This document shows, piece after piece, positions 1-64,000 of a DNA stretch of 64,000 bases. Below the pieces are notes generated by a model. That model saw only the letters and a list, made by a program, of their open reading frames with translations. It had not been told where the DNA came from and searched no databases. How positions within the stretch are numbered: the first letter of the stretch is position 1; each line of letters opens with the position of its first letter. Both the position numbers and the translations under genes were made by a program. This DNA comes from Vicinamibacterales bacterium (GTDB lineage Bacteria; Acidobacteriota; Vicinamibacteria; Vicinamibacterales; SCN-69-37), in contig DATKDT010000152.1 in the NCBI GenBank assembly GCA_035512575.1, positions 965-64,964 on the forward strand. The letters run 5' to 3'.

Positions 1-224
1 TCGGCCACCAGCATGTCGCAGCCGGCGGTGGTGGACAGATCCGCCTGCACGGCCAGGCCGCGGCGGCCCGCGGCACGCGCGAGCGACGCGGCCTCGTCGG
101 CTTCCGCGCGCGACCGATGCCAGGCGAGCGCCACGTCGGCGCCGTGACGCGCGAGCGCCTCCGCCAGCGCGCCGCCCATGCGCTTTCCACCGGTGATCAG
201 TACGGCTTTTCCGCTTAGTGTCAC
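1..224 (-). CDS. Short-chain dehydrogenase/reductase (SDR), N-terminal part only; C-terminal part lies outside the window
   Basis: Reverse-strand translation from GTG at 224 gives VTLSGKAVLITGGKRMGGALAEALARHGADVALAWHRS..., with the SDR Rossmann TGGxxxxG motif. Absent from the ORF track because it runs off the window edge. Confidence 0.6.
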   Translation of the reverse strand, partial: MTLSGKAVLITGGKRMGGALAEALARHGADVALAWHRSRAEADEAASLARAAGRRGLAVQADLSTTAGCDMLVA

Positions 225-234
225 GCTGGGTTAA

Positions 235-316
235 CCAGTCCAGTTCCAGTTCCAGTTCGCAGTTCTGTCGCGGTCACGGATCGTTGACGGAACTGAGAAC
301 CAGAACTGTAACTGTT
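235..316. repeat. Imperfect hairpin built from CCAGTT/GTTC hexamer tandem repeats (arms 235-267 and 290-316)
   Basis: Left arm is CCAGTCCAGTTCCAGTTCCAGTTCGCAGTTCTG. Right arm GAACTGAGAACCAGAACTGTAACTG is its imperfect reverse complement. The right arm overlaps the doxX-like stop codon. Confidence 0.8.
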
Positions 317-782
317 ACATGCTGCGAATGCGCTGGCGGCCGGCGAGCGCCGATTCGGCGCTGCGATCCAGCAGGCCGTCGATCGAGAGCTCACCCGCGC
401 CGCTGAGCGCCAGACAGACGCAGGATCCAATCAGGACGAAATGGAACTCGTAGCCGTGGCCGACGCCGGGCGTGAGCGCCCAGTTGATGAAGAAGCCGTG
501 CGCGATGTGGGCGACCCAGCCGGCCGCGGCCGTGCCGGCCGCAAGCGCGATGGCCGCCCCGCGCGTCCACGCGCCGAGAAAGACCATCAGCCCGCCGGCA
601 AGCTGCACCACACCCGAAACCACGGCGAGCGGATAGGCAGCGGGAAGGCCGAAATGCTCGTAGCGCGCCGCGGTGAACGCCAGGCCGGCGCCGCCGAAGA
701 CGCCGAACAGCGTCTGCGCCCCGTGCGCGATGAACACCAGGCCGACGGCCACGCGCAGCACGGTGAGACCCCAGCCAGCCAT
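315..782 (-). CDS. DoxX family membrane protein
   Basis: 155-aa ORF with four hydrophobic segments. N-terminus WGLTVLRVAVGLVFIAHGAQTLFG is typical of the DoxX family. ATG at 782, TAA at 315-317. Confidence 0.85.
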   Translation of the reverse strand: MAGWGLTVLRVAVGLVFIAHGAQTLFGVFGGAGLAFTAARYEHFGLPAAYPLAVVSGVVQLAGGLMVFLGAWTRGAAIALAAGTAAAGWVAHIAHGFFINWALTPGVGHGYEFHFVLIGSCVCLALSGAGELSIDGLLDRSAESALAGRQRIRSM

Positions 783-815
783 GGGGCCATTGTGCAGTAG
801 GATGGCCTTCCGTTC

Positions 816-842
816 CAGTTCCAGTTCCAGTTCTCAGTTCTG
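816..842. repeat. CCAGTT/GTTC tandem repeat, direct copy of 241-267
   Basis: CAGTTCCAGTTCCAGTTCTCAGTTCTG matches 241-267 at 26 of 27 positions. It lies in the divergent region between the doxX-like gene and the aminotransferase gene. Confidence 0.85.
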
Positions 843-858
843 CACACAGAGGCGCGCC

Positions 859-2136
859 ATGGACAGACGACGGTTTCTACGGCAGGCGGGCACGGCCGGT
901 GTGGTTGCGGCGGCGGCCTTCAGGGCTGACGGCCTCGCGCGGGTGCTCGCCGCCGGGCGCGACACGGCCGGGGCGGATCCCTCGGCCCTGGCGGCTGACG
1001 AGACATTCTGGCGCGAGATCCAGTCGGCCTTCACGCTCGACCGCACCATCATCAACCTGAACAACGGCGGCGTCTGCCCCAGCCCGCGCGTCGTGCACGA
1101 GGCGCTGAAGCGCTATCTGGACATCTCCAACCAGGCGCCCGTGTACCACATGTGGCAGGTGCTCGAGCCGAACATCGAGTCGGTGCGGCGCGCGCTCGCG
1201 GCGGAAGCCGGCTGCGGCGTCGAGGAGCTCGCGGTCACCCGCAACGCCAGCGAGGCGCTGCAGATCGCGCAGCTCGGCATCGACCTCGCGCCCGGCGACG
1301 AGGTGCTGTCCACCAACCAGGACTACGGCCGCATGCTCGACACCTGGGAGCAGCGCGTGCGCCGCGACCGCATCGTCCTCAACAAGATCGCGTTTCCGGT
1401 GCCGCCGCCGAGCCAGGCCGACCTCGTATCGCGGATCGAAAAGGGGATCACGCCGCGCACGAAGGTGCTGCACGTCTGCCACATCACGAACCTCACGGGC
1501 CACATTTTCCCGGTGCGGCAGATCTGCGACATCGCCCGCGCGCGCGGCATCGTGACGATCATCGACGGCGCGCACGCGTTCGGGCACTTTCCGTTCGCGC
1601 TCCGCGATCTCAACTGCGATTACTACGGCACGAGCCTGCACAAGTGGCTGCTGGCGCCCATCGGCACGGGGTTCCTGCACGTGCGGGCGGACCGGATTGC
1701 GAAGACGTGGGCCCTGCAGCCGACGGCGGCGTCGCGCGACGCCAACATCCGCAAGTTCGAGGAAATCGGGACGCACCCGGCCGCCAACCACAACGCCATT
1801 GCCGAGGCGCTGGTGTTCCATCAGGGCATCGGCATCGAGCGGCGCTACGCGCGGATGCTGTACCTGCGCAACCGCTGGATCGATCAGGTGAAGAGCGAGC
1901 CGCGCATCCGCATCCACACGAGCCTGCGGGAAGGCGAGTCGGGCGCGATCGGCACGGTGCAGATCACGGGCATGAAGACGCCCGAGGTCACCGCGAAGCT
2001 GTGGGAGCGCTGGCGCATCATTGCGACGCCGATCGTGCACGCGGAGTACGAGGGCGCGCGCGTGACGCCGAACGTCTACACCACGCTCGAGGAGATCGAC
2101 ACGTTCGCGGGCGCGCTGAAGACGCTCGCAACGTGA
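859..2136 (+). CDS. Class V aminotransferase / cysteine desulfurase-isopenicillin N epimerase-like PLP enzyme with twin-arginine (Tat) signal
   Basis: In-frame ATG at 859 within ORF 673..2136 gives MDRRRFLRQAGTAGVVAAAAF (Tat motif RRxFL). PLP-lysine context YGTSLHKWLLAP. The upstream 62 codons run through the repeat and look non-coding. Confidence 0.85.
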   Translation: MDRRRFLRQAGTAGVVAAAAFRADGLARVLAAGRDTAGADPSALAADETFWREIQSAFTLDRTIINLNNGGVCPSPRVVHEALKRYLDISNQAPVYHMWQVLEPNIESVRRALAAEAGCGVEELAVTRNASEALQIAQLGIDLAPGDEVLSTNQDYGRMLDTWEQRVRRDRIVLNKIAFPVPPPSQADLVSRIEKGITPRTKVLHVCHITNLTGHIFPVRQICDIARARGIVTIIDGAHAFGHFPFALRDLNCDYYGTSLHKWLLAPIGTGFLHVRADRIAKTWALQPTAASRDANIRKFEEIGTHPAANHNAIAEALVFHQGIGIERRYARMLYLRNRWIDQVKSEPRIRIHTSLREGESGAIGTVQITGMKTPEVTAKLWERWRIIATPIVHAEYEGARVTPNVYTTLEEIDTFAGALKTLAT

Positions 2137-2146
2137 GATGCGAAAC

Positions 2147-2423
2147 GTAAATGGTAAATGGTATATAGCATCGGCTATTGGCTATCGCTGCCGCTTCAGT
2201 GCGGCCGATAGCTCGATCGACACCTCCTCCCGGAATCTCGACGAGCCGAAGGCGAAGAAGAAGGCTTCTCCAATGAAAGCTAGCCGGCCGTGACGGGACG
2301 CGACAAACTCATGTGGGCGACAGGCGTGGCGATAGTCCTGTCGTTTGCTTTCTTCGCGTGGGTGGCGTTCCGCTAATCGTTTCGATCTTCCATAGACAAT
2401 GCTATTTACGATTTACCATTTAC
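2147..2423. repeat. About 280-bp intergenic element bounded by about 34-bp imperfect terminal inverted repeats (GTAAATG heptamer based)
   Basis: Left end is GTAAATGGTAAATGGTATATAGCATCGGCTATTGG (2147-2181). The reverse complement of 2390-2423 is GTAAATGGTAAATCGTAAATAGCATTGTCTATGG. The element fills the gap between two convergent stop codons. Confidence 0.75.
2311..2376 (+). CDS. Candidate 21-aa hydrophobic micro-protein (MWATGVAIVLSFAFFAWVAFR) inside the TIR-bounded element
   Basis: ATG..TAA read directly from the sequence. It forms a single predicted TM-like helix. No clear Shine-Dalgarno sequence, so it could be a chance ORF. Confidence 0.2.
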   Translation: MWATGVAIVLSFAFFAWVAFR

Positions 2424-2426
2424 ATT

Positions 2427-3044
2427 TCAGAAGTTAATCACGATCCCACCCGTCCACATCGATCCATCGCGCGACAGCCGCAGGTGGTCCATGAGCGACC
2501 CGGCGCCGGGGATGCCGAAGGCGCCCGCGCCGTGGTCCAGGCCGGGCTCGTCGTCGCCGAACCGGATGAACGTGTAGCGGTAGTCGGCGAACAGCGACGC
2601 CCGCGCTCCCAGCTTCAGGTCGCCGCCGAAGCCGGCGTGATATCCCATGCGGCGCACGGTGGACTGCGAGAGGACGTCGGCGCCCGACAGCGCCTCCATG
2701 CGCTGGGAGTACCAGCCCACGCCTCCAAGCAGATACGGCGCAATGGCCGCGCGCACCGGATAGAGCATCAGCGAGGCCTGGAGCGGATAGTCGCTGATCC
2801 GCACGGTCGCGTCGTCGCTCGTCGTGGATCGCCAGTCCATGGCCAGCTCGATCGCGGTGCGGGGCGACGTTTTCAGGCGGAGGGCACCGCCCGTGTAGCG
2901 GTCGCTGGCGGTGCCGAGCGCGGGATCGGGCCGCACGAAGCTCATGCGCGGGCCGACGCCGAGAACCTGCGCGGACGCGGGCGACGGAAGAAACGCGAGC
3001 GCCGAGAGGACCGCGAGCGCGGCCGCCGGACGGCAGATGTACAT
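2427..3044 (-). CDS. Outer-membrane beta-barrel protein (OmpW/OmpA-barrel-like porin family)
   Basis: Start at ATG 3044, preceded by GGAGG. Signal peptide MYICRPAAALAVLSALAFLPSPASAQ, alternating beta-strand pattern, and C-terminal aromatic residue (..GGIVINF). Confidence 0.75.
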   Translation of the reverse strand: MYICRPAAALAVLSALAFLPSPASAQVLGVGPRMSFVRPDPALGTASDRYTGGALRLKTSPRTAIELAMDWRSTTSDDATVRISDYPLQASLMLYPVRAAIAPYLLGGVGWYSQRMEALSGADVLSQSTVRRMGYHAGFGGDLKLGARASLFADYRYTFIRFGDDEPGLDHGAGAFGIPGAGSLMDHLRLSRDGSMWTGGIVINF

Positions 3045-3067
3045 GAAAAAGCCTCCGACACAGGTAT

Positions 3068-3303
3068 CGGAGGTTCGGGTTGCACACTTTAGCAAGTTCG
3101 GGGGTTCGGAAGTTCGGGGGTTCGCTTGTCCCGGTTCGGCGAGCACGATCGGAAGCAGGAGGCGCTACCCTGCGACGAGCGACGGGCTGCACGCTGCGCT
3201 CCCCAGTACAACGTGCAGCTTTAACCCCCTGCTCCCGATCGAGCCCGCGAACCAGACCCGCGAACCTCCGAACTTCCGAACCCCGAACCTCCGAACTTCG
3301 AAC
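3068..3303. repeat. About 235-bp imperfect palindrome; outer arms are GTTCGGR tandem repeats and the centre holds an 8-bp stem hairpin (3186-3219)
   Basis: Left arm AAGTTCGGGGGTTCGGAAGTTCGGGGGTTCG...CCGGTTCGGCGAGCACGATCGGAAGCAGG pairs with right arm CCTGCTCCCGATCGAGCCCGCGAACCAG...CGAACCTCCGAACTTCCGAACCCCGAACCTCCGAACTTCGAAC. It exactly fills the gap between the OmpA-like stop codon and the OMP gene's SD. Confidence 0.8.
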
Positions 3304-3947
3304 TACGTCAGCACCTTGATGACGACGCGGCGGTTCTGCGCGCGGCCGTCGCGCGTCTTGTTGTCCGCGACCGGCTTCTCTTCGCCGAAGCTGATCACAT
3401 TCATCTTGTGCAGCGGCACCTGGTGCCGCTCGTAGAGGTAGCGCTTCACCTGCTCGGCGCGCTTCTCGCCAAGTTGCATGTTGTAGGCGTTGGAGCCGGT
3501 CGCGTCGGTGTGGCCTTCGATCTCGATCCACGCGCCGTTCGGATTGGCTTTCAGCTGATTGACGAGATTGTCGATCTCGGCCTTGGCCTCGTCCGGAATC
3601 TCGACGCGGTTCAACTTGAAGTTGCCCTTGTCTTCGCTGAGCGTGACCGAATAGACGAGCCGCTTCGAGGCGGCGTCGAGCGTTTCGACGCGCGTGTTCG
3701 CAATGTTGGCCGCGTTGCGCGCTGCCTCGGCCGTCATGCCGGCCGCGGCGGCCTTCTGATCGACCTCGGTGATGCGGCGCTCGTTGGCGCGCGTCCGCTC
3801 CTGTGTTTCCTCGACCGAACGGCCGAGCGTGTCGACCTTCGTGTTGACCTCGCCGACGCGTGTGTTCACGAACTTCTTCGACGCGCACGCGGTCGAGCCC
3901 GCGAGCACGAACGCCATCACCGGAACTGCCAGAACTATCCTGCGCAT
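3303..3947 (-). CDS. OmpA-family lipoprotein (coiled-coil N-region plus OmpA/MotB peptidoglycan-binding domain)
   Basis: ATG at 3947 with upstream GGAGGAG. Lipobox VLAGSTAC. C-terminal OmpA domain: IEGHTDATGSNAYNMQLGEKRAEQVKRYL...RAQNRRVVIKV. Confidence 0.85.
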   Translation of the reverse strand: MRRIVLAVPVMAFVLAGSTACASKKFVNTRVGEVNTKVDTLGRSVEETQERTRANERRITEVDQKAAAAGMTAEAARNAANIANTRVETLDAASKRLVYSVTLSEDKGNFKLNRVEIPDEAKAEIDNLVNQLKANPNGAWIEIEGHTDATGSNAYNMQLGEKRAEQVKRYLYERHQVPLHKMNVISFGEEKPVADNKTRDGRAQNRRVVIKVLT

Positions 3948-3970
3948 GGTCTCTCCTCCATCTCCCCTGT

Positions 3971-4921
3971 TTAAGAACTGCCGGACCCGCTGCGATAGCC
4001 GGTCCGCGCGCGCACCGAGTAGTCGCGGTCGGTCGCGCGCACCGTCAACGGCCGCCATCCGGGCGGGCCGGGTTCGAAGGCGAGCAGGTACTGGTGCCTG
4101 AGCTCGCCGAGAATCTCGCGCGCCGCCACGCTGGCGTGCGCGGGTGTGCTCGTCACGTGCGTCGAGCCGCCCGTCCAGTAGGCCAGCCGGCCGAGCGCGC
4201 TGTCGGTGCCGGTGACCGCACGCGTCCGCACCGCATCGCCGGTCCCCGCGTGATCGATCGGCGACACCACCGCGAACACATAAATCGGCACGTCGATGGC
4301 GCTCGCAATGGCCGACACCTGCTCCGCCGTCATGCGGCTGCTCGTGTCGATGCCGTCGGTCACGATCACGATGGCCTGGCGGCGCGAGCGATCCGGGCTG
4401 ATGCGCGCGGCAGTGTCGGCCGCCGCGTCGAAAATCGAGGTCTGGCCGAACGCGCGCAGGCTTCGGAACGCCCCATCGATGGCGTCGCGGTCCGACGTGA
4501 ACGGCTGCACTTCGCGCAGCGATCGATCGAAGGCGAAGACCGCGGCCTCGTCGGCCGGCGCGAGGCCGTCCACGAAATGCCGCGTCGCGGCGATCGCGCT
4601 CTCGAGCTTCGACGACACGCTCATGCTGCCGCTGACGTCGAACAGCAGCGCCACGCGGATGGGTGCTTTGGGGTCGAACTGCAGATCCACCAGCGGGCGG
4701 AAATGCCCGCCGTCGATCACTTCGAAGTCGGCCTTGCCGAGCCCCTGCACGAAGCGGCCGCGCCGATCGCGGACCACCGCGCGCACCTGCACCAGGTCGA
4801 CCGACGATTTGAACGTGGGCTGCTGTGCGTTTCCTCTCGCTTCAGCGGCCGGAAGGACCACAAGCGTGAGGAGCGTCAGCATGCCGACCGGAACAGAGGG
4901 GGCTCGTCGCACGCCCACCAT
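3971..4921 (-). CDS. von Willebrand factor A (VWA) domain protein, resembling the acidobacterial VWFA-related family
   Basis: MIDAS-like motif LLFDVSGSMS. Signal/anchor sequence MLTLLTLVVLPAAEA. An alternative start is the ATG at 4882. Confidence 0.8.
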   Translation of the reverse strand: MVGVRRAPSVPVGMLTLLTLVVLPAAEARGNAQQPTFKSSVDLVQVRAVVRDRRGRFVQGLGKADFEVIDGGHFRPLVDLQFDPKAPIRVALLFDVSGSMSVSSKLESAIAATRHFVDGLAPADEAAVFAFDRSLREVQPFTSDRDAIDGAFRSLRAFGQTSIFDAAADTAARISPDRSRRQAIVIVTDGIDTSSRMTAEQVSAIASAIDVPIYVFAVVSPIDHAGTGDAVRTRAVTGTDSALGRLAYWTGGSTHVTSTPAHASVAAREILGELRHQYLLAFEPGPPGWRPLTVRATDRDYSVRARTGYRSGSGSS

Positions 4922-5061
4922 TGAGCACGGCGTGCGCCAAAGACCGTAAATGATTGATGATTAGTCAGTTAGGTGATGCTGGAGGCCCGTAGGACCATGC
5001 CGACGGCGGTGAAAACCGTGTAATTTCTGCTCACCGGGAATTGATTGCGTTCCTTGCTAAC

Positions 5062-6339
5062 ATGGGCCGAATGACCGCCCGCACCTCTTCGGCGTCCGAG
5101 ACCGCCATCCGCATTTCGAGCCGCGTCAGCGGCTTCACCTACGCCATCCGCAACATCGTCGCCGAGGCGCGCAAGGCGGAAGCGGCCGGCACGCGCGTGC
5201 GGTACCTGAACATCGGCGATCCGATTGCCTTCGGCTTCGCGACGCCGCCGCACCTGATCGAGGCGGTCGCGCGCGCGATGCGCGACGGGCACAACGGCTA
5301 CACCGCCTCGAGCGGCATTCCGTCGGCGCGCGAAGCGGTGGCCGAGGACTACACGCGGCGCGGCATGCCCGTCGCGGCCGATCGTGTGGTGCTCACCTCG
5401 GGGACGTCCGAGGGCATCGAGCTCGCCCTGGGCGCGCTGGCCGACGCGGGCGACGAGGTGCTCGTCCCGGTGCCGACCTATCCGCTCTATACGGCGGTGC
5501 TCGCGAAGCTCGGCGCGCGCGCGGTGTTCTATCGTCTCGATCCGTCCAACGGCTGGCAGCCCGATCTCGACGACATCCGCCGGCTGATGTCGCCGGCGAC
5601 GCGCGCGCTGGTGGTCATCGATCCCAACAATCCCACCGGCGCCGTCTATCCCGAGCCGACGCGCCGCGCGCTGCTCGAGATCGCGAGCCGGCACAACGTG
5701 CCGCTGCTGGCCGACGAGGTGTACGGGGAGCTCGGCTACGGCGGGCCGGTGCCGCCGATGGCGAGCCTCGATCCCGATGCGCCGGTCGTGTCCTTTTCGT
5801 CGCTCTCGAAGGCGTATCTCGCGCCGGGCTGGCGCGCCGGGTGGCTCGCCGTGGGCCGCAGTCCGCGGCTGAACGATCTGCTCGCCGCCATCCGCAAGCT
5901 CGCCGACGGACGCCTCTGCAGTCCCGGCCCGATGCAGCACGCGGTGCACGCGGCGCTGACGTCGGATCGCTCGCACCAGAAGACGTTCATCGAGGCGCTG
6001 AAGGCGCGCGCCGCCGTCTCGGTCGAACGGCTCAACGCGATCGAGGGCATCAGCTGCGTGCCGCCTGAATCGGCGTTCTACGTGATGCCGAAGGTCGCGC
6101 TGCCGCCGGGCGTCACCGACGAGGACTACATCGTCGCGCTGCTGCGCGCGACGGGCGTGCTGTGCGTCTACGGATCGGGCTTCGGCCTGCCGGCCGGCGA
6201 CGGGTTCTTCCGCGTCGTGTTCCTGGCGCCGCCCGAGGAGCTGCACGAGATCTACGATCTGATTGCCGCGTTCACTCCCCGTTTCGTCGCGGAGGCCGCC
6301 TCGCGGCCGGGCGGTCCGCGCGCGGGCGCGACGCGATGA
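5062..6339 (+). CDS. Class I/II PLP-dependent aminotransferase (alanine/aspartate aminotransferase-like)
   Basis: Motifs LNIGDP, NNPTGAVY and SFSSLSKAYLAPGWRAGW (PLP lysine). The start is uncertain: TTG 5041, ATG 5062 or ATG 5071. Confidence 0.85.
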   Translation: MGRMTARTSSASETAIRISSRVSGFTYAIRNIVAEARKAEAAGTRVRYLNIGDPIAFGFATPPHLIEAVARAMRDGHNGYTASSGIPSAREAVAEDYTRRGMPVAADRVVLTSGTSEGIELALGALADAGDEVLVPVPTYPLYTAVLAKLGARAVFYRLDPSNGWQPDLDDIRRLMSPATRALVVIDPNNPTGAVYPEPTRRALLEIASRHNVPLLADEVYGELGYGGPVPPMASLDPDAPVVSFSSLSKAYLAPGWRAGWLAVGRSPRLNDLLAAIRKLADGRLCSPGPMQHAVHAALTSDRSHQKTFIEALKARAAVSVERLNAIEGISCVPPESAFYVMPKVALPPGVTDEDYIVALLRATGVLCVYGSGFGLPAGDGFFRVVFLAPPEELHEIYDLIAAFTPRFVAEAASRPGGPRAGATR

Positions 6340-7388
6340 CCGTCGAGGAGCGCGATCCGCGCCAGCTTATTCTCTGGACGATCGAGATGGCGCTGCTGGG
6401 CGTCGTCCTGCTCTACGCGGCGTACCTGATCCGCCACGTCCTGCTGCTGCTCTACATCAGCGGCATCTTCGCGATCGGGTTCAGCCCGATCGTCCGCTGG
6501 ATCGAGCGCCAGCGTCTGCTGCCGATCGGCACGCGGCTGCCCCGCTGGCTGGCCATTCTGATCCTCTACCTGTTCATCATCAGCGCGATGGTCGGCGTCT
6601 TCGCGATGATCCTCCCGCCGCTCATCGCGCAGGCCCGGGCGTTCTGGGAGCATCTGCCGGATCTGCTGGCCCGCGGCCAGGCGTTCCTGATCGATCGCGG
6701 CTTCCTGCAGCGGCAGCTGTCGATGCAGGAGCTGCTGCAGCGCGCGCCCGGGTCGGACGGCGACACGGTGGGCCGCGTCATCACGGCGGCGTGGGGATTC
6801 TTCGGCGGCATCTTCGGCCTGTTCACGATCCTGATCCTGACCTTCTATCTGCTGGTCGAGGCCGACGCGATCCGGTCGTCGTTCCTGCGCCTCTTCCCGC
6901 GCGGCCGGCGCTCGCAGGTGGCCAACGCCAGCGCGGAGGTCACGCTGAAAGTCAGCGCGTGGCTCAACGGCCAGCTGCTGCTGGCGGCCATCATCGGCGT
7001 CACCGCGGCGATCGGCCTGTGGCTGATCGGCGTGCCGTACTTCTACGTGCTTGCGCTCATCGCCGCCATCGGGGAGATGATTCCCATCGTCGGACCGATT
7101 CTCGCGGCGATTCCGGCCATCGCGGTGGCGTCGAGCGTGTCGGGCCAGCAGGCGCTGTGGGTCGCGCTCTTCTTCATCGCGCAGCAGCAGATCGAAAACC
7201 ACCTGCTCGTGCCGAAGATCATGGAGCGGCAGGTCGGCATCAGCCCCGTGGTCGTCATCGTCGCGCTGCTGATTGGGGGATCCCTGCTGGGCGTGATGGG
7301 GGCGATACTGGCGGTCCCCACCGCGGCGATCTTCCAGGTGATGTATCAGGAGCTCGAGCGCCGCCGTGGCGACCCCGCCCGCGACTGA
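6336..7388 (+). CDS. AI-2E family transporter (PerM-like permease)
   Basis: ATG at 6336 overlaps the upstream TGA (ATGA). Multi-TM protein with conserved C-terminal IPIVGPILAAIP and ENHLLVPKIM segments. Confidence 0.85.
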   Translation: MTVEERDPRQLILWTIEMALLGVVLLYAAYLIRHVLLLLYISGIFAIGFSPIVRWIERQRLLPIGTRLPRWLAILILYLFIISAMVGVFAMILPPLIAQARAFWEHLPDLLARGQAFLIDRGFLQRQLSMQELLQRAPGSDGDTVGRVITAAWGFFGGIFGLFTILILTFYLLVEADAIRSSFLRLFPRGRRSQVANASAEVTLKVSAWLNGQLLLAAIIGVTAAIGLWLIGVPYFYVLALIAAIGEMIPIVGPILAAIPAIAVASSVSGQQALWVALFFIAQQQIENHLLVPKIMERQVGISPVVVIVALLIGGSLLGVMGAILAVPTAAIFQVMYQELERRRGDPARD

Positions 7389-9378
7389 AAATCTGTCGCG
7401 GCCGTCCGTCCGTCCGCCGGTCCCCACGGCCTGGCACGCGGCGGCGCTGTATGCGGCGGCGGCGCTCGCGTGGACGTGGCCGCTCGCCCCCAACATCGCG
7501 ACGGCCATCGCCTGGGATCTCGGCGATCCGATGCTCGTCGCCTGGGTCATGGGCTGGGTCAACGACAGCGTGCTGGCCCTGGCGCGCGGAGACGCCGGAC
7601 GCTTCCTCGCGATGTGGGACGCGCCCATCTTCCATCCAGAACCGGTGGTGCTCGCCTTCTCCGAGCACATGATCCCGCAGGCGCTGTTCGTGCTGCCGCT
7701 GCACGCGGCCACGGGCAACATCATCCTCTGTTACAACGTCGCGCTGCTGGGCACGTTCGTGCTGTCGGGCGTCGGCATGTTCCTGCTGGCGCGGGAGCTC
7801 ACGGGCAGCGCGCCGGCCGGCCTGCTCGCCGGGGCGATCTTCGCGTTCACGCCGTACCGCGTCGATCAGCTCTCGCACCTGCACATTCTCTCGAGCCAGT
7901 GGATGCCGTTCGCGCTGTTCGGCCTGCGCCGGTACTTCACGACCCGCCGGCTGCGTCCGCTCGTGTGGGCCACGCTCGCGCTCGTCGCGCTGAACCTGTC
8001 GAGCGGGTACTACCTGTTCTTCTTCACGCCGTTTCTCGTCGCCTACGTGATCGGCGAGATGCGGGGCCGGCGCCTGCTGGGCGACCGGCGCACCTGGGCG
8101 CACCTCGCCGGCGCGGGCGCCGCCTCCGCCATGCTCACGCTCCCGTTTCTCATTCCCTATCTGGCCGCGCGAAGCGGCGAGGTCGGCCGGCGATCGTACG
8201 GCGCCATCCGTCAGTTCTCCGCCGACGTCTATGCGTACGTCACGGGCCCGGTCTCCATCCCCTGGTACCGCGATCTGCTCGACGCGATGCGCGACGCGCC
8301 GGAAAACGCCGCGTTTCCGGGCGCGGTGGCGGTCCTCATGGCCGTGGCCGCCATGGCGCTGCTGCTCACGCAGGCGCTCCGCCGCTGGCAGGAGACGCCG
8401 GCGCGCGACGGCTGGCGCGGTCCCGCCATCGCGCTGCTACTGCTGGCCGCCGCCGCTTCGATCGTGGCGATTCTGTGGATTGGCGTCACCGGCGGCCGCA
8501 TCATCATCGTCGCGGGCCATGAAGTCAGGCTGAGAAATCTCGGACGCTTCGCGATGTACGGCAGCGTGGCGATCCTGCTTGCGGCTGCGCTGTCGGCGCG
8601 GCTGCGCGCGGCGTTTCGCGGAAGACCCGGTTCACTCGCCGCCGGCGCGCTCGTCGCCGCGTTCGCGGCGCTCCTGCTGTCGCTCGGGCCGCGCATGGAA
8701 TCGATGAACGAGTTCATCGGCTATGGGCCGTACGCGATCCTTCTGAAGGTGATGCCCGGCTTCGACGGTCTGCGCGTGCCGTCGCGCTACGCCATGATCG
8801 TCGTCTTCTGGCTTGCGGTGGCCGGCGCGTATGCGGCGGCGGCCATGATCGGCCGCGCGCGCTGGGCGCTGGCGGCCGTGCTCCTGCTGACGGGTGCCGC
8901 CATGGTGGAATCGCGTCCGTCGCGGTTTGCGCTCGACTCGCCGTTCTATGAACCTGACGTCGCGCCGCTGTCGATGACGCCCCGGCTGCGGGCGGCCGAG
9001 CCCCTGTACGTCGCGCTGCGCGAGCTGCCGCGAGGCGTGCTGCTCGAGCTGCCGTGGGGCACCACGGGCTGGGACATTCAGTACATGCACGCGCAGCGCC
9101 GCCACGGCTGGCCGCTCGTCAATGGCTTCAGCGGCTACTTTCCGCAGACATACATGCGCACCGATTCGATCAGGGACGCGCTCGTCTCGCCCGATCGCGC
9201 GTGGTGGGCGCTCGAGCGTTCCGGCGCCTCGCATGTGATCGTGCACGAATGGGCATTCCCTTCCATCGATCGTGGCAGGCGGGTATCACAATGGCTGCGC
9301 GACGGCGGCGCCGTCGAGGTAACGTCGACGGAGAACGACCGCCTTTTCCGCCTGCCGGGCGGCACTCAGCACCGCTGA
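7366..9378 (+). CDS. Large polytopic membrane protein, putative GT-C-fold glycosyltransferase
   Basis: 670 aa with more than 10 hydrophobic segments, followed by a soluble C-terminal domain. GTG start overlaps the upstream gene by 23 nt. Family assignment rests on architecture only. Confidence 0.55.
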   Translation: MATPPATENLSRPSVRPPVPTAWHAAALYAAAALAWTWPLAPNIATAIAWDLGDPMLVAWVMGWVNDSVLALARGDAGRFLAMWDAPIFHPEPVVLAFSEHMIPQALFVLPLHAATGNIILCYNVALLGTFVLSGVGMFLLARELTGSAPAGLLAGAIFAFTPYRVDQLSHLHILSSQWMPFALFGLRRYFTTRRLRPLVWATLALVALNLSSGYYLFFFTPFLVAYVIGEMRGRRLLGDRRTWAHLAGAGAASAMLTLPFLIPYLAARSGEVGRRSYGAIRQFSADVYAYVTGPVSIPWYRDLLDAMRDAPENAAFPGAVAVLMAVAAMALLLTQALRRWQETPARDGWRGPAIALLLLAAAASIVAILWIGVTGGRIIIVAGHEVRLRNLGRFAMYGSVAILLAAALSARLRAAFRGRPGSLAAGALVAAFAALLLSLGPRMESMNEFIGYGPYAILLKVMPGFDGLRVPSRYAMIVVFWLAVAGAYAAAAMIGRARWALAAVLLLTGAAMVESRPSRFALDSPFYEPDVAPLSMTPRLRAAEPLYVALRELPRGVLLELPWGTTGWDIQYMHAQRRHGWPLVNGFSGYFPQTYMRTDSIRDALVSPDRAWWALERSGASHVIVHEWAFPSIDRGRRVSQWLRDGGAVEVTSTENDRLFRLPGGTQHR

Positions 9379-9385
9379 GCTCATC

Positions 9386-9775
9386 GTGGCACGCGCGTTG
9401 CCCTTCCATATGGCGGGAGGGAACACCGACGTGCGACCGAGAGCGCAGGCATACGCAGCGACCTACGACGAAACGCTCAACCCGCGAATGCTGGGCCACG
9501 AGCTCGTGTTCGCCGCGTTCCTCGTCACGCAGATTCTCGACGGCCTGTTGACCTACGTCGGCGTGTCGCTGTTCGGCATTGCGGCGGAAGGCAATCCGAT
9601 TCTTGCCTATCTGATGTCCTCCTACGGCGAGGCGATCGCCCTTGCCGGCGCGAAGCTCGTGGCCGCGCTGTGCGGCGTCGCGCTCTACCTCCTCGCGGTC
9701 GACCACCTCCTGGCCGTGCTCACCCTGATCTACATCGGCGCCGCCGTCGTGCCCTGGACACTCGTGCTCCTCTGA
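9386..9775 (+). CDS. Small membrane protein (DUF5658-like)
   Basis: 129-aa ORF with three or four TM helices; segment FLVTQILDGLLTYVGV..EGNPILAYLM. GTG start; alternative start at ATG 9410. Confidence 0.5.
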   Translation: MARALPFHMAGGNTDVRPRAQAYAATYDETLNPRMLGHELVFAAFLVTQILDGLLTYVGVSLFGIAAEGNPILAYLMSSYGEAIALAGAKLVAALCGVALYLLAVDHLLAVLTLIYIGAAVVPWTLVLL

Positions 9776-9796
9776 GGGCGCCGATATACTTCGGGG

Positions 9797-10978
9797 ATGC
9801 GTACGGATCCCCTGGCATTTCTGGGCGATGCACTCGCCTCGCTGAAAGAGCAGAACCTCTACCGCCGCCTCCGCATTCTCGACGACGAGCAGCGGGCAAC
9901 CACGCGATTCGACGGCCGCGAGGTCGTCAACCTCTCCTCCAACAACTACCTCGGCCTGACCACGCACCCCCGCCTGCGCGCGCAGTCGATCGCCGCCGTC
10001 GAGACGTACGGCGCCGGCTCCGGCTCCGTGCGGACGATCGCGGGGACGATGGCGATCCACATGGAGCTCGAGCGCCGGCTCGCGGCCTTCAAGAAGACGG
10101 AAGCCGTGGTGGTCTTTCAGAGCGGCTTCGCCGCCAACGCGGGCACCGTCTCGGCCATCCTCGGCCGCGACGATGTGATCGTCTCGGACGAGCTCAATCA
10201 CGCGAGCATCATCGACGGCGCCCGCCTGAGCCGCGCGGCCATCAAGGTCTTTCCTCACAAGGACGTGGACGCGGCGCGGAAGATCCTGCGCGACCTTCCC
10301 CCCGCGCAGAAGAAGCTGGTCATCACCGACGGCGTCTTCAGCATGGACGGCGATCTTGGCCCTGTGGCGGAGCTCGCCTCACTCGCCGAGGAATACGGCG
10401 CGATCATGATGGTCGACGACGCGCATGCGAGCGGCGTGTTCGGGCGCCACGGGCGCGGCACGATCGATCATTTCGACGCGCACGGCCGTGTCGACATCCA
10501 GGTGGGCACCCTGTCGAAGGCGATGGGCGCGCTCGGCGGCTACGTCGCGGGCACCCGCGACCTGATCGAGTTCCTGTACCACCGCGCGCGGCCGTTCCTC
10601 TTCTCGACCTCGCATCCCCCGGCCGTCGCCGCCGCGTGCCTGGCGGCGCTCGACGTGCTGGAGCAGGAGCCGCAGCTGATTGAACAGCTCTGGGACAACA
10701 CTCGTTTCTTCAAAGAGGGGCTGGCGGCGCTGGGGTTCAACACGGGCATCAGCGAGAGCCCGATCACGCCCGTCATCGCGGGCGAGGGCGCGCTGGCCAT
10801 GAAGCTCTCGGATCGGCTCTTCGAGGAAGGCGTCTTCGCGCAGGGCATCGCGTATCCCACCGTGGCGCGCGACAAGGCCCGCGTGCGCACCATCGTGACC
10901 GCCACGCACACGCGCGAGGAGCTGCAGTTCGCGCTGGACACCTTCGCGAAGGTCGGACGGGAGCTCGGGATTATTTGA
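9797..10978 (+). CDS. kbl: Glycine C-acetyltransferase (2-amino-3-ketobutyrate CoA ligase) / alpha-oxoamine synthase family
   Basis: 393 aa with SNNYLGL, DELNHASIIDG, DDAHASG and the PLP-lysine motif GTLSKAMG. Confidence 0.85.
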   Translation: MRTDPLAFLGDALASLKEQNLYRRLRILDDEQRATTRFDGREVVNLSSNNYLGLTTHPRLRAQSIAAVETYGAGSGSVRTIAGTMAIHMELERRLAAFKKTEAVVVFQSGFAANAGTVSAILGRDDVIVSDELNHASIIDGARLSRAAIKVFPHKDVDAARKILRDLPPAQKKLVITDGVFSMDGDLGPVAELASLAEEYGAIMMVDDAHASGVFGRHGRGTIDHFDAHGRVDIQVGTLSKAMGALGGYVAGTRDLIEFLYHRARPFLFSTSHPPAVAAACLAALDVLEQEPQLIEQLWDNTRFFKEGLAALGFNTGISESPITPVIAGEGALAMKLSDRLFEEGVFAQGIAYPTVARDKARVRTIVTATHTREELQFALDTFAKVGRELGII

Positions 10979-10987
10979 GGCCACATC

Positions 10988-11199
10988 AGGTTCCACGGGT
11001 TCCACGGGTTCCGTAGGTTCCAGGGTTCGGTTCCCTGGGTTCACGGGTTCACGGGTTCACGGGTTCACGGGTTCACGGGATTCGAACCCGCGGAACGTTC
11101 GAACGCGCGGAACGTCCGAACCTTCGGAACCGTTCGCGAACTCTCGGAACGAGAGAACCGAACCGATGGAACCCGTGGAACCCATGGAACCAATGGAAC
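10988..11199. repeat. About 210-bp imperfect palindrome made of GGTTCCACG / GGGTTCAC tandem repeats and their inverse
   Basis: Left half carries GGTTCCACG x2-3 then GGGTTCAC x5. Right half carries CGGAAC variants ending in GGAACCCGTGGAACCCATGGAACCAATGGAAC. It fills the whole kbl to SpoIIE-phosphatase intergenic gap. Confidence 0.85.
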
Positions 11200-11208
11200 T
11201 TCCGTAAA

Positions 11209-12378
11209 ATGCGCTCCAGCTTCAACCGGTACACGCGAGAGATCACCCAGGCGGACCTCGAGCGGCTCCTCACGCGGGAGACGCCCGAGGCATACCACTA
11301 CTTCGCGCGCGACATCGACCTGCGGGAGCTGGCGGCGCTGCCGTGGTACCGCCGCTGGCCGCGCTTCGCCAGGCAGTTCTTCATGGCGTTCGCGATGCGG
11401 CTGTCGCCGGCGCGGCGCGCGCTCTACGGCATCGCGGTGGCCGCCGCCGTCATCGGCGCCTTCGAGCTCTTCGAAGGCGGCGGCATCGTGCGGGCGCTGG
11501 TCGGCCCCTTCGAGGTGGGGTTCGTCACGCCCCGCTGGACGGACGGCACCGGGTGGTTGTTCGTGGCGTTCATCCTGCTCAACCTGCTCGTCATGATGGA
11601 GGTGGCCGACCGCCTCTCGCTCAAGAACGAGCTCGAGGTCGCGCGCGACATTCAGCTGGCGATGCTGCCGGGCGGCACCTGGTCGGACGGCACCGCGTCG
11701 GCCGCCGGTGTGACCCGGCCCGCCAACACGGTGGGCGGCGACTTCTACGACATCCTGCCGCTCGCCGACGGCCGCGTGCTGATCGCGCTCGGCGACGTCG
11801 CCGGCAAGGGCAGCCCCGCGGCGCTGCTCATGGCGCTGCTGCTCGCCATGATGCGCACGCTCGTCGACGAGGGGCTCGAGCCGGCGGCGCTGATGCGCCG
11901 GCTCAATGCGCAGGTCCTGCGGCACAGTCCGCGATCCCGCTTCATCACGCTGTTCGCGGCGGCCTTCCGTCCATCGACCGGCGAGCTCGAATGGGTGAAT
12001 GCGGGGCATCTGCCGCCGATGATCCGGCGCGCGAACGGCGATCTCGAGCGCGATCTGTTCCGCGACGGCGGCGGCATGGCCCTGGGCATGTTCGAGGCGG
12101 CCGAATACGACACGCGCATGGCGCGGCTCGAACCCGGCGACGCGCTCGTCGTCTACAGCGACGGGCTCACCGAAGCCGAGAACGCCGCCGGCAACCCCTT
12201 CGAAGACGCGGGCGTCGAAGCCGTCGTCGCCAGACATGGCGTGGCGGATCCGGCGTCGCTCGGCCGCGCGCTGCTGCGGGCGGTCGAGACGTATGCCGGC
12301 GACGCGAAGCTGGCCGACGACCTCACCGTCCTCTCGCTCGTCCGCCATCCCGGCGGATCCACCATTTTCGGCGTCTAA
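11209..12378 (+). CDS. Membrane-anchored PP2C-type SpoIIE/RsbU family phosphatase
   Basis: Central TM segments followed by SpoIIE-domain motifs GGDFYDILPL, GDVAGKGSPAALLMA and DDLTVLSL. Confidence 0.85.
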   Translation: MRSSFNRYTREITQADLERLLTRETPEAYHYFARDIDLRELAALPWYRRWPRFARQFFMAFAMRLSPARRALYGIAVAAAVIGAFELFEGGGIVRALVGPFEVGFVTPRWTDGTGWLFVAFILLNLLVMMEVADRLSLKNELEVARDIQLAMLPGGTWSDGTASAAGVTRPANTVGGDFYDILPLADGRVLIALGDVAGKGSPAALLMALLLAMMRTLVDEGLEPAALMRRLNAQVLRHSPRSRFITLFAAAFRPSTGELEWVNAGHLPPMIRRANGDLERDLFRDGGGMALGMFEAAEYDTRMARLEPGDALVVYSDGLTEAENAAGNPFEDAGVEAVVARHGVADPASLGRALLRAVETYAGDAKLADDLTVLSLVRHPGGSTIFGV

Positions 12379-12384
12379 AGATCC

Positions 12385-15009
12385 GTGCGGGCGCGCCTCC
12401 GCGTCGTCGTGTTGCTGGCCGCGGCTCTGACCGCTGCTCCGCCGCTGCCGGCGCAGACGGGGGACGGGCCCGCGCGGCTCGTCCTCGCCCTCGAAGAGGC
12501 GATGCAGACGGGCGCGATGGAGCGCTTCCGCGCGCTGCTCGCGACGGATGCCCGCACCGGGACGTTCGAGCGGCTGATGCGCGGCCCGCGGACCAGAGCC
12601 GTGGTGCGCGAGCGCGATCGCGCCCCGGCGTCCGCGCCCGGCGAGGTCGACCTGCTCCTCGACACCTTCGTCGAGCGCGGCGCCGAAGGACACATCGCGA
12701 CCTGGCGCGCCACGGCGCGGCCGGGCGCCGAGGCCGGCGCGCCGTGGCAGATCACGGCGCTCGACGAGCTGTCGGCGGTCGACGGCCTCTATCGCCTGGC
12801 GCTCGGCGCCCAGGCCTACGACGCGCGCGGCCTCAGGCTTTCCGCAACCGACTTCACGCTGCAGATGCGCACGGGCCTCGCCTATACGGCCGACGCCGGC
12901 GGCGGCGTCACCGCCGTCGTGCTCCGCGGCAGGGGCGAGATGATCTTCACGCCGCCCGATCCCGCCGAGCGGCGGCAGGTCGAGATCTTCTCGAAGTCGC
13001 CGGCGCTGCGCGTGCCGTTCGAGGAGGCGTTCATCCGCCTGCACCCCGGCGACCTGCAGAACCGCCTCGGCGTCCAGGCCCTGACGCCGCGCCAGGCGAG
13101 CGAGTCCGACGCGCGGCGCGCGCTGCAGGTCTTCGACGCATTCGCCGGGCGCACCTACACGCTCGACCTGCAGGATCTGTCGCGCGATCGCTGGTCGCTC
13201 GTGCCGGCGTTCGGCGATCTCGTCGCCGAAGTGCGCACGAAGAAGTTCGGCAACCTGACGTACGCGCTCTCGTCGGGCGAGGCGGAGAACGTGACGCTGT
13301 TCCACCGCGAGAGCCGGCGCAACATCTCGCTCTACGCCTCGGCGGCGCAGCGCGCCCAGCGGGGCCGCTTCTACAGCGACGACGACCGGGCCGACTACGA
13401 CATCGAGCATCACGACGTCGACGTGCGGGTGACGCCGTCGCGGGAATGGATCGAAGGCGCCGCCTCAGTGCGCGCGCGGGCGCGCCGGCGGCTGTCGAGC
13501 GTGACGCTGCGGCTCGCCGAATCGCTGGTCGTGCGGTCGGTGGCCGCGAAGGGGCACGGCCGCCTGATGCACCTGCGCGTCATCGGCCAGAACAACGTGA
13601 TCGTGACGCTGCCCACGCCGGCGGAGCCGGGCGAGATCATCGAGCTCGACGTGCGCTACGGCGGGCGGGTGCCCAGCCAGACGCTCGACCGGGAAGCCGC
13701 GGCGGTCGCGGCGCCCCAGCAGATGGATCCCATCGTCATCCCGCCCGAGCCGCGCTGGATCTACAGCAACCGCAGCTACTGGTATCCGCAGTCGCCGGTG
13801 GGTGATTTCGCCACGGCGCGAGTCCGCGTCACCGTGCCCGATCCGCTCGACGTGATCGCCACCGGCGTGCAGCTGGGCCCGCCCGAGCCGGTGGCGGATC
13901 CGCCTCCTGCCGCGCCGGCGCGCGCGTTCACGTTCGAGTCGGCGCGCCCGGTGCGCTATCTCTCGGCCGTCATCTCACGCTTCGTCCCGGTCGTGTCGCG
14001 GCCGCTGGATGCCGGCGGCGGCGCGCCCTTGACGCTCAACGTCATCGCGAGCCCGCGGCAGGCCGGCCGCGCGCGGGACGTGGCGGATCAGGCGGAAGCC
14101 ATCTTCACCTTCTACCGCGCGCTGCTCGGCAGCGCGCCCTATCCGCAGCTCACGGTGGCCGTGAGCGAAAGCGAGCTGCCCGGCGGCCACAGCCCCGCGT
14201 ATTTCGTGCTGCTCAACCAGACGCTGCCGTCGGCCGCCATGACCTGGCGCGCCGACCCGGTCAGCTTCGACAACTACCCGGCCTTCTTCATCGCGCACGA
14301 GATCGCCCACCAGTGGTGGGGCCAGGCCGTCGGCTGGAAGAACTATCACGAGCAGTGGATCAGCGAGGGCTTCGCGCAGTACTTCGCGGCGCTCTACGCC
14401 GGAGAGGAGCGCGGCCCGGCGGCGCTCGGCAACCTGCTGCGGCAGATGCGGCGCTGGGCGCTCGAGCGGTCGGGCGACGGGCCGATCCATCTCGGCTACC
14501 GGCTGGGGCACGTCCAGCGCGACAGCCGCGTCTATCGCGCCCTCGTCTACAACAAGTCGGCGGTCGTCCTGCACATGCTGCGGCGGATCGTCGGCGACGA
14601 GCGCTTCTTCGCCGGCATGCGCCGCTTCTACGAGCAGACGAAGTTCGGCAAGGCCGGCACCGAGGACTTCCGGCTGGTGATGGAGGCCGAGACCGGCCGC
14701 AACCTCGAGCAGTTCTTCGACGGGTGGATCTACGGGTTCGGCGTGCCCACCGTCCGCATCACGCACCGCGTCGAAACGCATCCCGGCGGCGAAACCGAGG
14801 TGGTCATTTCGGCGGTCCAGACCGGCGGAGTCTACGACCTGCCGGTGACCCTGACGATCGAGCAGCGCAACGGCGCGAAGCGCGACGTGCTGCTGCTGCT
14901 GACCGAGGCGTCGGCCGAGCTGCGCGTCCCGATTGACGCGGCGGCCGGGCGTGTGCGGCGCGTCCACGTCGACAGCGACGAGTCCGCGCTGGCCCGGTTC
15001 GTCCGCTAG
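12385..15009 (+). CDS. Secreted M1-family zinc aminopeptidase
   Basis: GTG start with signal peptide RVVVLLAAALTAAPPLPAQ. Gluzincin motif HEIAHQWWG...WISEGFAQY. Confidence 0.85.
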   Translation: MRARLRVVVLLAAALTAAPPLPAQTGDGPARLVLALEEAMQTGAMERFRALLATDARTGTFERLMRGPRTRAVVRERDRAPASAPGEVDLLLDTFVERGAEGHIATWRATARPGAEAGAPWQITALDELSAVDGLYRLALGAQAYDARGLRLSATDFTLQMRTGLAYTADAGGGVTAVVLRGRGEMIFTPPDPAERRQVEIFSKSPALRVPFEEAFIRLHPGDLQNRLGVQALTPRQASESDARRALQVFDAFAGRTYTLDLQDLSRDRWSLVPAFGDLVAEVRTKKFGNLTYALSSGEAENVTLFHRESRRNISLYASAAQRAQRGRFYSDDDRADYDIEHHDVDVRVTPSREWIEGAASVRARARRRLSSVTLRLAESLVVRSVAAKGHGRLMHLRVIGQNNVIVTLPTPAEPGEIIELDVRYGGRVPSQTLDREAAAVAAPQQMDPIVIPPEPRWIYSNRSYWYPQSPVGDFATARVRVTVPDPLDVIATGVQLGPPEPVADPPPAAPARAFTFESARPVRYLSAVISRFVPVVSRPLDAGGGAPLTLNVIASPRQAGRARDVADQAEAIFTFYRALLGSAPYPQLTVAVSESELPGGHSPAYFVLLNQTLPSAAMTWRADPVSFDNYPAFFIAHEIAHQWWGQAVGWKNYHEQWISEGFAQYFAALYAGEERGPAALGNLLRQMRRWALERSGDGPIHLGYRLGHVQRDSRVYRALVYNKSAVVLHMLRRIVGDERFFAGMRRFYEQTKFGKAGTEDFRLVMEAETGRNLEQFFDGWIYGFGVPTVRITHRVETHPGGETEVVISAVQTGGVYDLPVTLTIEQRNGAKRDVLLLLTEASAELRVPIDAAAGRVRRVHVDSDESALARFVR

Positions 15010-15029
15010 ATCCGATAGAATTTCCTGTT

Positions 15030-16802
15030 ATGGACAGCGTCACGCTCACCATCGACGGCAAGCAGGTGTCGGTCCCCGCGGGGACCACGGTCCTGCAGGC
15101 CGCGATTCAGGCCGGGATTCAGATTCCCTACTACTGCTATCACCCCGGCCTCGGCATCGACGGCTCCTGCCGCGTGTGCATCGTCAAGATCGAGAAGATG
15201 CCGAAGCTGCAGACGTCGTGCTCGACGCCTTGCGCCGACGGCATGGTGGTGACGACGAATTCCGAGGACGTGGAAGCGGCGCGGGCGAGCGTGTTCGAGT
15301 TCCTGCTGATCAACCATCCGCTCGACTGTCCGGTCTGCGACAAGGGCGGCGAATGCCCGCTCCAGGATTTCTCCTACACGTTCGGGCCCGAGCGCAGCCG
15401 CATGGAGTTTCCGCGGCGCGAGTTCGACGGCAACGGCGTGCGCGCCGACGTCGACTTCGGGCCGACGCTGATGCTGAACCGCAACCGCTGCATCCTCTGC
15501 ACGCGCTGCGTGCGGTTCATGCGCGAGATCGACGGCGACGCGCAGATCAGCATCGTCAACCGCAGCTACGGCAGCGAGATTGCGACGTTCAGGGAGGAAG
15601 GCGTCCATTCGCTTCTCTCGGGCAACCTCATGGACGTCTGCCCGGTCGGCGCGATCACCACGCGCGACTACCGGTTCAAGTCGCGCCCGTGGGACAACCC
15701 GCTGGCCATCGACACGATCTGCACGCAGTGCGAGCGCGGCTGCAACACCACGCTCTGGATCAAGGCGAAGCCGGAATGGGCGAAAGGCGCCCAGGTGGTG
15801 CGCGCGACGCCGCGCTACAACCCCGACGTCAACGAGTTCTGGATGTGCGACATCGGCCGCTTCAATCTCGACTGGATCGAGAGCGAGCAGCGGCTGCGGC
15901 GCCCGCTCGTGAAGCGCGGCGGCGCGCTCGCGCCGGCAAACTGGGACGACGCGTTCCAGGCGCTGACGGCGGCGGTCGAAGGCGCGGGCGGCGCCCGGGC
16001 GGTGCGGTACCTCGCGTCGGCACACGCATCGCTCGAGGAGCTGCACCTGCTTGCGTCGCTGGCCGGCGGCGCCGGCAACGTGGCGGTCGGCTGGCGGTAC
16101 AGCCGCAAGCCGCAGCCCGAGGGCACGAAGTTCGTCGTGCCGCCGGTCGACGCGCCGAATCTGCGCGGCGCGCGCGATCTCGGCTTCAGGGTGCCGGCCG
16201 AGAGCGCGCCGGCGGATCTGTCGGCGCTCCGCGCCGACGTCGAAGGCGGCCGCGTGAAGGCGCTGTACGTCTTCGATCCCGGCCCGGACGGCTCGATCGG
16301 CGACCTCGAATGGATGCTGGCCGCGCGCCGCGCGGGCCGGCTGCCCGTCCTCGTGTACCAGGGCGTGCTGCTGACGCCGCTTGCCGCCGAAGCCGACATC
16401 GTCCTCCCCGGCGCGTGCTCCGCCGAGAAGGACGCGACCTACACGAACTCTCAGGGCCGCGTGCAGGCCACCGCACAGGCGATCACGCCGCCCGGAGACG
16501 CGCAGGAGGACTGGCGCATCTTCACGCGACTCGCCGGGGTGCTGGGCGCGCCGACCGCCTTCGCGAGCGCGCCCGCCATCCGCGAGAGCATCGCGTCGGG
16601 CACGCCCATTCCGGGCTACGAGGCGCTGAAGGCGGTCACGTTTCCCCGCCCCGTGCCGCAGCGCAGCTGGCTGCAGACATCGAACCCGTCGGAACGCTGG
16701 AAGTGGGACTTCATGTTCCAGGACCTGCCGCCCATCAAGTTCGGCGTGGAATTCGGCCCGCTGCCGCGCGCCGACGTCATCCCGCTGCGCGAAATTAAAT
16801 AA
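15030..16802 (+). CDS. NuoG-like Fe-S protein (NADH-quinone oxidoreductase subunit G / molybdopterin-oxidoreductase family), stand-alone
   Basis: N-terminal 2Fe-2S motif CYHPGLGIDGSCRVC, then HPLDCPVCDKGGECPLQD, CILCTRCVRF and CPVGAIT clusters. No other nuo genes in the window. Confidence 0.8.
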   Translation: MDSVTLTIDGKQVSVPAGTTVLQAAIQAGIQIPYYCYHPGLGIDGSCRVCIVKIEKMPKLQTSCSTPCADGMVVTTNSEDVEAARASVFEFLLINHPLDCPVCDKGGECPLQDFSYTFGPERSRMEFPRREFDGNGVRADVDFGPTLMLNRNRCILCTRCVRFMREIDGDAQISIVNRSYGSEIATFREEGVHSLLSGNLMDVCPVGAITTRDYRFKSRPWDNPLAIDTICTQCERGCNTTLWIKAKPEWAKGAQVVRATPRYNPDVNEFWMCDIGRFNLDWIESEQRLRRPLVKRGGALAPANWDDAFQALTAAVEGAGGARAVRYLASAHASLEELHLLASLAGGAGNVAVGWRYSRKPQPEGTKFVVPPVDAPNLRGARDLGFRVPAESAPADLSALRADVEGGRVKALYVFDPGPDGSIGDLEWMLAARRAGRLPVLVYQGVLLTPLAAEADIVLPGACSAEKDATYTNSQGRVQATAQAITPPGDAQEDWRIFTRLAGVLGAPTAFASAPAIRESIASGTPIPGYEALKAVTFPRPVPQRSWLQTSNPSERWKWDFMFQDLPPIKFGVEFGPLPRADVIPLREIK

Positions 16803-17519
16803 GTGCCGGACGTTTCCCTCGTCGCGGCGTTCGGGGCGGGTTTCCTGTCGTTCATCTCGCCCTGCGTCCTGCCGCTCATCCCCGGCTACATCTCGTACGT
16901 GTCGGGCATGTCGCTCGAAGACATGCGCACGGCCGACACGGGGGCGCGCCGCCGGCTGATGATCGCGACGCTGCTGTTCATTCTCGGCTTCTCGATCGTC
17001 TTCATGGCGATGGGCGCGTCGGCGAGCGCCATCGGCGCGCTGCTGCAGCAGCACATGCGCATCGTCCAGAAGATCGCCGGGGTGATCATCATCGTCCTCG
17101 GGCTGCACCTGACCGGCCTGTTCCGGATCCGCTTCCTCGATCGCGACACGCGCGTGCAGACGTCGCGCAAGCCGGCGACGCCGATAGGCGCGATCGTGGT
17201 CGGCATGGCGTTCGGGTTCGGGTGGACGCCCTGCATCGGCCCGATTCTGAGCGGCATCCTCACCATCGCCGGCTCGAAAAGCACCGTCGGCGAGGGCGTG
17301 CTCCTGCTGGCCGTGTACTCGGCCGGCCTGGGCGTTCCGTTCTTCCTGACCTCGCTTGCCATCGACAGGTTCTTCGCGGCCTCGGCGAAAGTGCGCCGCT
17401 ACTACCGCGCCATCGAGCTCGTCTCGGGCTCGCTGCTCATCCTGCTGGGCGTGCTGATGGTGACGGGCCGGTTCACGCTCATCATCCGCTGGCTGACGCC
17501 CTACCTTCCGACTTACTGA
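16803..17519 (+). CDS. ccdA: Cytochrome c biogenesis / thiol-disulfide transporter CcdA (DsbD family)
   Basis: GTG immediately after the upstream TAA. Motifs FISPCVLPLIPGY and GWTPCIGPIL carry the two conserved Cys residues. Confidence 0.85.
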   Translation: MPDVSLVAAFGAGFLSFISPCVLPLIPGYISYVSGMSLEDMRTADTGARRRLMIATLLFILGFSIVFMAMGASASAIGALLQQHMRIVQKIAGVIIIVLGLHLTGLFRIRFLDRDTRVQTSRKPATPIGAIVVGMAFGFGWTPCIGPILSGILTIAGSKSTVGEGVLLLAVYSAGLGVPFFLTSLAIDRFFAASAKVRRYYRAIELVSGSLLILLGVLMVTGRFTLIIRWLTPYLPTY

Positions 17520-17535
17520 GCTGCCGGCGACCCTC

Positions 17536-18264
17536 ATGAAGCTCTCGGTCATCATGCCCGCGTACAACGAGCACGGCACCATCCGTGAAATCGTCGCCCG
17601 CGTGCTCGCGGTCGACCTCTCGCCGCACACGCTCGAGCTCGTCATCGTCGACGATGGGTCGAGGGACGGCACGCGCGACGTGCTGCGCGAGTACGAGCAG
17701 CAGGACGGGGTCCGCGTGATCTACCAGCCGCAGAACGCGGGCAAGGGCGCCGCGGTCGCCCGCGGCATCCGCGAGGCGTCGGGCGATGCGCTGGTCATCC
17801 AGGACGCCGATCTCGAGTACGACCCGAACGACTTCCGGCGGCTGCTGGCGCCCATTGCCTCGGGCGAGGCGGACGTGGTGTACGGCTCGCGCTTCATGCA
17901 GCGGGAAGGCGGGCGCGGCTACCTCCGCCGCTGGCACTGGCTGGGCAACGCCGCCCTCACGATGGTGTCGAACCGCTTCACCGGGCTCGGCCTCACCGAC
18001 ATGGAGACCTGCTACAAGATGTTCCGCCGCGACGTCGCGCGGCGGCTCGATCTGCAGTCGCGCGACTTCGCCATGGAGCCCGAGATTACGTGCAAGGTCG
18101 CCCGGATGGGCGTGCGGCTGCGCGAACTTCCCATTGCCTATCAGGGCCGCACGTACGACGAAGGCAAGAAGATCGGCATCAAGGACGCGGTGAAGGCCGT
18201 CTTGACCACCGTGAAATACAGCCGGTGGAAACCTCAAGACGCAAGACTGAAGACTGAAGACTAA
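17536..18264 (+). CDS. Family 2 glycosyltransferase (polyprenol-phosphate sugar transferase-like)
   Basis: SVIMPAYNE, VDDGSRDGT and QDADLEY (DxD) motifs. The C-terminal residues are encoded by a GAAGACT heptamer repeat. Confidence 0.85.
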   Translation: MKLSVIMPAYNEHGTIREIVARVLAVDLSPHTLELVIVDDGSRDGTRDVLREYEQQDGVRVIYQPQNAGKGAAVARGIREASGDALVIQDADLEYDPNDFRRLLAPIASGEADVVYGSRFMQREGGRGYLRRWHWLGNAALTMVSNRFTGLGLTDMETCYKMFRRDVARRLDLQSRDFAMEPEITCKVARMGVRLRELPIAYQGRTYDEGKKIGIKDAVKAVLTTVKYSRWKPQDARLKTED

Positions 18265-18266
18265 AG
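18232..18266. repeat. AAGACTG-type heptamer tandem repeat at the overlap of two convergent stop codons
   Basis: CCTCAAGACGCAAGACTGAAGACTGAAGACTAAAGG. It contains the GT2 stop (18262-18264) and the lipid-kinase stop (18261-18263). Confidence 0.75.
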
Positions 18267-19136
18267 GCGGAGCCGCAGCGCGCCGGGCCTGACTCCCACC
18301 TCGATCCGGTTCCCGATCTCCATGCACTCGCCGTCGAGATGGATCTCGATGGGGCCGTCCGCTTCCACCACCGCGCGGCGGACCGGCCGGCGGACGATGC
18401 CGTCGATGGCCTTCTCCCTTCCCATGAACAGACGCCGCGCGCGCCAGAGCTGCGGGAAGAACGGGCGCGCGTCGACGATCAAGGCATCGAGCAACCCATC
18501 GTCGAACCGCGCGCCCGGAGCGATCACGGCGTTGTTGCCGTACTGCTGCCCGTTGGCGAAGACGATGAGGAAGGCGCGGAGGTCGAACGGCTGATCGTCG
18601 AGATGTACGCGGTACTCGCGGCCGCCGTAGGTCAGGCCTTCGTGAAGGCCGATCAGCAGGTACGGCAGGCCGCCGCGCTTCGTGAGCCGGTTGAAGCGGC
18701 GGGCGACGCGCGCGTCGAAGCCGATGCCGGCGAGATTGAGGAACGGCCGGCCGTTCACCTCTCCGACGTCGAGCGGCCTGACGCGCCCGGTCAGCGCCGC
18801 GCGAAGCGCCTGGCGCGGATCGCGCGCGATGCCGAGCGTCGTGGCGAAGCCGTCGCCGGAGCCGGCCGGCACGATGCCGAACGCGGCGCCGCCGCCGGCG
18901 ATGGCGCCGGCGACCTCGTTGACGGTGCCGTCGCCGCCCCACGCCACGACCGTGCCGGCGCCGGCCGCGGCAAACGCGCGCGCGAGATCGCGGCCGTGGC
19001 CCGCGCGCTCGGTCACGGCGACGTCGACCTCGACGCCGCAGGCGGCGGCAACCGCGACGGCCATCTCCACTTTTCCGGCCGGCGTGATCCCCGGGGCGCG
19101 GCCCGATTTCGGGTTGATGATGACTGCGGCGCGCAT
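18261..19136 (-). CDS. Diacylglycerol/lipid kinase family protein (YegS/BmrU-like)
   Basis: In-frame ATG at 19136 gives MRAAVIINPKSGR...; catalytic-domain motif AWGGDGTVNEV. The upstream 54 codons of ORF 18261..19298 are Pro/Arg-rich and overlap the divergent gene. Confidence 0.8.
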   Translation of the reverse strand: MRAAVIINPKSGRAPGITPAGKVEMAVAVAAACGVEVDVAVTERAGHGRDLARAFAAAGAGTVVAWGGDGTVNEVAGAIAGGGAAFGIVPAGSGDGFATTLGIARDPRQALRAALTGRVRPLDVGEVNGRPFLNLAGIGFDARVARRFNRLTKRGGLPYLLIGLHEGLTYGGREYRVHLDDQPFDLRAFLIVFANGQQYGNNAVIAPGARFDDGLLDALIVDARPFFPQLWRARRLFMGREKAIDGIVRRPVRRAVVEADGPIEIHLDGECMEIGNRIEVGVRPGALRLRL

Positions 19137-19143
19137 GTCGCGC

Positions 19144-19151
19144 AGTATAGT
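19144..19151. promoter_or_regulatory. Shared AT-rich -10-like island (AGTATAGT) between divergent start codons 23 bp apart
   Basis: TATAGT lies 8 nt upstream of ATG 19160. On the other strand TATACT lies 7 nt upstream of ATG 19136. Confidence 0.35.
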
Positions 19152-19159
19152 AGGCGGGA

Positions 19160-20344
19160 ATGAGACGGCGGGCCGCGCGCGTGATGATCGTGCTGTTGCT
19201 GGTGGCCGGTGCGGCGGCGGCAGCGTATCAGGCCGTGTCGCGCTCACGCGCGCTTGAGACGGCGGCCGCGACGCAGGCGGCGCTGACCGCGGCGGCATCG
19301 CGGGCCGAGGTCGCGCTCGCGGAAGTCGCGGCGTCGCAGCGGGCGTACGTCGCGCCCGGGCAGGGACTCGACTTCTGGGCCGGCAAGGTCGACGAGGCCC
19401 TGGCCTCGGCCGGGGCGGCGCTGGCCGCCCTGCAGACGGCGGCGAGCGTCGAGGGCGCGGCGGCCGTCGAGTCGGCGGTCTCCCGCCTCCATGACTTCGC
19501 GGTGATGGACCGCAGCGTGCGCGACTACGTGCGCGAGAGCCGCAACGCCATGGGCGCGGACCTGATTTTCGCGGACGGCTACGAGATCATGGCGGCCGCC
19601 AGCGCCGATGTCGCGTCCGCGGTTGCGATCGAGCAGGCCGGCATCACGACCGCGGCGGCGCGCGACCGTCAGCTGCACCTGGCCTCGGTCGCTGCGCTCG
19701 GCGCGTGCGTGCTGATTGCCGCGCTCCTGGCGCTCGCCGGGCCGAAGCCGGCCGAGCCGATCGTGGCCACGATTGCGCCTCAGCCGTTCGACGCGGCGCC
19801 GGCCTCACATGCCGCGGCCGCGCCGGACGACGCCATCGGCGCCGCCCTCGACGCAAGCCTGGAGGGACTGGACGCCCCCACGTTTCCCACCACGGTGGAC
19901 CTGCCTTCCGCTGCCGATGTCTGCGTGGATCTCGCGCGCCTGCTCGACGCGCGCGATTTGCAGCCGGTGATGGCGCGCGTCGCGTCGGTGCTGGGCGCCG
20001 ACGGGGTGATTGTGTGGATGGCCGACGCGGAAGGGCGGTCGCTCGCGCCCGCGCTCACGCACGGCTACGCCCCGTCGCTGGTGGCCCGGCTGGGCGCCCT
20101 GTCCATCGACGCCGACAACGCCACGGCCGCCGCGTGCCGCAGCAAGGCCACCCAGGTCGTCGAGGGCGCGCTCGCGGTGCCCCTGCTCACGAGCGGCGGC
20201 TGCACGGGCGTCCTCGCCGTCGAACTGAAGGATGGAAGGGAACGTGCGGGCGACGTCCAGTCGCTGGCGCGCATCGTGGCCGCGCAGCTGGCCGCGACGG
20301 TCTCGGGCCCCGAGGCCGAGGCCCGGAAAGCCGCCGAGGCCTGA
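19160..20344 (+). CDS. Membrane sensor protein: periplasmic helical (CHASE3-like) region, second TM, C-terminal GAF-like domain, no output domain
   Basis: TM1 VMIVLLLVAGAAAAAY and TM2 VAALGACVLIAALLALAG. C-terminal region ..VIVWMADAEGRSLAPALTHGY...GVLAVEL resembles GAF. Confidence 0.6.
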   Translation: MRRRAARVMIVLLLVAGAAAAAYQAVSRSRALETAAATQAALTAAASRAEVALAEVAASQRAYVAPGQGLDFWAGKVDEALASAGAALAALQTAASVEGAAAVESAVSRLHDFAVMDRSVRDYVRESRNAMGADLIFADGYEIMAAASADVASAVAIEQAGITTAAARDRQLHLASVAALGACVLIAALLALAGPKPAEPIVATIAPQPFDAAPASHAAAAPDDAIGAALDASLEGLDAPTFPTTVDLPSAADVCVDLARLLDARDLQPVMARVASVLGADGVIVWMADAEGRSLAPALTHGYAPSLVARLGALSIDADNATAAACRSKATQVVEGALAVPLLTSGGCTGVLAVELKDGRERAGDVQSLARIVAAQLAATVSGPEAEARKAAEA

Positions 20345-20348
20345 TCGC

Positions 20349-21818
20349 TCACGAGGCCTGTTCGTCGTCGGGTGCGAGGGGCAGGGTCAGCCGGAACGTG
20401 GCGCCGAGGCCGGGGCCGTCGCTGTGCGCCGAGACCTGGCCCCCGTGAAGCTCGACGAAGTACCGGACCAGCGACAGGCCGAGACCGAGGCCGCCGTACT
20501 CGCGGCGCGCCCCGCCCTCGAACTGCCGGAAGCGCTCGAACATCTGCGGCAGGAATTCCGCCGGGATGCCGATGCCGGTGTCGCTGACGGTAATCTCGGC
20601 GCCCCCGGGCGTGCGCGCCACGTCCATGCTGATGCTGCCGCCCTCCGGCGTGAACTTGACGGCGTTGCTGAGCAGATTCCAGAGCGCCTGCTGCAGGCGG
20701 TCCGCGTCGGCGATCGCAATCATCGGGCGCTCGTCGTGCGTCAGCGTGAACTGCAGATTCCTGGCATCCATCGATGGGCGCACCACATCGACGGCGGCAC
20801 GCGCGACGTGCAGCAGATCGGTGGGCGCGGGATTGATCCGGATCTTTCCGGTGACGATGCTCGAGACGTCGAGCACGTCGGAGACCAGCTGCGACAGCAG
20901 GTGCGCGTTGCGCTCGACGATTTCGATCACCTGCTGCCGCCGCGCGTCGGCAATGCGGCCGGTGCGCAGCATCTGCGTGTAGCCCAGCACCGCATTCAGC
21001 GGCGTGCGCAGCTCGTGCGAGAGCGTCGCCAGAAACTCATCCTTGATCCGGTTGGCTTCGGCGAGCCTCCGCAGCAGCTCCTTGTGCGCCGAGATGTCGC
21101 GGGCGATCTTGGACGCGCCGATCACGCGCCCCTCGGCATTCCTGATCGGCGACACCGTAAGGGAAATGTCGATGTGACTGCCGTCCTTCCGGACGCGCAC
21201 GGTCTCGAAGTGCGACACGGGCACGCCGCGCCGCACATGGTCGAGGACGTGATCCTCCTCGGACTGACGCTCGGGCGGAATGATGATCCGGATCGATCGG
21301 CCGACGGCCTCGTCGGCGGTGAATCCGAACATCCGCTCCGCCGCGGCGTTCCACGTCTGCACGATGCTGTTCAGGTCCTTGCTGACGATGGCGTCCCCGG
21401 ACGAATCCACGATGGCCGCCAGGCGCATGGCCTCGCGCTCGGCGACGAGCTGCGCGGTGATGTCGCGGGCGATGGCGGACACGCCGGCGATCCGGCCGTC
21501 TGACGATCGAATCGGCGACAGCGCCATCGACACCGGCAGCAGCTGCCCGTTGCGCCGCTTGCGATACGTGTGAAAGTGCCCGACCGGCTCTCCCGCTTTC
21601 ACGCGGGCGGTGAGCCGCGCCGCGGCCTGCCGCTCGCTGTCGGGAATGATGATGTCGATTGGCTGGCCGATCGCCTCGTCGGCGGAGTACCCGAACATCT
21701 CCGTCGCCGCCCGGTTCCAGCTGTCGATGACGCCGTCCGCATCCTCGCTCAGAATCGCGTCGTCGGACGATTCGATGACCGCGGCGAGTCTGAGCGCGGC
21801 GGCGTCCGGCTGGTTCAT
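20349..21818 (-). CDS. Multi-PAS sensor histidine kinase
   Basis: Three repeated PAS segments (..DAI.S.D..G.I..WN.AAE.MFG....EA.G), H-box SHELRTPLNAVLGY, and G-boxes DTGIGIP and GGLGLGL. Confidence 0.85.
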   Translation of the reverse strand: MNQPDAAALRLAAVIESSDDAILSEDADGVIDSWNRAATEMFGYSADEAIGQPIDIIIPDSERQAAARLTARVKAGEPVGHFHTYRKRRNGQLLPVSMALSPIRSSDGRIAGVSAIARDITAQLVAEREAMRLAAIVDSSGDAIVSKDLNSIVQTWNAAAERMFGFTADEAVGRSIRIIIPPERQSEEDHVLDHVRRGVPVSHFETVRVRKDGSHIDISLTVSPIRNAEGRVIGASKIARDISAHKELLRRLAEANRIKDEFLATLSHELRTPLNAVLGYTQMLRTGRIADARRQQVIEIVERNAHLLSQLVSDVLDVSSIVTGKIRINPAPTDLLHVARAAVDVVRPSMDARNLQFTLTHDERPMIAIADADRLQQALWNLLSNAVKFTPEGGSISMDVARTPGGAEITVSDTGIGIPAEFLPQMFERFRQFEGGARREYGGLGLGLSLVRYFVELHGGQVSAHSDGPGLGATFRLTLPLAPDDEQAS

Positions 21819-21911
21819 GCGTGGACTCTATGATTTCCCAGCATGCGCCTCTGCGCCAACCCCGTAGTCGAAGCCCATCCGTCGGCCCGGGCGACGAGGC
21901 GCCGGGCGGGC

Positions 21912-21950
21912 GTCACTGGGTGAGGTCACACGCCGTCCGTGACCGGTGAC
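21912..21950. promoter_or_regulatory. Cluster of GTCAC/GTGAC half-sites including the palindrome GGTCAC-N9-GTGACC
   Basis: GTCACTGGGTGAGGTCACACGCCGTCCGTGACCGGTGAC lies inside a 390-bp intergenic region with no supported ORF. Confidence 0.25.
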
Positions 21951-22209
21951 AACGGCCGTGTCCCCGAGCCGAAGATCGCCGGTTTTCCTCAGCAAACACA
22001 GTCATCGGTCGCGGCACACCGTTTGGAATGTCAGTGTGCGGGCCGCGAAGAATCACCGGGAGGCGTAACCTCAGGCAGGCGCTGGCATCGCCGCTTTCCG
22101 GGAAGTTTTACGATTCTCACCGCGGCCTTTTCTCGTTTCCGGGGTGGGTCGCCCGATCCCCAATCGGCGTTGGATCGCCAATTGCGAGGCGTCGAGGTGG
22201 AGGCAGGTT

Positions 22210-22581
22210 ATGCGCAGTGCACGATTGAAGCTCGTCGCTCTGGTGTTGGCTTTCGGATTCGCGGCGTCGGGCTGTGCCGCGCGCTCGGCGAACATCGCCG
22301 AGGTGAAATTCAACCCAGGCCGGTACGTCGATCGCGACATCGTCATCGAAGGGGTCGTGACCGAGTCGTGGGGCATCCCGCTGGTGCCGTACAAGCTCTA
22401 CAAGGTCGACGACGGCACGGGCGAGATCACGGTGGTGTCCAACGACGACCGCGTGCCGAGCAAGGGCGCGCGCGTGCGGGTGAGAGGCAAGCTGCAGGAC
22501 GTGGCCACGCTGGGCGGCCGGTCGCTGGGCCTGCATCTGCAGCAGAAGGATCTCGACTTCAGGAACGGTCGGGGATATTGA
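22210..22581 (+). CDS. Small lipoprotein with OB-fold-like domain (hypothetical)
   Basis: ATG 22210 preceded by GAGGTGGAGG. Lipobox LAFGFAASGC. Confidence 0.6.
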   Translation: MRSARLKLVALVLAFGFAASGCAARSANIAEVKFNPGRYVDRDIVIEGVVTESWGIPLVPYKLYKVDDGTGEITVVSNDDRVPSKGARVRVRGKLQDVATLGGRSLGLHLQQKDLDFRNGRGY

Positions 22582-24334
22582 ACTTCAGCGCGACGACCGT
22601 CATGTCGTCGTTGGGCGGCGCGCCGGCGCGCCACGCCTCGACCGCGCTCACGATCGCCTGCACGATGTCGCGGGCGTTCTGAGCGCGGCTCTCCTTAACC
22701 ACATCCATCAGCCGCGCCGACGTGAACTCCTCGCCGCGCGAGTTCATCGCCTCGGACACGCCGTCGCTGCAGAAGACGAACACGTCGTGCTGCGCAATCG
22801 GCACGGTGATCTCGTCATAGGTCGAGCCAAAAAACGACCCGAGCGGAACGCCGGGGAGCTCGATCAGCGAGCAGCGATCGCCGCTGCAATGCACCGGGTA
22901 CGGCACGCCTGAATTCGACAGCGTCAACGACCGCCGCTTCACGTCGAACACGGCGTACAGCAGCGTGCAGTAGTACTCCTCGAGCTGGCGCTGATGCAGG
23001 ATCGTGTTCATCGACGACAGCACGCCGGCCGGCGTCGAGCGCTCGGGCACGTAGCGGCGGCGGAACGTGCGGCCGCGCACGAGCTCTCCGGCAAACACGC
23101 TGTACAGGGCGGCGGGCACCCCCTTGCCGGAGACGTCGCCGAGCGCGACGACGAGCGTGTTCGACTCGGGGGACAGGAAGTCGTGAAAATCGCCGCCGAG
23201 CTCGTGCGCCGCGGCGAACGCCGCCGCCACGTCGACGCCCTTCAGCCGCTTGGGCAGCTCGGTCGGCAGCAGCGCGGCCTGCACACGCTGGGCGAACCGC
23301 AGCTCCTTTTCCAGCCGCGCCTCGGTGTCGGACACCTCCGCGTACAGCCGCGCGTTCTCGATGGCGACGGCCGCCTGGCTGGCCAGCAGCGTGAGAATCT
23401 CGACGTCGCGCTTCGAGAACGCGTCCAGCTCCGGACTTTCGAGGTCGAACACGCCGATGCAGCGGTCCTTGAGCAGCAGCGGCACCGCCAGCTCGGATCT
23501 GACGTCCTCGACCACCTTGATGTAGCGCGGATCCTTCGACACGTCGGGGACGACGACAGCCTCGCGGTGGAGCGCGGCGTAGCCGACGAGCCCCTCGCCC
23601 AGCTTTACGTGCGGCAGCGATACTTTCTCGCCGTACTGCACGGCGACACGCATCTCGAGCGACCGCGTGCCCTCGTTGAGCAGCAGGATGCCGAACGTGC
23701 GGTAGTCGACGACCCGCTTGACCAGCTGCGCGACGCGCGGCAGCAGCTCGTCGAGCTCGAGCAGCGCCGCCACTTCCCTGCCGATCTCGGCGAGCGTCTC
23801 GAACGCGTCGGCGTCGCGGCGCGCCTGCTCGAACAGGCGCGCATTCTCGAGCGCCACGGCCACGTGCGCGCCGAACTGCCGCAGGATCTGCACGTCGCGC
23901 TCCCCGTACTGCGCCGCGTTGTGACTGAGCACGTTGAGCGCGCCGACCGCGCGCGACTTGTAGGTCAGCGGCACGGCGAGATCCGACACCATGCCGGGGA
24001 CGACTTCGATGTAGCGCGGATCGTCGGCGGCATTGTCGACGACGACCGGTTGGCGCTCCTTGACGGCGCGGCCGACGATGCCGTCCCCGGCCTTGATCCG
24101 GAACCCGGCCTCCCGATCGGGATAGCCCTCGGCGTACTCGAGCCGCAGCTCGTCGCGGCGCTCGTCGTACAGATAGACGCCGAAGGCGTCGAAGGGAATG
24201 AGCCGGGCGATCAACTCAGGGATCTTGGGCAGCAGCTCCTCGAGCTCCAGCACCGATGTCACGCGGCGTCCCAGGTCGAACAGGGTCAGCAGGACTTCGT
24301 GCTCGGTGGCGGGGTGTGCGGACACGTGCTCCAT
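22559..24334 (-). CDS. Tandem-GAF SpoIIE/PP2C-family phosphatase
   Basis: Two GAF domains (..GIVGRAV..QPVVV.., ..GLVGYAALHREAVVVPDV..) followed by SpoIIE motifs GGDFHDF, GDVSGKGVPAAL and NDDMTVVAL. Confidence 0.85.
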   Translation of the reverse strand: MEHVSAHPATEHEVLLTLFDLGRRVTSVLELEELLPKIPELIARLIPFDAFGVYLYDERRDELRLEYAEGYPDREAGFRIKAGDGIVGRAVKERQPVVVDNAADDPRYIEVVPGMVSDLAVPLTYKSRAVGALNVLSHNAAQYGERDVQILRQFGAHVAVALENARLFEQARRDADAFETLAEIGREVAALLELDELLPRVAQLVKRVVDYRTFGILLLNEGTRSLEMRVAVQYGEKVSLPHVKLGEGLVGYAALHREAVVVPDVSKDPRYIKVVEDVRSELAVPLLLKDRCIGVFDLESPELDAFSKRDVEILTLLASQAAVAIENARLYAEVSDTEARLEKELRFAQRVQAALLPTELPKRLKGVDVAAAFAAAHELGGDFHDFLSPESNTLVVALGDVSGKGVPAALYSVFAGELVRGRTFRRRYVPERSTPAGVLSSMNTILHQRQLEEYYCTLLYAVFDVKRRSLTLSNSGVPYPVHCSGDRCSLIELPGVPLGSFFGSTYDEITVPIAQHDVFVFCSDGVSEAMNSRGEEFTSARLMDVVKESRAQNARDIVQAIVSAVEAWRAGAPPNDDMTVVALKFNIPDRS

Positions 24335-24350
24335 GGGGGCGGGTGCAGCA

Positions 24351-24358
24351 ATTATACT
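24351..24358. promoter_or_regulatory. Shared AT-rich -10-like island (ATTATACT) between divergent start codons 32 bp apart
   Basis: TATACT lies 8 nt upstream of the fabZ ATG at 24367. On the other strand a perfect TATAAT lies upstream of ATG 24334. Confidence 0.35.
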
Positions 24359-24366
24359 GGTTCGTC

Positions 24367-24849
24367 ATGGCATCGACGCGCGACGACCTTGTGCTGCCGC
24401 TCGACTATCAGGCGATCGAGCGCATCCTTCCCCACCGCTATCCGTTTCTGCTGGTCGATCGCATCATCGAATTCGAGCAGGACAAGCGCATCGTCGGCAT
24501 CAAGAACATCTCGCTCAACGAGCGGTACCTGTCGCACCGCGACGGCGAGACGCCGGTGATGCCGCCGACCATCCTCACGGAGGCCGTGGCGCAGGTCGGC
24601 GCGATTCTCATCCTGTCGAAGCCCGAGAACCGCGACAAGCTGATTTACTTCCGCGCGATCGAGCGGGTGCGCTACCGCAAGCCGGTACACCCCGGCGACG
24701 TCGTCGAAATCGAGGCGGTGGTCAGGCGGCTGCGCAACCGGATGGGCGTGCTCGAGGGCAAGGGCCGCGTCGACGGCAAGGTCGTCATCGAGGGCACGAT
24801 GACGTTCGCGCTCGGATCGGCCGACGCCGACTCACCTGAACGCGAGTAG
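24367..24849 (+). CDS. fabZ: 3-hydroxyacyl-ACP dehydratase FabZ
   Basis: ILPHRYPFLLVDRI motif and hot-dog fold. ATG 24367 lies within ORF 24256..24849. Confidence 0.9.
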   Translation: MASTRDDLVLPLDYQAIERILPHRYPFLLVDRIIEFEQDKRIVGIKNISLNERYLSHRDGETPVMPPTILTEAVAQVGAILILSKPENRDKLIYFRAIERVRYRKPVHPGDVVEIEAVVRRLRNRMGVLEGKGRVDGKVVIEGTMTFALGSADADSPERE

Positions 24850-25536
24850 CAGCATCGCGGCTTTCGCCGCGCGCGACGACCATCGCGCCCACGCCGGGTC
24901 GCCGGCGGCATAGCGGATCGTGTCGAGCGCCGCGGGCGTCACGATCAACACCCCAATCCACGGCTCGGGCACGCCGTCGTCACCGGCGCTGACGGCCATG
25001 CCGCGGGTGTCGCGCTCGGGCGGGCCGAACCGGCCGAACGCCGCGGCCGTGTAGACCGCCGACGTCGCCAGGTTGAACGTCAGCCATCCCTTCCTGAAGG
25101 AGGACGGAGACGGCCGCAGCGGCGGGCCGCCGAGCAGCCATTCGCTGGCGGCATGCTGCGCGAGAAAACCGGACGAGGCAATCACGTACTCCCGGCGCCG
25201 CGACACCGGATCGTGCGTAACCACGAAGAACGGGATACGGCCATAGTCGAGCCGCTTGAAGCCGGGGTTCGCGCCCAGCGCGACGCCCGACAGCACGTGC
25301 CCGGCCTCGTGCACGACCAGCCCCGCGGTCCCGCCCGCGAGAAACCGCAGCACTCGCGCCGCCCGGCCGTCGTCGGCCGGCTGCTGCGCGGGCGGAATTG
25401 TCGATCGACGATCCACTTGCCGGTGTGCGGGCGGCTGCCGATCCTGCGCGCGGGCCTGCAGCGGCGACGCGGCAAGCGCGAGACTAAGAAGCGCGGCGCA
25501 CCGGAACGGGATCGACAATGACGGCGTCCTTTCCAA
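24832..25536 (-). CDS. Hypothetical secreted/membrane protein with HExxH motif
   Basis: Signal-like N-terminus and a VVHEAGHVLSG motif. TTG starts at 25536 or 25521. It overlaps both neighbouring genes. Confidence 0.45.
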   Translation of the reverse strand: MERTPSLSIPFRCAALLSLALAASPLQARAQDRQPPAHRQVDRRSTIPPAQQPADDGRAARVLRFLAGGTAGLVVHEAGHVLSGVALGANPGFKRLDYGRIPFFVVTHDPVSRRREYVIASSGFLAQHAASEWLLGGPPLRPSPSSFRKGWLTFNLATSAVYTAAAFGRFGPPERDTRGMAVSAGDDGVPEPWIGVLIVTPAALDTIRYAAGDPAWARWSSRAAKAAMLLLAFR

Positions 25537-26434
25537 CGACCTGGCCGCTCTGTCTCACGCTGACGATGAGAATGCCGAGGGCGATGATGGCGGCCGCCAC
25601 CAGCATACGCGCGCCGAACGGCTCGCCGAGCAGCAGCGTGCCGAGCGCCACGGCAATCACCGGATTCACGTACGTGTAGAGCGACACGGTCGACACCGGA
25701 AGATGCTTCAGCGCGTAGGCGTAGGCGGTGTAGGCCGCAATCGAGCCGGCCACGGTCAGGTACGCGAGCGCCAGGGTCGTCTTGCCGTTGAAGGCGAGGC
25801 GCGGCCACTCGCCCGCGACGGTGGCGAACAGCAGCATCCACGCGCCGCCGAACACCATCTGCAACGCGGCGGACGCGAGCACATCGGTGGAGTGGGTGAA
25901 GCGCTTCGCGTACGTGGAGCCGATCGCCCAGCCGACGCACGCCAGTTGCAGCGCCAGCACGCCGGCGCCGAAACGCGACCCGGCATCCGCCGACGCGAGC
26001 AGATCGGGCCACACCAGCACGAGAATGCCGCCGAAGCCGACGATGAGGCCGACGATCTGGCGGAGCCTGAGCCGCTCGCCGCCCGGCCAGAGGCTCTCGA
26101 TGCCGGTCATCCAGAAGGGCGAGGTGGCAATCAGCACGGCGGCAAGACCGCTCGGCACGAACTGCTCGCCATACGTCACGCCGCCGTTGCCCAGGCCGAG
26201 CATGAAGAAGCCGATGAAGGCGAGTGACGGCCACGAAGAGCGCGGCGGCAGCGGCGTGCCGCGCATCCACAGCGCGAGCGCCAGCACGACGCCGGCGGTG
26301 GTGTAGCGGATGCCGCCCATGGCCATGGGCGGAATCGTCTCGAGCGCGATTTTGATCGCGAGGTACGTCGTGCCCCAGATCAGGCACACCGCTGCGAAGG
26401 CGATGTAGGCGCGCCGGCGCACCACGGGACTCAT
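25484..26434 (-). CDS. EamA/DMT-family transporter
   Basis: 316 aa with 10 TM segments in two EamA repeats; N-terminus CLIWGTTYLAIK. The start ATG overlaps the Lrp stop (ATGA). Confidence 0.85.
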   Translation of the reverse strand: MSPVVRRRAYIAFAAVCLIWGTTYLAIKIALETIPPMAMGGIRYTTAGVVLALALWMRGTPLPPRSSWPSLAFIGFFMLGLGNGGVTYGEQFVPSGLAAVLIATSPFWMTGIESLWPGGERLRLRQIVGLIVGFGGILVLVWPDLLASADAGSRFGAGVLALQLACVGWAIGSTYAKRFTHSTDVLASAALQMVFGGAWMLLFATVAGEWPRLAFNGKTTLALAYLTVAGSIAAYTAYAYALKHLPVSTVSLYTYVNPVIAVALGTLLLGEPFGARMLVAAAIIALGILIVSVRQSGQVVGKDAVIVDPVPVRRAS

Positions 26435-26919
26435 GACGCCGCCTGTTCGGCAGGCGCGTCGGGCATCGGCAGCTGGTGCGTTTCCTTCAGGGTGCCGAGG
26501 ACGATCGTCGTGCGGGTGGAGCGCACGCCGCTGATGCGGCCGATGCGGCCCTTCAGCAGCTCGCCGAGATGCTCCGCGTCGCGCGCGCGGACCTTCACGA
26601 GAAAACAGTCGTCGCCGGCGACGTGGTGCACTTCGAGCACTTCCGGAACCTGGCCGAGCGACGCGGCGACCGAGTCCTCTTCCTCCGGCGCCTCCTTCGT
26701 GCGCACGGCCACGAACGCGAGCAGGCCGAGGCCGAGCGCTTTCGGGCTCACGAGCGCCGCATAGCCGCGGATGACGCCTCTGGCTTCGAGCTTCCGGATG
26801 CGCTCGAGCACGGCCGACGGCGCCAGCCCCACCTCCCGGGAAATTTCCACCTGGGTGACACGGCCGTTGCGTTGAAGAGCATCGATGATACTGATGTCTA
26901 TGGCGTCTAGTTCAGACAT
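26431..26919 (-). CDS. Lrp/AsnC family transcriptional regulator
   Basis: N-terminal HTH D.ID..II..LQ.NGR....EIS..VGLAPSAV..RI..LE..GVI, plus a C-terminal RAM/AsnC_trans_reg domain. Confidence 0.9.
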   Translation of the reverse strand: MSELDAIDISIIDALQRNGRVTQVEISREVGLAPSAVLERIRKLEARGVIRGYAALVSPKALGLGLLAFVAVRTKEAPEEEDSVAASLGQVPEVLEVHHVAGDDCFLVKVRARDAEHLGELLKGRIGRISGVRSTRTTIVLGTLKETHQLPMPDAPAEQAAS

Positions 26920-26952
26920 ATATTCTTATAAACAGCTTATTATCAGAATATA
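26920..26952. promoter_or_regulatory. AT-rich promoter/operator region of the Lrp-EamA operon with inverted repeat ATATTCT-N18-AGAATAT
   Basis: This is the only strongly AT-rich stretch for kilobases. On the minus strand TATAAG lies 5 nt upstream of the ATG, with no SD. Confidence 0.35.
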
Positions 26953-27003
26953 TTTCCGTCAAGCTGCTTCAGCTCAGGCGTGGCACTGCCGTTGCTAGGA
27001 GGG

Positions 27004-27073
27004 GCGCGAGGAGCGGCGCGGGGCGATGGGGCCCCGCGAGCGACGAGCCTGGCGGGGTGCAGGGGCCCCCGCC
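27004..27073. repeat. 70-bp GC-rich double-hairpin REP-like element, copy A
   Basis: GCGCGAGGAGCGGCGCGGGGCGATGGGGCCCCGCGAGCGACGAGCCTGGCGGGGTGCAGGGGCCCCCGCC. Two hairpins: CGCGGGG..CCCCGCG and GGCGGGG..CCCCGCC. Its reverse complement recurs at 30600-30670. Confidence 0.85.
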
Positions 27074-27093
27074 ACTAGTAACGGGAGGAACGA

Positions 27094-27243
27094 ATGCTCG
27101 AAACCATTGCCATCATTCTGATCGTGCTGTGGCTGCTGGGTCTGGTCAGCGGCAACACGATGGGCAACTTCATCTACGTGCTGCTGGTGATCGCGATCGT
27201 GCTGCTGCTGGTGCGGTTCATGGGCGGCCGCGGCCGGATTTGA
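27094..27243 (+). CDS. lmo0937-family small membrane protein (49 aa)
   Basis: MLETIAIILIVLWLLGLVSGNTMGNFIYVLLVIAIVLLLVRFMGGRGRI, with GGGAGG 6 nt upstream. Too short for the ORF track. Confidence 0.7.
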   Translation: MLETIAIILIVLWLLGLVSGNTMGNFIYVLLVIAIVLLLVRFMGGRGRI

Positions 27244-28222
27244 AGAACACCCGTTTCAGCCGTGAGTGATACGGCGTAAACGGGCCCGCGCCGTCGTCCT
27301 CGGCGATGTGGCGACTGACCTGGTGCAGCCTGGCATCGAGGTCGTCGCACGTCGCGAGGATGAAGGCCTCGATGGTCATCGGCTCGACCGGCGAGCCGAA
27401 TTCGCGCGAGCCGTGATGCGACAGGATCAGGTGCTCGATCTCGGTCAGCAAATCTGGCGGGAAGTCAGGAAGGCCCGCCGCCGCGTCGCGCACCATCATC
27501 ACGCCGAGCGTGATGTGCCCCACCAGGTTCCCTTCCACCGAGTACTGCGTCGCGGTGTCGTACGCCAGCTCCTGCAGCTTGCCGATGTCGTGCAGGATTA
27601 CCCCGGCTACGAGCAGGTCGCGCTTCGCGCCGTAGGCCTCGCCCAGCGCCGTCGTGGTCTCGACGAGCTTCAGCACGTGCTCGAGCAGGCCGCTCCGATA
27701 GGCGTGATGCACCGTTTGCGCGGCCGGCCAGATCCGGAGTTTCTCGCCATGCGTCTCGAGCATGCGCGTGAGGAGGGCCCGCACGTGGCCGTCGCCCACG
27801 CCGCCGACGTGGGCCTCGAGCGCGGCCCACATCTCGTCGGGCGAATGCGGCGAGGCGCGGATGCAGTCCTCCTCGCGGAAGCCGTCGAGCCGATCGCGGT
27901 TCGCGTCGACGCGGCGGATCTTGTCGAGCAGCAGCTCGAGGCGCTGGTTGTAGACGCTCCCCCGCCCCTGCACCTTGACGAACTCGCCGGCCTCGAACTC
28001 GTGCCGCAGCGTGTCGACGTCGTTGAAGACCTTCGCGGCGATTTCGCCCGAGACGTCCTGCAGGACGACGGAGAGAAACTCGCCCCCGTTGCGTCCCGTG
28101 CGCACGTCCTTGCGCACGCAGAGGTAGAACCCGGTTCCGGACGACTGCGCCTGCAGCATCGCCACCTGCGGCAGCCGCCCGCCCCCGCGTCCGCCCTCGC
28201 CGAAGAGTTCCATGTCTCGCAT
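27218..28222 (-). CDS. OB-fold plus HD-domain 3'-5' exoribonuclease YhaM-like protein
   Basis: ATG 28222 overlaps the upstream TAA (TAATG). N-terminal OB fold (FLSVVLQDVSGEIAAKVF) and HD domain (HHAYRSGLLEHV...ILHDIGK...SHHG). Confidence 0.8.
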   Translation of the reverse strand: MRDMELFGEGGRGGGRLPQVAMLQAQSSGTGFYLCVRKDVRTGRNGGEFLSVVLQDVSGEIAAKVFNDVDTLRHEFEAGEFVKVQGRGSVYNQRLELLLDKIRRVDANRDRLDGFREEDCIRASPHSPDEMWAALEAHVGGVGDGHVRALLTRMLETHGEKLRIWPAAQTVHHAYRSGLLEHVLKLVETTTALGEAYGAKRDLLVAGVILHDIGKLQELAYDTATQYSVEGNLVGHITLGVMMVRDAAAGLPDFPPDLLTEIEHLILSHHGSREFGSPVEPMTIEAFILATCDDLDARLHQVSRHIAEDDGAGPFTPYHSRLKRVFFKSGRGRP

Positions 28223-29019
28223 TACGACTTGTCCAGGAATCCGAAAGGTCCCGCGCCGAGCCACTGGCCGCCGTCGACCGTCAGCACGTCGCCAGTGATG
28301 TAGGCGGCGTGCGGCGAAACGAGAAACGCGACGGCGTCCGCAATCTCGCCCGGCTTGCCCCATCGCTTCAACGGCACCGACCGCGTAAGGCGCTCGACCA
28401 TCTCGGGCGTGTTCCACAGCTGCTTTGCCGCGCCGGGTGACTCGATCGGCCCGGGCGCCACGCCGTTGACGCGGATGCCGTGCGGCGCCCATTCCACGGC
28501 CAGCGTCTGCGTCATGGCCATCACCCCCGCCTTCGCCGCGGCCGAATGCACCGTGCCGGCGCTGCCCGTCCAGGCGTACGTCGCCAGAATCGACACGATC
28601 GATCCCCCGCCGCCGCGCGCAATCATGTGCCGCCCCACCGCGCGCGAACAGTAGAAGCTGCCGTTGAGGACGATGTTGATGACGGCGTTCCAGCCGTTGG
28701 GCGACAGATCCTCCGCGCGGCAAATGAAATTGCCGGCGGCGTTGTTGACGAGGATGTCGACGCGGCCGAACCGCTCGACGGCCTCGCCGACCATGCTATC
28801 GACCTGGTCGGGCTGGCGGACGTCCACCTGCACCGCAAGCGCCTCGATGCGGTCCCCCGCCAGCGCCGCGGCGCCTGCATCGAGGTGCTCCGTGCTGCGG
28901 CTGGCAATGACGACGCGGGCGCCGAGCGCGCCGAGACGGCGCGCGATGGCCAGGCCGAGGCCCGTGCCCCCGCCGGTGACGAGCGCGACCTGATCGCGAA
29001 AGAGGGAGTCGGTGAACAT
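28222..29019 (-). CDS. SDR-family oxidoreductase (2,4-dienoyl-CoA reductase-like)
   Basis: ATG 29019 gives MFTDSLFRDQVALVTGGGTGLGLAIA; also NNAAGNF and the active-site context SAAKAG. The upstream 41 codons of the ORF overlap the divergent kinase gene. Confidence 0.85.
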   Translation of the reverse strand: MFTDSLFRDQVALVTGGGTGLGLAIARRLGALGARVVIASRSTEHLDAGAAALAGDRIEALAVQVDVRQPDQVDSMVGEAVERFGRVDILVNNAAGNFICRAEDLSPNGWNAVINIVLNGSFYCSRAVGRHMIARGGGGSIVSILATYAWTGSAGTVHSAAAKAGVMAMTQTLAVEWAPHGIRVNGVAPGPIESPGAAKQLWNTPEMVERLTRSVPLKRWGKPGEIADAVAFLVSPHAAYITGDVLTVDGGQWLGAGPFGFLDKS

Positions 29020-29027
29020 GAACAGTC

Positions 29028-29037
29028 TTATTATCAA
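29028..29037. promoter_or_regulatory. AT-rich island (TTATTATCAA) shared by the divergent SDR and hybrid-kinase genes
   Basis: The -10-like hexamers TATTAT/TATCAA (plus strand) and GATAAT/TAATAA (minus strand) lie 7-10 nt from ATG 29045 and ATG 29019. Confidence 0.3.
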
Positions 29038-29044
29038 TCCGCCG

Positions 29045-30550
29045 ATGCCCGCGTCGCGACTTCTTCGATTGTTCGACCAGGTTCCCCAAGGCATCTTCAC
29101 CGGCGCGGTGGACGCGGCCGGGTGCGCGACCGACTCGGCCAATCCCTACCTCAAACTGATGTTCGGGCTGGCGGCCGACACGCCCGACGCCGAGGCGCAG
29201 CCGTTCGCGCCCGATCGGTTCGTCGACGCGCAGGCGCGCGAGGCCTTCCTCGAGCGCCTCGGCCGCGACGGCACGGTCCGCGACTACCTGCTGCGGATGC
29301 GCCGCGCCGACGGGTCGCCCTTCTGGGTGGAAGTCACCGCGATTGCCGAGCCGGACAGCGCGGGCCTGTCGGTCGAGGCGCTGATCCGCGACGTCAGCGA
29401 GCGCAAGAAGCTCGACGACCAGGCGAAGGACGTCTACCACCAGCTGCTGCAGGCCGAAAAGCTCGCGTCGCTGGGCCAGACCATCTCCGGCGTCGCGCAC
29501 GAGCTGAACAACCCGCTCGCGGCGATTCTCACATGGGCCGAGCGCCTCTCGGGATCGCCGTCGCCCGACACCACCGCCAAGGGCGTCGACGCCATCCTCA
29601 CGCAGGCCGAGCGCGCCGCCCGGATCGTGCGCAACCTGCTCACGTTCGCCCGCAAGCGCCACACGACGCGCGCCATGGTCGATCTCAATCACGTCGTGCG
29701 CGAGACGCTCGCGCTGCGCGCCTACGAGCAGCGCGTCAGCAACGTGATGATCATCGAGGCGCTCGCCGCCGGGCTGCCGCAGGTCTTTGCCGACCCGCAC
29801 CAGGTGCAGCAGGTGCTGCTCAATCTCGTCATCAACGCCGAACAGGCCATGCTCGGCGCCAACGGGCGCGGCACGCTGATCGTGCGCACGTGGCACGAGC
29901 CGGATCGCGACGCTGTGGTGCTCGAGGTGAACGACGATGGGCCCGGCGTGCCCGAAGATGTGCGGCCGAAGATCTTCGACCCGTTCTTCACGACGAAGGA
30001 AGTGGGAAAAGGCACCGGACTCGGGCTGACGGTGGCCTACGCCATCGTGCAGGAGCACGGCGGGCGGCTGCGGGTGGAATCGGAGCGCGGCCGCGGCGCG
30101 TCGTTCATCATCGAGCTGCCGGTGGGCGGGATGGCGGTGCGCACGCCGGCCCAGCCAAGCGCGCCGGCGCCCGCCGAGATTCCCGCCGGCTCCACCGCGC
30201 TCATCGTCGAAGACGAGGCCGCGCTGCGGGCGGCCGTCGGCGACGCGCTGACCGACGCGGGCTTCACGGTGGACCGCGCCGGCGACGGCGAGGAGGCGCT
30301 CGCGAAGGTGCGGGAGCGCGACTACGACCTGATCGTGTGCGATCTGAAGATGCCGCGCCTCGACGGCCCGGCGTTCTTCGCCGTGCTGTCGGACGAGAAG
30401 CCCGCCCTCGCCCGCCGCGTCGTGTTCGTCACAGGCGACGTCGCCGGCACCGAAGCCGAGCGCTTCCTGGACGCGAGCGGCTGCCGCTGGCTCGCGAAGC
30501 CGTTCCGCCTACGCGATCTTCTGCGACTGGCGCGAGAGACCCTGCGCTGA
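29045..30550 (+). CDS. Hybrid PAS sensor histidine kinase with C-terminal receiver domain
   Basis: PAS region, H-box GVAHELNNPLAAI, N/G boxes LNLVINAEQA, DDGPGVP and GTGLGLTV, then REC (ALIVEDE...DLIVCDLKMPRLDG...AKPF). The ORF is open from GTG 29012 and ATG 29018. ATG 29045 is preferred because the earlier starts overlap the divergent SDR start codon. Confidence 0.85.
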   Translation: MPASRLLRLFDQVPQGIFTGAVDAAGCATDSANPYLKLMFGLAADTPDAEAQPFAPDRFVDAQAREAFLERLGRDGTVRDYLLRMRRADGSPFWVEVTAIAEPDSAGLSVEALIRDVSERKKLDDQAKDVYHQLLQAEKLASLGQTISGVAHELNNPLAAILTWAERLSGSPSPDTTAKGVDAILTQAERAARIVRNLLTFARKRHTTRAMVDLNHVVRETLALRAYEQRVSNVMIIEALAAGLPQVFADPHQVQQVLLNLVINAEQAMLGANGRGTLIVRTWHEPDRDAVVLEVNDDGPGVPEDVRPKIFDPFFTTKEVGKGTGLGLTVAYAIVQEHGGRLRVESERGRGASFIIELPVGGMAVRTPAQPSAPAPAEIPAGSTALIVEDEAALRAAVGDALTDAGFTVDRAGDGEEALAKVRERDYDLIVCDLKMPRLDGPAFFAVLSDEKPALARRVVFVTGDVAGTEAERFLDASGCRWLAKPFRLRDLLRLARETLR

Positions 30551-31402
30551 CCCGCCGGCGTCGCGCGCCGGCATCGACGCCCTGGCCATCTTCAATTTCG
30601 GCGGGGGCCCCTGCACCCCGCCTAGCTCGGTCGCTCGCGGGGCCCCGACGCCCCGCTCCGCTCCCTGCGCACTCGCTGTTTCGTGCAGGCCAACATCCGC
30701 GGCCAGCAGGCGCTTGAGGCGGTCGAGCGCGCGCGCGTGCAGCTGCGACACACGCGACTCGTTCACGCCAATCTCGCCGCCAATCTGCTTCATCGTAGCC
30801 TCGGCGAAGTAGTACATCGAGACGATCTTCCGCTCGCGCGGCGGCAGCGCGTTGATGGCGCAGCGCACGCGATCCTTCACTTCCTGCGTTTCGAATGCCT
30901 TCTCAGGCGACGGCGGCTCGCTCGGAACAAGCACGGCCGGCAGCGACGCGCCGTCGATCGACTCGGCCGACGCCATCGGCGACGTCGACTCGATCGTGTG
31001 GATGCGGACGATGGTGCGCTCGAGGCGCGCGACGTCGGTGCCGACGCGCGTGGCGAGATCCTGCATGGACGGCTCGGCGCCGTTCTCGCGCCGCAGCGAC
31101 TCGCGGGCGGCTTCGAGCTCGCGGCGCTGGCGGCGCACGCCGCGCGGCCAGGCGTCCTTGCGCAGCGCGTCGATCATGGCGCCGCGCACGCGGCGCTCGG
31201 CGAAGGTCTCGAACTTGATGCCCCGCGCCTTGTCGAAGCGGCGCGCCGCGTCAATCAGGCCCAGCATGCCGTCCTGCACCAGATCGCCAATGTCGATCGA
31301 GTTTGGCATCGTCGCGGCGACGCGGCGGGCCAGCGATTCCACGAAGGGCAGGCTCTGGGCGATACGGTCACGTTCGGCGGCGGCCAATGGCTGTCGGGAC
31401 AT
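30509..31402 (-). CDS. Group-3 sigma-70 family factor (FliA/WhiG/SigB-like) with an atypical ~55-aa C-terminal extension
   Basis: Region 2 DLVQDGMLGLIDAARRFD..FETFAERRVRGAM and region 4 LPPRERKIVSMYYF...IGVNESRVSQLHARALDRLK. The tail is encoded by REP copy B and overlaps the kinase 3' end by 42 nt. Confidence 0.8.
   Translation of the reverse strand: MSRQPLAAAERDRIAQSLPFVESLARRVAATMPNSIDIGDLVQDGMLGLIDAARRFDKARGIKFETFAERRVRGAMIDALRKDAWPRGVRRQRRELEAARESLRRENGAEPSMQDLATRVGTDVARLERTIVRIHTIESTSPMASAESIDGASLPAVLVPSEPPSPEKAFETQEVKDRVRCAINALPPRERKIVSMYYFAEATMKQIGGEIGVNESRVSQLHARALDRLKRLLAADVGLHETASAQGAERGVGAPRATELGGVQGPPPKLKMARASMPARDAGGSAQGLSRQSQKIA
30600..30670. repeat. 70-bp GC-rich double-hairpin REP-like element, copy B (inverted relative to copy A)
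   Basis: GGCGGGGGCCCCTGCACCCCGCCTAGCTCGGTCGCTCGCGGGGCCCCGACGCCCCGCTCCGCTCCCTGCGC. About 62 of 71 positions match the reverse complement of 27004-27073. Confidence 0.85.
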
Positions 31403-31607
31403 TCGAACTCCTTGGAAAGTTGCGGGGAGCCCTAGCGCAACCGGACAGCCAACTCTCCAATTGAGATTTGACGATGTGCGACTTCAGATCTAAGAGCTTT
31501 AGATTGAGTGATTTACAGGCATCTGATGCCTGTGAAGAGGCGCGCAGTTACGGGCGATTTTGCGTCAATTTGTTGGCAGGGGGTGTCAAAGCGTCGGAAG
31601 TTTGACG

Positions 31608-31853
31608 CTATTTAGCGTTCGATGGGCCTGTTTCGGCGAGCTTTCTGATTTCGGCAGCCGTCGCCATGGCGTCGAGCGCGCTGCTGACGACCTGGGCCGC
31701 GCGCGAGCGGGTGGCGTCGTCGGCCGCGCGGGCCTCGAGCAGCTCGGCATTGGCCAGCACGATGCCGAGCTGGTTGTTGAGCTGGTGAAAGAGCCGGCCG
31801 ATGTCGCGGGTGTCCGCCACCTGGAGCCGTTCCCCTCTGTGATGCGCGATCAC
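31608..31853 (-). CDS. 81-aa stand-alone histidine-kinase DHp/H-box domain protein (no ATPase domain)
   Basis: GTG at 31853 overlaps the TGA of the upstream HTH gene (GTGA). Sequence ..DIGRLFHQLNNQLGIVLANAELLE.. closely mirrors the H-box of the neighbouring kinase (VAHELNNPLAAILTWAERL). A second helix follows. Confidence 0.5.
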   Translation of the reverse strand: MIAHHRGERLQVADTRDIGRLFHQLNNQLGIVLANAELLEARAADDATRSRAAQVVSSALDAMATAAEIRKLAETGPSNAK

Positions 31854-32059
31854 GCCGAAACGCTGTTCTTGCGGCTGCTCCACCCGGCGCGCCGCTCCGG
31901 CTCGCGCCAGAGCGTGTCGACGAAGATCCGGACCGACCCCCCGGCCGTGCGCACGTACTCGACTTTGCCGTTGGCGATCCAGTTGTAGATGGTGCGGCGG
32001 CTGACGCCGACCAGCTCGCACGCCTTCATGATCGAGATGGTTTTGCGTTCGACAATCAT
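31850..32059 (-). CDS. Excisionase/MerR-superfamily helix-turn-helix DNA-binding protein (69 aa)
   Basis: ISIMKACELVGVSRRTIYNWIANGKVEYVRTAGGSVRIFVDTL. AGGA lies 9 nt upstream of ATG 32059. Confidence 0.7.
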   Translation of the reverse strand: MIVERKTISIMKACELVGVSRRTIYNWIANGKVEYVRTAGGSVRIFVDTLWREPERRAGWSSRKNSVSA

Positions 32060-32132
32060 GACAAGTCCTCGCAGGCATCTATCGGCATTTGCGCGCAGGG
32101 CTGCAGGGTGTCAAAATGCCGCCACCTGTCCG

Positions 32133-33551
32133 ATGGCCGATCCCTGGCATCTTCTGCTCGTCGACGATGAGAAAGCCTTTCGCGAGGCGATTGCGGAGCA
32201 GCTGGCCGATCGGGGCTTCGTCGTGACGCAGGCGGCCGACGGCACGAGCGCCCTCGACCGCCTCTCCGAGTTTGCCTACGACATCGTCGTCACCGATCTG
32301 CGGCTGCCCGGCGCCGACGGGCGGAAGGTGCTGCAGGAGGCGCGGGCGCGCTACCCCGACATCATCGCGATCGTCATCACGGGCTACGGCACGGTGAAGG
32401 ACGCGGTCGAGCTGATCAAGCAGGGTGCGAGCGACTTCATCACGAAGCCGTTTCAGTTCGACGGGCTGCTGCACGTGATCGAGGCGGCGCTCGAGCAGCG
32501 TCGCCTGCGCGCCGAGAACGACTACCTGCGATCGCAGCTCGACGACCGGTACCGGATCGACGGCATCGTCGGCAAGAGCGACGCGATGCACGGGCTGTTT
32601 CAGCTGCTCCACACGGTGGCCGACTCGCCCGCGACGGTGCTGATCACGGGCGAGACGGGCACGGGCAAGGAGCTGGCCGCGCGCGCGATCCATCACGCGA
32701 GCTCGCGGCGCGCGCAGCGCTTCGTCGCGCTCAATTGCAGCGCCATCCCTGAAACGCTGCTCGAGGCCGAGCTGTTCGGGCACGTGCGGGGCGCGTTCAC
32801 GGGCGCGGTGGCCAACCGCCAGGGCAAGCTCGAAGCGGCGCATCGGGGCACGCTGTTCCTCGACGAGGTGGGGACGATGAGCGCGGCGCTGCAGGCGAAG
32901 CTGCTGCGCGTGCTGCAGGAGCGCGAGTTCGAGCGCGTGGGCGACTCGCAGACGGTCAAGGTGGACGTGCGCGTCATCGCGGCCACGCATGCCGATCTCC
33001 AGAAGATGGTGACGGAAGGGCAGTTCCGCGAGGATCTGTTCTATCGCCTGAACGTCGTACCGGTGCGGATGCCGCCGCTGCGCGAGCGGCGCGACGACAT
33101 TCCGCTGCTGGTGCAGCACTTCCTGGTGAAGCTCGCGCGCGACGCGGCAGGACGCAAGGACAGGAACGGTTCGGCCGCCGGCCCGTCAACGGCCTCGCAA
33201 GACGCCATGCGCCAGTTGATGACGTATGACTGGCCCGGCAACGTGCGGCAGCTCGAGAATGTGATCGAGCGCCTGTTCACGCTGCTGCCGAAGCGCGCGC
33301 AGATCGAGGTCGCCGATCTGCCCGACGACATCCGCGGGGCGTCGCCGGGCGCGGCATCGGCGGTGCATGAGGACGCCATGCCCGACCACGGCGTCGATCT
33401 GGATGGCTATCTCTCGAACGTGGAGCTGATGCTGATCAGGAAAGCGCTGGATCGCACGAGTGGCAACAAGCGGCGCGCGGCGGACCTGCTGCAGATCAAG
33501 CGGACGACGCTGATCGAAAAACTGAAACGGCTCGAGCGACTGGGAAACTGA
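32133..33551 (+). CDS. Sigma-54-dependent Fis-family response regulator (NtrC class)
   Basis: REC (LLLVDDE...VVTDLRLPG...TKPF), AAA+ (GETGTGKE, GAFTGA, ESELFGH-like ELFGHVRGAFTG, RVIAAT) and a C-terminal Fis HTH (NKRRAADLLQIKRTTL). Confidence 0.9.
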   Translation: MADPWHLLLVDDEKAFREAIAEQLADRGFVVTQAADGTSALDRLSEFAYDIVVTDLRLPGADGRKVLQEARARYPDIIAIVITGYGTVKDAVELIKQGASDFITKPFQFDGLLHVIEAALEQRRLRAENDYLRSQLDDRYRIDGIVGKSDAMHGLFQLLHTVADSPATVLITGETGTGKELAARAIHHASSRRAQRFVALNCSAIPETLLEAELFGHVRGAFTGAVANRQGKLEAAHRGTLFLDEVGTMSAALQAKLLRVLQEREFERVGDSQTVKVDVRVIAATHADLQKMVTEGQFREDLFYRLNVVPVRMPPLRERRDDIPLLVQHFLVKLARDAAGRKDRNGSAAGPSTASQDAMRQLMTYDWPGNVRQLENVIERLFTLLPKRAQIEVADLPDDIRGASPGAASAVHEDAMPDHGVDLDGYLSNVELMLIRKALDRTSGNKRRAADLLQIKRTTLIEKLKRLERLGN

Positions 33552-33557
33552 GGGCGC

Positions 33558-34556
33558 ATGTCACGGGCGGCGTATTGGACGATCGTTGCGGGAGGGCAGC
33601 CGACGGCCTTTCGCGGGCGCGACAGGGAAGATCTGCTGCCGACGCTGAAACAGCTGCAGAGCAAGCAGCCGGATGCCGCGATCGTGTGGTTCGAGCGCGG
33701 CAAGGTGTTTCCGACGCGCGAGGCGGCGCTGGAGGACCGGCGGGGTCCGCGCGAGCGGAGGCCGCGCGACTGGCGGCCCGGCGGCGATCACAAGGATCCG
33801 CGCGCGAAGTACGACGTGCCGCGCGACCAGAAACGGGCGCGCTTCAGGCAGCTGGCGCAGAAGCGGCGCATGCGCGACGAGGAGCCGGGCGATCGCGGCG
33901 GCTTCGATCCCTTTGCCGAACGGCCGCGGAAGCCGTTCGGCGAGCGGCCGCCACGCGAGAATCCGCCACGCGAGAATCGGCCGCCACGCGAGAATCGTCC
34001 GCCGCGCGAGAATCGTCCGCCGTTCGGCGATCGACGGCCCGCGGGCGGGGGAGAGCGCAGTCCGTTCGGCGACCGGCGACCGGCGGGAGGCGACCGGCGT
34101 CCCGCAGGCGGTGGCCGCGGGAGGTGGCAGGACAGGGAAGGCGGCGATCGCCGCCCGGCCGGCGGCGCGCGCAAGCCTGGCGGGTGGGGAAGCGGCCGTC
34201 CGCAAGGCGCGGGGCGCGGGCCTGGAACCGGACGCCCGCCTGGCGGGCCGGGACGGCCGCCCGGAGGCCCGGGAGTGGGGCGCGGACCTGGAATGGGCCG
34301 TCCGCCCGGAGGCCGTCCGCCCGGAGGCCGTCCGCCTGGAGGCCTGGGGCGATCACCTGCCGGTGGACGCGGGCCGGGGTCGAGCCGGCCCGGCGGCCCC
34401 GGACGGCCGGGGGGAGGCGGCAGGCCGCCTGGCGGCAGGGGACCCGGAGGACCCGCAGGACGTGGGCCCGGCGGGCGTGGACCAGGCGGACGCGCGCCGG
34501 GTGGCCGCGGGCCCGGTGGCCGCGGCCCAGGAGGCCGCGGGGGCGGCCGCGGGTGA
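33558..34556 (+). CDS. Arg/Gly/Pro-repeat low-complexity protein with a ~100-aa ordered N-terminal region (hypothetical)
   Basis: N-terminus MSRAAYWTIVAGGQPTAFRGRDREDLLPTLKQLQSKQPDAAIVWFERGKVF has ordinary composition and G/C-rich third positions. It is followed by PRENRP x4, FGDRRPAGG x2, GRPPGG and GPGGR arrays. It starts 7 nt after the regulator's stop, and its TGA overlaps the GTG of the next gene. Confidence 0.6.
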   Translation: MSRAAYWTIVAGGQPTAFRGRDREDLLPTLKQLQSKQPDAAIVWFERGKVFPTREAALEDRRGPRERRPRDWRPGGDHKDPRAKYDVPRDQKRARFRQLAQKRRMRDEEPGDRGGFDPFAERPRKPFGERPPRENPPRENRPPRENRPPRENRPPFGDRRPAGGGERSPFGDRRPAGGDRRPAGGGRGRWQDREGGDRRPAGGARKPGGWGSGRPQGAGRGPGTGRPPGGPGRPPGGPGVGRGPGMGRPPGGRPPGGRPPGGLGRSPAGGRGPGSSRPGGPGRPGGGGRPPGGRGPGGPAGRGPGGRGPGGRAPGGRGPGGRGPGGRGGGRG

Positions 34557-34903
34557 TCGCGCACGTCATCCTGTTTCGTCCCAAAGCCGATCTCGACGAT
34601 GCCGGCCGGGCGCGCCTGTTCGACGCCATGCGCGCGGCGCACCGCGCGATTCCGCGGATCGCGCGGTTCGTCGTCGGGCAGCGCGTGAAGAACGGCCGGC
34701 CCTACGAAGCGCTCGCGCGCGACTTTCCTTTCTTTGCGCTGCTGGAATTCGAGACGCAGGCCGACTTCGACGCGTATGTATCGCACCCCGCGCACGAGGA
34801 GCTCGGGGCGCAGTTCTATCTGGCGAGCGAGGCGGCGGAGGCCTACGACTTCGAGACGGGCGACATGCCCGGCGCGCTCGACGGTCTCAGGCAGGAACGG
34901 TAA
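34553..34903 (+). CDS. Dabb (stress-responsive alpha/beta-barrel) domain protein
   Basis: VIAHVILFRPKADL...FALLEFETQADFDAYVSHPAHEEL. GTG overlaps the upstream TGA (GTGA). It is in frame with ORF 33575..34903, whose upstream part is a low-complexity shadow. Confidence 0.75.
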   Translation: MIAHVILFRPKADLDDAGRARLFDAMRAAHRAIPRIARFVVGQRVKNGRPYEALARDFPFFALLEFETQADFDAYVSHPAHEELGAQFYLASEAAEAYDFETGDMPGALDGLRQER

Positions 34904-35933
34904 CGCCGAAGAAGCGGACGATGATGTCGCGCAGATGGTCGATCGACTCGGCGGAGTTGATGGCGACGCGCAGCTGCGACCCGCCTTCGATCCCCTTCGT
35001 GTACCACGAGTTCAGCGCGCGCAGCTTGTTGATCACCCACTTGCGGCGTCCACGCGGCGTCTGATCGTCCGGCGCGATCGGCGCCTGGCCCGGAGCGCTA
35101 TGGCGGAAGCCGTCGCGCTCGCCGACGCGCTCGGCCAGCAGCAGATCGATGTACTCGAGCAGGAACAGGCCGCGCTCTTCCATCGTGATCTCGCGAGGCG
35201 CGCGTCCCGCCGCAAGCGCGTGCGCCTGCTCGAAGATCCACGGATTGCGCAGCGCGCCGCGGCCCACCAGCACGCCAGAGACGCGGGTGCTGCGCAGGCG
35301 GTCCACCATCTGCGACGCCTCGACGCAGTCGCCGCTGCCGAACACCGGAATGTCGAGCGACCCGGCGATCCGGTCGATGAGATCCCAGTCCGACACGCCC
35401 GAATAGGACTGCGCGGCGGTCCGGCCGTGGACGGCCACACCCGCCGCGCCGGCGTCCTCGGCCATGCGGGCCAGCACGGGCGCGTTGATCTCGGCGTCGT
35501 TCCACCCGGCGCGCATCTTCACGGTCACCGGAATCTTCACGGCGTCGACCATTGCCCTGATCACCGCTGCGGCATGCTCCGGCTCGCGCATCAGGCTGCA
35601 GCCCGCGTTGTGCTTCGCGATCTTCGGGACGGGGCAGCCCATGTTGATGTCGACCGCGTCGGCGCCCATGCCCTCGACGATTCGCGCGGCGTCGGCCATC
35701 TTCGCCGGGTCGCCGCCGAAGATCTGAATCGACACCGGCCGCTCCTCTTCCGTGTACTCGGCGAACTCCAGCGTGCGATCGATCCCGCGCACGAGCCCCT
35801 CGGAGCTGACCATCTCGGTGACGACCAGCCCGCACCCGCCGCGGCGCTTGACGAGCCGCCGGAACGCGGTATCGGTCATGCCCGCCATCGGAGCCATTGC
35901 GAACGGTGACTGAAGCGGAAGGTGCTTGGCCAA
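34887..35933 (-). CDS. dus: tRNA-dihydrouridine synthase (Dus family)
   Basis: APMAGMTDTAFR, DINMGCP and VTVKMR motifs. TTG start at 35933; alternative ATG 12 codons downstream. Confidence 0.85.
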   Translation of the reverse strand: MAKHLPLQSPFAMAPMAGMTDTAFRRLVKRRGGCGLVVTEMVSSEGLVRGIDRTLEFAEYTEEERPVSIQIFGGDPAKMADAARIVEGMGADAVDINMGCPVPKIAKHNAGCSLMREPEHAAAVIRAMVDAVKIPVTVKMRAGWNDAEINAPVLARMAEDAGAAGVAVHGRTAAQSYSGVSDWDLIDRIAGSLDIPVFGSGDCVEASQMVDRLRSTRVSGVLVGRGALRNPWIFEQAHALAAGRAPREITMEERGLFLLEYIDLLLAERVGERDGFRHSAPGQAPIAPDDQTPRGRRKWVINKLRALNSWYTKGIEGGSQLRVAINSAESIDHLRDIIVRFFGVTVPA

Positions 35934-35936
35934 AAG

Positions 35937-35972
35937 ATTCTGTATTCTGCGTTCTGTGTTCTGCGTTCTGTC
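35937..35972. repeat. GTTCTGY heptamer tandem repeat between the NusG-paralog stop and the dus start
   Basis: GATTCTGTATTCTGCGTTCTGTGTTCTGCGTTCTGTC. Confidence 0.8.
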
Positions 35973-36468
35973 AGTACGCCCGGACGTCGGCCGCGTCCAC
36001 TTCGACCGATACGCCCTGGCCGATCAACTCGACCGACAGCACGAGCCGCGCGTGCGATCCCTTTCGCACGAGGCGGCCGACGACGCCCTTGAGCGGGCCG
36101 TGGGTGACTTCAACCATGTCTCCCTCGTGAATGAGCGGACAGGGATCGTAGGCCAGCTCGCTTTCGACCAGCGTCCGGATGCCGGCGATCTCGGAGTCGG
36201 GAATCGGCGCCGGCTCGCCGTCGAACGACACGATGTTGACCACGCCGGTGCACTTGAGCACCGGCAGGCGATCCACCGCCGGGAACTTCGCGAAGCAATA
36301 GCCGGGAAACAGCGGCCACTCGATCTGCTTCTTGCGGTCTTTCCACCGGCTCCACTTGAGGATCGTCGGCAGAAACGTCTCGAGCCCCTTGCGCTCGAGC
36401 TGCTCGCGGACGACCTGCTCGTGGCGCGAGCGCGTCCAGATGGCAAACCAGGGAGCGTCGACGGGCAT
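35971..36468 (-). CDS. NusG-like transcription antitermination paralog (RfaH/UpxY-type: NGN plus KOW)
   Basis: ATG 36468 overlaps the upstream TGA. NGN segment WFAIWTRSRHEQVVREQLERKGLETFLP and KOW segment GDMVEVTHGPLKGVVGRLV. Confidence 0.75.
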   Translation of the reverse strand: MPVDAPWFAIWTRSRHEQVVREQLERKGLETFLPTILKWSRWKDRKKQIEWPLFPGYCFAKFPAVDRLPVLKCTGVVNIVSFDGEPAPIPDSEIAGIRTLVESELAYDPCPLIHEGDMVEVTHGPLKGVVGRLVRKGSHARLVLSVELIGQGVSVEVDAADVRAY

Positions 36469-37550
36469 CAGTTCAGTCCGTTGACCGCTCCGCCACGCGC
36501 GAGAAACTGCTCGTACAGTTTCTTCAGCTCGTCGTTCTTCCATTCGATGATGGCCTGCGCGCGCAGCCGATCCAGCAGCTGCCGCTGCTCGACCAGTTGC
36601 TTCTGCTCGACCACCTTGTCGGCGATGAGATCGCGCACTTCTTCGTACGGCGCCGGCACGGCCGCGCTCGCCGATTCCAGCTTCACCACCTGATAGCCGC
36701 GCGGCGTGCGAATCGGCTCCGACACCTCGCCCGGCTTCAGCGCCTCGAGCACCGTCTGCAGCGCCGGGGCGAGCTCGTTGCGCAGGACGGGACCGACGAG
36801 ACCGCCGTTGGCCCTGGAACCCGACTCGGACAGTTCGGCGACGAGCGTCTCGAACGATTCCCCCTTCGCGGCGCGCTCGCGCACCGACCGCGCCTTCGCC
36901 GCGGCCGCCTCATCGTCGGCCACGCTGAACGACTCGCCGCCGTCGCGCTGCTGCACCGGAACGGCGATGAAGATCTCGCGGAGCGTGACGGTGGGCGGCG
37001 CGACGAACTCGGCCTGGTGTGTGGCGTAGTACTCCTTCGCCTCCTGCTCGGTGAGCGTGATTTTCTGGCCGATTTCCTGGCGCAGCACCTGCGACCGCAG
37101 CACGCTGCGCTCGAACATGCGGCGGAACTGATCGAGCGTCATGCCCTCGCCGCGCAGCGCCGCGAGGAACTGTTCCTGCGTCTCGATCTTGTTCGCTTTC
37201 TTGATCTCCTCGATCGTGCGCTGGAAGTGCTCGTCGGGTACCGTCAGCCGCAGCTCGCGGGCGCGCTGCACGAGCAGCATCTCGTCGATCGCCGTGGCCA
37301 GGATCGCCGGGGTGACCTCGCGCAGCATCTGCTGCAGCTCCGCGTCGTTCTTCAGGCGCTCGGGATCGAGCGCCCGCTCCTGGTCGCGGAGCGCCTGAAT
37401 CTGGCGCGATTCGAGGTCGCTTTTCGTGAGGATCTCGCCGTTCACCTTCACCAGGATCTGCTCGATGATTTCCTGGCCCCGGAGCTCGCCGGCCGGCATG
37501 CCGGCGATGAGAAAGGCGGCCGCCAGGCTTCCCGCAATACGTCGTGTCAT
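36468..37550 (-). CDS. SurA-like periplasmic chaperone / parvulin-type peptidyl-prolyl isomerase
   Basis: Signal peptide, SurA N-terminal-like helical region and a PPIC rotamase segment (..GGLVGPV....L.P.....L..LKPGEVSEPIRTPRGYQVVK). Confidence 0.8.
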   Translation of the reverse strand: MTRRIAGSLAAAFLIAGMPAGELRGQEIIEQILVKVNGEILTKSDLESRQIQALRDQERALDPERLKNDAELQQMLREVTPAILATAIDEMLLVQRARELRLTVPDEHFQRTIEEIKKANKIETQEQFLAALRGEGMTLDQFRRMFERSVLRSQVLRQEIGQKITLTEQEAKEYYATHQAEFVAPPTVTLREIFIAVPVQQRDGGESFSVADDEAAAAKARSVRERAAKGESFETLVAELSESGSRANGGLVGPVLRNELAPALQTVLEALKPGEVSEPIRTPRGYQVVKLESASAAVPAPYEEVRDLIADKVVEQKQLVEQRQLLDRLRAQAIIEWKNDELKKLYEQFLARGGAVNGLN

Positions 37551-37577
37551 GGCTGTAACTTTCTGTGTATCAGTATC

Positions 37578-41162
<3,585 letters not shown>

Positions 41163-41606
41163 TCCGAACTGTCGATCCTAGCGTACGGATACAGCCGGGC
41201 TTCCCGGTCATCCGGATCGTTTCCAGGCGGTCAGCTGGCAGGCCTTCGAGAAGGTCGCCTTCCTTTTTGAGCGCGCGCTGTGAGTCGGCGACCGTGGCGA
41301 TCCACCAGGCGACGGGTATGAGCACCAGTGCGCGGACGACCGCGCTGATGACGATTTCGTAGAGACCCTCCGGCGCGCCCGATGCCGCCACGGTGGCGAC
41401 GTGCGCGAACGGCAGCAGACTGAGCGGCAGCCCCCACCGGACGCCGCCGTACCAGGCGCCGTACATGACGGGCACGACGGACAGGCCCGGAAACTCCACG
41501 CGCGGCCCGACGGCGTAGTCGAGCGTGACGACAAAGGTCGCAATCCCGAGGCTGTAGTAAGGCGGCAGTCGGTCTGGAACGGTGAGCCGCCGCCGCGACG
41601 TCTCCA

Positions 41607-43007
41607 TCAGCTCGACGGCGGTTCGTCACCGGAGGCGGAGGCTGTCTTCGACAACGATACGGCTCCCGAGAAAGCCCACGCGTGGCGCGGCCGATAGATG
41701 CCCGTGTCGTGCAGCCGGCTCTTCACACGGAAAGTGTAAAGCAGCCGGTGGTAGTCGTACTGATAGCCGTCCTTGCTGTGCGCCGCGACGTCGAGTTTGT
41801 ACGTGCCCGGGACGAGATCCAGGCCCCCGATCACGAACCGTACCTCGCCTTCGCCGAAGAACCGGCCGGACTCGTATTCTTCGAGGCTTGTGTTCGTGCC
41901 GTAGCAGCAGACGCCCTCGACATTGAACAGCCCGATGCCGAAGACGTAGTCGTCGACGGGCTCCTTCGCGAGCACGCGCAGATTGATGCTCATCGGATCG
42001 CCCGACTGGAAGACGTGGGCCGCTTTGCCGTCGGGCCCGAACAGCTCGACGCTGGTGATCTCGACCTCGCGCGAGCCCCAGCGGCCCTCGTCGGCCTGGA
42101 ACATGTTTTCGGGGCCCTCACCCGCCGCCGCTTCGAGCTCCGCGGCCTCCTGGCCCGGAACGTCTCCGTCGCCCTGACCGGCGGCCGCCGCGCCGGCGTC
42201 CTCCAGCCCGGCGACGGCCTGTTTCGCGCGCGCGTCACCCGCGGCCAGCTGCGCCTCCTCGCCGGTGGCGACGGCCGACAGGTACGTGCCGACGACCCGC
42301 TTGGGATCGCCCTCGGCGCGCTTCTCACCCGCGTCGAGCCAGATCGCGTCGTCGCAGAACTTCTCGATCAGGTCGAGCGTGTGCGTGACGAGCAGGATCG
42401 TGCGGCCCTTGCGTTTGAATTCGGAGAACTTGTCGAGGCACTTGTGGGTGAAGCCCTCGTCGCCGACCGCCAGCACCTCGTCGACGAGCAGCACGTCGGG
42501 ATCGACGTGAATCGCGACCGCGAACCCCAGGCGCATGTACTCGCCTGACGAATACGTTTTCACCGGCGCGTCGATGATCTTCTGCATCTCGGCAAACTCG
42601 ATGATCTCGTTGAAGCGATCCTGAACCTCGCGCTTCGTGAGGCCGAGCATGATGCCGTTGATGTAGACGTTCTCGCGGCCGGAGATTTCGGGATGGAATC
42701 CGGCGCCGAGCTCGATGAGGGCCGAAATGCGGCCCTCGACGCGGACGGTGCCCGACGTCGGTTTGGTGATGCCGGCCACGAGCTTCAGCGCGGTGCTCTT
42801 GCCGGAACCGTTGCGGCCCATGACGCCGAACGTCGAGCCTTTCGGCACCGTGAACGACAGGTCCTTGACGGCGGCAAAGGTGTCGGCAGGCGCCAGGTCG
42901 CGCAGGATGCTGCGGTTGAGCAGCGCGCTCTTCAGCGTCGCGAACTGGCGGCCGCCATAGCGGCGGTAGATCTTCGTGACGTTCGCGAGCTCGATCGCGG
43001 GGCGCAT
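41607..43007 (-). CDS. Polysaccharide/O-antigen ABC exporter ATP-binding protein (Wzt/TagH-like) with C-terminal extension domain
   Basis: Walker A GRNGSGKST, signature-like YSSGEYMRL, Walker B LLVDEVLAVGD, plus a ~200-aa C-terminal beta-rich domain as in Wzt. Confidence 0.85.
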   Translation of the reverse strand: MRPAIELANVTKIYRRYGGRQFATLKSALLNRSILRDLAPADTFAAVKDLSFTVPKGSTFGVMGRNGSGKSTALKLVAGITKPTSGTVRVEGRISALIELGAGFHPEISGRENVYINGIMLGLTKREVQDRFNEIIEFAEMQKIIDAPVKTYSSGEYMRLGFAVAIHVDPDVLLVDEVLAVGDEGFTHKCLDKFSEFKRKGRTILLVTHTLDLIEKFCDDAIWLDAGEKRAEGDPKRVVGTYLSAVATGEEAQLAAGDARAKQAVAGLEDAGAAAAGQGDGDVPGQEAAELEAAAGEGPENMFQADEGRWGSREVEITSVELFGPDGKAAHVFQSGDPMSINLRVLAKEPVDDYVFGIGLFNVEGVCCYGTNTSLEEYESGRFFGEGEVRFVIGGLDLVPGTYKLDVAAHSKDGYQYDYHRLLYTFRVKSRLHDTGIYRPRHAWAFSGAVSLSKTASASGDEPPSS

Positions 43008-43009
43008 GT

Positions 43010-43804
43010 CTAGACGACCTCCGCGTACGAGTCACGCAGGCGATCGAAGAGCCAGTAGGCGGCGAGGAACAACAGCACCGACGCGACGCCGAGCGCGAGC
43101 AGCCACTTCCAGTGGCCCACGGGACCGTCGAAGAACAGAATCTCCTGATACGTGATGGCCAGGTGCGTGAAGGGATTGAGGTTCAGGTACTTCATGTACC
43201 CCATGTCCGCCATCATGCGCCACGTGTAAATGATGGGCGTCGCGAAGAACCAGAACGTCAGCAGGTTCGAGAGGATGTCTTTGATGTCGCGGAAATGGAC
43301 GGTCAGCGCCGAAAGGATGAGCGCAAGCGCCAGCGTGAACACCAGCTGCACCAACACCACGACCGGGAACCAGAGCAGCTCGAGGGCGTTGATGGGCTTT
43401 TGATACCAGATCAGAAACGCCGCCAGAATCGGCAGGCCCAGGAAGAAGTGCACCATGTTGGCGAGCACACTCACGATGGGCAGCACTTCGGCCGGGAACA
43501 ACACCTTCTTGATCAGGTTCCCGCCGGCGATGAGCGAGCCCGCGGACTCGCTCAGCGAGGCCGAGAACCAGGTCCACGGCAGAATGCCGACGAACATGAA
43601 CAGGGCATACGGCTGCGCGAGAGGATCGTCGTTACGAATCACGATCCTGAACACGAACGAATAAATCAGAAGCAGCAGCAGCGGGTTGATGAACGACCAC
43701 AGGTACCCGAGCACCGATCCGCGGTAGCGAGCCTTCAGCTCGCGCACCACCAGCGTCTGGATGAGGCCGCGGTAGCGGGGCAGCTGCCGGAGGTTGTGGA
43801 GCAT
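43010..43804 (-). CDS. ABC-2 type polysaccharide exporter permease (Wzm/TagG-like)
   Basis: ATG 43804 overlaps the PP2C TGA. N-terminus LIQTLVVRELKARYRGSVLGYLWSFINP is typical of ABC-2 permeases. Six TM segments. Confidence 0.85.
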   Translation of the reverse strand: MLHNLRQLPRYRGLIQTLVVRELKARYRGSVLGYLWSFINPLLLLLIYSFVFRIVIRNDDPLAQPYALFMFVGILPWTWFSASLSESAGSLIAGGNLIKKVLFPAEVLPIVSVLANMVHFFLGLPILAAFLIWYQKPINALELLWFPVVVLVQLVFTLALALILSALTVHFRDIKDILSNLLTFWFFATPIIYTWRMMADMGYMKYLNLNPFTHLAITYQEILFFDGPVGHWKWLLALGVASVLLFLAAYWLFDRLRDSYAEVV

Positions 43805-44592
43805 CAGTCCCCAGGCGCGGCAATCGCAATCAGCACGGCGGTGATGTTGTCGGGGCCGCCCGCGGCGTTGGCGGCCTCGATCAGAGCCTGGCAGGCCTCC
43901 TCGAGACCCTGGCTCGACGCGATCCGGCCCATCTCCTCGGGCGCGACGGCGCCGGAGAGGCCGTCGCTGCAGAGCAGCAGGCGATCGCCCGGCTCGAGCT
44001 TCATCTCGATGACGTCGACCTCCGGATCCGCGCCGCCGGAAATCGCGCGCGTCACGACGTTGCGCCACGGATGCCGGCGCGCGTCGGTATCGCTCATCAC
44101 ACCGGATCGAATCTGCTCGCCCACCCACGAATGATCGTCGGTCAGCTGCTGCAGCGCGCCGTCACGGAACAGGTACACGCGGCTGTCGCCGACGTGGCCG
44201 ATCGCGGCGTTGACGCCGCCCGAGGGCTCTTCGTCCAGAATCACGGCCGACGCGGTGGTCGCCATGCCGCGCAGCTCCTGGTGGGTTTCCATGCGCTGCG
44301 CGACCTGCCGGTTGGCCAGGCGGAACGCGGCCTTCAGGCGGTTGGCGTCAACCGACAGCGCGGGATCGAAGGGAAAGGGCCACGTGCGGTTGGTGTCGCG
44401 CGCGCGGGTGTCGTTCGCGAAGGCCTCGAAGGTCTCAGCCGTGATCTTCGACGCGACCTCGCCCGCGGCGTGGCCGCCCATGCCGTCGGCGACCAGGAAC
44501 AGCCCGAGATCCGGGCGCGCGGCGTACGCGTCCTCGTTCGAGTCCCGTCTCAGTCCAGGATGCGTTGCGACGGCCCACGAAAGCCGTGACAT
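43804..44592 (-). CDS. PP2C-family Ser/Thr protein phosphatase (Stp/PrpC-like)
   Basis: RRDSNEDAY, VADGMGGHAAGEVAS, LLLCSDGL and GGPDNITAV motifs. Confidence 0.85.
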   Translation of the reverse strand: MSRLSWAVATHPGLRRDSNEDAYAARPDLGLFLVADGMGGHAAGEVASKITAETFEAFANDTRARDTNRTWPFPFDPALSVDANRLKAAFRLANRQVAQRMETHQELRGMATTASAVILDEEPSGGVNAAIGHVGDSRVYLFRDGALQQLTDDHSWVGEQIRSGVMSDTDARRHPWRNVVTRAISGGADPEVDVIEMKLEPGDRLLLCSDGLSGAVAPEEMGRIASSQGLEEACQALIEAANAAGGPDNITAVLIAIAAPGD

Positions 44593-44597
44593 GCGGA

Positions 44598-44864
44598 TCA
44601 GACTGTCGGCGCGACGGGCGCGCTCGCCTCGGCGAGGATGGTCACCCGGTCGGGCAGGACTTCGGCGAAGCCGCCCGAGATCTCGAGGTGGGTCTTGTCC
44701 TGTCCCTTGCGGTACCAGAGATCGCCGCTCTTGAGCGTCGCGAGCAGCGGCGTGTGGCCGGGCAGCACGCCGAGATAGCCGTCCTCGGCGGGCACCACGG
44801 CCTCGTCGACCTCCTCGCGCACGAGCACCCGCTCTGGCGTGACGATTTCGAGGCGGAACGGCAT
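44598..44864 (-). CDS. atpC: F1 ATP synthase epsilon subunit, short form (beta-sandwich only, 88 aa)
   Basis: LEIVTPERVL...VPAEDGYLGVLPGHTPLLATL...ISGGFAEVLPDRVTILAE, then a stop. No C-terminal helical hairpin is encoded. Confidence 0.85.
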   Translation of the reverse strand: MPFRLEIVTPERVLVREEVDEAVVPAEDGYLGVLPGHTPLLATLKSGDLWYRKGQDKTHLEISGGFAEVLPDRVTILAEASAPVAPTV

Positions 44865-44867
44865 GCG

Positions 44868-48749
<3,882 letters not shown>

Positions 48750-48752
48750 CGT

Positions 48753-49307
48753 CTACTGACCACTCTCTACCAACTGTTCCTTCATCTTTTCCAGCTGACG
48801 CGCGACGCTGCCGTCGTACACCACCGAGCCCACGCGCGCGACGACGCCGCCGAGGATCGCGGCGTCGACCTTGGACTCGACGAGCACCTGGCGGCCCGTG
48901 GCGCGGCCCAGCGCGTCGGCCACCGCCTTCGTCCGATCGGCGTCGAGCGGCACCGCCGTCGTCACCTCCGCGCGCACGATCTGGCGGTGATCCATCACGC
49001 GCTCGCCGTACGCGCGCGCGATGGCCGCAACGAGGCCGAGCCGATCGCGGTCGGCGAGCAAGCCCAGCGTGCGCGCGACGGGATCGGAGACGGCGCCCGC
49101 CTGTGCGACGAGCGCGTCGATGAGCGCGCGCTTCTTCGCGGCGGGCACCGCGGGATTCGTGATCACGGCGTGCAGGCCGGCGTTGCCCGAGACGAGCGCC
49201 GCGAAGTCGTCGAGCTCGCGTCCAATGCGATCGAGATCGCCGTTCTGCCGCAGCACGACGTCGAAGAGCGCGCGGGCGTAGCGGCGGGCCGCGGTGGCCG
49301 GGGTCAT
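48753..49307 (-). CDS. atpH: F1 ATP synthase delta (OSCP) subunit
   Basis: 184 aa. N-terminus ARRYARALFDV, and its position between atpF and atpA. Confidence 0.85.
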   Translation of the reverse strand: MTPATAARRYARALFDVVLRQNGDLDRIGRELDDFAALVSGNAGLHAVITNPAVPAAKKRALIDALVAQAGAVSDPVARTLGLLADRDRLGLVAAIARAYGERVMDHRQIVRAEVTTAVPLDADRTKAVADALGRATGRQVLVESKVDAAILGGVVARVGSVVYDGSVARQLEKMKEQLVESGQ

Positions 49308-49888
49308 GCGCGCACCTGCGTGAGATAGCGGTCGATGAGCCGCGTCTGATCCGCCGGCGTGATGTCGCGCTCGATGCGCGCCCGGGCGACGGCGGAGGCC
49401 TGCGCGGCGGTTTCTTCCACCAGCGCGCGGCGCGCCAGCCGGTACTGCTGATCGATTTCGCGCCGCGTCTGCGTGAGCAGGCGCTCGCGCTCGGCCGCGG
49501 CGGTCGCCTTGATGCGGGCCTGCTCGGCCTGCACTTCCCCGGCGCCGCGCGTCTTGAGCGCCTCGAGCTCGGCGGGCAGCGCCGCGAGCCGGCTTTCGAT
49601 GCGGGCGAGATCCGCCGACGCCTGCTCACGCGTGGCCTTCGCTTCGACCAGGGCGTGCCGGATCTGCTGGCTGCGGTCGACGAGATAGTTGGCGAGCGGG
49701 CGGCGGAGGAAGTGCACGAGGATGGCGACGAGCACCGCGAAGTTGAACAGCTTCGCGATGGTGGACATGATGCCGCCGCCTTCGGCCTCGGCCGCCAGCG
49801 CCTCCGACGGCGCGATCAGCACCACGATCAGCGCGAGTACAGCGCGGCGCGCAAGCGGCGCGCGACGGATTGCCATCCAGTTCTTCAT
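49304..49888 (-). CDS. atpF: Fo ATP synthase subunit b
   Basis: One TM segment followed by a long Ala/Arg/Glu-rich coiled coil. ATGA overlap with atpH. Confidence 0.8.
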   Translation of the reverse strand: MKNWMAIRRAPLARRAVLALIVVLIAPSEALAAEAEGGGIMSTIAKLFNFAVLVAILVHFLRRPLANYLVDRSQQIRHALVEAKATREQASADLARIESRLAALPAELEALKTRGAGEVQAEQARIKATAAAERERLLTQTRREIDQQYRLARRALVEETAAQASAVARARIERDITPADQTRLIDRYLTQVRA

Positions 49889-49922
49889 GAACCCGTTACC
49901 TGACGTTCGGAAGGAGCGGCGC

Positions 49923-50348
49923 CTACGACGCCTGGCGTCCCAGAATGCGGCCCGCCGCCTCGGCGCCGAGCTTCTCGGCGTCGCCGCGCAGCTGGGCGCG
50001 CGCCTGGTCGACGTCGGCCTGCAGTTTCGCGCTCGCCTCGGCCAGCGCCGACGCCGCGTCGGCGCGCGTCTCGTCGAGCAGCTTCGCGCGCTCGTCGTTG
50101 GCGACCCGCCGCATGTCGTCCATCTGCCGGTAGACCTCGCCGCGCGCTTCGGCGGTCTTCCGTTCGAATTCCTCGGTCGCCGTGCGCGCTTCGGCCGCGG
50201 CGCGCTCGGCCAGCGCGCGCGCCGAATCGATCGCCTGCTGGCGCGCTTCCATCGTGTTCGTCAGCGGCTTGATCAACAGTCGATTGACGACGAAGGTCAG
50301 GACGAGGACGAAGAAGATGACCCAGAGCAGGGAAAGATTCAGTTCCAA
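49923..50348 (-). CDS. Fo ATP synthase subunit b' (second b-type subunit)
   Basis: 141 aa with N-terminal TM LLWVIFFVLVLTFVVNRLL followed by a coiled coil. TTG start. Confidence 0.7.
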   Translation of the reverse strand: MELNLSLLWVIFFVLVLTFVVNRLLIKPLTNTMEARQQAIDSARALAERAAAEARTATEEFERKTAEARGEVYRQMDDMRRVANDERAKLLDETRADAASALAEASAKLQADVDQARAQLRGDAEKLGAEAAGRILGRQAS

Positions 50349-50421
50349 AACCTAAAATTTATATCACACGTGGCGGGCCCTTGTACCCATCTTCACAAGC
50401 ACTTGCGCGGATGAAACCCCC
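50349..50421 (-). promoter_or_regulatory. AT-rich putative promoter region of the atpF'-atpC operon
   Basis: The minus strand reads ..CACGTGTGATATAAATTTTAGGTT before the TTG start. It is one of the few AT-rich stretches in the window. Exact -35/-10 elements were not resolved. Confidence 0.3.
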
Positions 50422-51468
50422 TCACAGAAGCCGGACGTGCACGCCCGGCTCCGCCTCGACGGCACGGCCCACGGCATGCCCGCCGGCGCCTGCGGCGGCC
50501 AGATGGGCCCTAAGTTCTTCAAGATGAGCGGGTTGTACTGAAATCAGCAGCCCGCCGGACGTCTGCGGGTCAAACGCCACGAGCCGGCGCGCGCGGCTGA
50601 CGGTTGAGGCGGTCTGCACGCCTCCTCCGAAGTGGGCGTCGTTACTGCGGCCGCCGCCCGGCAGGTTGTCCTCCGCAAGCGCTTCGACGCCCTCGAGCAT
50701 CGGCAGCGCTGCGGCGTCGAGCACCAGCGTCACGCCGCTCGCCGCCGCCATCTCCGAGCCATGCCCGGCAAGGCCGAAACCGGTGATGTCGGTACACGCC
50801 CGGACGGCGCCGGGCGGCAGCTTCGCGATCGCTTCCGCGGCGCCCCGGTTGAGCGCGGTCATGCTGGCGACCGCCGCGTCGGCCGACGCCTGCGGCGCGC
50901 GATCGAATTTCATGGCCGTCGCAATGATGCCGGTGCCGAGCGCCTTGGTGAGCACCAGCACGTCGCCTGGCCGCGCGCCGCTGTTGGTGAGTACTTGCGT
51001 CGGATCGATCGCGCCGGTGATCGCATAGCCGAACTTGATCTCCACATCGGACACCGTGTGCCCGCCAAGCAGCGCGACGCCCGCTTCGCGCAGCGTGTCG
51101 TGGCCGCCGAGAAAGATCTGGCGGATCACGTCGGCGCCGGGACCGTCCTTCGCCGGCAGCGCCGCAATCGCCAGGGCCGTGAGCGGCCGGCCGCCCATCG
51201 CGTAGACGTCGCTCATCGCGTTGGCGGCGGCAATGCGTCCGTACGTATAGGGATCGTCGACAACCGGCGTGAAGAAATCCACCGTCTGCACCAGCGCCGG
51301 GCCCCCCTCCCACCTGTACACACCCGCATCGTCCGCGGTCCTGAAGTCGACGAGGACACGGTCATCGGTGGTGTGAGGAATGGCGCCCAGCACCTGGGCG
51401 AGCTCGCCCGCGGCGAGTTTGCTCGCTCAACCCGCGCAGGCGGCGTAGCTGGTCAGTCGTCTGGTCAT
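50422..51468 (-). CDS. selD: Selenide, water dikinase SelD, selenocysteine-containing form (in-frame UGA at 51427-51429)
   Basis: Reading from ATG 51468 gives MTRRLTSYAACAG-U-ASKLAAGELAQVLGAIPHTTDD..., in frame with ORF 50422..51393. The UGA sits at the catalytic Cys/Sec position with Lys at +3, as in the E. coli/H. influenzae GAG(C/U)GCK motif. Confidence 0.85.
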
Positions 51469-52316
51469 TCGGTCAACTTTTCGAAAATGCGGTTCAACTC
51501 GTCTTCGCTCGTGAACTCTATCTGGATTCGTCCTCCTTTACCCCGCCGCACGATCTCGACGTCGGTGCCGAGCGCGAAGCGCAGTTTCTCTTCGGCGGCG
51601 CGCGTGTTCGGGTCCTTCTTCCTTTCCGGCTTCGCCGGCGCCGCGGGCTCGCCCTGGCGTTTGACGAACGCCTCGGTCTCGCGCACCGACAGGCCTTTGG
51701 CCACGATGTCTCGCGCGAGCTGGCGCTGCGCGGCGGGCGACTCCAGCCCGAGCAGGGCGCGCGCGTGGCCCATCGAGAGCGATCCGTCCGACACGAGATT
51801 GCGTACTTCGCCGGGCAGCCGCAGCAGGCGCAGCGTGTTGGCGACCGACGATCGATCCTTTCCTACCGCCGCCGCAATCGCGTCCTGGGTCAGGTGCAGC
51901 TCGTCGGCCAGACGCCGATACGCCGAGGCTTCTTCGATTGGATTGAGATCGTCGCGCTGAAGATTCTCGACGAGCGCCACTTCGAGCAGCCGGTCATCGG
52001 GCACGTCGCGGACGATGACGGGCACCTTCAGGAGGCCGGCGCGCTGGGCCGCGCGCCAGCGGCGCTCGCCCGCGATGATCTCGAATCGATCGCCGGCGCG
52101 GCGCGCCAGAATCGGCTGGATGATGCCGTTGCTGCGAATCGACTGCGCGAGATGCTCGAGGCTCGCCTCGTCGAACACGCTGCGCGGCTGCTGTGGATTG
52201 GGCGTGAGCCGATCGAGATCGATCTCGAACGGCTTGTCGCGCGGCGGCGCGTCGCCGGCCGCGTCGGGAATCAGCGCGCTCAGCCCGCGTCCGAGCGCGG
52301 GACGTTTCTCAGCCAT
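51465..52316 (-). CDS. parB: Chromosome partitioning protein ParB/Spo0J
   Basis: ATG 52316 within ORF 51465..52397. RGLSALI, GERRWRAA and the HTH LTQDAIAAAVGKDRSSVANTLRLL. Confidence 0.9.
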   Translation of the reverse strand: MAEKRPALGRGLSALIPDAAGDAPPRDKPFEIDLDRLTPNPQQPRSVFDEASLEHLAQSIRSNGIIQPILARRAGDRFEIIAGERRWRAAQRAGLLKVPVIVRDVPDDRLLEVALVENLQRDDLNPIEEASAYRRLADELHLTQDAIAAAVGKDRSSVANTLRLLRLPGEVRNLVSDGSLSMGHARALLGLESPAAQRQLARDIVAKGLSVRETEAFVKRQGEPAAPAKPERKKDPNTRAAEEKLRFALGTDVEIVRRGKGGRIQIEFTSEDELNRIFEKLTE

Positions 52317-52329
52317 CACGACAACTCCA

Positions 52330-52392
52330 AACTCAGAACACAGAACGTAGAACTCAGAACGCCGAACTCCGAACGCCGAACGCCGAACGTCG
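52330..52392. repeat. CAGAACR / GCCGAAC heptamer tandem repeats at the parA-parB junction
   Basis: AACTCAGAACACAGAACGTAGAACTCAGAACGCCGAACTCCGAACGCCGAACGCCGAACGTCG. It overlaps the last ~12 codons of parA. Confidence 0.85.
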
Positions 52393-53160
52393 AGCAAGGA
52401 ACTCTTTCGCGAGCGCGACGTGGGCTTCGGCGCCGCGGCTCTTCACGTCGTAGAGGATGGCCGGCAGGCCGTGGCTGGGCGCCTCGCCGAGCCGGATGTT
52501 GCGCGGGATCACGGTCTCGTAGACCTTGTCGCCGAAGTACTCGCGGATGTTGGCGCCGACCTGCTGTCCCAGGTTCGTGCGCTCGTCGTACATCGTCAGC
52601 AGCACGCCTTCGATCTCGAGGCGCGGATTGAGCGCGCCGCGCACGCGCTTGATGGTCGAGACGAGCTCGGCGATGCCCTCGAGCGCGAAGTACTCGCAGT
52701 TGAGGGGAATCAGCACGCTGTCGGCGGCGACGAGCGCGTTGAGCGTGAGCAGGCCCAGCGAGGGTGGCGAGTCGATCAGGATGTAGTCGAATGCCGGGCG
52801 CAGGGGCGTGAGCACGCGCTCGAGCCGGCGCTCGCGCTCAGGCAGCGAGACGAGCTCGATTTCGGCGCCCGTGAGGTTGCGGTCGGCGGGCATCACGAAG
52901 AGCCGCTCGATCATCGAGCGCACGATGCGGTCGCCGTGCCGGGTGTCCTCGCCGGTAATGGCCTCGTAGACCGTGCCGCCGGGCCCGGTCTGGTTCTTGA
53001 GGCCGAGGCCGCTCGTCAGGTTGGCCTGGGGGTCCATGTCGACGACGAGCACCTGCTGGTCGGCGAGGGCGAGGGAGGCGGCCAGATTGATGGCGGTGGT
53101 GGTCTTGGCGACGCCACCTTTCTGGTTGGCGACGGCAATGATCCTCGCTGTTTTGGTCAT
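52354..53160 (-). CDS. parA: Chromosome partitioning ATPase ParA/Soj
   Basis: Deviant Walker A IAVANQKGGVAKTTT. The C-terminal tail RRSAFGVRSSAF is encoded by the heptamer repeat. Confidence 0.9.
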   Translation of the reverse strand: MTKTARIIAVANQKGGVAKTTTAINLAASLALADQQVLVVDMDPQANLTSGLGLKNQTGPGGTVYEAITGEDTRHGDRIVRSMIERLFVMPADRNLTGAEIELVSLPERERRLERVLTPLRPAFDYILIDSPPSLGLLTLNALVAADSVLIPLNCEYFALEGIAELVSTIKRVRGALNPRLEIEGVLLTMYDERTNLGQQVGANIREYFGDKVYETVIPRNIRLGEAPSHGLPAILYDVKSRGAEAHVALAKEFLARRSAFGVRSSAF

Positions 53161-53241
53161 ACAACAGAAAACAAGATGACTGATCGGTCCCGCAGCAAAG
53201 TGTAGGCGGGTTGGGCGTGGGGCGTCAAATCAATTGATGGG

Positions 53242-53922
53242 TTAGACGTCCAGTGTTCCACGTGAAACACCCCGTCTGCCAACCGGACGCTTATCGAGAA
53301 TGATGAGCTGGCTTCTAAGACTCTCCACCAGCGGCACGGCTTCGGAAAAGGCAATGGTCGGCGGAGTGTTGATGTCTCCCACGGTTCCGGTCGGCCGGAA
53401 GAGAAAGAACCTGCCCCCGGGCTTCACGAAGGCCTGAATGCTTCCCAGTGTCCGCACGTCGACGCGAACGGCGCGCAGGCTCAGGATGTCGGCAAATTCA
53501 TGCATTCCTGGGTCTGAGAGCAGAGTCTCGAACCGGCTGGTCCAGACCTGCGCTCTCAGGCCGAGCGTACGCACTGCTTCACGAAGAAACGCGGATTTGC
53601 GGACTTTTGCCTCCACCATGGTCACGCTGAGCTGAGGACTCGCGATCGCGAGCGGAATGGCGGGCGACCCGCCGCCGGAACCAATGTCGATGAGAGTAGC
53701 GTCCCTGGGCCGGACGGATCGGGCGGCCAGGAGGGGCTCGATCAGGAGGCGGTCCACAGCCTCGTCGCCGCCCGCCAGGTTGAGCGCCGTGAGGTTGATC
53801 TTGGCGTTCCAGCGCGAGAGCAGATCGTAGTAAATCTCGAGCTTGGCGGCAGCCGCCGGAGCCACGGCGAGACCGGCCTTCTGCGCCCTCCGTCTCAGCC
53901 TGCCCTGGAAGTCACGCACCAA
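53242..53922 (-). CDS. rsmG: 16S rRNA (guanine527-N7)-methyltransferase RsmG (GidB)
   Basis: SAM-binding motif LIDIGSGGGSPAIPLAI, and its position between mnmG and parA. TTG start. Confidence 0.85.
   Translation of the reverse strand: MVRDFQGRLRRRAQKAGLAVAPAAAAKLEIYYDLLSRWNAKINLTALNLAGGDEAVDRLLIEPLLAARSVRPRDATLIDIGSGGGSPAIPLAIASPQLSVTMVEAKVRKSAFLREAVRTLGLRAQVWTSRFETLLSDPGMHEFADILSLRAVRVDVRTLGSIQAFVKPGGRFFLFRPTGTVGDINTPPTIAFSEAVPLVESLRSQLIILDKRPVGRRGVSRGTLDV
53254..53269. other. parS: parS centromere-like site (TGTTCCACGTGAAACA)
   Basis: Exact 16/16 match to the widely conserved ParB-binding palindrome TGTTNCACGTGAAACA. It lies in the last codons of rsmG, upstream of parA. Confidence 0.85.
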
Positions 53923-53935
53923 GGCAGCATAAGTG

Positions 53936-53968
53936 GATTTGTTGATTTGTTGATCTGTTGATTTATCG
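53936..53968. repeat. GATTTGTT octamer tandem repeat at the mnmG-rsmG junction
   Basis: GGATTTGTTGATTTGTTGATCTGTTGATTTATCGG. It contains the mnmG stop codon. Confidence 0.8.
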
Positions 53969-55765
53969 GCCGATTCGCGCCGCTACGATCGCCACTGCGG
54001 CTGGTGTAACACCGGGAACGCGCGACGCCTGCCCGAGGGTTGCGGGCCGCACGGACGACAGCCGCTCGACCACCTCGCGGGAGAGTCCCGCCACCCCGGC
54101 GTACTGGAAATCATCCGGAATTTCGCAGGCCTCGTTGCGGGCCGCGCGCGCGATCTGGATGCGCTGACGGCGCAGATAGCCCTCGTACTTCAGCTCGGTT
54201 TCGAGACTGGCCAGATCAAGCGGAGTCGTTCCCGCCGCCAGCGCCAGCGCCGGAAGCACCGAGGCGAGCGGAACATCCGTCCGGCGCAGGGCCTGGTCGG
54301 CCGGCAGCTTCCTGTCGGCAATGAACACATGCGACCGGGCAATCCTCGTGTGGTTGTCGGCATGCCGCTCCCGGCGCTCCTCGAACGCCGCCCATCTGCG
54401 ATCGTCCACGAGTCCCGCGGCGCGGCCGGCCGGCGTCAGGCGGAAATCAGCGTTGTCCATCCGCAGCAGGAGGCGGTGTTCGGCGCGCGACGTGAACATC
54501 CGGTAGGGCTCGAGGCATCCTCTGGTCGTCAGATCGTCGATCAGGATGCCGATATAGGCCTCGTCACGCCGCAGGGAGATAGCAGTTTCCGCGCGTGCGG
54601 TTCTTGCCGCGTTGATGCCCGCCATCAGCCCCTGCGCCGCGGCTTCTTCGTACCCGGACGTGCCGTTCACCTGGCCCGCCAGAAACAGGCCGGGCACACG
54701 CTTCGACTCGAGCGTGGGCCGGAGCTCCGTCGGCTGGATGAAGTCGTACTCGACGGCGTAGCCCGGGCGCAGCATCACGGCGGACTCCAGGCCCGGAAGC
54801 GCGTGGATGATTTGCAGCTGTGCGTCGCGCGGCAGGCTCATGGAGCAGCCGTTGACGTAAATCTCGTCGACGTCGAGCCCTTCCGGCTCGAGGTAGATCT
54901 GGTGGCGCTCCTTGTCGGGGAAGCGCATGACCTTGTCTTCGAACGACGGGCAGTAGCGCGGCCCGATGCCCGCAATCCGGCCGTTATAGAGCGGAGATCG
55001 AGCGATATTGTCGCGGACGAGGGCGTGCGCTTCGGCTGACGTGTGCAGCACGTGGCAGGCGATCTGCGGCCGCGAGATCCCGGTGGTGAGAAACGAGAAG
55101 GGGACAGGCGGGTCGTCGCCAGGATCCGCCCGGAAGCGGCTGAAATCGATGCTGCGGCGATCCAGGCGCGGCGGCGTGCCGGTCTTGAGCCGGCCCCATG
55201 AAACCCCTGTCGACTTGAGCGATTCGGCAAGCGCGCGCGACGGCGGCTCGCCGGCGCGGCCAGACGGTATCTGCTCGTCGCCGATGTGCACGAGGCCGTT
55301 CAGGAACGTGCCGGCGGTGATGACCAGCGCCGGCGCATGCAGCTCGCGGCCGTCTTCGAGCGCCAGGCCCGAGACGCGTCCGCCGCGCGTGAGAATGGCG
55401 CCGGCCGGGCCGATCACCCACTCGATGCCGGCCGTGGCGTCGAGTGTGTCGCGCACCCACGCGCCGTACCGGCGCTTGTCGGCCTGCGCGCGCGGCGACC
55501 ACACGGCAGGCCCGCGGCTGCGGTTGAGCAGCTTGAACTGGATCCCCGTCGCGTCGATCGCCAGGCCCATCAGGCCTCCCATGGCGTCGATCTCACGGAC
55601 GAGATGCCCCTTCGCGGTGCCGCCGATCGCGGGATTGCACGGCATCAGCGCAACGGTGTCGCGCGACAGCGTGCACAGCGCGACGTGGCAGCCGAGCCGC
55701 GCGGCGGCGTGCGCCGCTTCGACTCCCGCATGGCCGGCGCCGACGATGATGACGTCGAAAATCAA
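53963..55765 (-). CDS. mnmG: tRNA uridine 5-carboxymethylaminomethyl modification enzyme MnmG (GidA)
   Basis: FAD motif [15 protein letters not shown]. 600 aa. TTG start. Confidence 0.95.
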
Positions 55766-55768
55766 GGA

Positions 55769-55882
55769 GACAGAATACAGAACATAAGAACGTAGAACGC
55801 AGAATCCTGACGTACGACGTCAAAGCGCGCTCGGCGCGCCAGACGCATTCTGTGTTCTGTGTTCTATATTCTGTGTTCTAAC
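55769..55882. repeat. About 115-bp hairpin element: CAGAAYA repeats, a GC-rich central mini-hairpin, then inverse TGTGTTC repeats
   Basis: GACAGAATACAGAACATAAGAACGTAGAACGCAGAAT ... GCGCGCTCGGCGCGC ... CATTCTGTGTTCTGTGTTCTATATTCTGTGTTCTAAC. It fills the mnmE-mnmG junction. Confidence 0.8.
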
Positions 55883-55884
55883 AC

Positions 55885-57240
55885 CTACTTCCCAATACAG
55901 AAGCTCTGAAAGATGTGCCGCAGGATGTCGTCCGTGGTGCGCCGGCCGACGATCTCGTCGAGGAAGGCGCGCGCTTCCTGCAGATCGGCAAGCGCGAGCT
56001 CCTCCGGCGCGCCGTGGGCGAGCGCGTCGGCGCCGCGCGACAGCGATTCGTGCGCGCGCTCGAGCAGCGCGAGATGACGCTGGTTGGTGACGGCCGGCGC
56101 ATCGCGGCGTGGATCGGATCCGGCCAGCACGGAGGCCATCGCGTCGCGCAACTGCGACATGCCGGCGTAGCTGCGCGCCGACACGTGCACGACCGGCGCG
56201 CCGTACGTGTCGTGCCCCGGCGCCGTGGGAAGGTCCGCTTTGTTGACGGCAATCACGCGCGGTCGCGCGGCCGTCGACCGCATCAACGCGGCATCATCGT
56301 CGTGCGGCGGAGTCGAGCCGTCGATGACGAGGACGACACAGTCGGCGACGCCCGCCGCGCGCTCGGCGCGCCCGACGCCTTCCGATTCGATCAGATCGCT
56401 CGTCGATCGCTGTCCCGCCGTATCGACGAGCGTCACGGCGAGCCCATTGATGTCCACGAGGTCCGTGACCAGATCGCGCGTGGTGCCCGGCACGCTGGTG
56501 ACGATCGCGCGATCCGCGCCTGCCAGCGCGTTGAAGAGGCTCGACTTTCCCGTATTCGGCCGTCCGGCGAGCACCACCTGCGCGCCTTCGCGAATCACGC
56601 GCCCTTCGCGGCCGCGCGCGATCAACGCAGCGAGTGCATCGGCAATCGCCTTTGCCTCGGCCGCCGCGTCTCCCGGCGTCACGAAGTGATAGCCCTCGTC
56701 TGGAAAATCGACGCTCGCCTCGAGCTTCGCGATCAGATCGAACAGCGGCGCGTCGACCGCGGCAATCGCGCGGGTGAGCGTGCCTTCGAGCTGATCGAAG
56801 GCGGCCCGCGTCTGCAGCGGCGTGACGGCATCGACGAGATCCGCGACCGCCTCCGCCTGCGCGAGGTCGATCCTACCGTGAAGAAAAGCTCGAAGGGTGA
56901 ACTCGCCCGGCTCCGCCAGACGCGCGCCGGCCGCGACGGCCGCTGCGACAAGGCGGTCGAGCAGCACGGGATTTCCGTGTCCGCTCAGTTCGACGACATG
57001 CTGGCCGGTGTAGGAATGCGGCGCGGGAAAACTGGTCGCGACGACTTCATCGATGGGCGATCCGGCATCATCGACGGCCCTCGCGAGCGTCGCGTGCCTG
57101 GCCTCGAGCGACGGGGTGCCTGGCAGGAGTGCCGCCGTGACGCCGGCCGCGTCCGGGCCGCTGATCCGGACGACCCCGATCCCCCCGCGCCCCCGCGGCG
57201 TCGCAATCGCAACGATGGTGTCATCGGTACTGAACACCAT
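55885..57240 (-). CDS. mnmE: tRNA modification GTPase MnmE (TrmE)
   Basis: DTIVAIATP, G1 motif GRPNTGKSSL and the C-terminal CIGK motif. Confidence 0.95.
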   Translation of the reverse strand: MVFSTDDTIVAIATPRGRGGIGVVRISGPDAAGVTAALLPGTPSLEARHATLARAVDDAGSPIDEVVATSFPAPHSYTGQHVVELSGHGNPVLLDRLVAAAVAAGARLAEPGEFTLRAFLHGRIDLAQAEAVADLVDAVTPLQTRAAFDQLEGTLTRAIAAVDAPLFDLIAKLEASVDFPDEGYHFVTPGDAAAEAKAIADALAALIARGREGRVIREGAQVVLAGRPNTGKSSLFNALAGADRAIVTSVPGTTRDLVTDLVDINGLAVTLVDTAGQRSTSDLIESEGVGRAERAAGVADCVVLVIDGSTPPHDDDAALMRSTAARPRVIAVNKADLPTAPGHDTYGAPVVHVSARSYAGMSQLRDAMASVLAGSDPRRDAPAVTNQRHLALLERAHESLSRGADALAHGAPEELALADLQEARAFLDEIVGRRTTDDILRHIFQSFCIGK

Positions 57241-57286
57241 TCTGCATTCTGTGTTCTGTGTTCCTGTGTTCTGTGTTCTGTGTTCT
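57241..57286. repeat. TGTGTTC heptamer tandem repeat (about 6 units) exactly filling the jag-mnmE junction
   Basis: TCTGCATTCTGTGTTCTGTGTTCCTGTGTTCTGTGTTCTGTGTTCT. It lies between the jag TAA (57287-57289) and the mnmE ATG (57240). Confidence 0.85.
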
Positions 57287-57772
57287 TTACTTCTTACTGA
57301 TATAGACCGACTTCATGAACGCGTCGCCCGCGCTCTCCGACGTGAACTCCGGATCTTCGGCCACCGTTATGTGCACGAGGCGGCGATGGTACGGATTGAG
57401 CGGCCCGATCTCCTGCGGCACGCCGGTCGACTTCGCCTTTTCCATCAGGAACTTCGCCATCTGCTTCAGCTCCGCTTCCTTGTCTTTGCGGAACCCCAGC
57501 GCGTCGACGACGTAGTGGCGGACATCGCCCGCCGCCTCTCCTGAACCGGCATGTGAGCCGCGCGAGTCGCGGCGGAACGCGGTGTTGACGATGTGCTGCA
57601 GCGCGTCGAGCGTCTCGCCCTTCTTCCGGATCAGGACGTCGGCGCCGGGGCCTTCCATGTTGAGGCGCACGTTGTCGTCCGACTGTTCCACGGCCACCTC
57701 CACGGTGGCGCCCATTGCCGCGGCCACGTCCTTCAGGAACTGGATCGCGCGCGCGTCCGCTGACTCGCTCAC
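57287..57772 (-). CDS. jag: Jag/KhpB-like RNA-binding protein (KH plus R3H domains, no Jag_N domain)
   Basis: GTG 57772 overlaps the yidC TGA (GTGA). R3H context PLNPYHRRLVHITV. Confidence 0.8.
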   Translation of the reverse strand: MSESADARAIQFLKDVAAAMGATVEVAVEQSDDNVRLNMEGPGADVLIRKKGETLDALQHIVNTAFRRDSRGSHAGSGEAAGDVRHYVVDALGFRKDKEAELKQMAKFLMEKAKSTGVPQEIGPLNPYHRRLVHITVAEDPEFTSESAGDAFMKSVYISKK

Positions 57773-59472
57773 TGCTTGCCTCCCTTGCGCTTCACCCGGC
57801 GCACCGCCGGCGGCTGCGACGGGCCCGCGGGCACGGGCTCGACGAAGCGGTTGGTCACCATCTGCTGGCCGATCGCCCACAGGTTGCTGAACAGCCAGTA
57901 GAGGACCAGGCCGCTCGGCGCCCACAGGAACATCACCATGAAGACCGCCGGCATGAGCAGCATCATCTTCTGCTGCACCGGATCGGCCGTCGTCGGCGTG
58001 ATGTACTGCTGCCAGAACATCGTGCCGCCCATCAGCAGCGGCGTGATGTAGAGCGGATCGTGATCGGAGAGATCGACGATCCAGCCGATCCACGGCGCGC
58101 CGCGCAACTCGATGGCGACCGACAGCATCGAGTAGAACGCAAACAGCACCGGCATCGTCAGCAGCATCGGCAGGCAGCCGCTGGCCGGGTTCACGCCGCG
58201 TTCACGGTAGAGCGCCATCATCTCCGTGTTCATCTTCTGGCGCTCGGGATCGGTCATCTTGTACTTCTCGTACCGCTTCTGCAGCGCCTTGATCTCGGGC
58301 TGCAGCTTCTGCATCTTGCGCATCGAGACGAGGCTCTTGTGGCGCAGCGGCGCCATCGCGGCGTTGATCAGCAGCGTGAGGACGATGATCGACCAGCCCC
58401 AGTTGCCGACGTAGCCGTGCACCCACTTGAGCGCCGTCAGCAGCGGCACGATGAGCCAGGCGAAGATGCCGAAGTCGATGGCGCGCACGAGGCTGCCGTC
58501 GACGGCCTTGAGCAGATCGAAATCCTTCGGGCCGTAGAAGACGTTGACCGGCACGTCGGGCGCCGCGTCTGCGCTCCACGACACGAACGTGCGCATGGCG
58601 TCGGGAGCGCCGCCAGGCACGGGCGACATCAGCGGCGTGAAGGTGACCGCTATGGGCTGGCCCTGCCCGAGCACGGCGACGAGGAAGTAGTGATCCGACA
58701 CGCCGGCCCAGCGGAACGCGCCCTGGTAGCGCGGCTGCGCCGTGATGTCTCCCGCGTCGAGCCGTTCGACATCCGATCCGTCGGAATAGATCGCCGCCGG
58801 CGGGTAGTAGTAGTTCGATCCGCCGGTGTTGTAGCCAGTGCCCAGCGACGGCCCGAACGCAAACTGGAACGGCGGCTTCGCGCCGTCGCGCTCAATCGCG
58901 GCCGACACCTGCATGGCGTATGGATAGCCGCCGGCGTTGAAGAGGAACTGCTTGCGCGCGACCAGGCCCGACGCGTCGCGATACTCGAACTCGAGCGGGG
59001 CCGCATCGGGGCCCGCGACCGTGAGACTCTCGGCGCTGGGCTTGAACAGCGCGGCCGCAAGCCGGCGATCGACCGCGGCGTCGCCGGTGATGATGGAGAA
59101 GGGCCGCGCTTCGGACGCCGGCAGTTCCGCGGGCACGAGATCGAGCGGCTGCCCGTCGGCGCCCAGATACGCCTTCAGCTTCCAGCTGGTGAGCACCGCG
59201 CCGCGGGTGTTGAACACCGCGCGCACCGTTTCGGTGTCGACGACGATGTCGCGCGCTTCGGTGTCCGCCACGAGCGGCTGCGGGGCGTCCGGTCCGGGCG
59301 CGGGCTCGGGCTCGGGCACGGTGGCCGCCGGCGCCGGCGCCGGCGCGCTCTGCGGCATCTGTGCGGGTGCGCCCCGCGGCGGCGGCTCGATCGGCTGCGG
59401 CGCGAAGAACGCCTGATAGCCGAACAGCACGGCGAACGACAGGAGAATTGCGAGAAAGACGCGGCGTTCCAT
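57769..59472 (-). CDS. yidC: Membrane protein insertase YidC
   Basis: 567 aa with N-terminal TM, large periplasmic P1 domain and the conserved 60-kDa IMP core (..GWSIIVLTLLIN..PLR.KS...M..LQPE...). Confidence 0.9.
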   Translation of the reverse strand: MERRVFLAILLSFAVLFGYQAFFAPQPIEPPPRGAPAQMPQSAPAPAPAATVPEPEPAPGPDAPQPLVADTEARDIVVDTETVRAVFNTRGAVLTSWKLKAYLGADGQPLDLVPAELPASEARPFSIITGDAAVDRRLAAALFKPSAESLTVAGPDAAPLEFEYRDASGLVARKQFLFNAGGYPYAMQVSAAIERDGAKPPFQFAFGPSLGTGYNTGGSNYYYPPAAIYSDGSDVERLDAGDITAQPRYQGAFRWAGVSDHYFLVAVLGQGQPIAVTFTPLMSPVPGGAPDAMRTFVSWSADAAPDVPVNVFYGPKDFDLLKAVDGSLVRAIDFGIFAWLIVPLLTALKWVHGYVGNWGWSIIVLTLLINAAMAPLRHKSLVSMRKMQKLQPEIKALQKRYEKYKMTDPERQKMNTEMMALYRERGVNPASGCLPMLLTMPVLFAFYSMLSVAIELRGAPWIGWIVDLSDHDPLYITPLLMGGTMFWQQYITPTTADPVQQKMMLLMPAVFMVMFLWAPSGLVLYWLFSNLWAIGQQMVTNRFVEPVPAGPSQPPAVRRVKRKGGKQ

Positions 59473-59706
59473 TTATATGTTTCTGGGAGGCACGGCATCC
59501 ACGCCCGAGCCTCCATAAGGCCGGCAGCGCGAGAGTCGCTTCACCGCAAGCCACGAGCCCTTCACGGCGCCGTGCTCGTGAATCGCGATCGACGCGTACT
59601 CCGAGCATGACGGGACGTAGCGGCAGCTGCCCGTGTAGAACGGCGAAAGCAGGAGTTTGTAGCCGCGAATCAGCAGGATCAGCGCCTCGCGCGGAAGGTC
59701 ACGCAT
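59473..59706 (-). CDS. yidD: Membrane protein insertion efficiency factor YidD
   Basis: ATG 59706. Motif LIRGYKLLLSPF....CRYVPSCSEYA..AI..HG. Confidence 0.85.
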   Translation of the reverse strand: MRDLPREALILLIRGYKLLLSPFYTGSCRYVPSCSEYASIAIHEHGAVKGSWLAVKRLSRCRPYGGSGVDAVPPRNI

Positions 59707-60052
59707 GGCGCTTGCAGCGGCGAAGTGTGGAGAGAAAATCGGCCTCAACATCGGCAAAGGGCGCGGCACTCAGCTCGCGGCGCGGAATCGCGACGATGTC
59801 GACGGCGGCGCCGTCGCCAAGCGCGCCGCGATGGCGGCGGAACAGCTCGCGCAGCCGGCGCTTCGCGCGATTGCGCGCGACGGCCGATCCGAGCTTGCGC
59901 GAGGCGATGAGACCCAGGCGGGGCGCTGTGCAATCATTCGCGAGTATCAACAGTGTCACGAAGCGGCCGGACACGCGGCGGCCCTGCTGCTGCACGCGCA
60001 CGAAGTCGGCGCGCCTGCGCACGCGATCGTGCGCCTGGAAGGTGTCGGGCAT
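59699..60052 (-). CDS. rnpA: Ribonuclease P protein component
   Basis: ATG 60052. RNR-like motif AVARNRAKRRLRE. 8-nt overlap with yidD. Confidence 0.85.
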   Translation of the reverse strand: MPDTFQAHDRVRRRADFVRVQQQGRRVSGRFVTLLILANDCTAPRLGLIASRKLGSAVARNRAKRRLRELFRRHRGALGDGAAVDIVAIPRRELSAAPFADVEADFLSTLRRCKRHA

Positions 60053-60102
60053 GGCCTCGCCATCACGCGCAAACGGCCGCGCCGGCGCGCGGACGGGTCC
60101 GC

Positions 60103-60252
60103 TTATTTGTTCGACGTCGACACCGTCAGGCGCTTGCGCCCCTTGGCGCGCCGGCGCTTGAGCACCAGGCGGCCGTTCTTGGTCTCCATCCGGACCAGAA
60201 AGCCGTGAGTCTTGCGGCGGCGGCGCCGGTTGGGCTGATAAGTACGCTTCAT
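60103..60252 (-). CDS. rpmH: 50S ribosomal protein L34
   Basis: [44 protein letters not shown]... Confidence 0.9.
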
Positions 60253-60460
60253 GAATCGAGAACCTTTTGCGAAAACGGGGGCGCCCTGAGCGAAGCCGAA
60301 GGGCGAAAACGAAACTTTGATCGTAGACGTGCCCCGCCGGACTGTCAATCGGGGGAGAATAACCCTCTTCCTCCGGCGCGCTTCCCGGGCCCGAACCGGG
60401 GCCCGGCAAGCGCTTCGCGGGAGCCACAGGGCAGACCCTGAATGGGTCTCTACCCCGAAG

Positions 60461-60493
60461 ATTTCCACAACTGTGGAAATTATTGTGGAAAAC
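60461..60493. other. Three DnaA-box-like 9-mers upstream of dnaA (ATTTCCACA / TGTGGAAAT palindrome plus TGTGGAAAA)
   Basis: ATTTCCACAACTGTGGAAATTATTGTGGAAAA. Each box matches the TTATCCACA consensus at 7-8 of 9 positions. Confidence 0.6.
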
Positions 60494-60539
60494 GAAGGTT
60501 TCGCCTTTTGAGGCGAAAATTACGCGGTTTCAGGCTCGA

Positions 60540-61883
60540 ATGACCACCCCGACTCTCTGGAACGACATCCTCGGCCGCATCGAGACCAAGGTCAACCGGT
60601 ACAGCTTCTATACCTGGTTCAAGCCCACGGTGTGCGTAGCCGACGACGGCCGGACCCTCACGGTGAAGGTGCCCAACCCCCTTTTCCGGGACTGGCTGAC
60701 CAAGCACTACTCGGCCGTCCTGGACGAGGCCCTGACGGAGGTCGGGCGGCCCGAGGCCGAAATCTCGTTCGTGGCCGACGATTCCGTTCCTCTACTGGCG
60801 GCCAGTCCCATGCTGCCAGAGATGGACCCGTCGGAGGGCCCGGTCGAGGACGAGGCCACGGCCAGTCCGGCCGGGCTCAGTCCCCGCTACTCGTTCGACA
60901 CCTTCATTGTCGGCCCCTCGAACCAGTTCGCGCACGCGGCGTGCCGCGCGGTGGCCGAGGCGCCGTCGCGGTCGTACAACCCCCTGTACATCTACGGCGG
61001 CGTGGGTCTGGGCAAGACGCATCTGATGCACGCGATCGGGCATTACATGCTGATGCACGTGCCGTCGGCGAAGCTCACCTACATCTCGTCCGAGCGCTTC
61101 ATGAACGAGATGATCAACGCCGTGCGGTACGACCGCATCCTGGATTTCCGCGATCGCTATCGCAGCGTCGACATCCTGCTGGTCGACGACGTGCAGTTCA
61201 TGGCCGGGAAGGAAGGCACGCAGACCGAGTTCTTCCACACCTTCAACGCGCTGTACGACGCGCAGAAGCAGATCGTCATCAGCAGCGACTGCTCGCCGCG
61301 CGAGATTCCAGCGCTCGAAGAGCGGCTGCGATCGCGGTTCGAGTGGGGGCTGATTGCCGACATCCAGCCGCCCGATCTCGAGACGAAAATCGCCATTCTC
61401 AAGCGGAAAGCCGAGAGCGAGGGCGTGGCGCTGCCCGACAACGTCGCCATCTACATCGCGAGCAAGATCAAGTCGAACATCCGCGAGCTCGAGGGGTCGC
61501 TGATCCGCCTGCTGGCCTACGCGTCGCTGACCGGCAAGGACATCTCGCTGCCGCTCACGCAGGACGTGCTGCGCAACATCCTGGTGCAGGACGAGAAGGC
61601 GGTGTCGATCGAAGGCATCCAGAAGTTCGTGGCCGACTACTACCAGCTGAAGGTCGCGGACCTCAAGTCGCGCAACAACGCCAAGTCGATCTCGATGCCG
61701 CGCCAGATCGGCATGTATCTGTGCAAGGGGCTGACGAACGCGTCGCTGCCGGAAATCGGCAAGAGCTTCGGCGGGAAGCATCACTCCACGGTCATTCATT
61801 CGATCAAGAAAATCGAAGAACTGCGAAAGACCGACGGCGATTTCAACACGCTTATCAACAATTTCCTCGAGTCGTTTCGCTGA
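60540..61883 (+). CDS. dnaA: Chromosomal replication initiator protein DnaA
   Basis: ATG 60540 within ORF 60483..61883. Walker A GGVGLGKTHL and C-terminal DNA-binding signature GGKHHSTVIHS. Confidence 0.95.
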   Translation: MTTPTLWNDILGRIETKVNRYSFYTWFKPTVCVADDGRTLTVKVPNPLFRDWLTKHYSAVLDEALTEVGRPEAEISFVADDSVPLLAASPMLPEMDPSEGPVEDEATASPAGLSPRYSFDTFIVGPSNQFAHAACRAVAEAPSRSYNPLYIYGGVGLGKTHLMHAIGHYMLMHVPSAKLTYISSERFMNEMINAVRYDRILDFRDRYRSVDILLVDDVQFMAGKEGTQTEFFHTFNALYDAQKQIVISSDCSPREIPALEERLRSRFEWGLIADIQPPDLETKIAILKRKAESEGVALPDNVAIYIASKIKSNIRELEGSLIRLLAYASLTGKDISLPLTQDVLRNILVQDEKAVSIEGIQKFVADYYQLKVADLKSRNNAKSISMPRQIGMYLCKGLTNASLPEIGKSFGGKHHSTVIHSIKKIEELRKTDGDFNTLINNFLESFR

Positions 61884-62162
61884 GCCGGTGCGCGATTTCC
61901 GCAGCCGTCCACAGGGGGGTGCTGTGGGTAATCCGACAGGTACGGCCGGGCTGGAGATCCACACAACCTCCCCGCGCGGTACCCGCCGATTACACGGCAC
62001 TCGCGTCCACAGGGTAAGTTGTTGATATAGAACCACTAACGGCGACATTTTCAGGTTTCAACAAGACCTTCTTCTTGTTATAATTTCTCGTTCTTTCTTT
62101 CCTGATCGATCCAGAGGGATCAGGGAACGCCACCACGGCTCCACAACGAGGTCAGCACGCCC
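61884..62162. other. oriC: Candidate oriC core: DnaA-box-like sites followed by an AT-rich unwinding-type stretch (about 62015-62105)
   Basis: Box-like sites are CCGTCCACA (61905-61913), TGTGGGTAA (61923-61931), AGATCCACA (61955-61963) and GCGTCCACA (62003-62011). They are followed by TAAGTTGTTGATATAG...TTCTTCTTGTTATAATTTCTCGTTCTTTCTTTCC. Gene orientation also flips here. Confidence 0.6.
62056..62084 (+). promoter_or_regulatory. Sigma-70-like promoter candidate for dnaN (TTTCAA-N17-TATAAT)
   Basis: Perfect TATAAT at 62079-62084, with TTTCAA 17 nt upstream. Confidence 0.35.
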
Positions 62163-63302
62163 ATGGAACTAGTCGTCCGCAAGAGCGATCTGCTTCGCGA
62201 GCTCCAGCTCTTCCAGGGCATCGTCGAGCGCAAGAACACGATCCCCATCCTCGCGAATGTGTTGCTCGAAGCCGACGGCAAGGAAGTGAGGATGCTGGCG
62301 ACCGACCTCGAGGTGGGCCTGCGGAGCCGCTGCGAGGCGGTGGTGGGTAAATCGGGTTCGCTGACGCTGCCGGCGAAGAAGCTGTTCGAGATCGTGAAGG
62401 CGCTGCCCGAGAGCGACATCCGCATCGAGCAGGACAAGAGCGGCGTCAAGGTGGCCGCCGAGCGGTTCGACTCGCGGATGCAGACACTGCCACGCGAGGA
62501 TTTTCCGACGCTGCCAGAGGCGGCCGGCGCGTGGAGCGCGACGCTGCCGCGCGAGGCGCTTCGGACGATGATCCCGAAGACGCAGTTCGCCATCACGGGC
62601 GAAGACACGCGCTACTTCCTGAACGGCGCGCTGTTCGTGCTCGCCGCCGATGCCATGAGCCTGGTGGCGACCGACGGCCACCGGCTGGCGCTGGTGCAGG
62701 TGCCGCGCGAGGGCGGCAAGAAGGCCAAGGGCGCCGCGGCCACGGGCTCTTCAGGAAGTGAGGACGTTCGCGTGATTCTGCCGCGCAAGACGCTCAACGA
62801 GCTGCAGCGCCTGCTCGGTGAAGGCGAAGACGATGTGCGGTTCGAGAAGGGCGAGAACCACCTGTTCTTCGAGGTCGGCGGGCGCGTGCTGATTTCACGC
62901 GTGATCGACGGCCAGTTCCCCGCGTTCGAGCGCGTCATCCCCAAGAACACCGACAAGAAGATCGACTTCGACCGCGACCGGCTCACGAGCGCCGTCCGCC
63001 GCGTCGAGCTGATGTCGAACGAGCGCTCGCGCGCCGTGAAGTTCCAGATTGACAGCGGCAAGGTCGAGATCACCTCGAGCAGCCCAGAGCTCGGCGAGGC
63101 GCACGAAGTGATCATGGTCGAGTATGACGGCGCGCCGATGCAGATCTGCTTCAACGCGCGCTACGTGCTCGAGTTTCTGAGCGCCGTCGAAACCGATGTC
63201 GTGTCGCTCGCGTTCAAGGACGAGATGAGCCAGGCGGTGATGACGCCCGTGGGCGCTGAAGGCTACGAATACACCTACGTCATCATGCCGATGAGGATCT
63301 GA
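62163..63302 (+). CDS. dnaN: DNA polymerase III beta sliding clamp
   Basis: 379 aa with three-domain clamp architecture. N-terminus LLRELQLFQGIVERKNTIPILANVLLEA and C-terminus YVIMPMRI. Confidence 0.95.
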   Translation: MELVVRKSDLLRELQLFQGIVERKNTIPILANVLLEADGKEVRMLATDLEVGLRSRCEAVVGKSGSLTLPAKKLFEIVKALPESDIRIEQDKSGVKVAAERFDSRMQTLPREDFPTLPEAAGAWSATLPREALRTMIPKTQFAITGEDTRYFLNGALFVLAADAMSLVATDGHRLALVQVPREGGKKAKGAAATGSSGSEDVRVILPRKTLNELQRLLGEGEDDVRFEKGENHLFFEVGGRVLISRVIDGQFPAFERVIPKNTDKKIDFDRDRLTSAVRRVELMSNERSRAVKFQIDSGKVEITSSSPELGEAHEVIMVEYDGAPMQICFNARYVLEFLSAVETDVVSLAFKDEMSQAVMTPVGAEGYEYTYVIMPMRI

Positions 63303-63310
63303 CCCGCTGA

Positions 63311-64000
63311 ATGAGTGACCCACATGTGCACGCGGCCGGGCAGGGGAGTGACGACCAGCCCGCTGTCCCCGAAATGAATGAGGCCCGCGCCGGCAACGGC
63401 AATGGATCGGGCGATTACGGCGCGGACAAAATCAAGGTCCTCGAGGGCCTCGAGGCCGTCCGGAAGCGTCCCGCCATGTACATCGGGTCGACCGGGCCGC
63501 TCGGCCTGCATCACCTCGTGTACGAAGTCGTCGACAACTCCGTCGACGAGGCGCTCGCCGGCTACTGCAACCAGATCGAGGTCTCGATCCACATCGACGG
63601 CTCGATCACGGTCGTCGACAACGGCCGCGGCATCCCGACCGATCTGCACGAGAGCGGCCGGTCGGCGGCGGAAGTCGTGTTGACGGTGCTCCATGCCGGC
63701 GGCAAGTTCGAGAACGACAGCTACAAGGTCTCGGGCGGCCTGCACGGCGTGGGCGTGTCGGTGGTCAATGCGCTGTCGGAATGGCTCGAGCTCGAGATCT
63801 GGCGCAACGGCCAGGTGTTCAACCAGCGCTACGAGCGCGGCAAGCCGCTTGGCGATCTCGAGACCACCGGCACCACGAAGAAGCGCGGCACCAAGGTCAC
63901 GTTCAAGCCCGACTCCGAGATCTTCGAGACCACCGACTACAGCTTCGAGACGCTGTCGCAGCGGCTGCGCGAGCTCGCGTTCCTCAACGGCGGCGTCACG
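63311..64000 (+). CDS. gyrB: DNA gyrase subunit B, N-terminal part (continues beyond the window)
   Basis: Reading from ATG 63311 gives ...[50 protein letters not shown]...[15 protein letters not shown]. The frame is open to position 64000, so it is absent from the ORF track. Alternative start at ATG 63374. Confidence 0.9.

Follow-up and report, generated by a model that had tools for sequence, protein, structure and literature searches.

A Sec-type selD gene behind parB in a Vicinamibacterales genome and its probable SECIS hairpin

A selD gene, predicted to encode a selenophosphate synthetase of the selenocysteine (Sec) type, lies directly behind parB on the minus strand of a 64-kb stretch of DNA from an uncultured Vicinamibacterales bacterium (the window, by which we mean the whole stretch analysed). 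The best joint explanation of this locus, to which we assign a probability of roughly 0.88, is that the gene is a Sec-type selD, that a conserved hairpin downstream of its in-frame UGA, termed HP2, is most likely the SECIS, and that initiation probably depends on parB. Homology to SelD, the position of the UGA, protein conservation upstream of this codon and RNA conservation with covariation downstream of it are direct observations; Sec insertion, SelB binding to HP2, a spacing role for a second hairpin (HP1) and translational coupling are inferences. Coordinates are collected in Table 1.

Table 1. Features of the selD locus and its surroundings, numbered from the first letter of the window.
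Feature	Coordinates	Strand	Description	Basis
selD, full length	50422-51468	-	348 codons including the predicted Sec codon; stop TGA 50424-50422	Translation, TIGR00476 match, alignment with E. coli SelD 3u0o
selD start ATG	51466-51468	-	Its TG also belongs to the parB stop TGA (51467-51465), giving ATGA	Sequence
In-frame UGA (Sec, predicted)	51427-51429	-	Corresponds to Cys17 of E. coli SelD	3u0o and 2yye alignments, column of relatives
AAA codon, catalytic Lys	51418-51420	-	Three residues after Sec; corresponds to E. coli Lys20	
HP1	51403-51417	-	CUCGCC-GCG-GGCGAG; lineage-specific, probably a spacer or accessory helix; -8.2 kcal/mol	
HP2	51384-51400	-	CGCCCAG-GUG-CUGGGCG; most likely the conserved bacterial SECIS core, presumed SelB-binding hairpin; -11.2 kcal/mol	Covariation, RNAalifold
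parB	51465-52397	-	5' end uncertain; stop overlaps selD start	TIGR00180 ParB, E = 2e-56
parA	52354-53160	-	Upstream of parB	ParA/RepA-family matches
Promoter-like site	53199-53228	-	TTGACG, 18 nt, TACACT; between rsmG and parA	Consensus scan, pattern match only
atpF' (F0 subunit b')	49923-50348	-	73 nt downstream of selD	NCBIfam subunit B/B' matches and synteny
dnaA	60483-61883	+		

The selD gene and its junction with parB

The open reading frame list places selD at a GTG codon (50422..51393, 323 aa), and the initial annotation proposed that the frame stays open upstream of 51393, through a TGA, to ATG 51468. Translation bears this out: the minus strand from 51468 to 50422 reads MTRRLTSYAACAG*ASKLAAGEL..., continues after TGA 51429-51427 as ASKLAAGELAQVLG... 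and meets its next stop only at 50424-50422. All selD and parB coordinates proposed at that stage are correct on the minus strand, as judged from sequence and translation. Upstream of the TGA the frame is closed by a stop 111 nt away, and within this interval ATG 51468 is the sole start codon. Relatives of the gene were gathered by scanning one genome per species, which yielded 80 loci, the nearest (60-68% identity) from metagenome-assembled genomes (MAGs) of Vicinamibacterales and other Acidobacteriota and the farther ones from Chloroflexota, Desulfobacterota, Gemmatimonadota, and other phyla. More than 20 of these relatives start selD at the equivalent site, 39 nt (13 codons) before the UGA, and many carry a GAAAGGAGG ribosome-binding site a few bases before that ATG or GTG. 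A protein begun at 51393, by comparison, would be missing the catalytic loop with its Sec/Cys and Lys residues. In the databases, the closest proteins (77-94% identity) are without exception calls of 322-323 aa that begin MLG.. and are cut at the same GUG; an exact-sequence look-up of the 323-aa ORF retrieved no record.

Profile searches and alignments were run with the 348-residue product, Cys being written at the TGA. The TIGR00476 selD profile matches residues 4-314 with E = 2.4e-104 and 348.9 bits (cutoff 125), NF002098 matches with 305.1 bits (cutoff 299), and homologues carry PF00586 and PF02769 (PurM-like AIRS and AIRS_C domains). E. coli SelD (3u0o) aligns over residues 4-342 with E = 8e-63, placing the TGA on Cys17 and the downstream Lys on Lys20, and the Asp-containing ATP/metal motifs DDAGVY, VDFFTP, SDVYAMGG, and TDITGFG are conserved in the same alignment. 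The Aquifex aeolicus SelD chains 2yye and 2zod align ..SSGCAAK.. with the ..CAG-U-ASK.. of the window; in the native Aquifex enzyme the residue aligned with the UGA is Sec. The proposal that the UGA occupies the catalytic Cys/Sec position with a conserved Lys at +3 thus agrees with the 3u0o alignment and with 78 relatives, and alignment with Sec- and Cys-type SelD proteins identifies the N-terminal extension as homologous to their glycine-rich loop. The assignment of the gene as a Sec-type selenophosphate synthetase SelD beginning at ATG 51468 is, on this sequence evidence, well supported.

On the strand opposite dnaA, the window carries yidC, mnmE, mnmG, rsmG, parA, parB, and selD, followed by atpF', atpF, atpH, atpA, atpD, and atpC; in one relative, atpG occupies the position matching the ORF between the atpA and atpD of the window. 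The gene lies ~9 kb from dnaA, as expected from its description as origin-proximal, and its place as third gene behind parA and parB holds in the window and class-wide. The order mnmG-rsmG-parA-parB-selD, with the atp genes wherever the contig is long enough, recurs in ~40 Vicinamibacteria species representatives, with Sec-type and Cys-type selD alike, so that a context first described as unusual is standard for the class. Beyond it, mnmG-parA-parB-selD was also found in one Pyrinomonadaceae MAG, and among the scanned relatives outside Acidobacteriota the parA-parB-selD order was not found. A consensus scan returned one promoter-like site where 0.2 were expected, a weak pattern match and the sole candidate found for parA-parB-selD, and a similarly weak pattern scan found no terminator-like site in the gap between selD and atpF'. 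A link of selD to the nearby mnmE and mnmG through the selenouridine pathway was considered and set aside, there being no selU/ybbB in the window; mnmE and mnmG are origin-proximal in most bacteria. A functional role for the placement of selD, if there is one, would link selenium activation to an origin-proximal, segregation-linked operon.

At the junction itself, parB ends and selD begins within the 4-nt overlap ATGA at 51468-51465, and the 21 nt before the selD ATG (cattttcgaaaagttgaccgaATG) contain no GGAG, GAGG, or AGGA and no Shine-Dalgarno-like sequence. This combination makes co-transcription with parA-parB and parB-dependent initiation probable: ribosomes terminating at parB would reinitiate at the overlapping start codon. 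The translational coupling claimed at the outset thus has local backing in the overlap and the lack of a Shine-Dalgarno sequence, whereas its conservation does not hold up. Besides the window, only two relatives overlap, one with ATGA and one with TTGA, and in the others the gap between parB stop and selD start ranges from 2 nt to ~710 nt, many of these loci having GAAAGGAGG. Of the features that mark coupled gene pairs, the overlapping stop and start and the missing ribosome-binding site are therefore present here, and conservation in orthologous loci is absent. Because relatives mostly have gaps and strong ribosome-binding sites of their own, parB-selD coupling is plausible as a local feature of this genome. 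That selD is instead translated independently of parB, the ATGA reflecting mere compact gene packing, is possible and carries real weight, given that most relatives, with their gap and their own strong site, generally have no need of coupling; without a Shine-Dalgarno sequence or a spacer, however, the window would offer only a weak de novo 30S site, which favors parB-dependent initiation here.

Hairpins downstream of the UGA

The initial annotation pointed to three GC hairpins 3' of the UGA that could serve as a bacterial SECIS; folded singly, they reach -5.8, -8.2, and -8.8 to -11.2 kcal/mol. Their fates differ. The third, CCCAGGUGCUGGG, stands when extended to 51400-51384 (HP2), with compensatory changes across phyla and agreement with SECIS rules. 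The second (HP1) is conserved in Vicinamibacteria, and its register differs in other phyla. The first, GCGAG-CAAA-CUCGC, shows no covariation beyond that of shuffles and uses as its 3' arm a strand that HP1 also needs, making the two mutually exclusive; as a SECIS candidate it was dropped.

Covariation was assessed in an ungapped alignment of 72 nt around the codon from 62 Sec-type and 17 Cys-type genes. Across the 62 Sec-type genes, 89.2% of the cells in HP2 (alignment columns 36-52) are paired, and individual pairs have been exchanged repeatedly, with U-A in 22, C-G in 17, and G-C in 15 genes at pair 39-49, and C-G in 34 and G-C in 17 at pair 36-52. Scored jointly, HP1 and HP2 exceeded all 500 shuffles, and pairing fell from 83% to 32-45% once the partner columns were slid. 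The HP2 columns of the 17 Cys-type genes are paired at 46%, the chance level given by the shuffled and slid controls. RNAalifold found HP2 independently. An Ala codon has its wobble base in column 39, and column 49 holds the first base of a Ser/Gly/Arg codon five residues on, so that a synonymous site tracks a non-synonymous one 10 nt away and protein-level selection cannot account for the covariation. Within the Vicinamibacteria tree the swap from U-A to C-G occurred at least 5 times, with no unpaired intermediates seen, and this repeated compensatory evolution within the class implies that a SelB-type reader still exerts selection. The loop bases G43 and U44 are each conserved at 90% or more.

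Constraint on the RNA also shows at synonymous sites: across codons +1 to +13, the third positions in Vicinamibacteria are nearly frozen, with entropies of 0-0.7 bits where later codons have 1.2-1.9 bits. Only column 39, which covaries, and the third loop bases of HP1 (1.98 bits) and HP2 (1.24 bits) depart from this pattern. These comparisons indicate that HP1 and HP2 are both under RNA-level selection in Vicinamibacteria and that HP2 alone is common to all sampled Sec-type selD genes.

The bacterial SECIS rules of bSECISearch, as summarised in PMC13188914, were applied by hand. They call for 3-9 nt in the loop, 4-16 bp in the stem, a spacing of 16-37 nt, and a minimum free energy (MFE) of at most -7.5 kcal/mol, with a loop pattern N1-G-[G/U]-N-N2 and G within the first two loop positions (PMC13188914). 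HP2, which starts 26 nt past the UGA, passes all four rules with a 3-nt loop, a 7-bp stem, a spacing of 33 nt, and -11.2 kcal/mol, and its loop can also be read as the 5 nt G-G-U-G-C with N1 paired to N2. The loop GUG (51393-51391) is the very codon that ORF finders picked as a false start. Single-sequence folding is uninformative by comparison: the 68 nt after the UGA give z = -1.3 against shuffles, which is not significant, and 31 of the 1455 TGA trinucleotides of the window (2%; the window is 68% G+C) precede, at SECIS-like spacing, a hairpin with a G[G/U] loop and 7 bp or more. As the single-sequence fold is within chance, it was dropped as evidence, and the comparative data carry the case. 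No SECIS family emerged from Rfam searches, whether of the complete window at gathering thresholds or of 51300-51500 with E relaxed to 10, and the matches were at chance level alone. Taken on the comparative evidence, HP2 (51400-51384) is most likely a bacterial SECIS that lies inside the coding sequence and directs Sec decoding; SelB with GTP and Sec-tRNA(Sec) would bind its apical region.

A different assignment of the SelB-binding element, with Sec still inserted and HP2 an accessory or alternative fold, is unlikely but has some support. Beginning 9 nt past the UGA, HP1 is closer in geometry to E. coli fdhF, and it is nearly invariant in Vicinamibacteria, with the third loop base alone free. 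A long hairpin running from the UGA (51429 to 51395, apical loop GCG 51411-51409), likewise nearer to the fdhF geometry, is often the MFE fold in Vicinamibacteria, and 77% of its cells are paired. The register of HP1 varies outside the class, however, where a hairpin at the same place is shifted by ~1.5 nt (e.g., GGGCC-CUGA-GGCCC); HP1 also has a G-C-N loop in place of G-[G/U] and, at 15 nt, a spacing slightly short of the permitted 16-37 nt. In the long hairpin, pair 9-39 is lost in 39 of the 62 sequences, since column 39 varies with its HP2 partner, column 49, instead. HP2 is accordingly preferred as the SECIS, and HP1, which when folded leaves 9 + 2 unpaired nt between the UGA and HP2, may be a structured spacer, a speculative role. 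A more ambitious generalization, that throughout Vicinamibacteria selD is fixed behind parA-parB at the origin and before atp, with a SECIS made of two hairpins in which HP1 spaces HP2 33 nt from the UGA, strikes us as quite improbable as a whole; if the two-hairpin geometry were required, it would represent a distinct architectural class of bacterial SECIS.

Reading of the in-frame UGA

In the column aligned with the UGA, the 80 related genomes have TGA in 61 distinct sequences and TGC or TGT in 17, the flanking peptide RLT...[C/A][A/S]G-[U/C]-[A/G]xK being kept on both sides, and a neighbour-joining protein tree needs ~9 switches between Sec and Cys. Codons -10 to -1 retain the residues R-L-T-x-x-x-[A/S]-C-[A/S]-G in the 37 distinct Vicinamibacteria sequences, and within the conserved codons of this stretch the third positions reach entropies of up to 1.9 bits while the first and second stay at ~0. 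Free third positions beside fixed first and second positions indicate that the region before the TGA is translated. The Lys three residues after Sec is invariant (37/37). Selenoprotein genes are recognized by an in-frame UGA aligned with Cys in homologues and coding conservation on both flanks, and the window gene displays this pattern. The UGA would then be decoded as Sec within the N-terminal glycine-rich catalytic loop, ..CAG-U-ASK...

The initial annotation further held that the organism decodes Sec, with selA, selB, and selC elsewhere in the genome. No tRNA genes were found in the 64-kb window, and no SelA, SelB, or YbbB domains among the ~50 ORFs scanned. Another in-frame TGA gene with a qualifying hairpin was not found in the window either, by a crude scan whose upstream G+C filter missed selD too. 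A tRNA-Sec gene adjoins TGA-type selD in two distant relatives only, one Gemmatimonadaceae and one Deltaproteobacteria locus; the ORFs beside it proved unrelated to selenium, encoding phosphofructokinase, DNA methyltransferase, glutamate racemase, and TatD. From the repeated compensatory changes in the hairpin within the class, Sec decoding by this organism can soundly be inferred.

Two readings without Sec were weighed. Read-through of the UGA, or its reassignment to a standard amino acid such as Trp, Cys, or Gly, with no Sec machinery involved would fit the absence of that machinery from the window, yet it is very improbable. TGA is the commonest ordinary stop there, ending 28 of the 40 confidently called genes, which marks it as a codon without genome-wide reassignment; the UGA site swaps solely with Cys codons; and confinement of the compensatory hairpin to TGA-type genes fits SelB-dependent decoding, unlike passive read-through. 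Least probable of all is a true stop, leaving a pseudogene or an N-terminally truncated SelD from GTG 51393, since, for all that the ORF list and the closest database entries (322-323 aa, MLG..) begin there, such a protein would be without the glycine-rich loop bearing the catalytic Sec/Cys and Lys, the TGA is kept in 61 distinct sequences behind 10 codons under protein-level selection, the ribosome-binding site and start codon of relatives stand 39 nt before it, and GTG 51393 is a Val codon in the HP2 loop with no ribosome-binding site before it.

Significance and relation to known systems

Sec-type SelD is itself already well known, and the present locus leaves knowledge of Sec decoding unchanged. 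Sec-type proteins account for 19% of the prokaryotic selD genes surveyed, with Sec always at the same position (PMC4561486); SelD and FdhA are the most widespread bacterial selenoproteins (PMC1794560), and SelD is the second largest prokaryotic selenoprotein family (PMC13188914). A literature search found no mention of selenoproteins in Vicinamibacteria, and the Vicinamibacteria lineage and the parB-selD-atp arrangement thus constitute a new record of a known kind of gene.

The main value is in annotation. Selenoprotein genes are commonly mis-annotated (PMC4561486), and here the close database homologues begin at a GUG in the presumed SECIS loop and are missing the catalytic loop; because they are recorded in this form, selenium use in Vicinamibacteria, which are abundant soil bacteria, is likely under-reported. 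A practical use would be the mending of systematic selD truncation in MAG annotations. The locus also offers a clean comparative case of an RNA signal within a coding sequence, in which synonymous sites are frozen save in the loops and the signal is lost in Cys-type genes.

Sec-containing SelD enzymes are exemplified by those of Aquifex aeolicus and Haemophilus influenzae. The window gene shares with this family (described in PMC1794560 and PMC4561486) the enzyme type, a single Sec site in the N-terminal glycine-rich loop, the placement of the presumed SECIS within the coding sequence just past the UGA, and the truncation that gene callers typically introduce. It differs in its uncultured Vicinamibacterales host, in the position of selD right behind parB at the replication origin, and in the lineage-specific additional hairpin between the UGA and the conserved one. 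E. coli SelD, in contrast, has Cys (Cys17) where the window has UGA, and is without a SECIS. The ATGA junction resembles the coupling seen in many bacterial operons in its 4-nt overlap and in the lack of a Shine-Dalgarno sequence before the downstream gene, and it differs in that the overlap is not conserved among orthologous loci.

The closest parallel for the RNA element is the SECIS of E. coli fdhF, likewise a stem-loop that follows the UGA within the coding region. In fdhF, G23 and U24 of the loop ..GCA-GGUC-UGC.. contact SelB, and the apical A-GGU-N-C-U of HP2 resembles this loop, although no bulged U is evident in HP2, unlike in fdhF and the general SECIS model. The minimal fdhF SECIS begins ~11 nt after the UGA, whereas HP2 begins 26 nt after it, and the 15-nt hairpin between the two takes up the difference.

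Synonymous-site constraint and annotation of selD

In the 13 codons directly 3′ of the in-frame UGA of selD (window 51384-51426, minus strand), synonymous sites are almost frozen across 37 Vicinamibacteria sequences, as assessed by comparison of this segment with the related loci L001-L044 and L057. The variable exceptions are the third loop base of each of the two hairpins that follow the UGA and one covarying stem column. The matching segment diverges freely in Cys-type relatives of the same order, which carry TGC or TGT at the catalytic position.

The closest SelD homologues in the databases (P0001-P0031; 77-94% identity) are all gene calls of 322-323 residues with the N-terminus MLG..., corresponding to a GUG Val codon at window 51391-51393 (minus strand), which forms the apical loop of the presumed SECIS hairpin. 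Since every one of these calls begins from the SECIS-loop GUG, annotations of MAGs from this lineage systematically truncate Sec-type selD.

Genes flanking selD

The mechanically called parB ORF begins at TTG 52397 and thus shares 44 nt with the 3′ end of parA (window 52354-52397, minus strand), and the actual parB start therefore probably lies farther downstream; in the relative L001, parB is called 36 nt after parA. On the 3′ side of selD, an ATP synthase cluster displays the order two b-type subunit genes, delta, alpha, gamma, beta, and epsilon, with the gamma gene called in L001 and presumed for the matching window ORF. Given that no a or c subunit gene is found between selD and atpF′ in the window, the F0 a/c genes must be sited elsewhere. 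Their usual place is taken by selD.

Features of the window and of related selD loci
Feature	Location	Strand	Description
ATP synthase cluster	window 44598-50348	minus	3′ of selD; counterpart L001 11056-17105
Class-V aminotransferase, 487 aa	window 673-2136	plus	PF00266 (cysteine desulfurase / selenocysteine lyase fold)
NuoG / formate-dehydrogenase-like protein, stand-alone, 590 aa	window 15030-16802	plus	2Fe-2S + 4Fe-4S domains
tRNA-Sec (anticodon TCA)	L051 5364-5462		~30 nt downstream of TGA-type selD; Gemmatimonadaceae MAG
tRNA-Sec (anticodon TCA)	L047 6989-7084		1.3 kb downstream of TGA-type selD; Deltaproteobacteria MAG

Other genes of the window

The class-V aminotransferase possesses an N-terminal extension of ~125 residues; because 49 kb separate the two genes, no link to selD is implied. 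The NuoG/formate-dehydrogenase-like gene contains no in-frame TGA, its product shows only a short molybdopterin-domain match, and in place of nuo genes it is bordered by genes for an M1 peptidase and for a membrane protein resembling DsbD.

tRNA-Sec and Cys-type SelD in relatives

Two distant relatives encode tRNA-Sec near selD. The ORFs checked around these tRNA genes included none related to selenium, encoding instead phosphofructokinase, glutamate racemase, TatD, and a DNA methyltransferase. Among Cys-type homologues, some (P0038 and P0048) still show the exact Sec-type peptide, CAG-C-ASKLAAGELAQVLS, and may represent recent Sec-to-Cys conversions still bearing a fossil SECIS.
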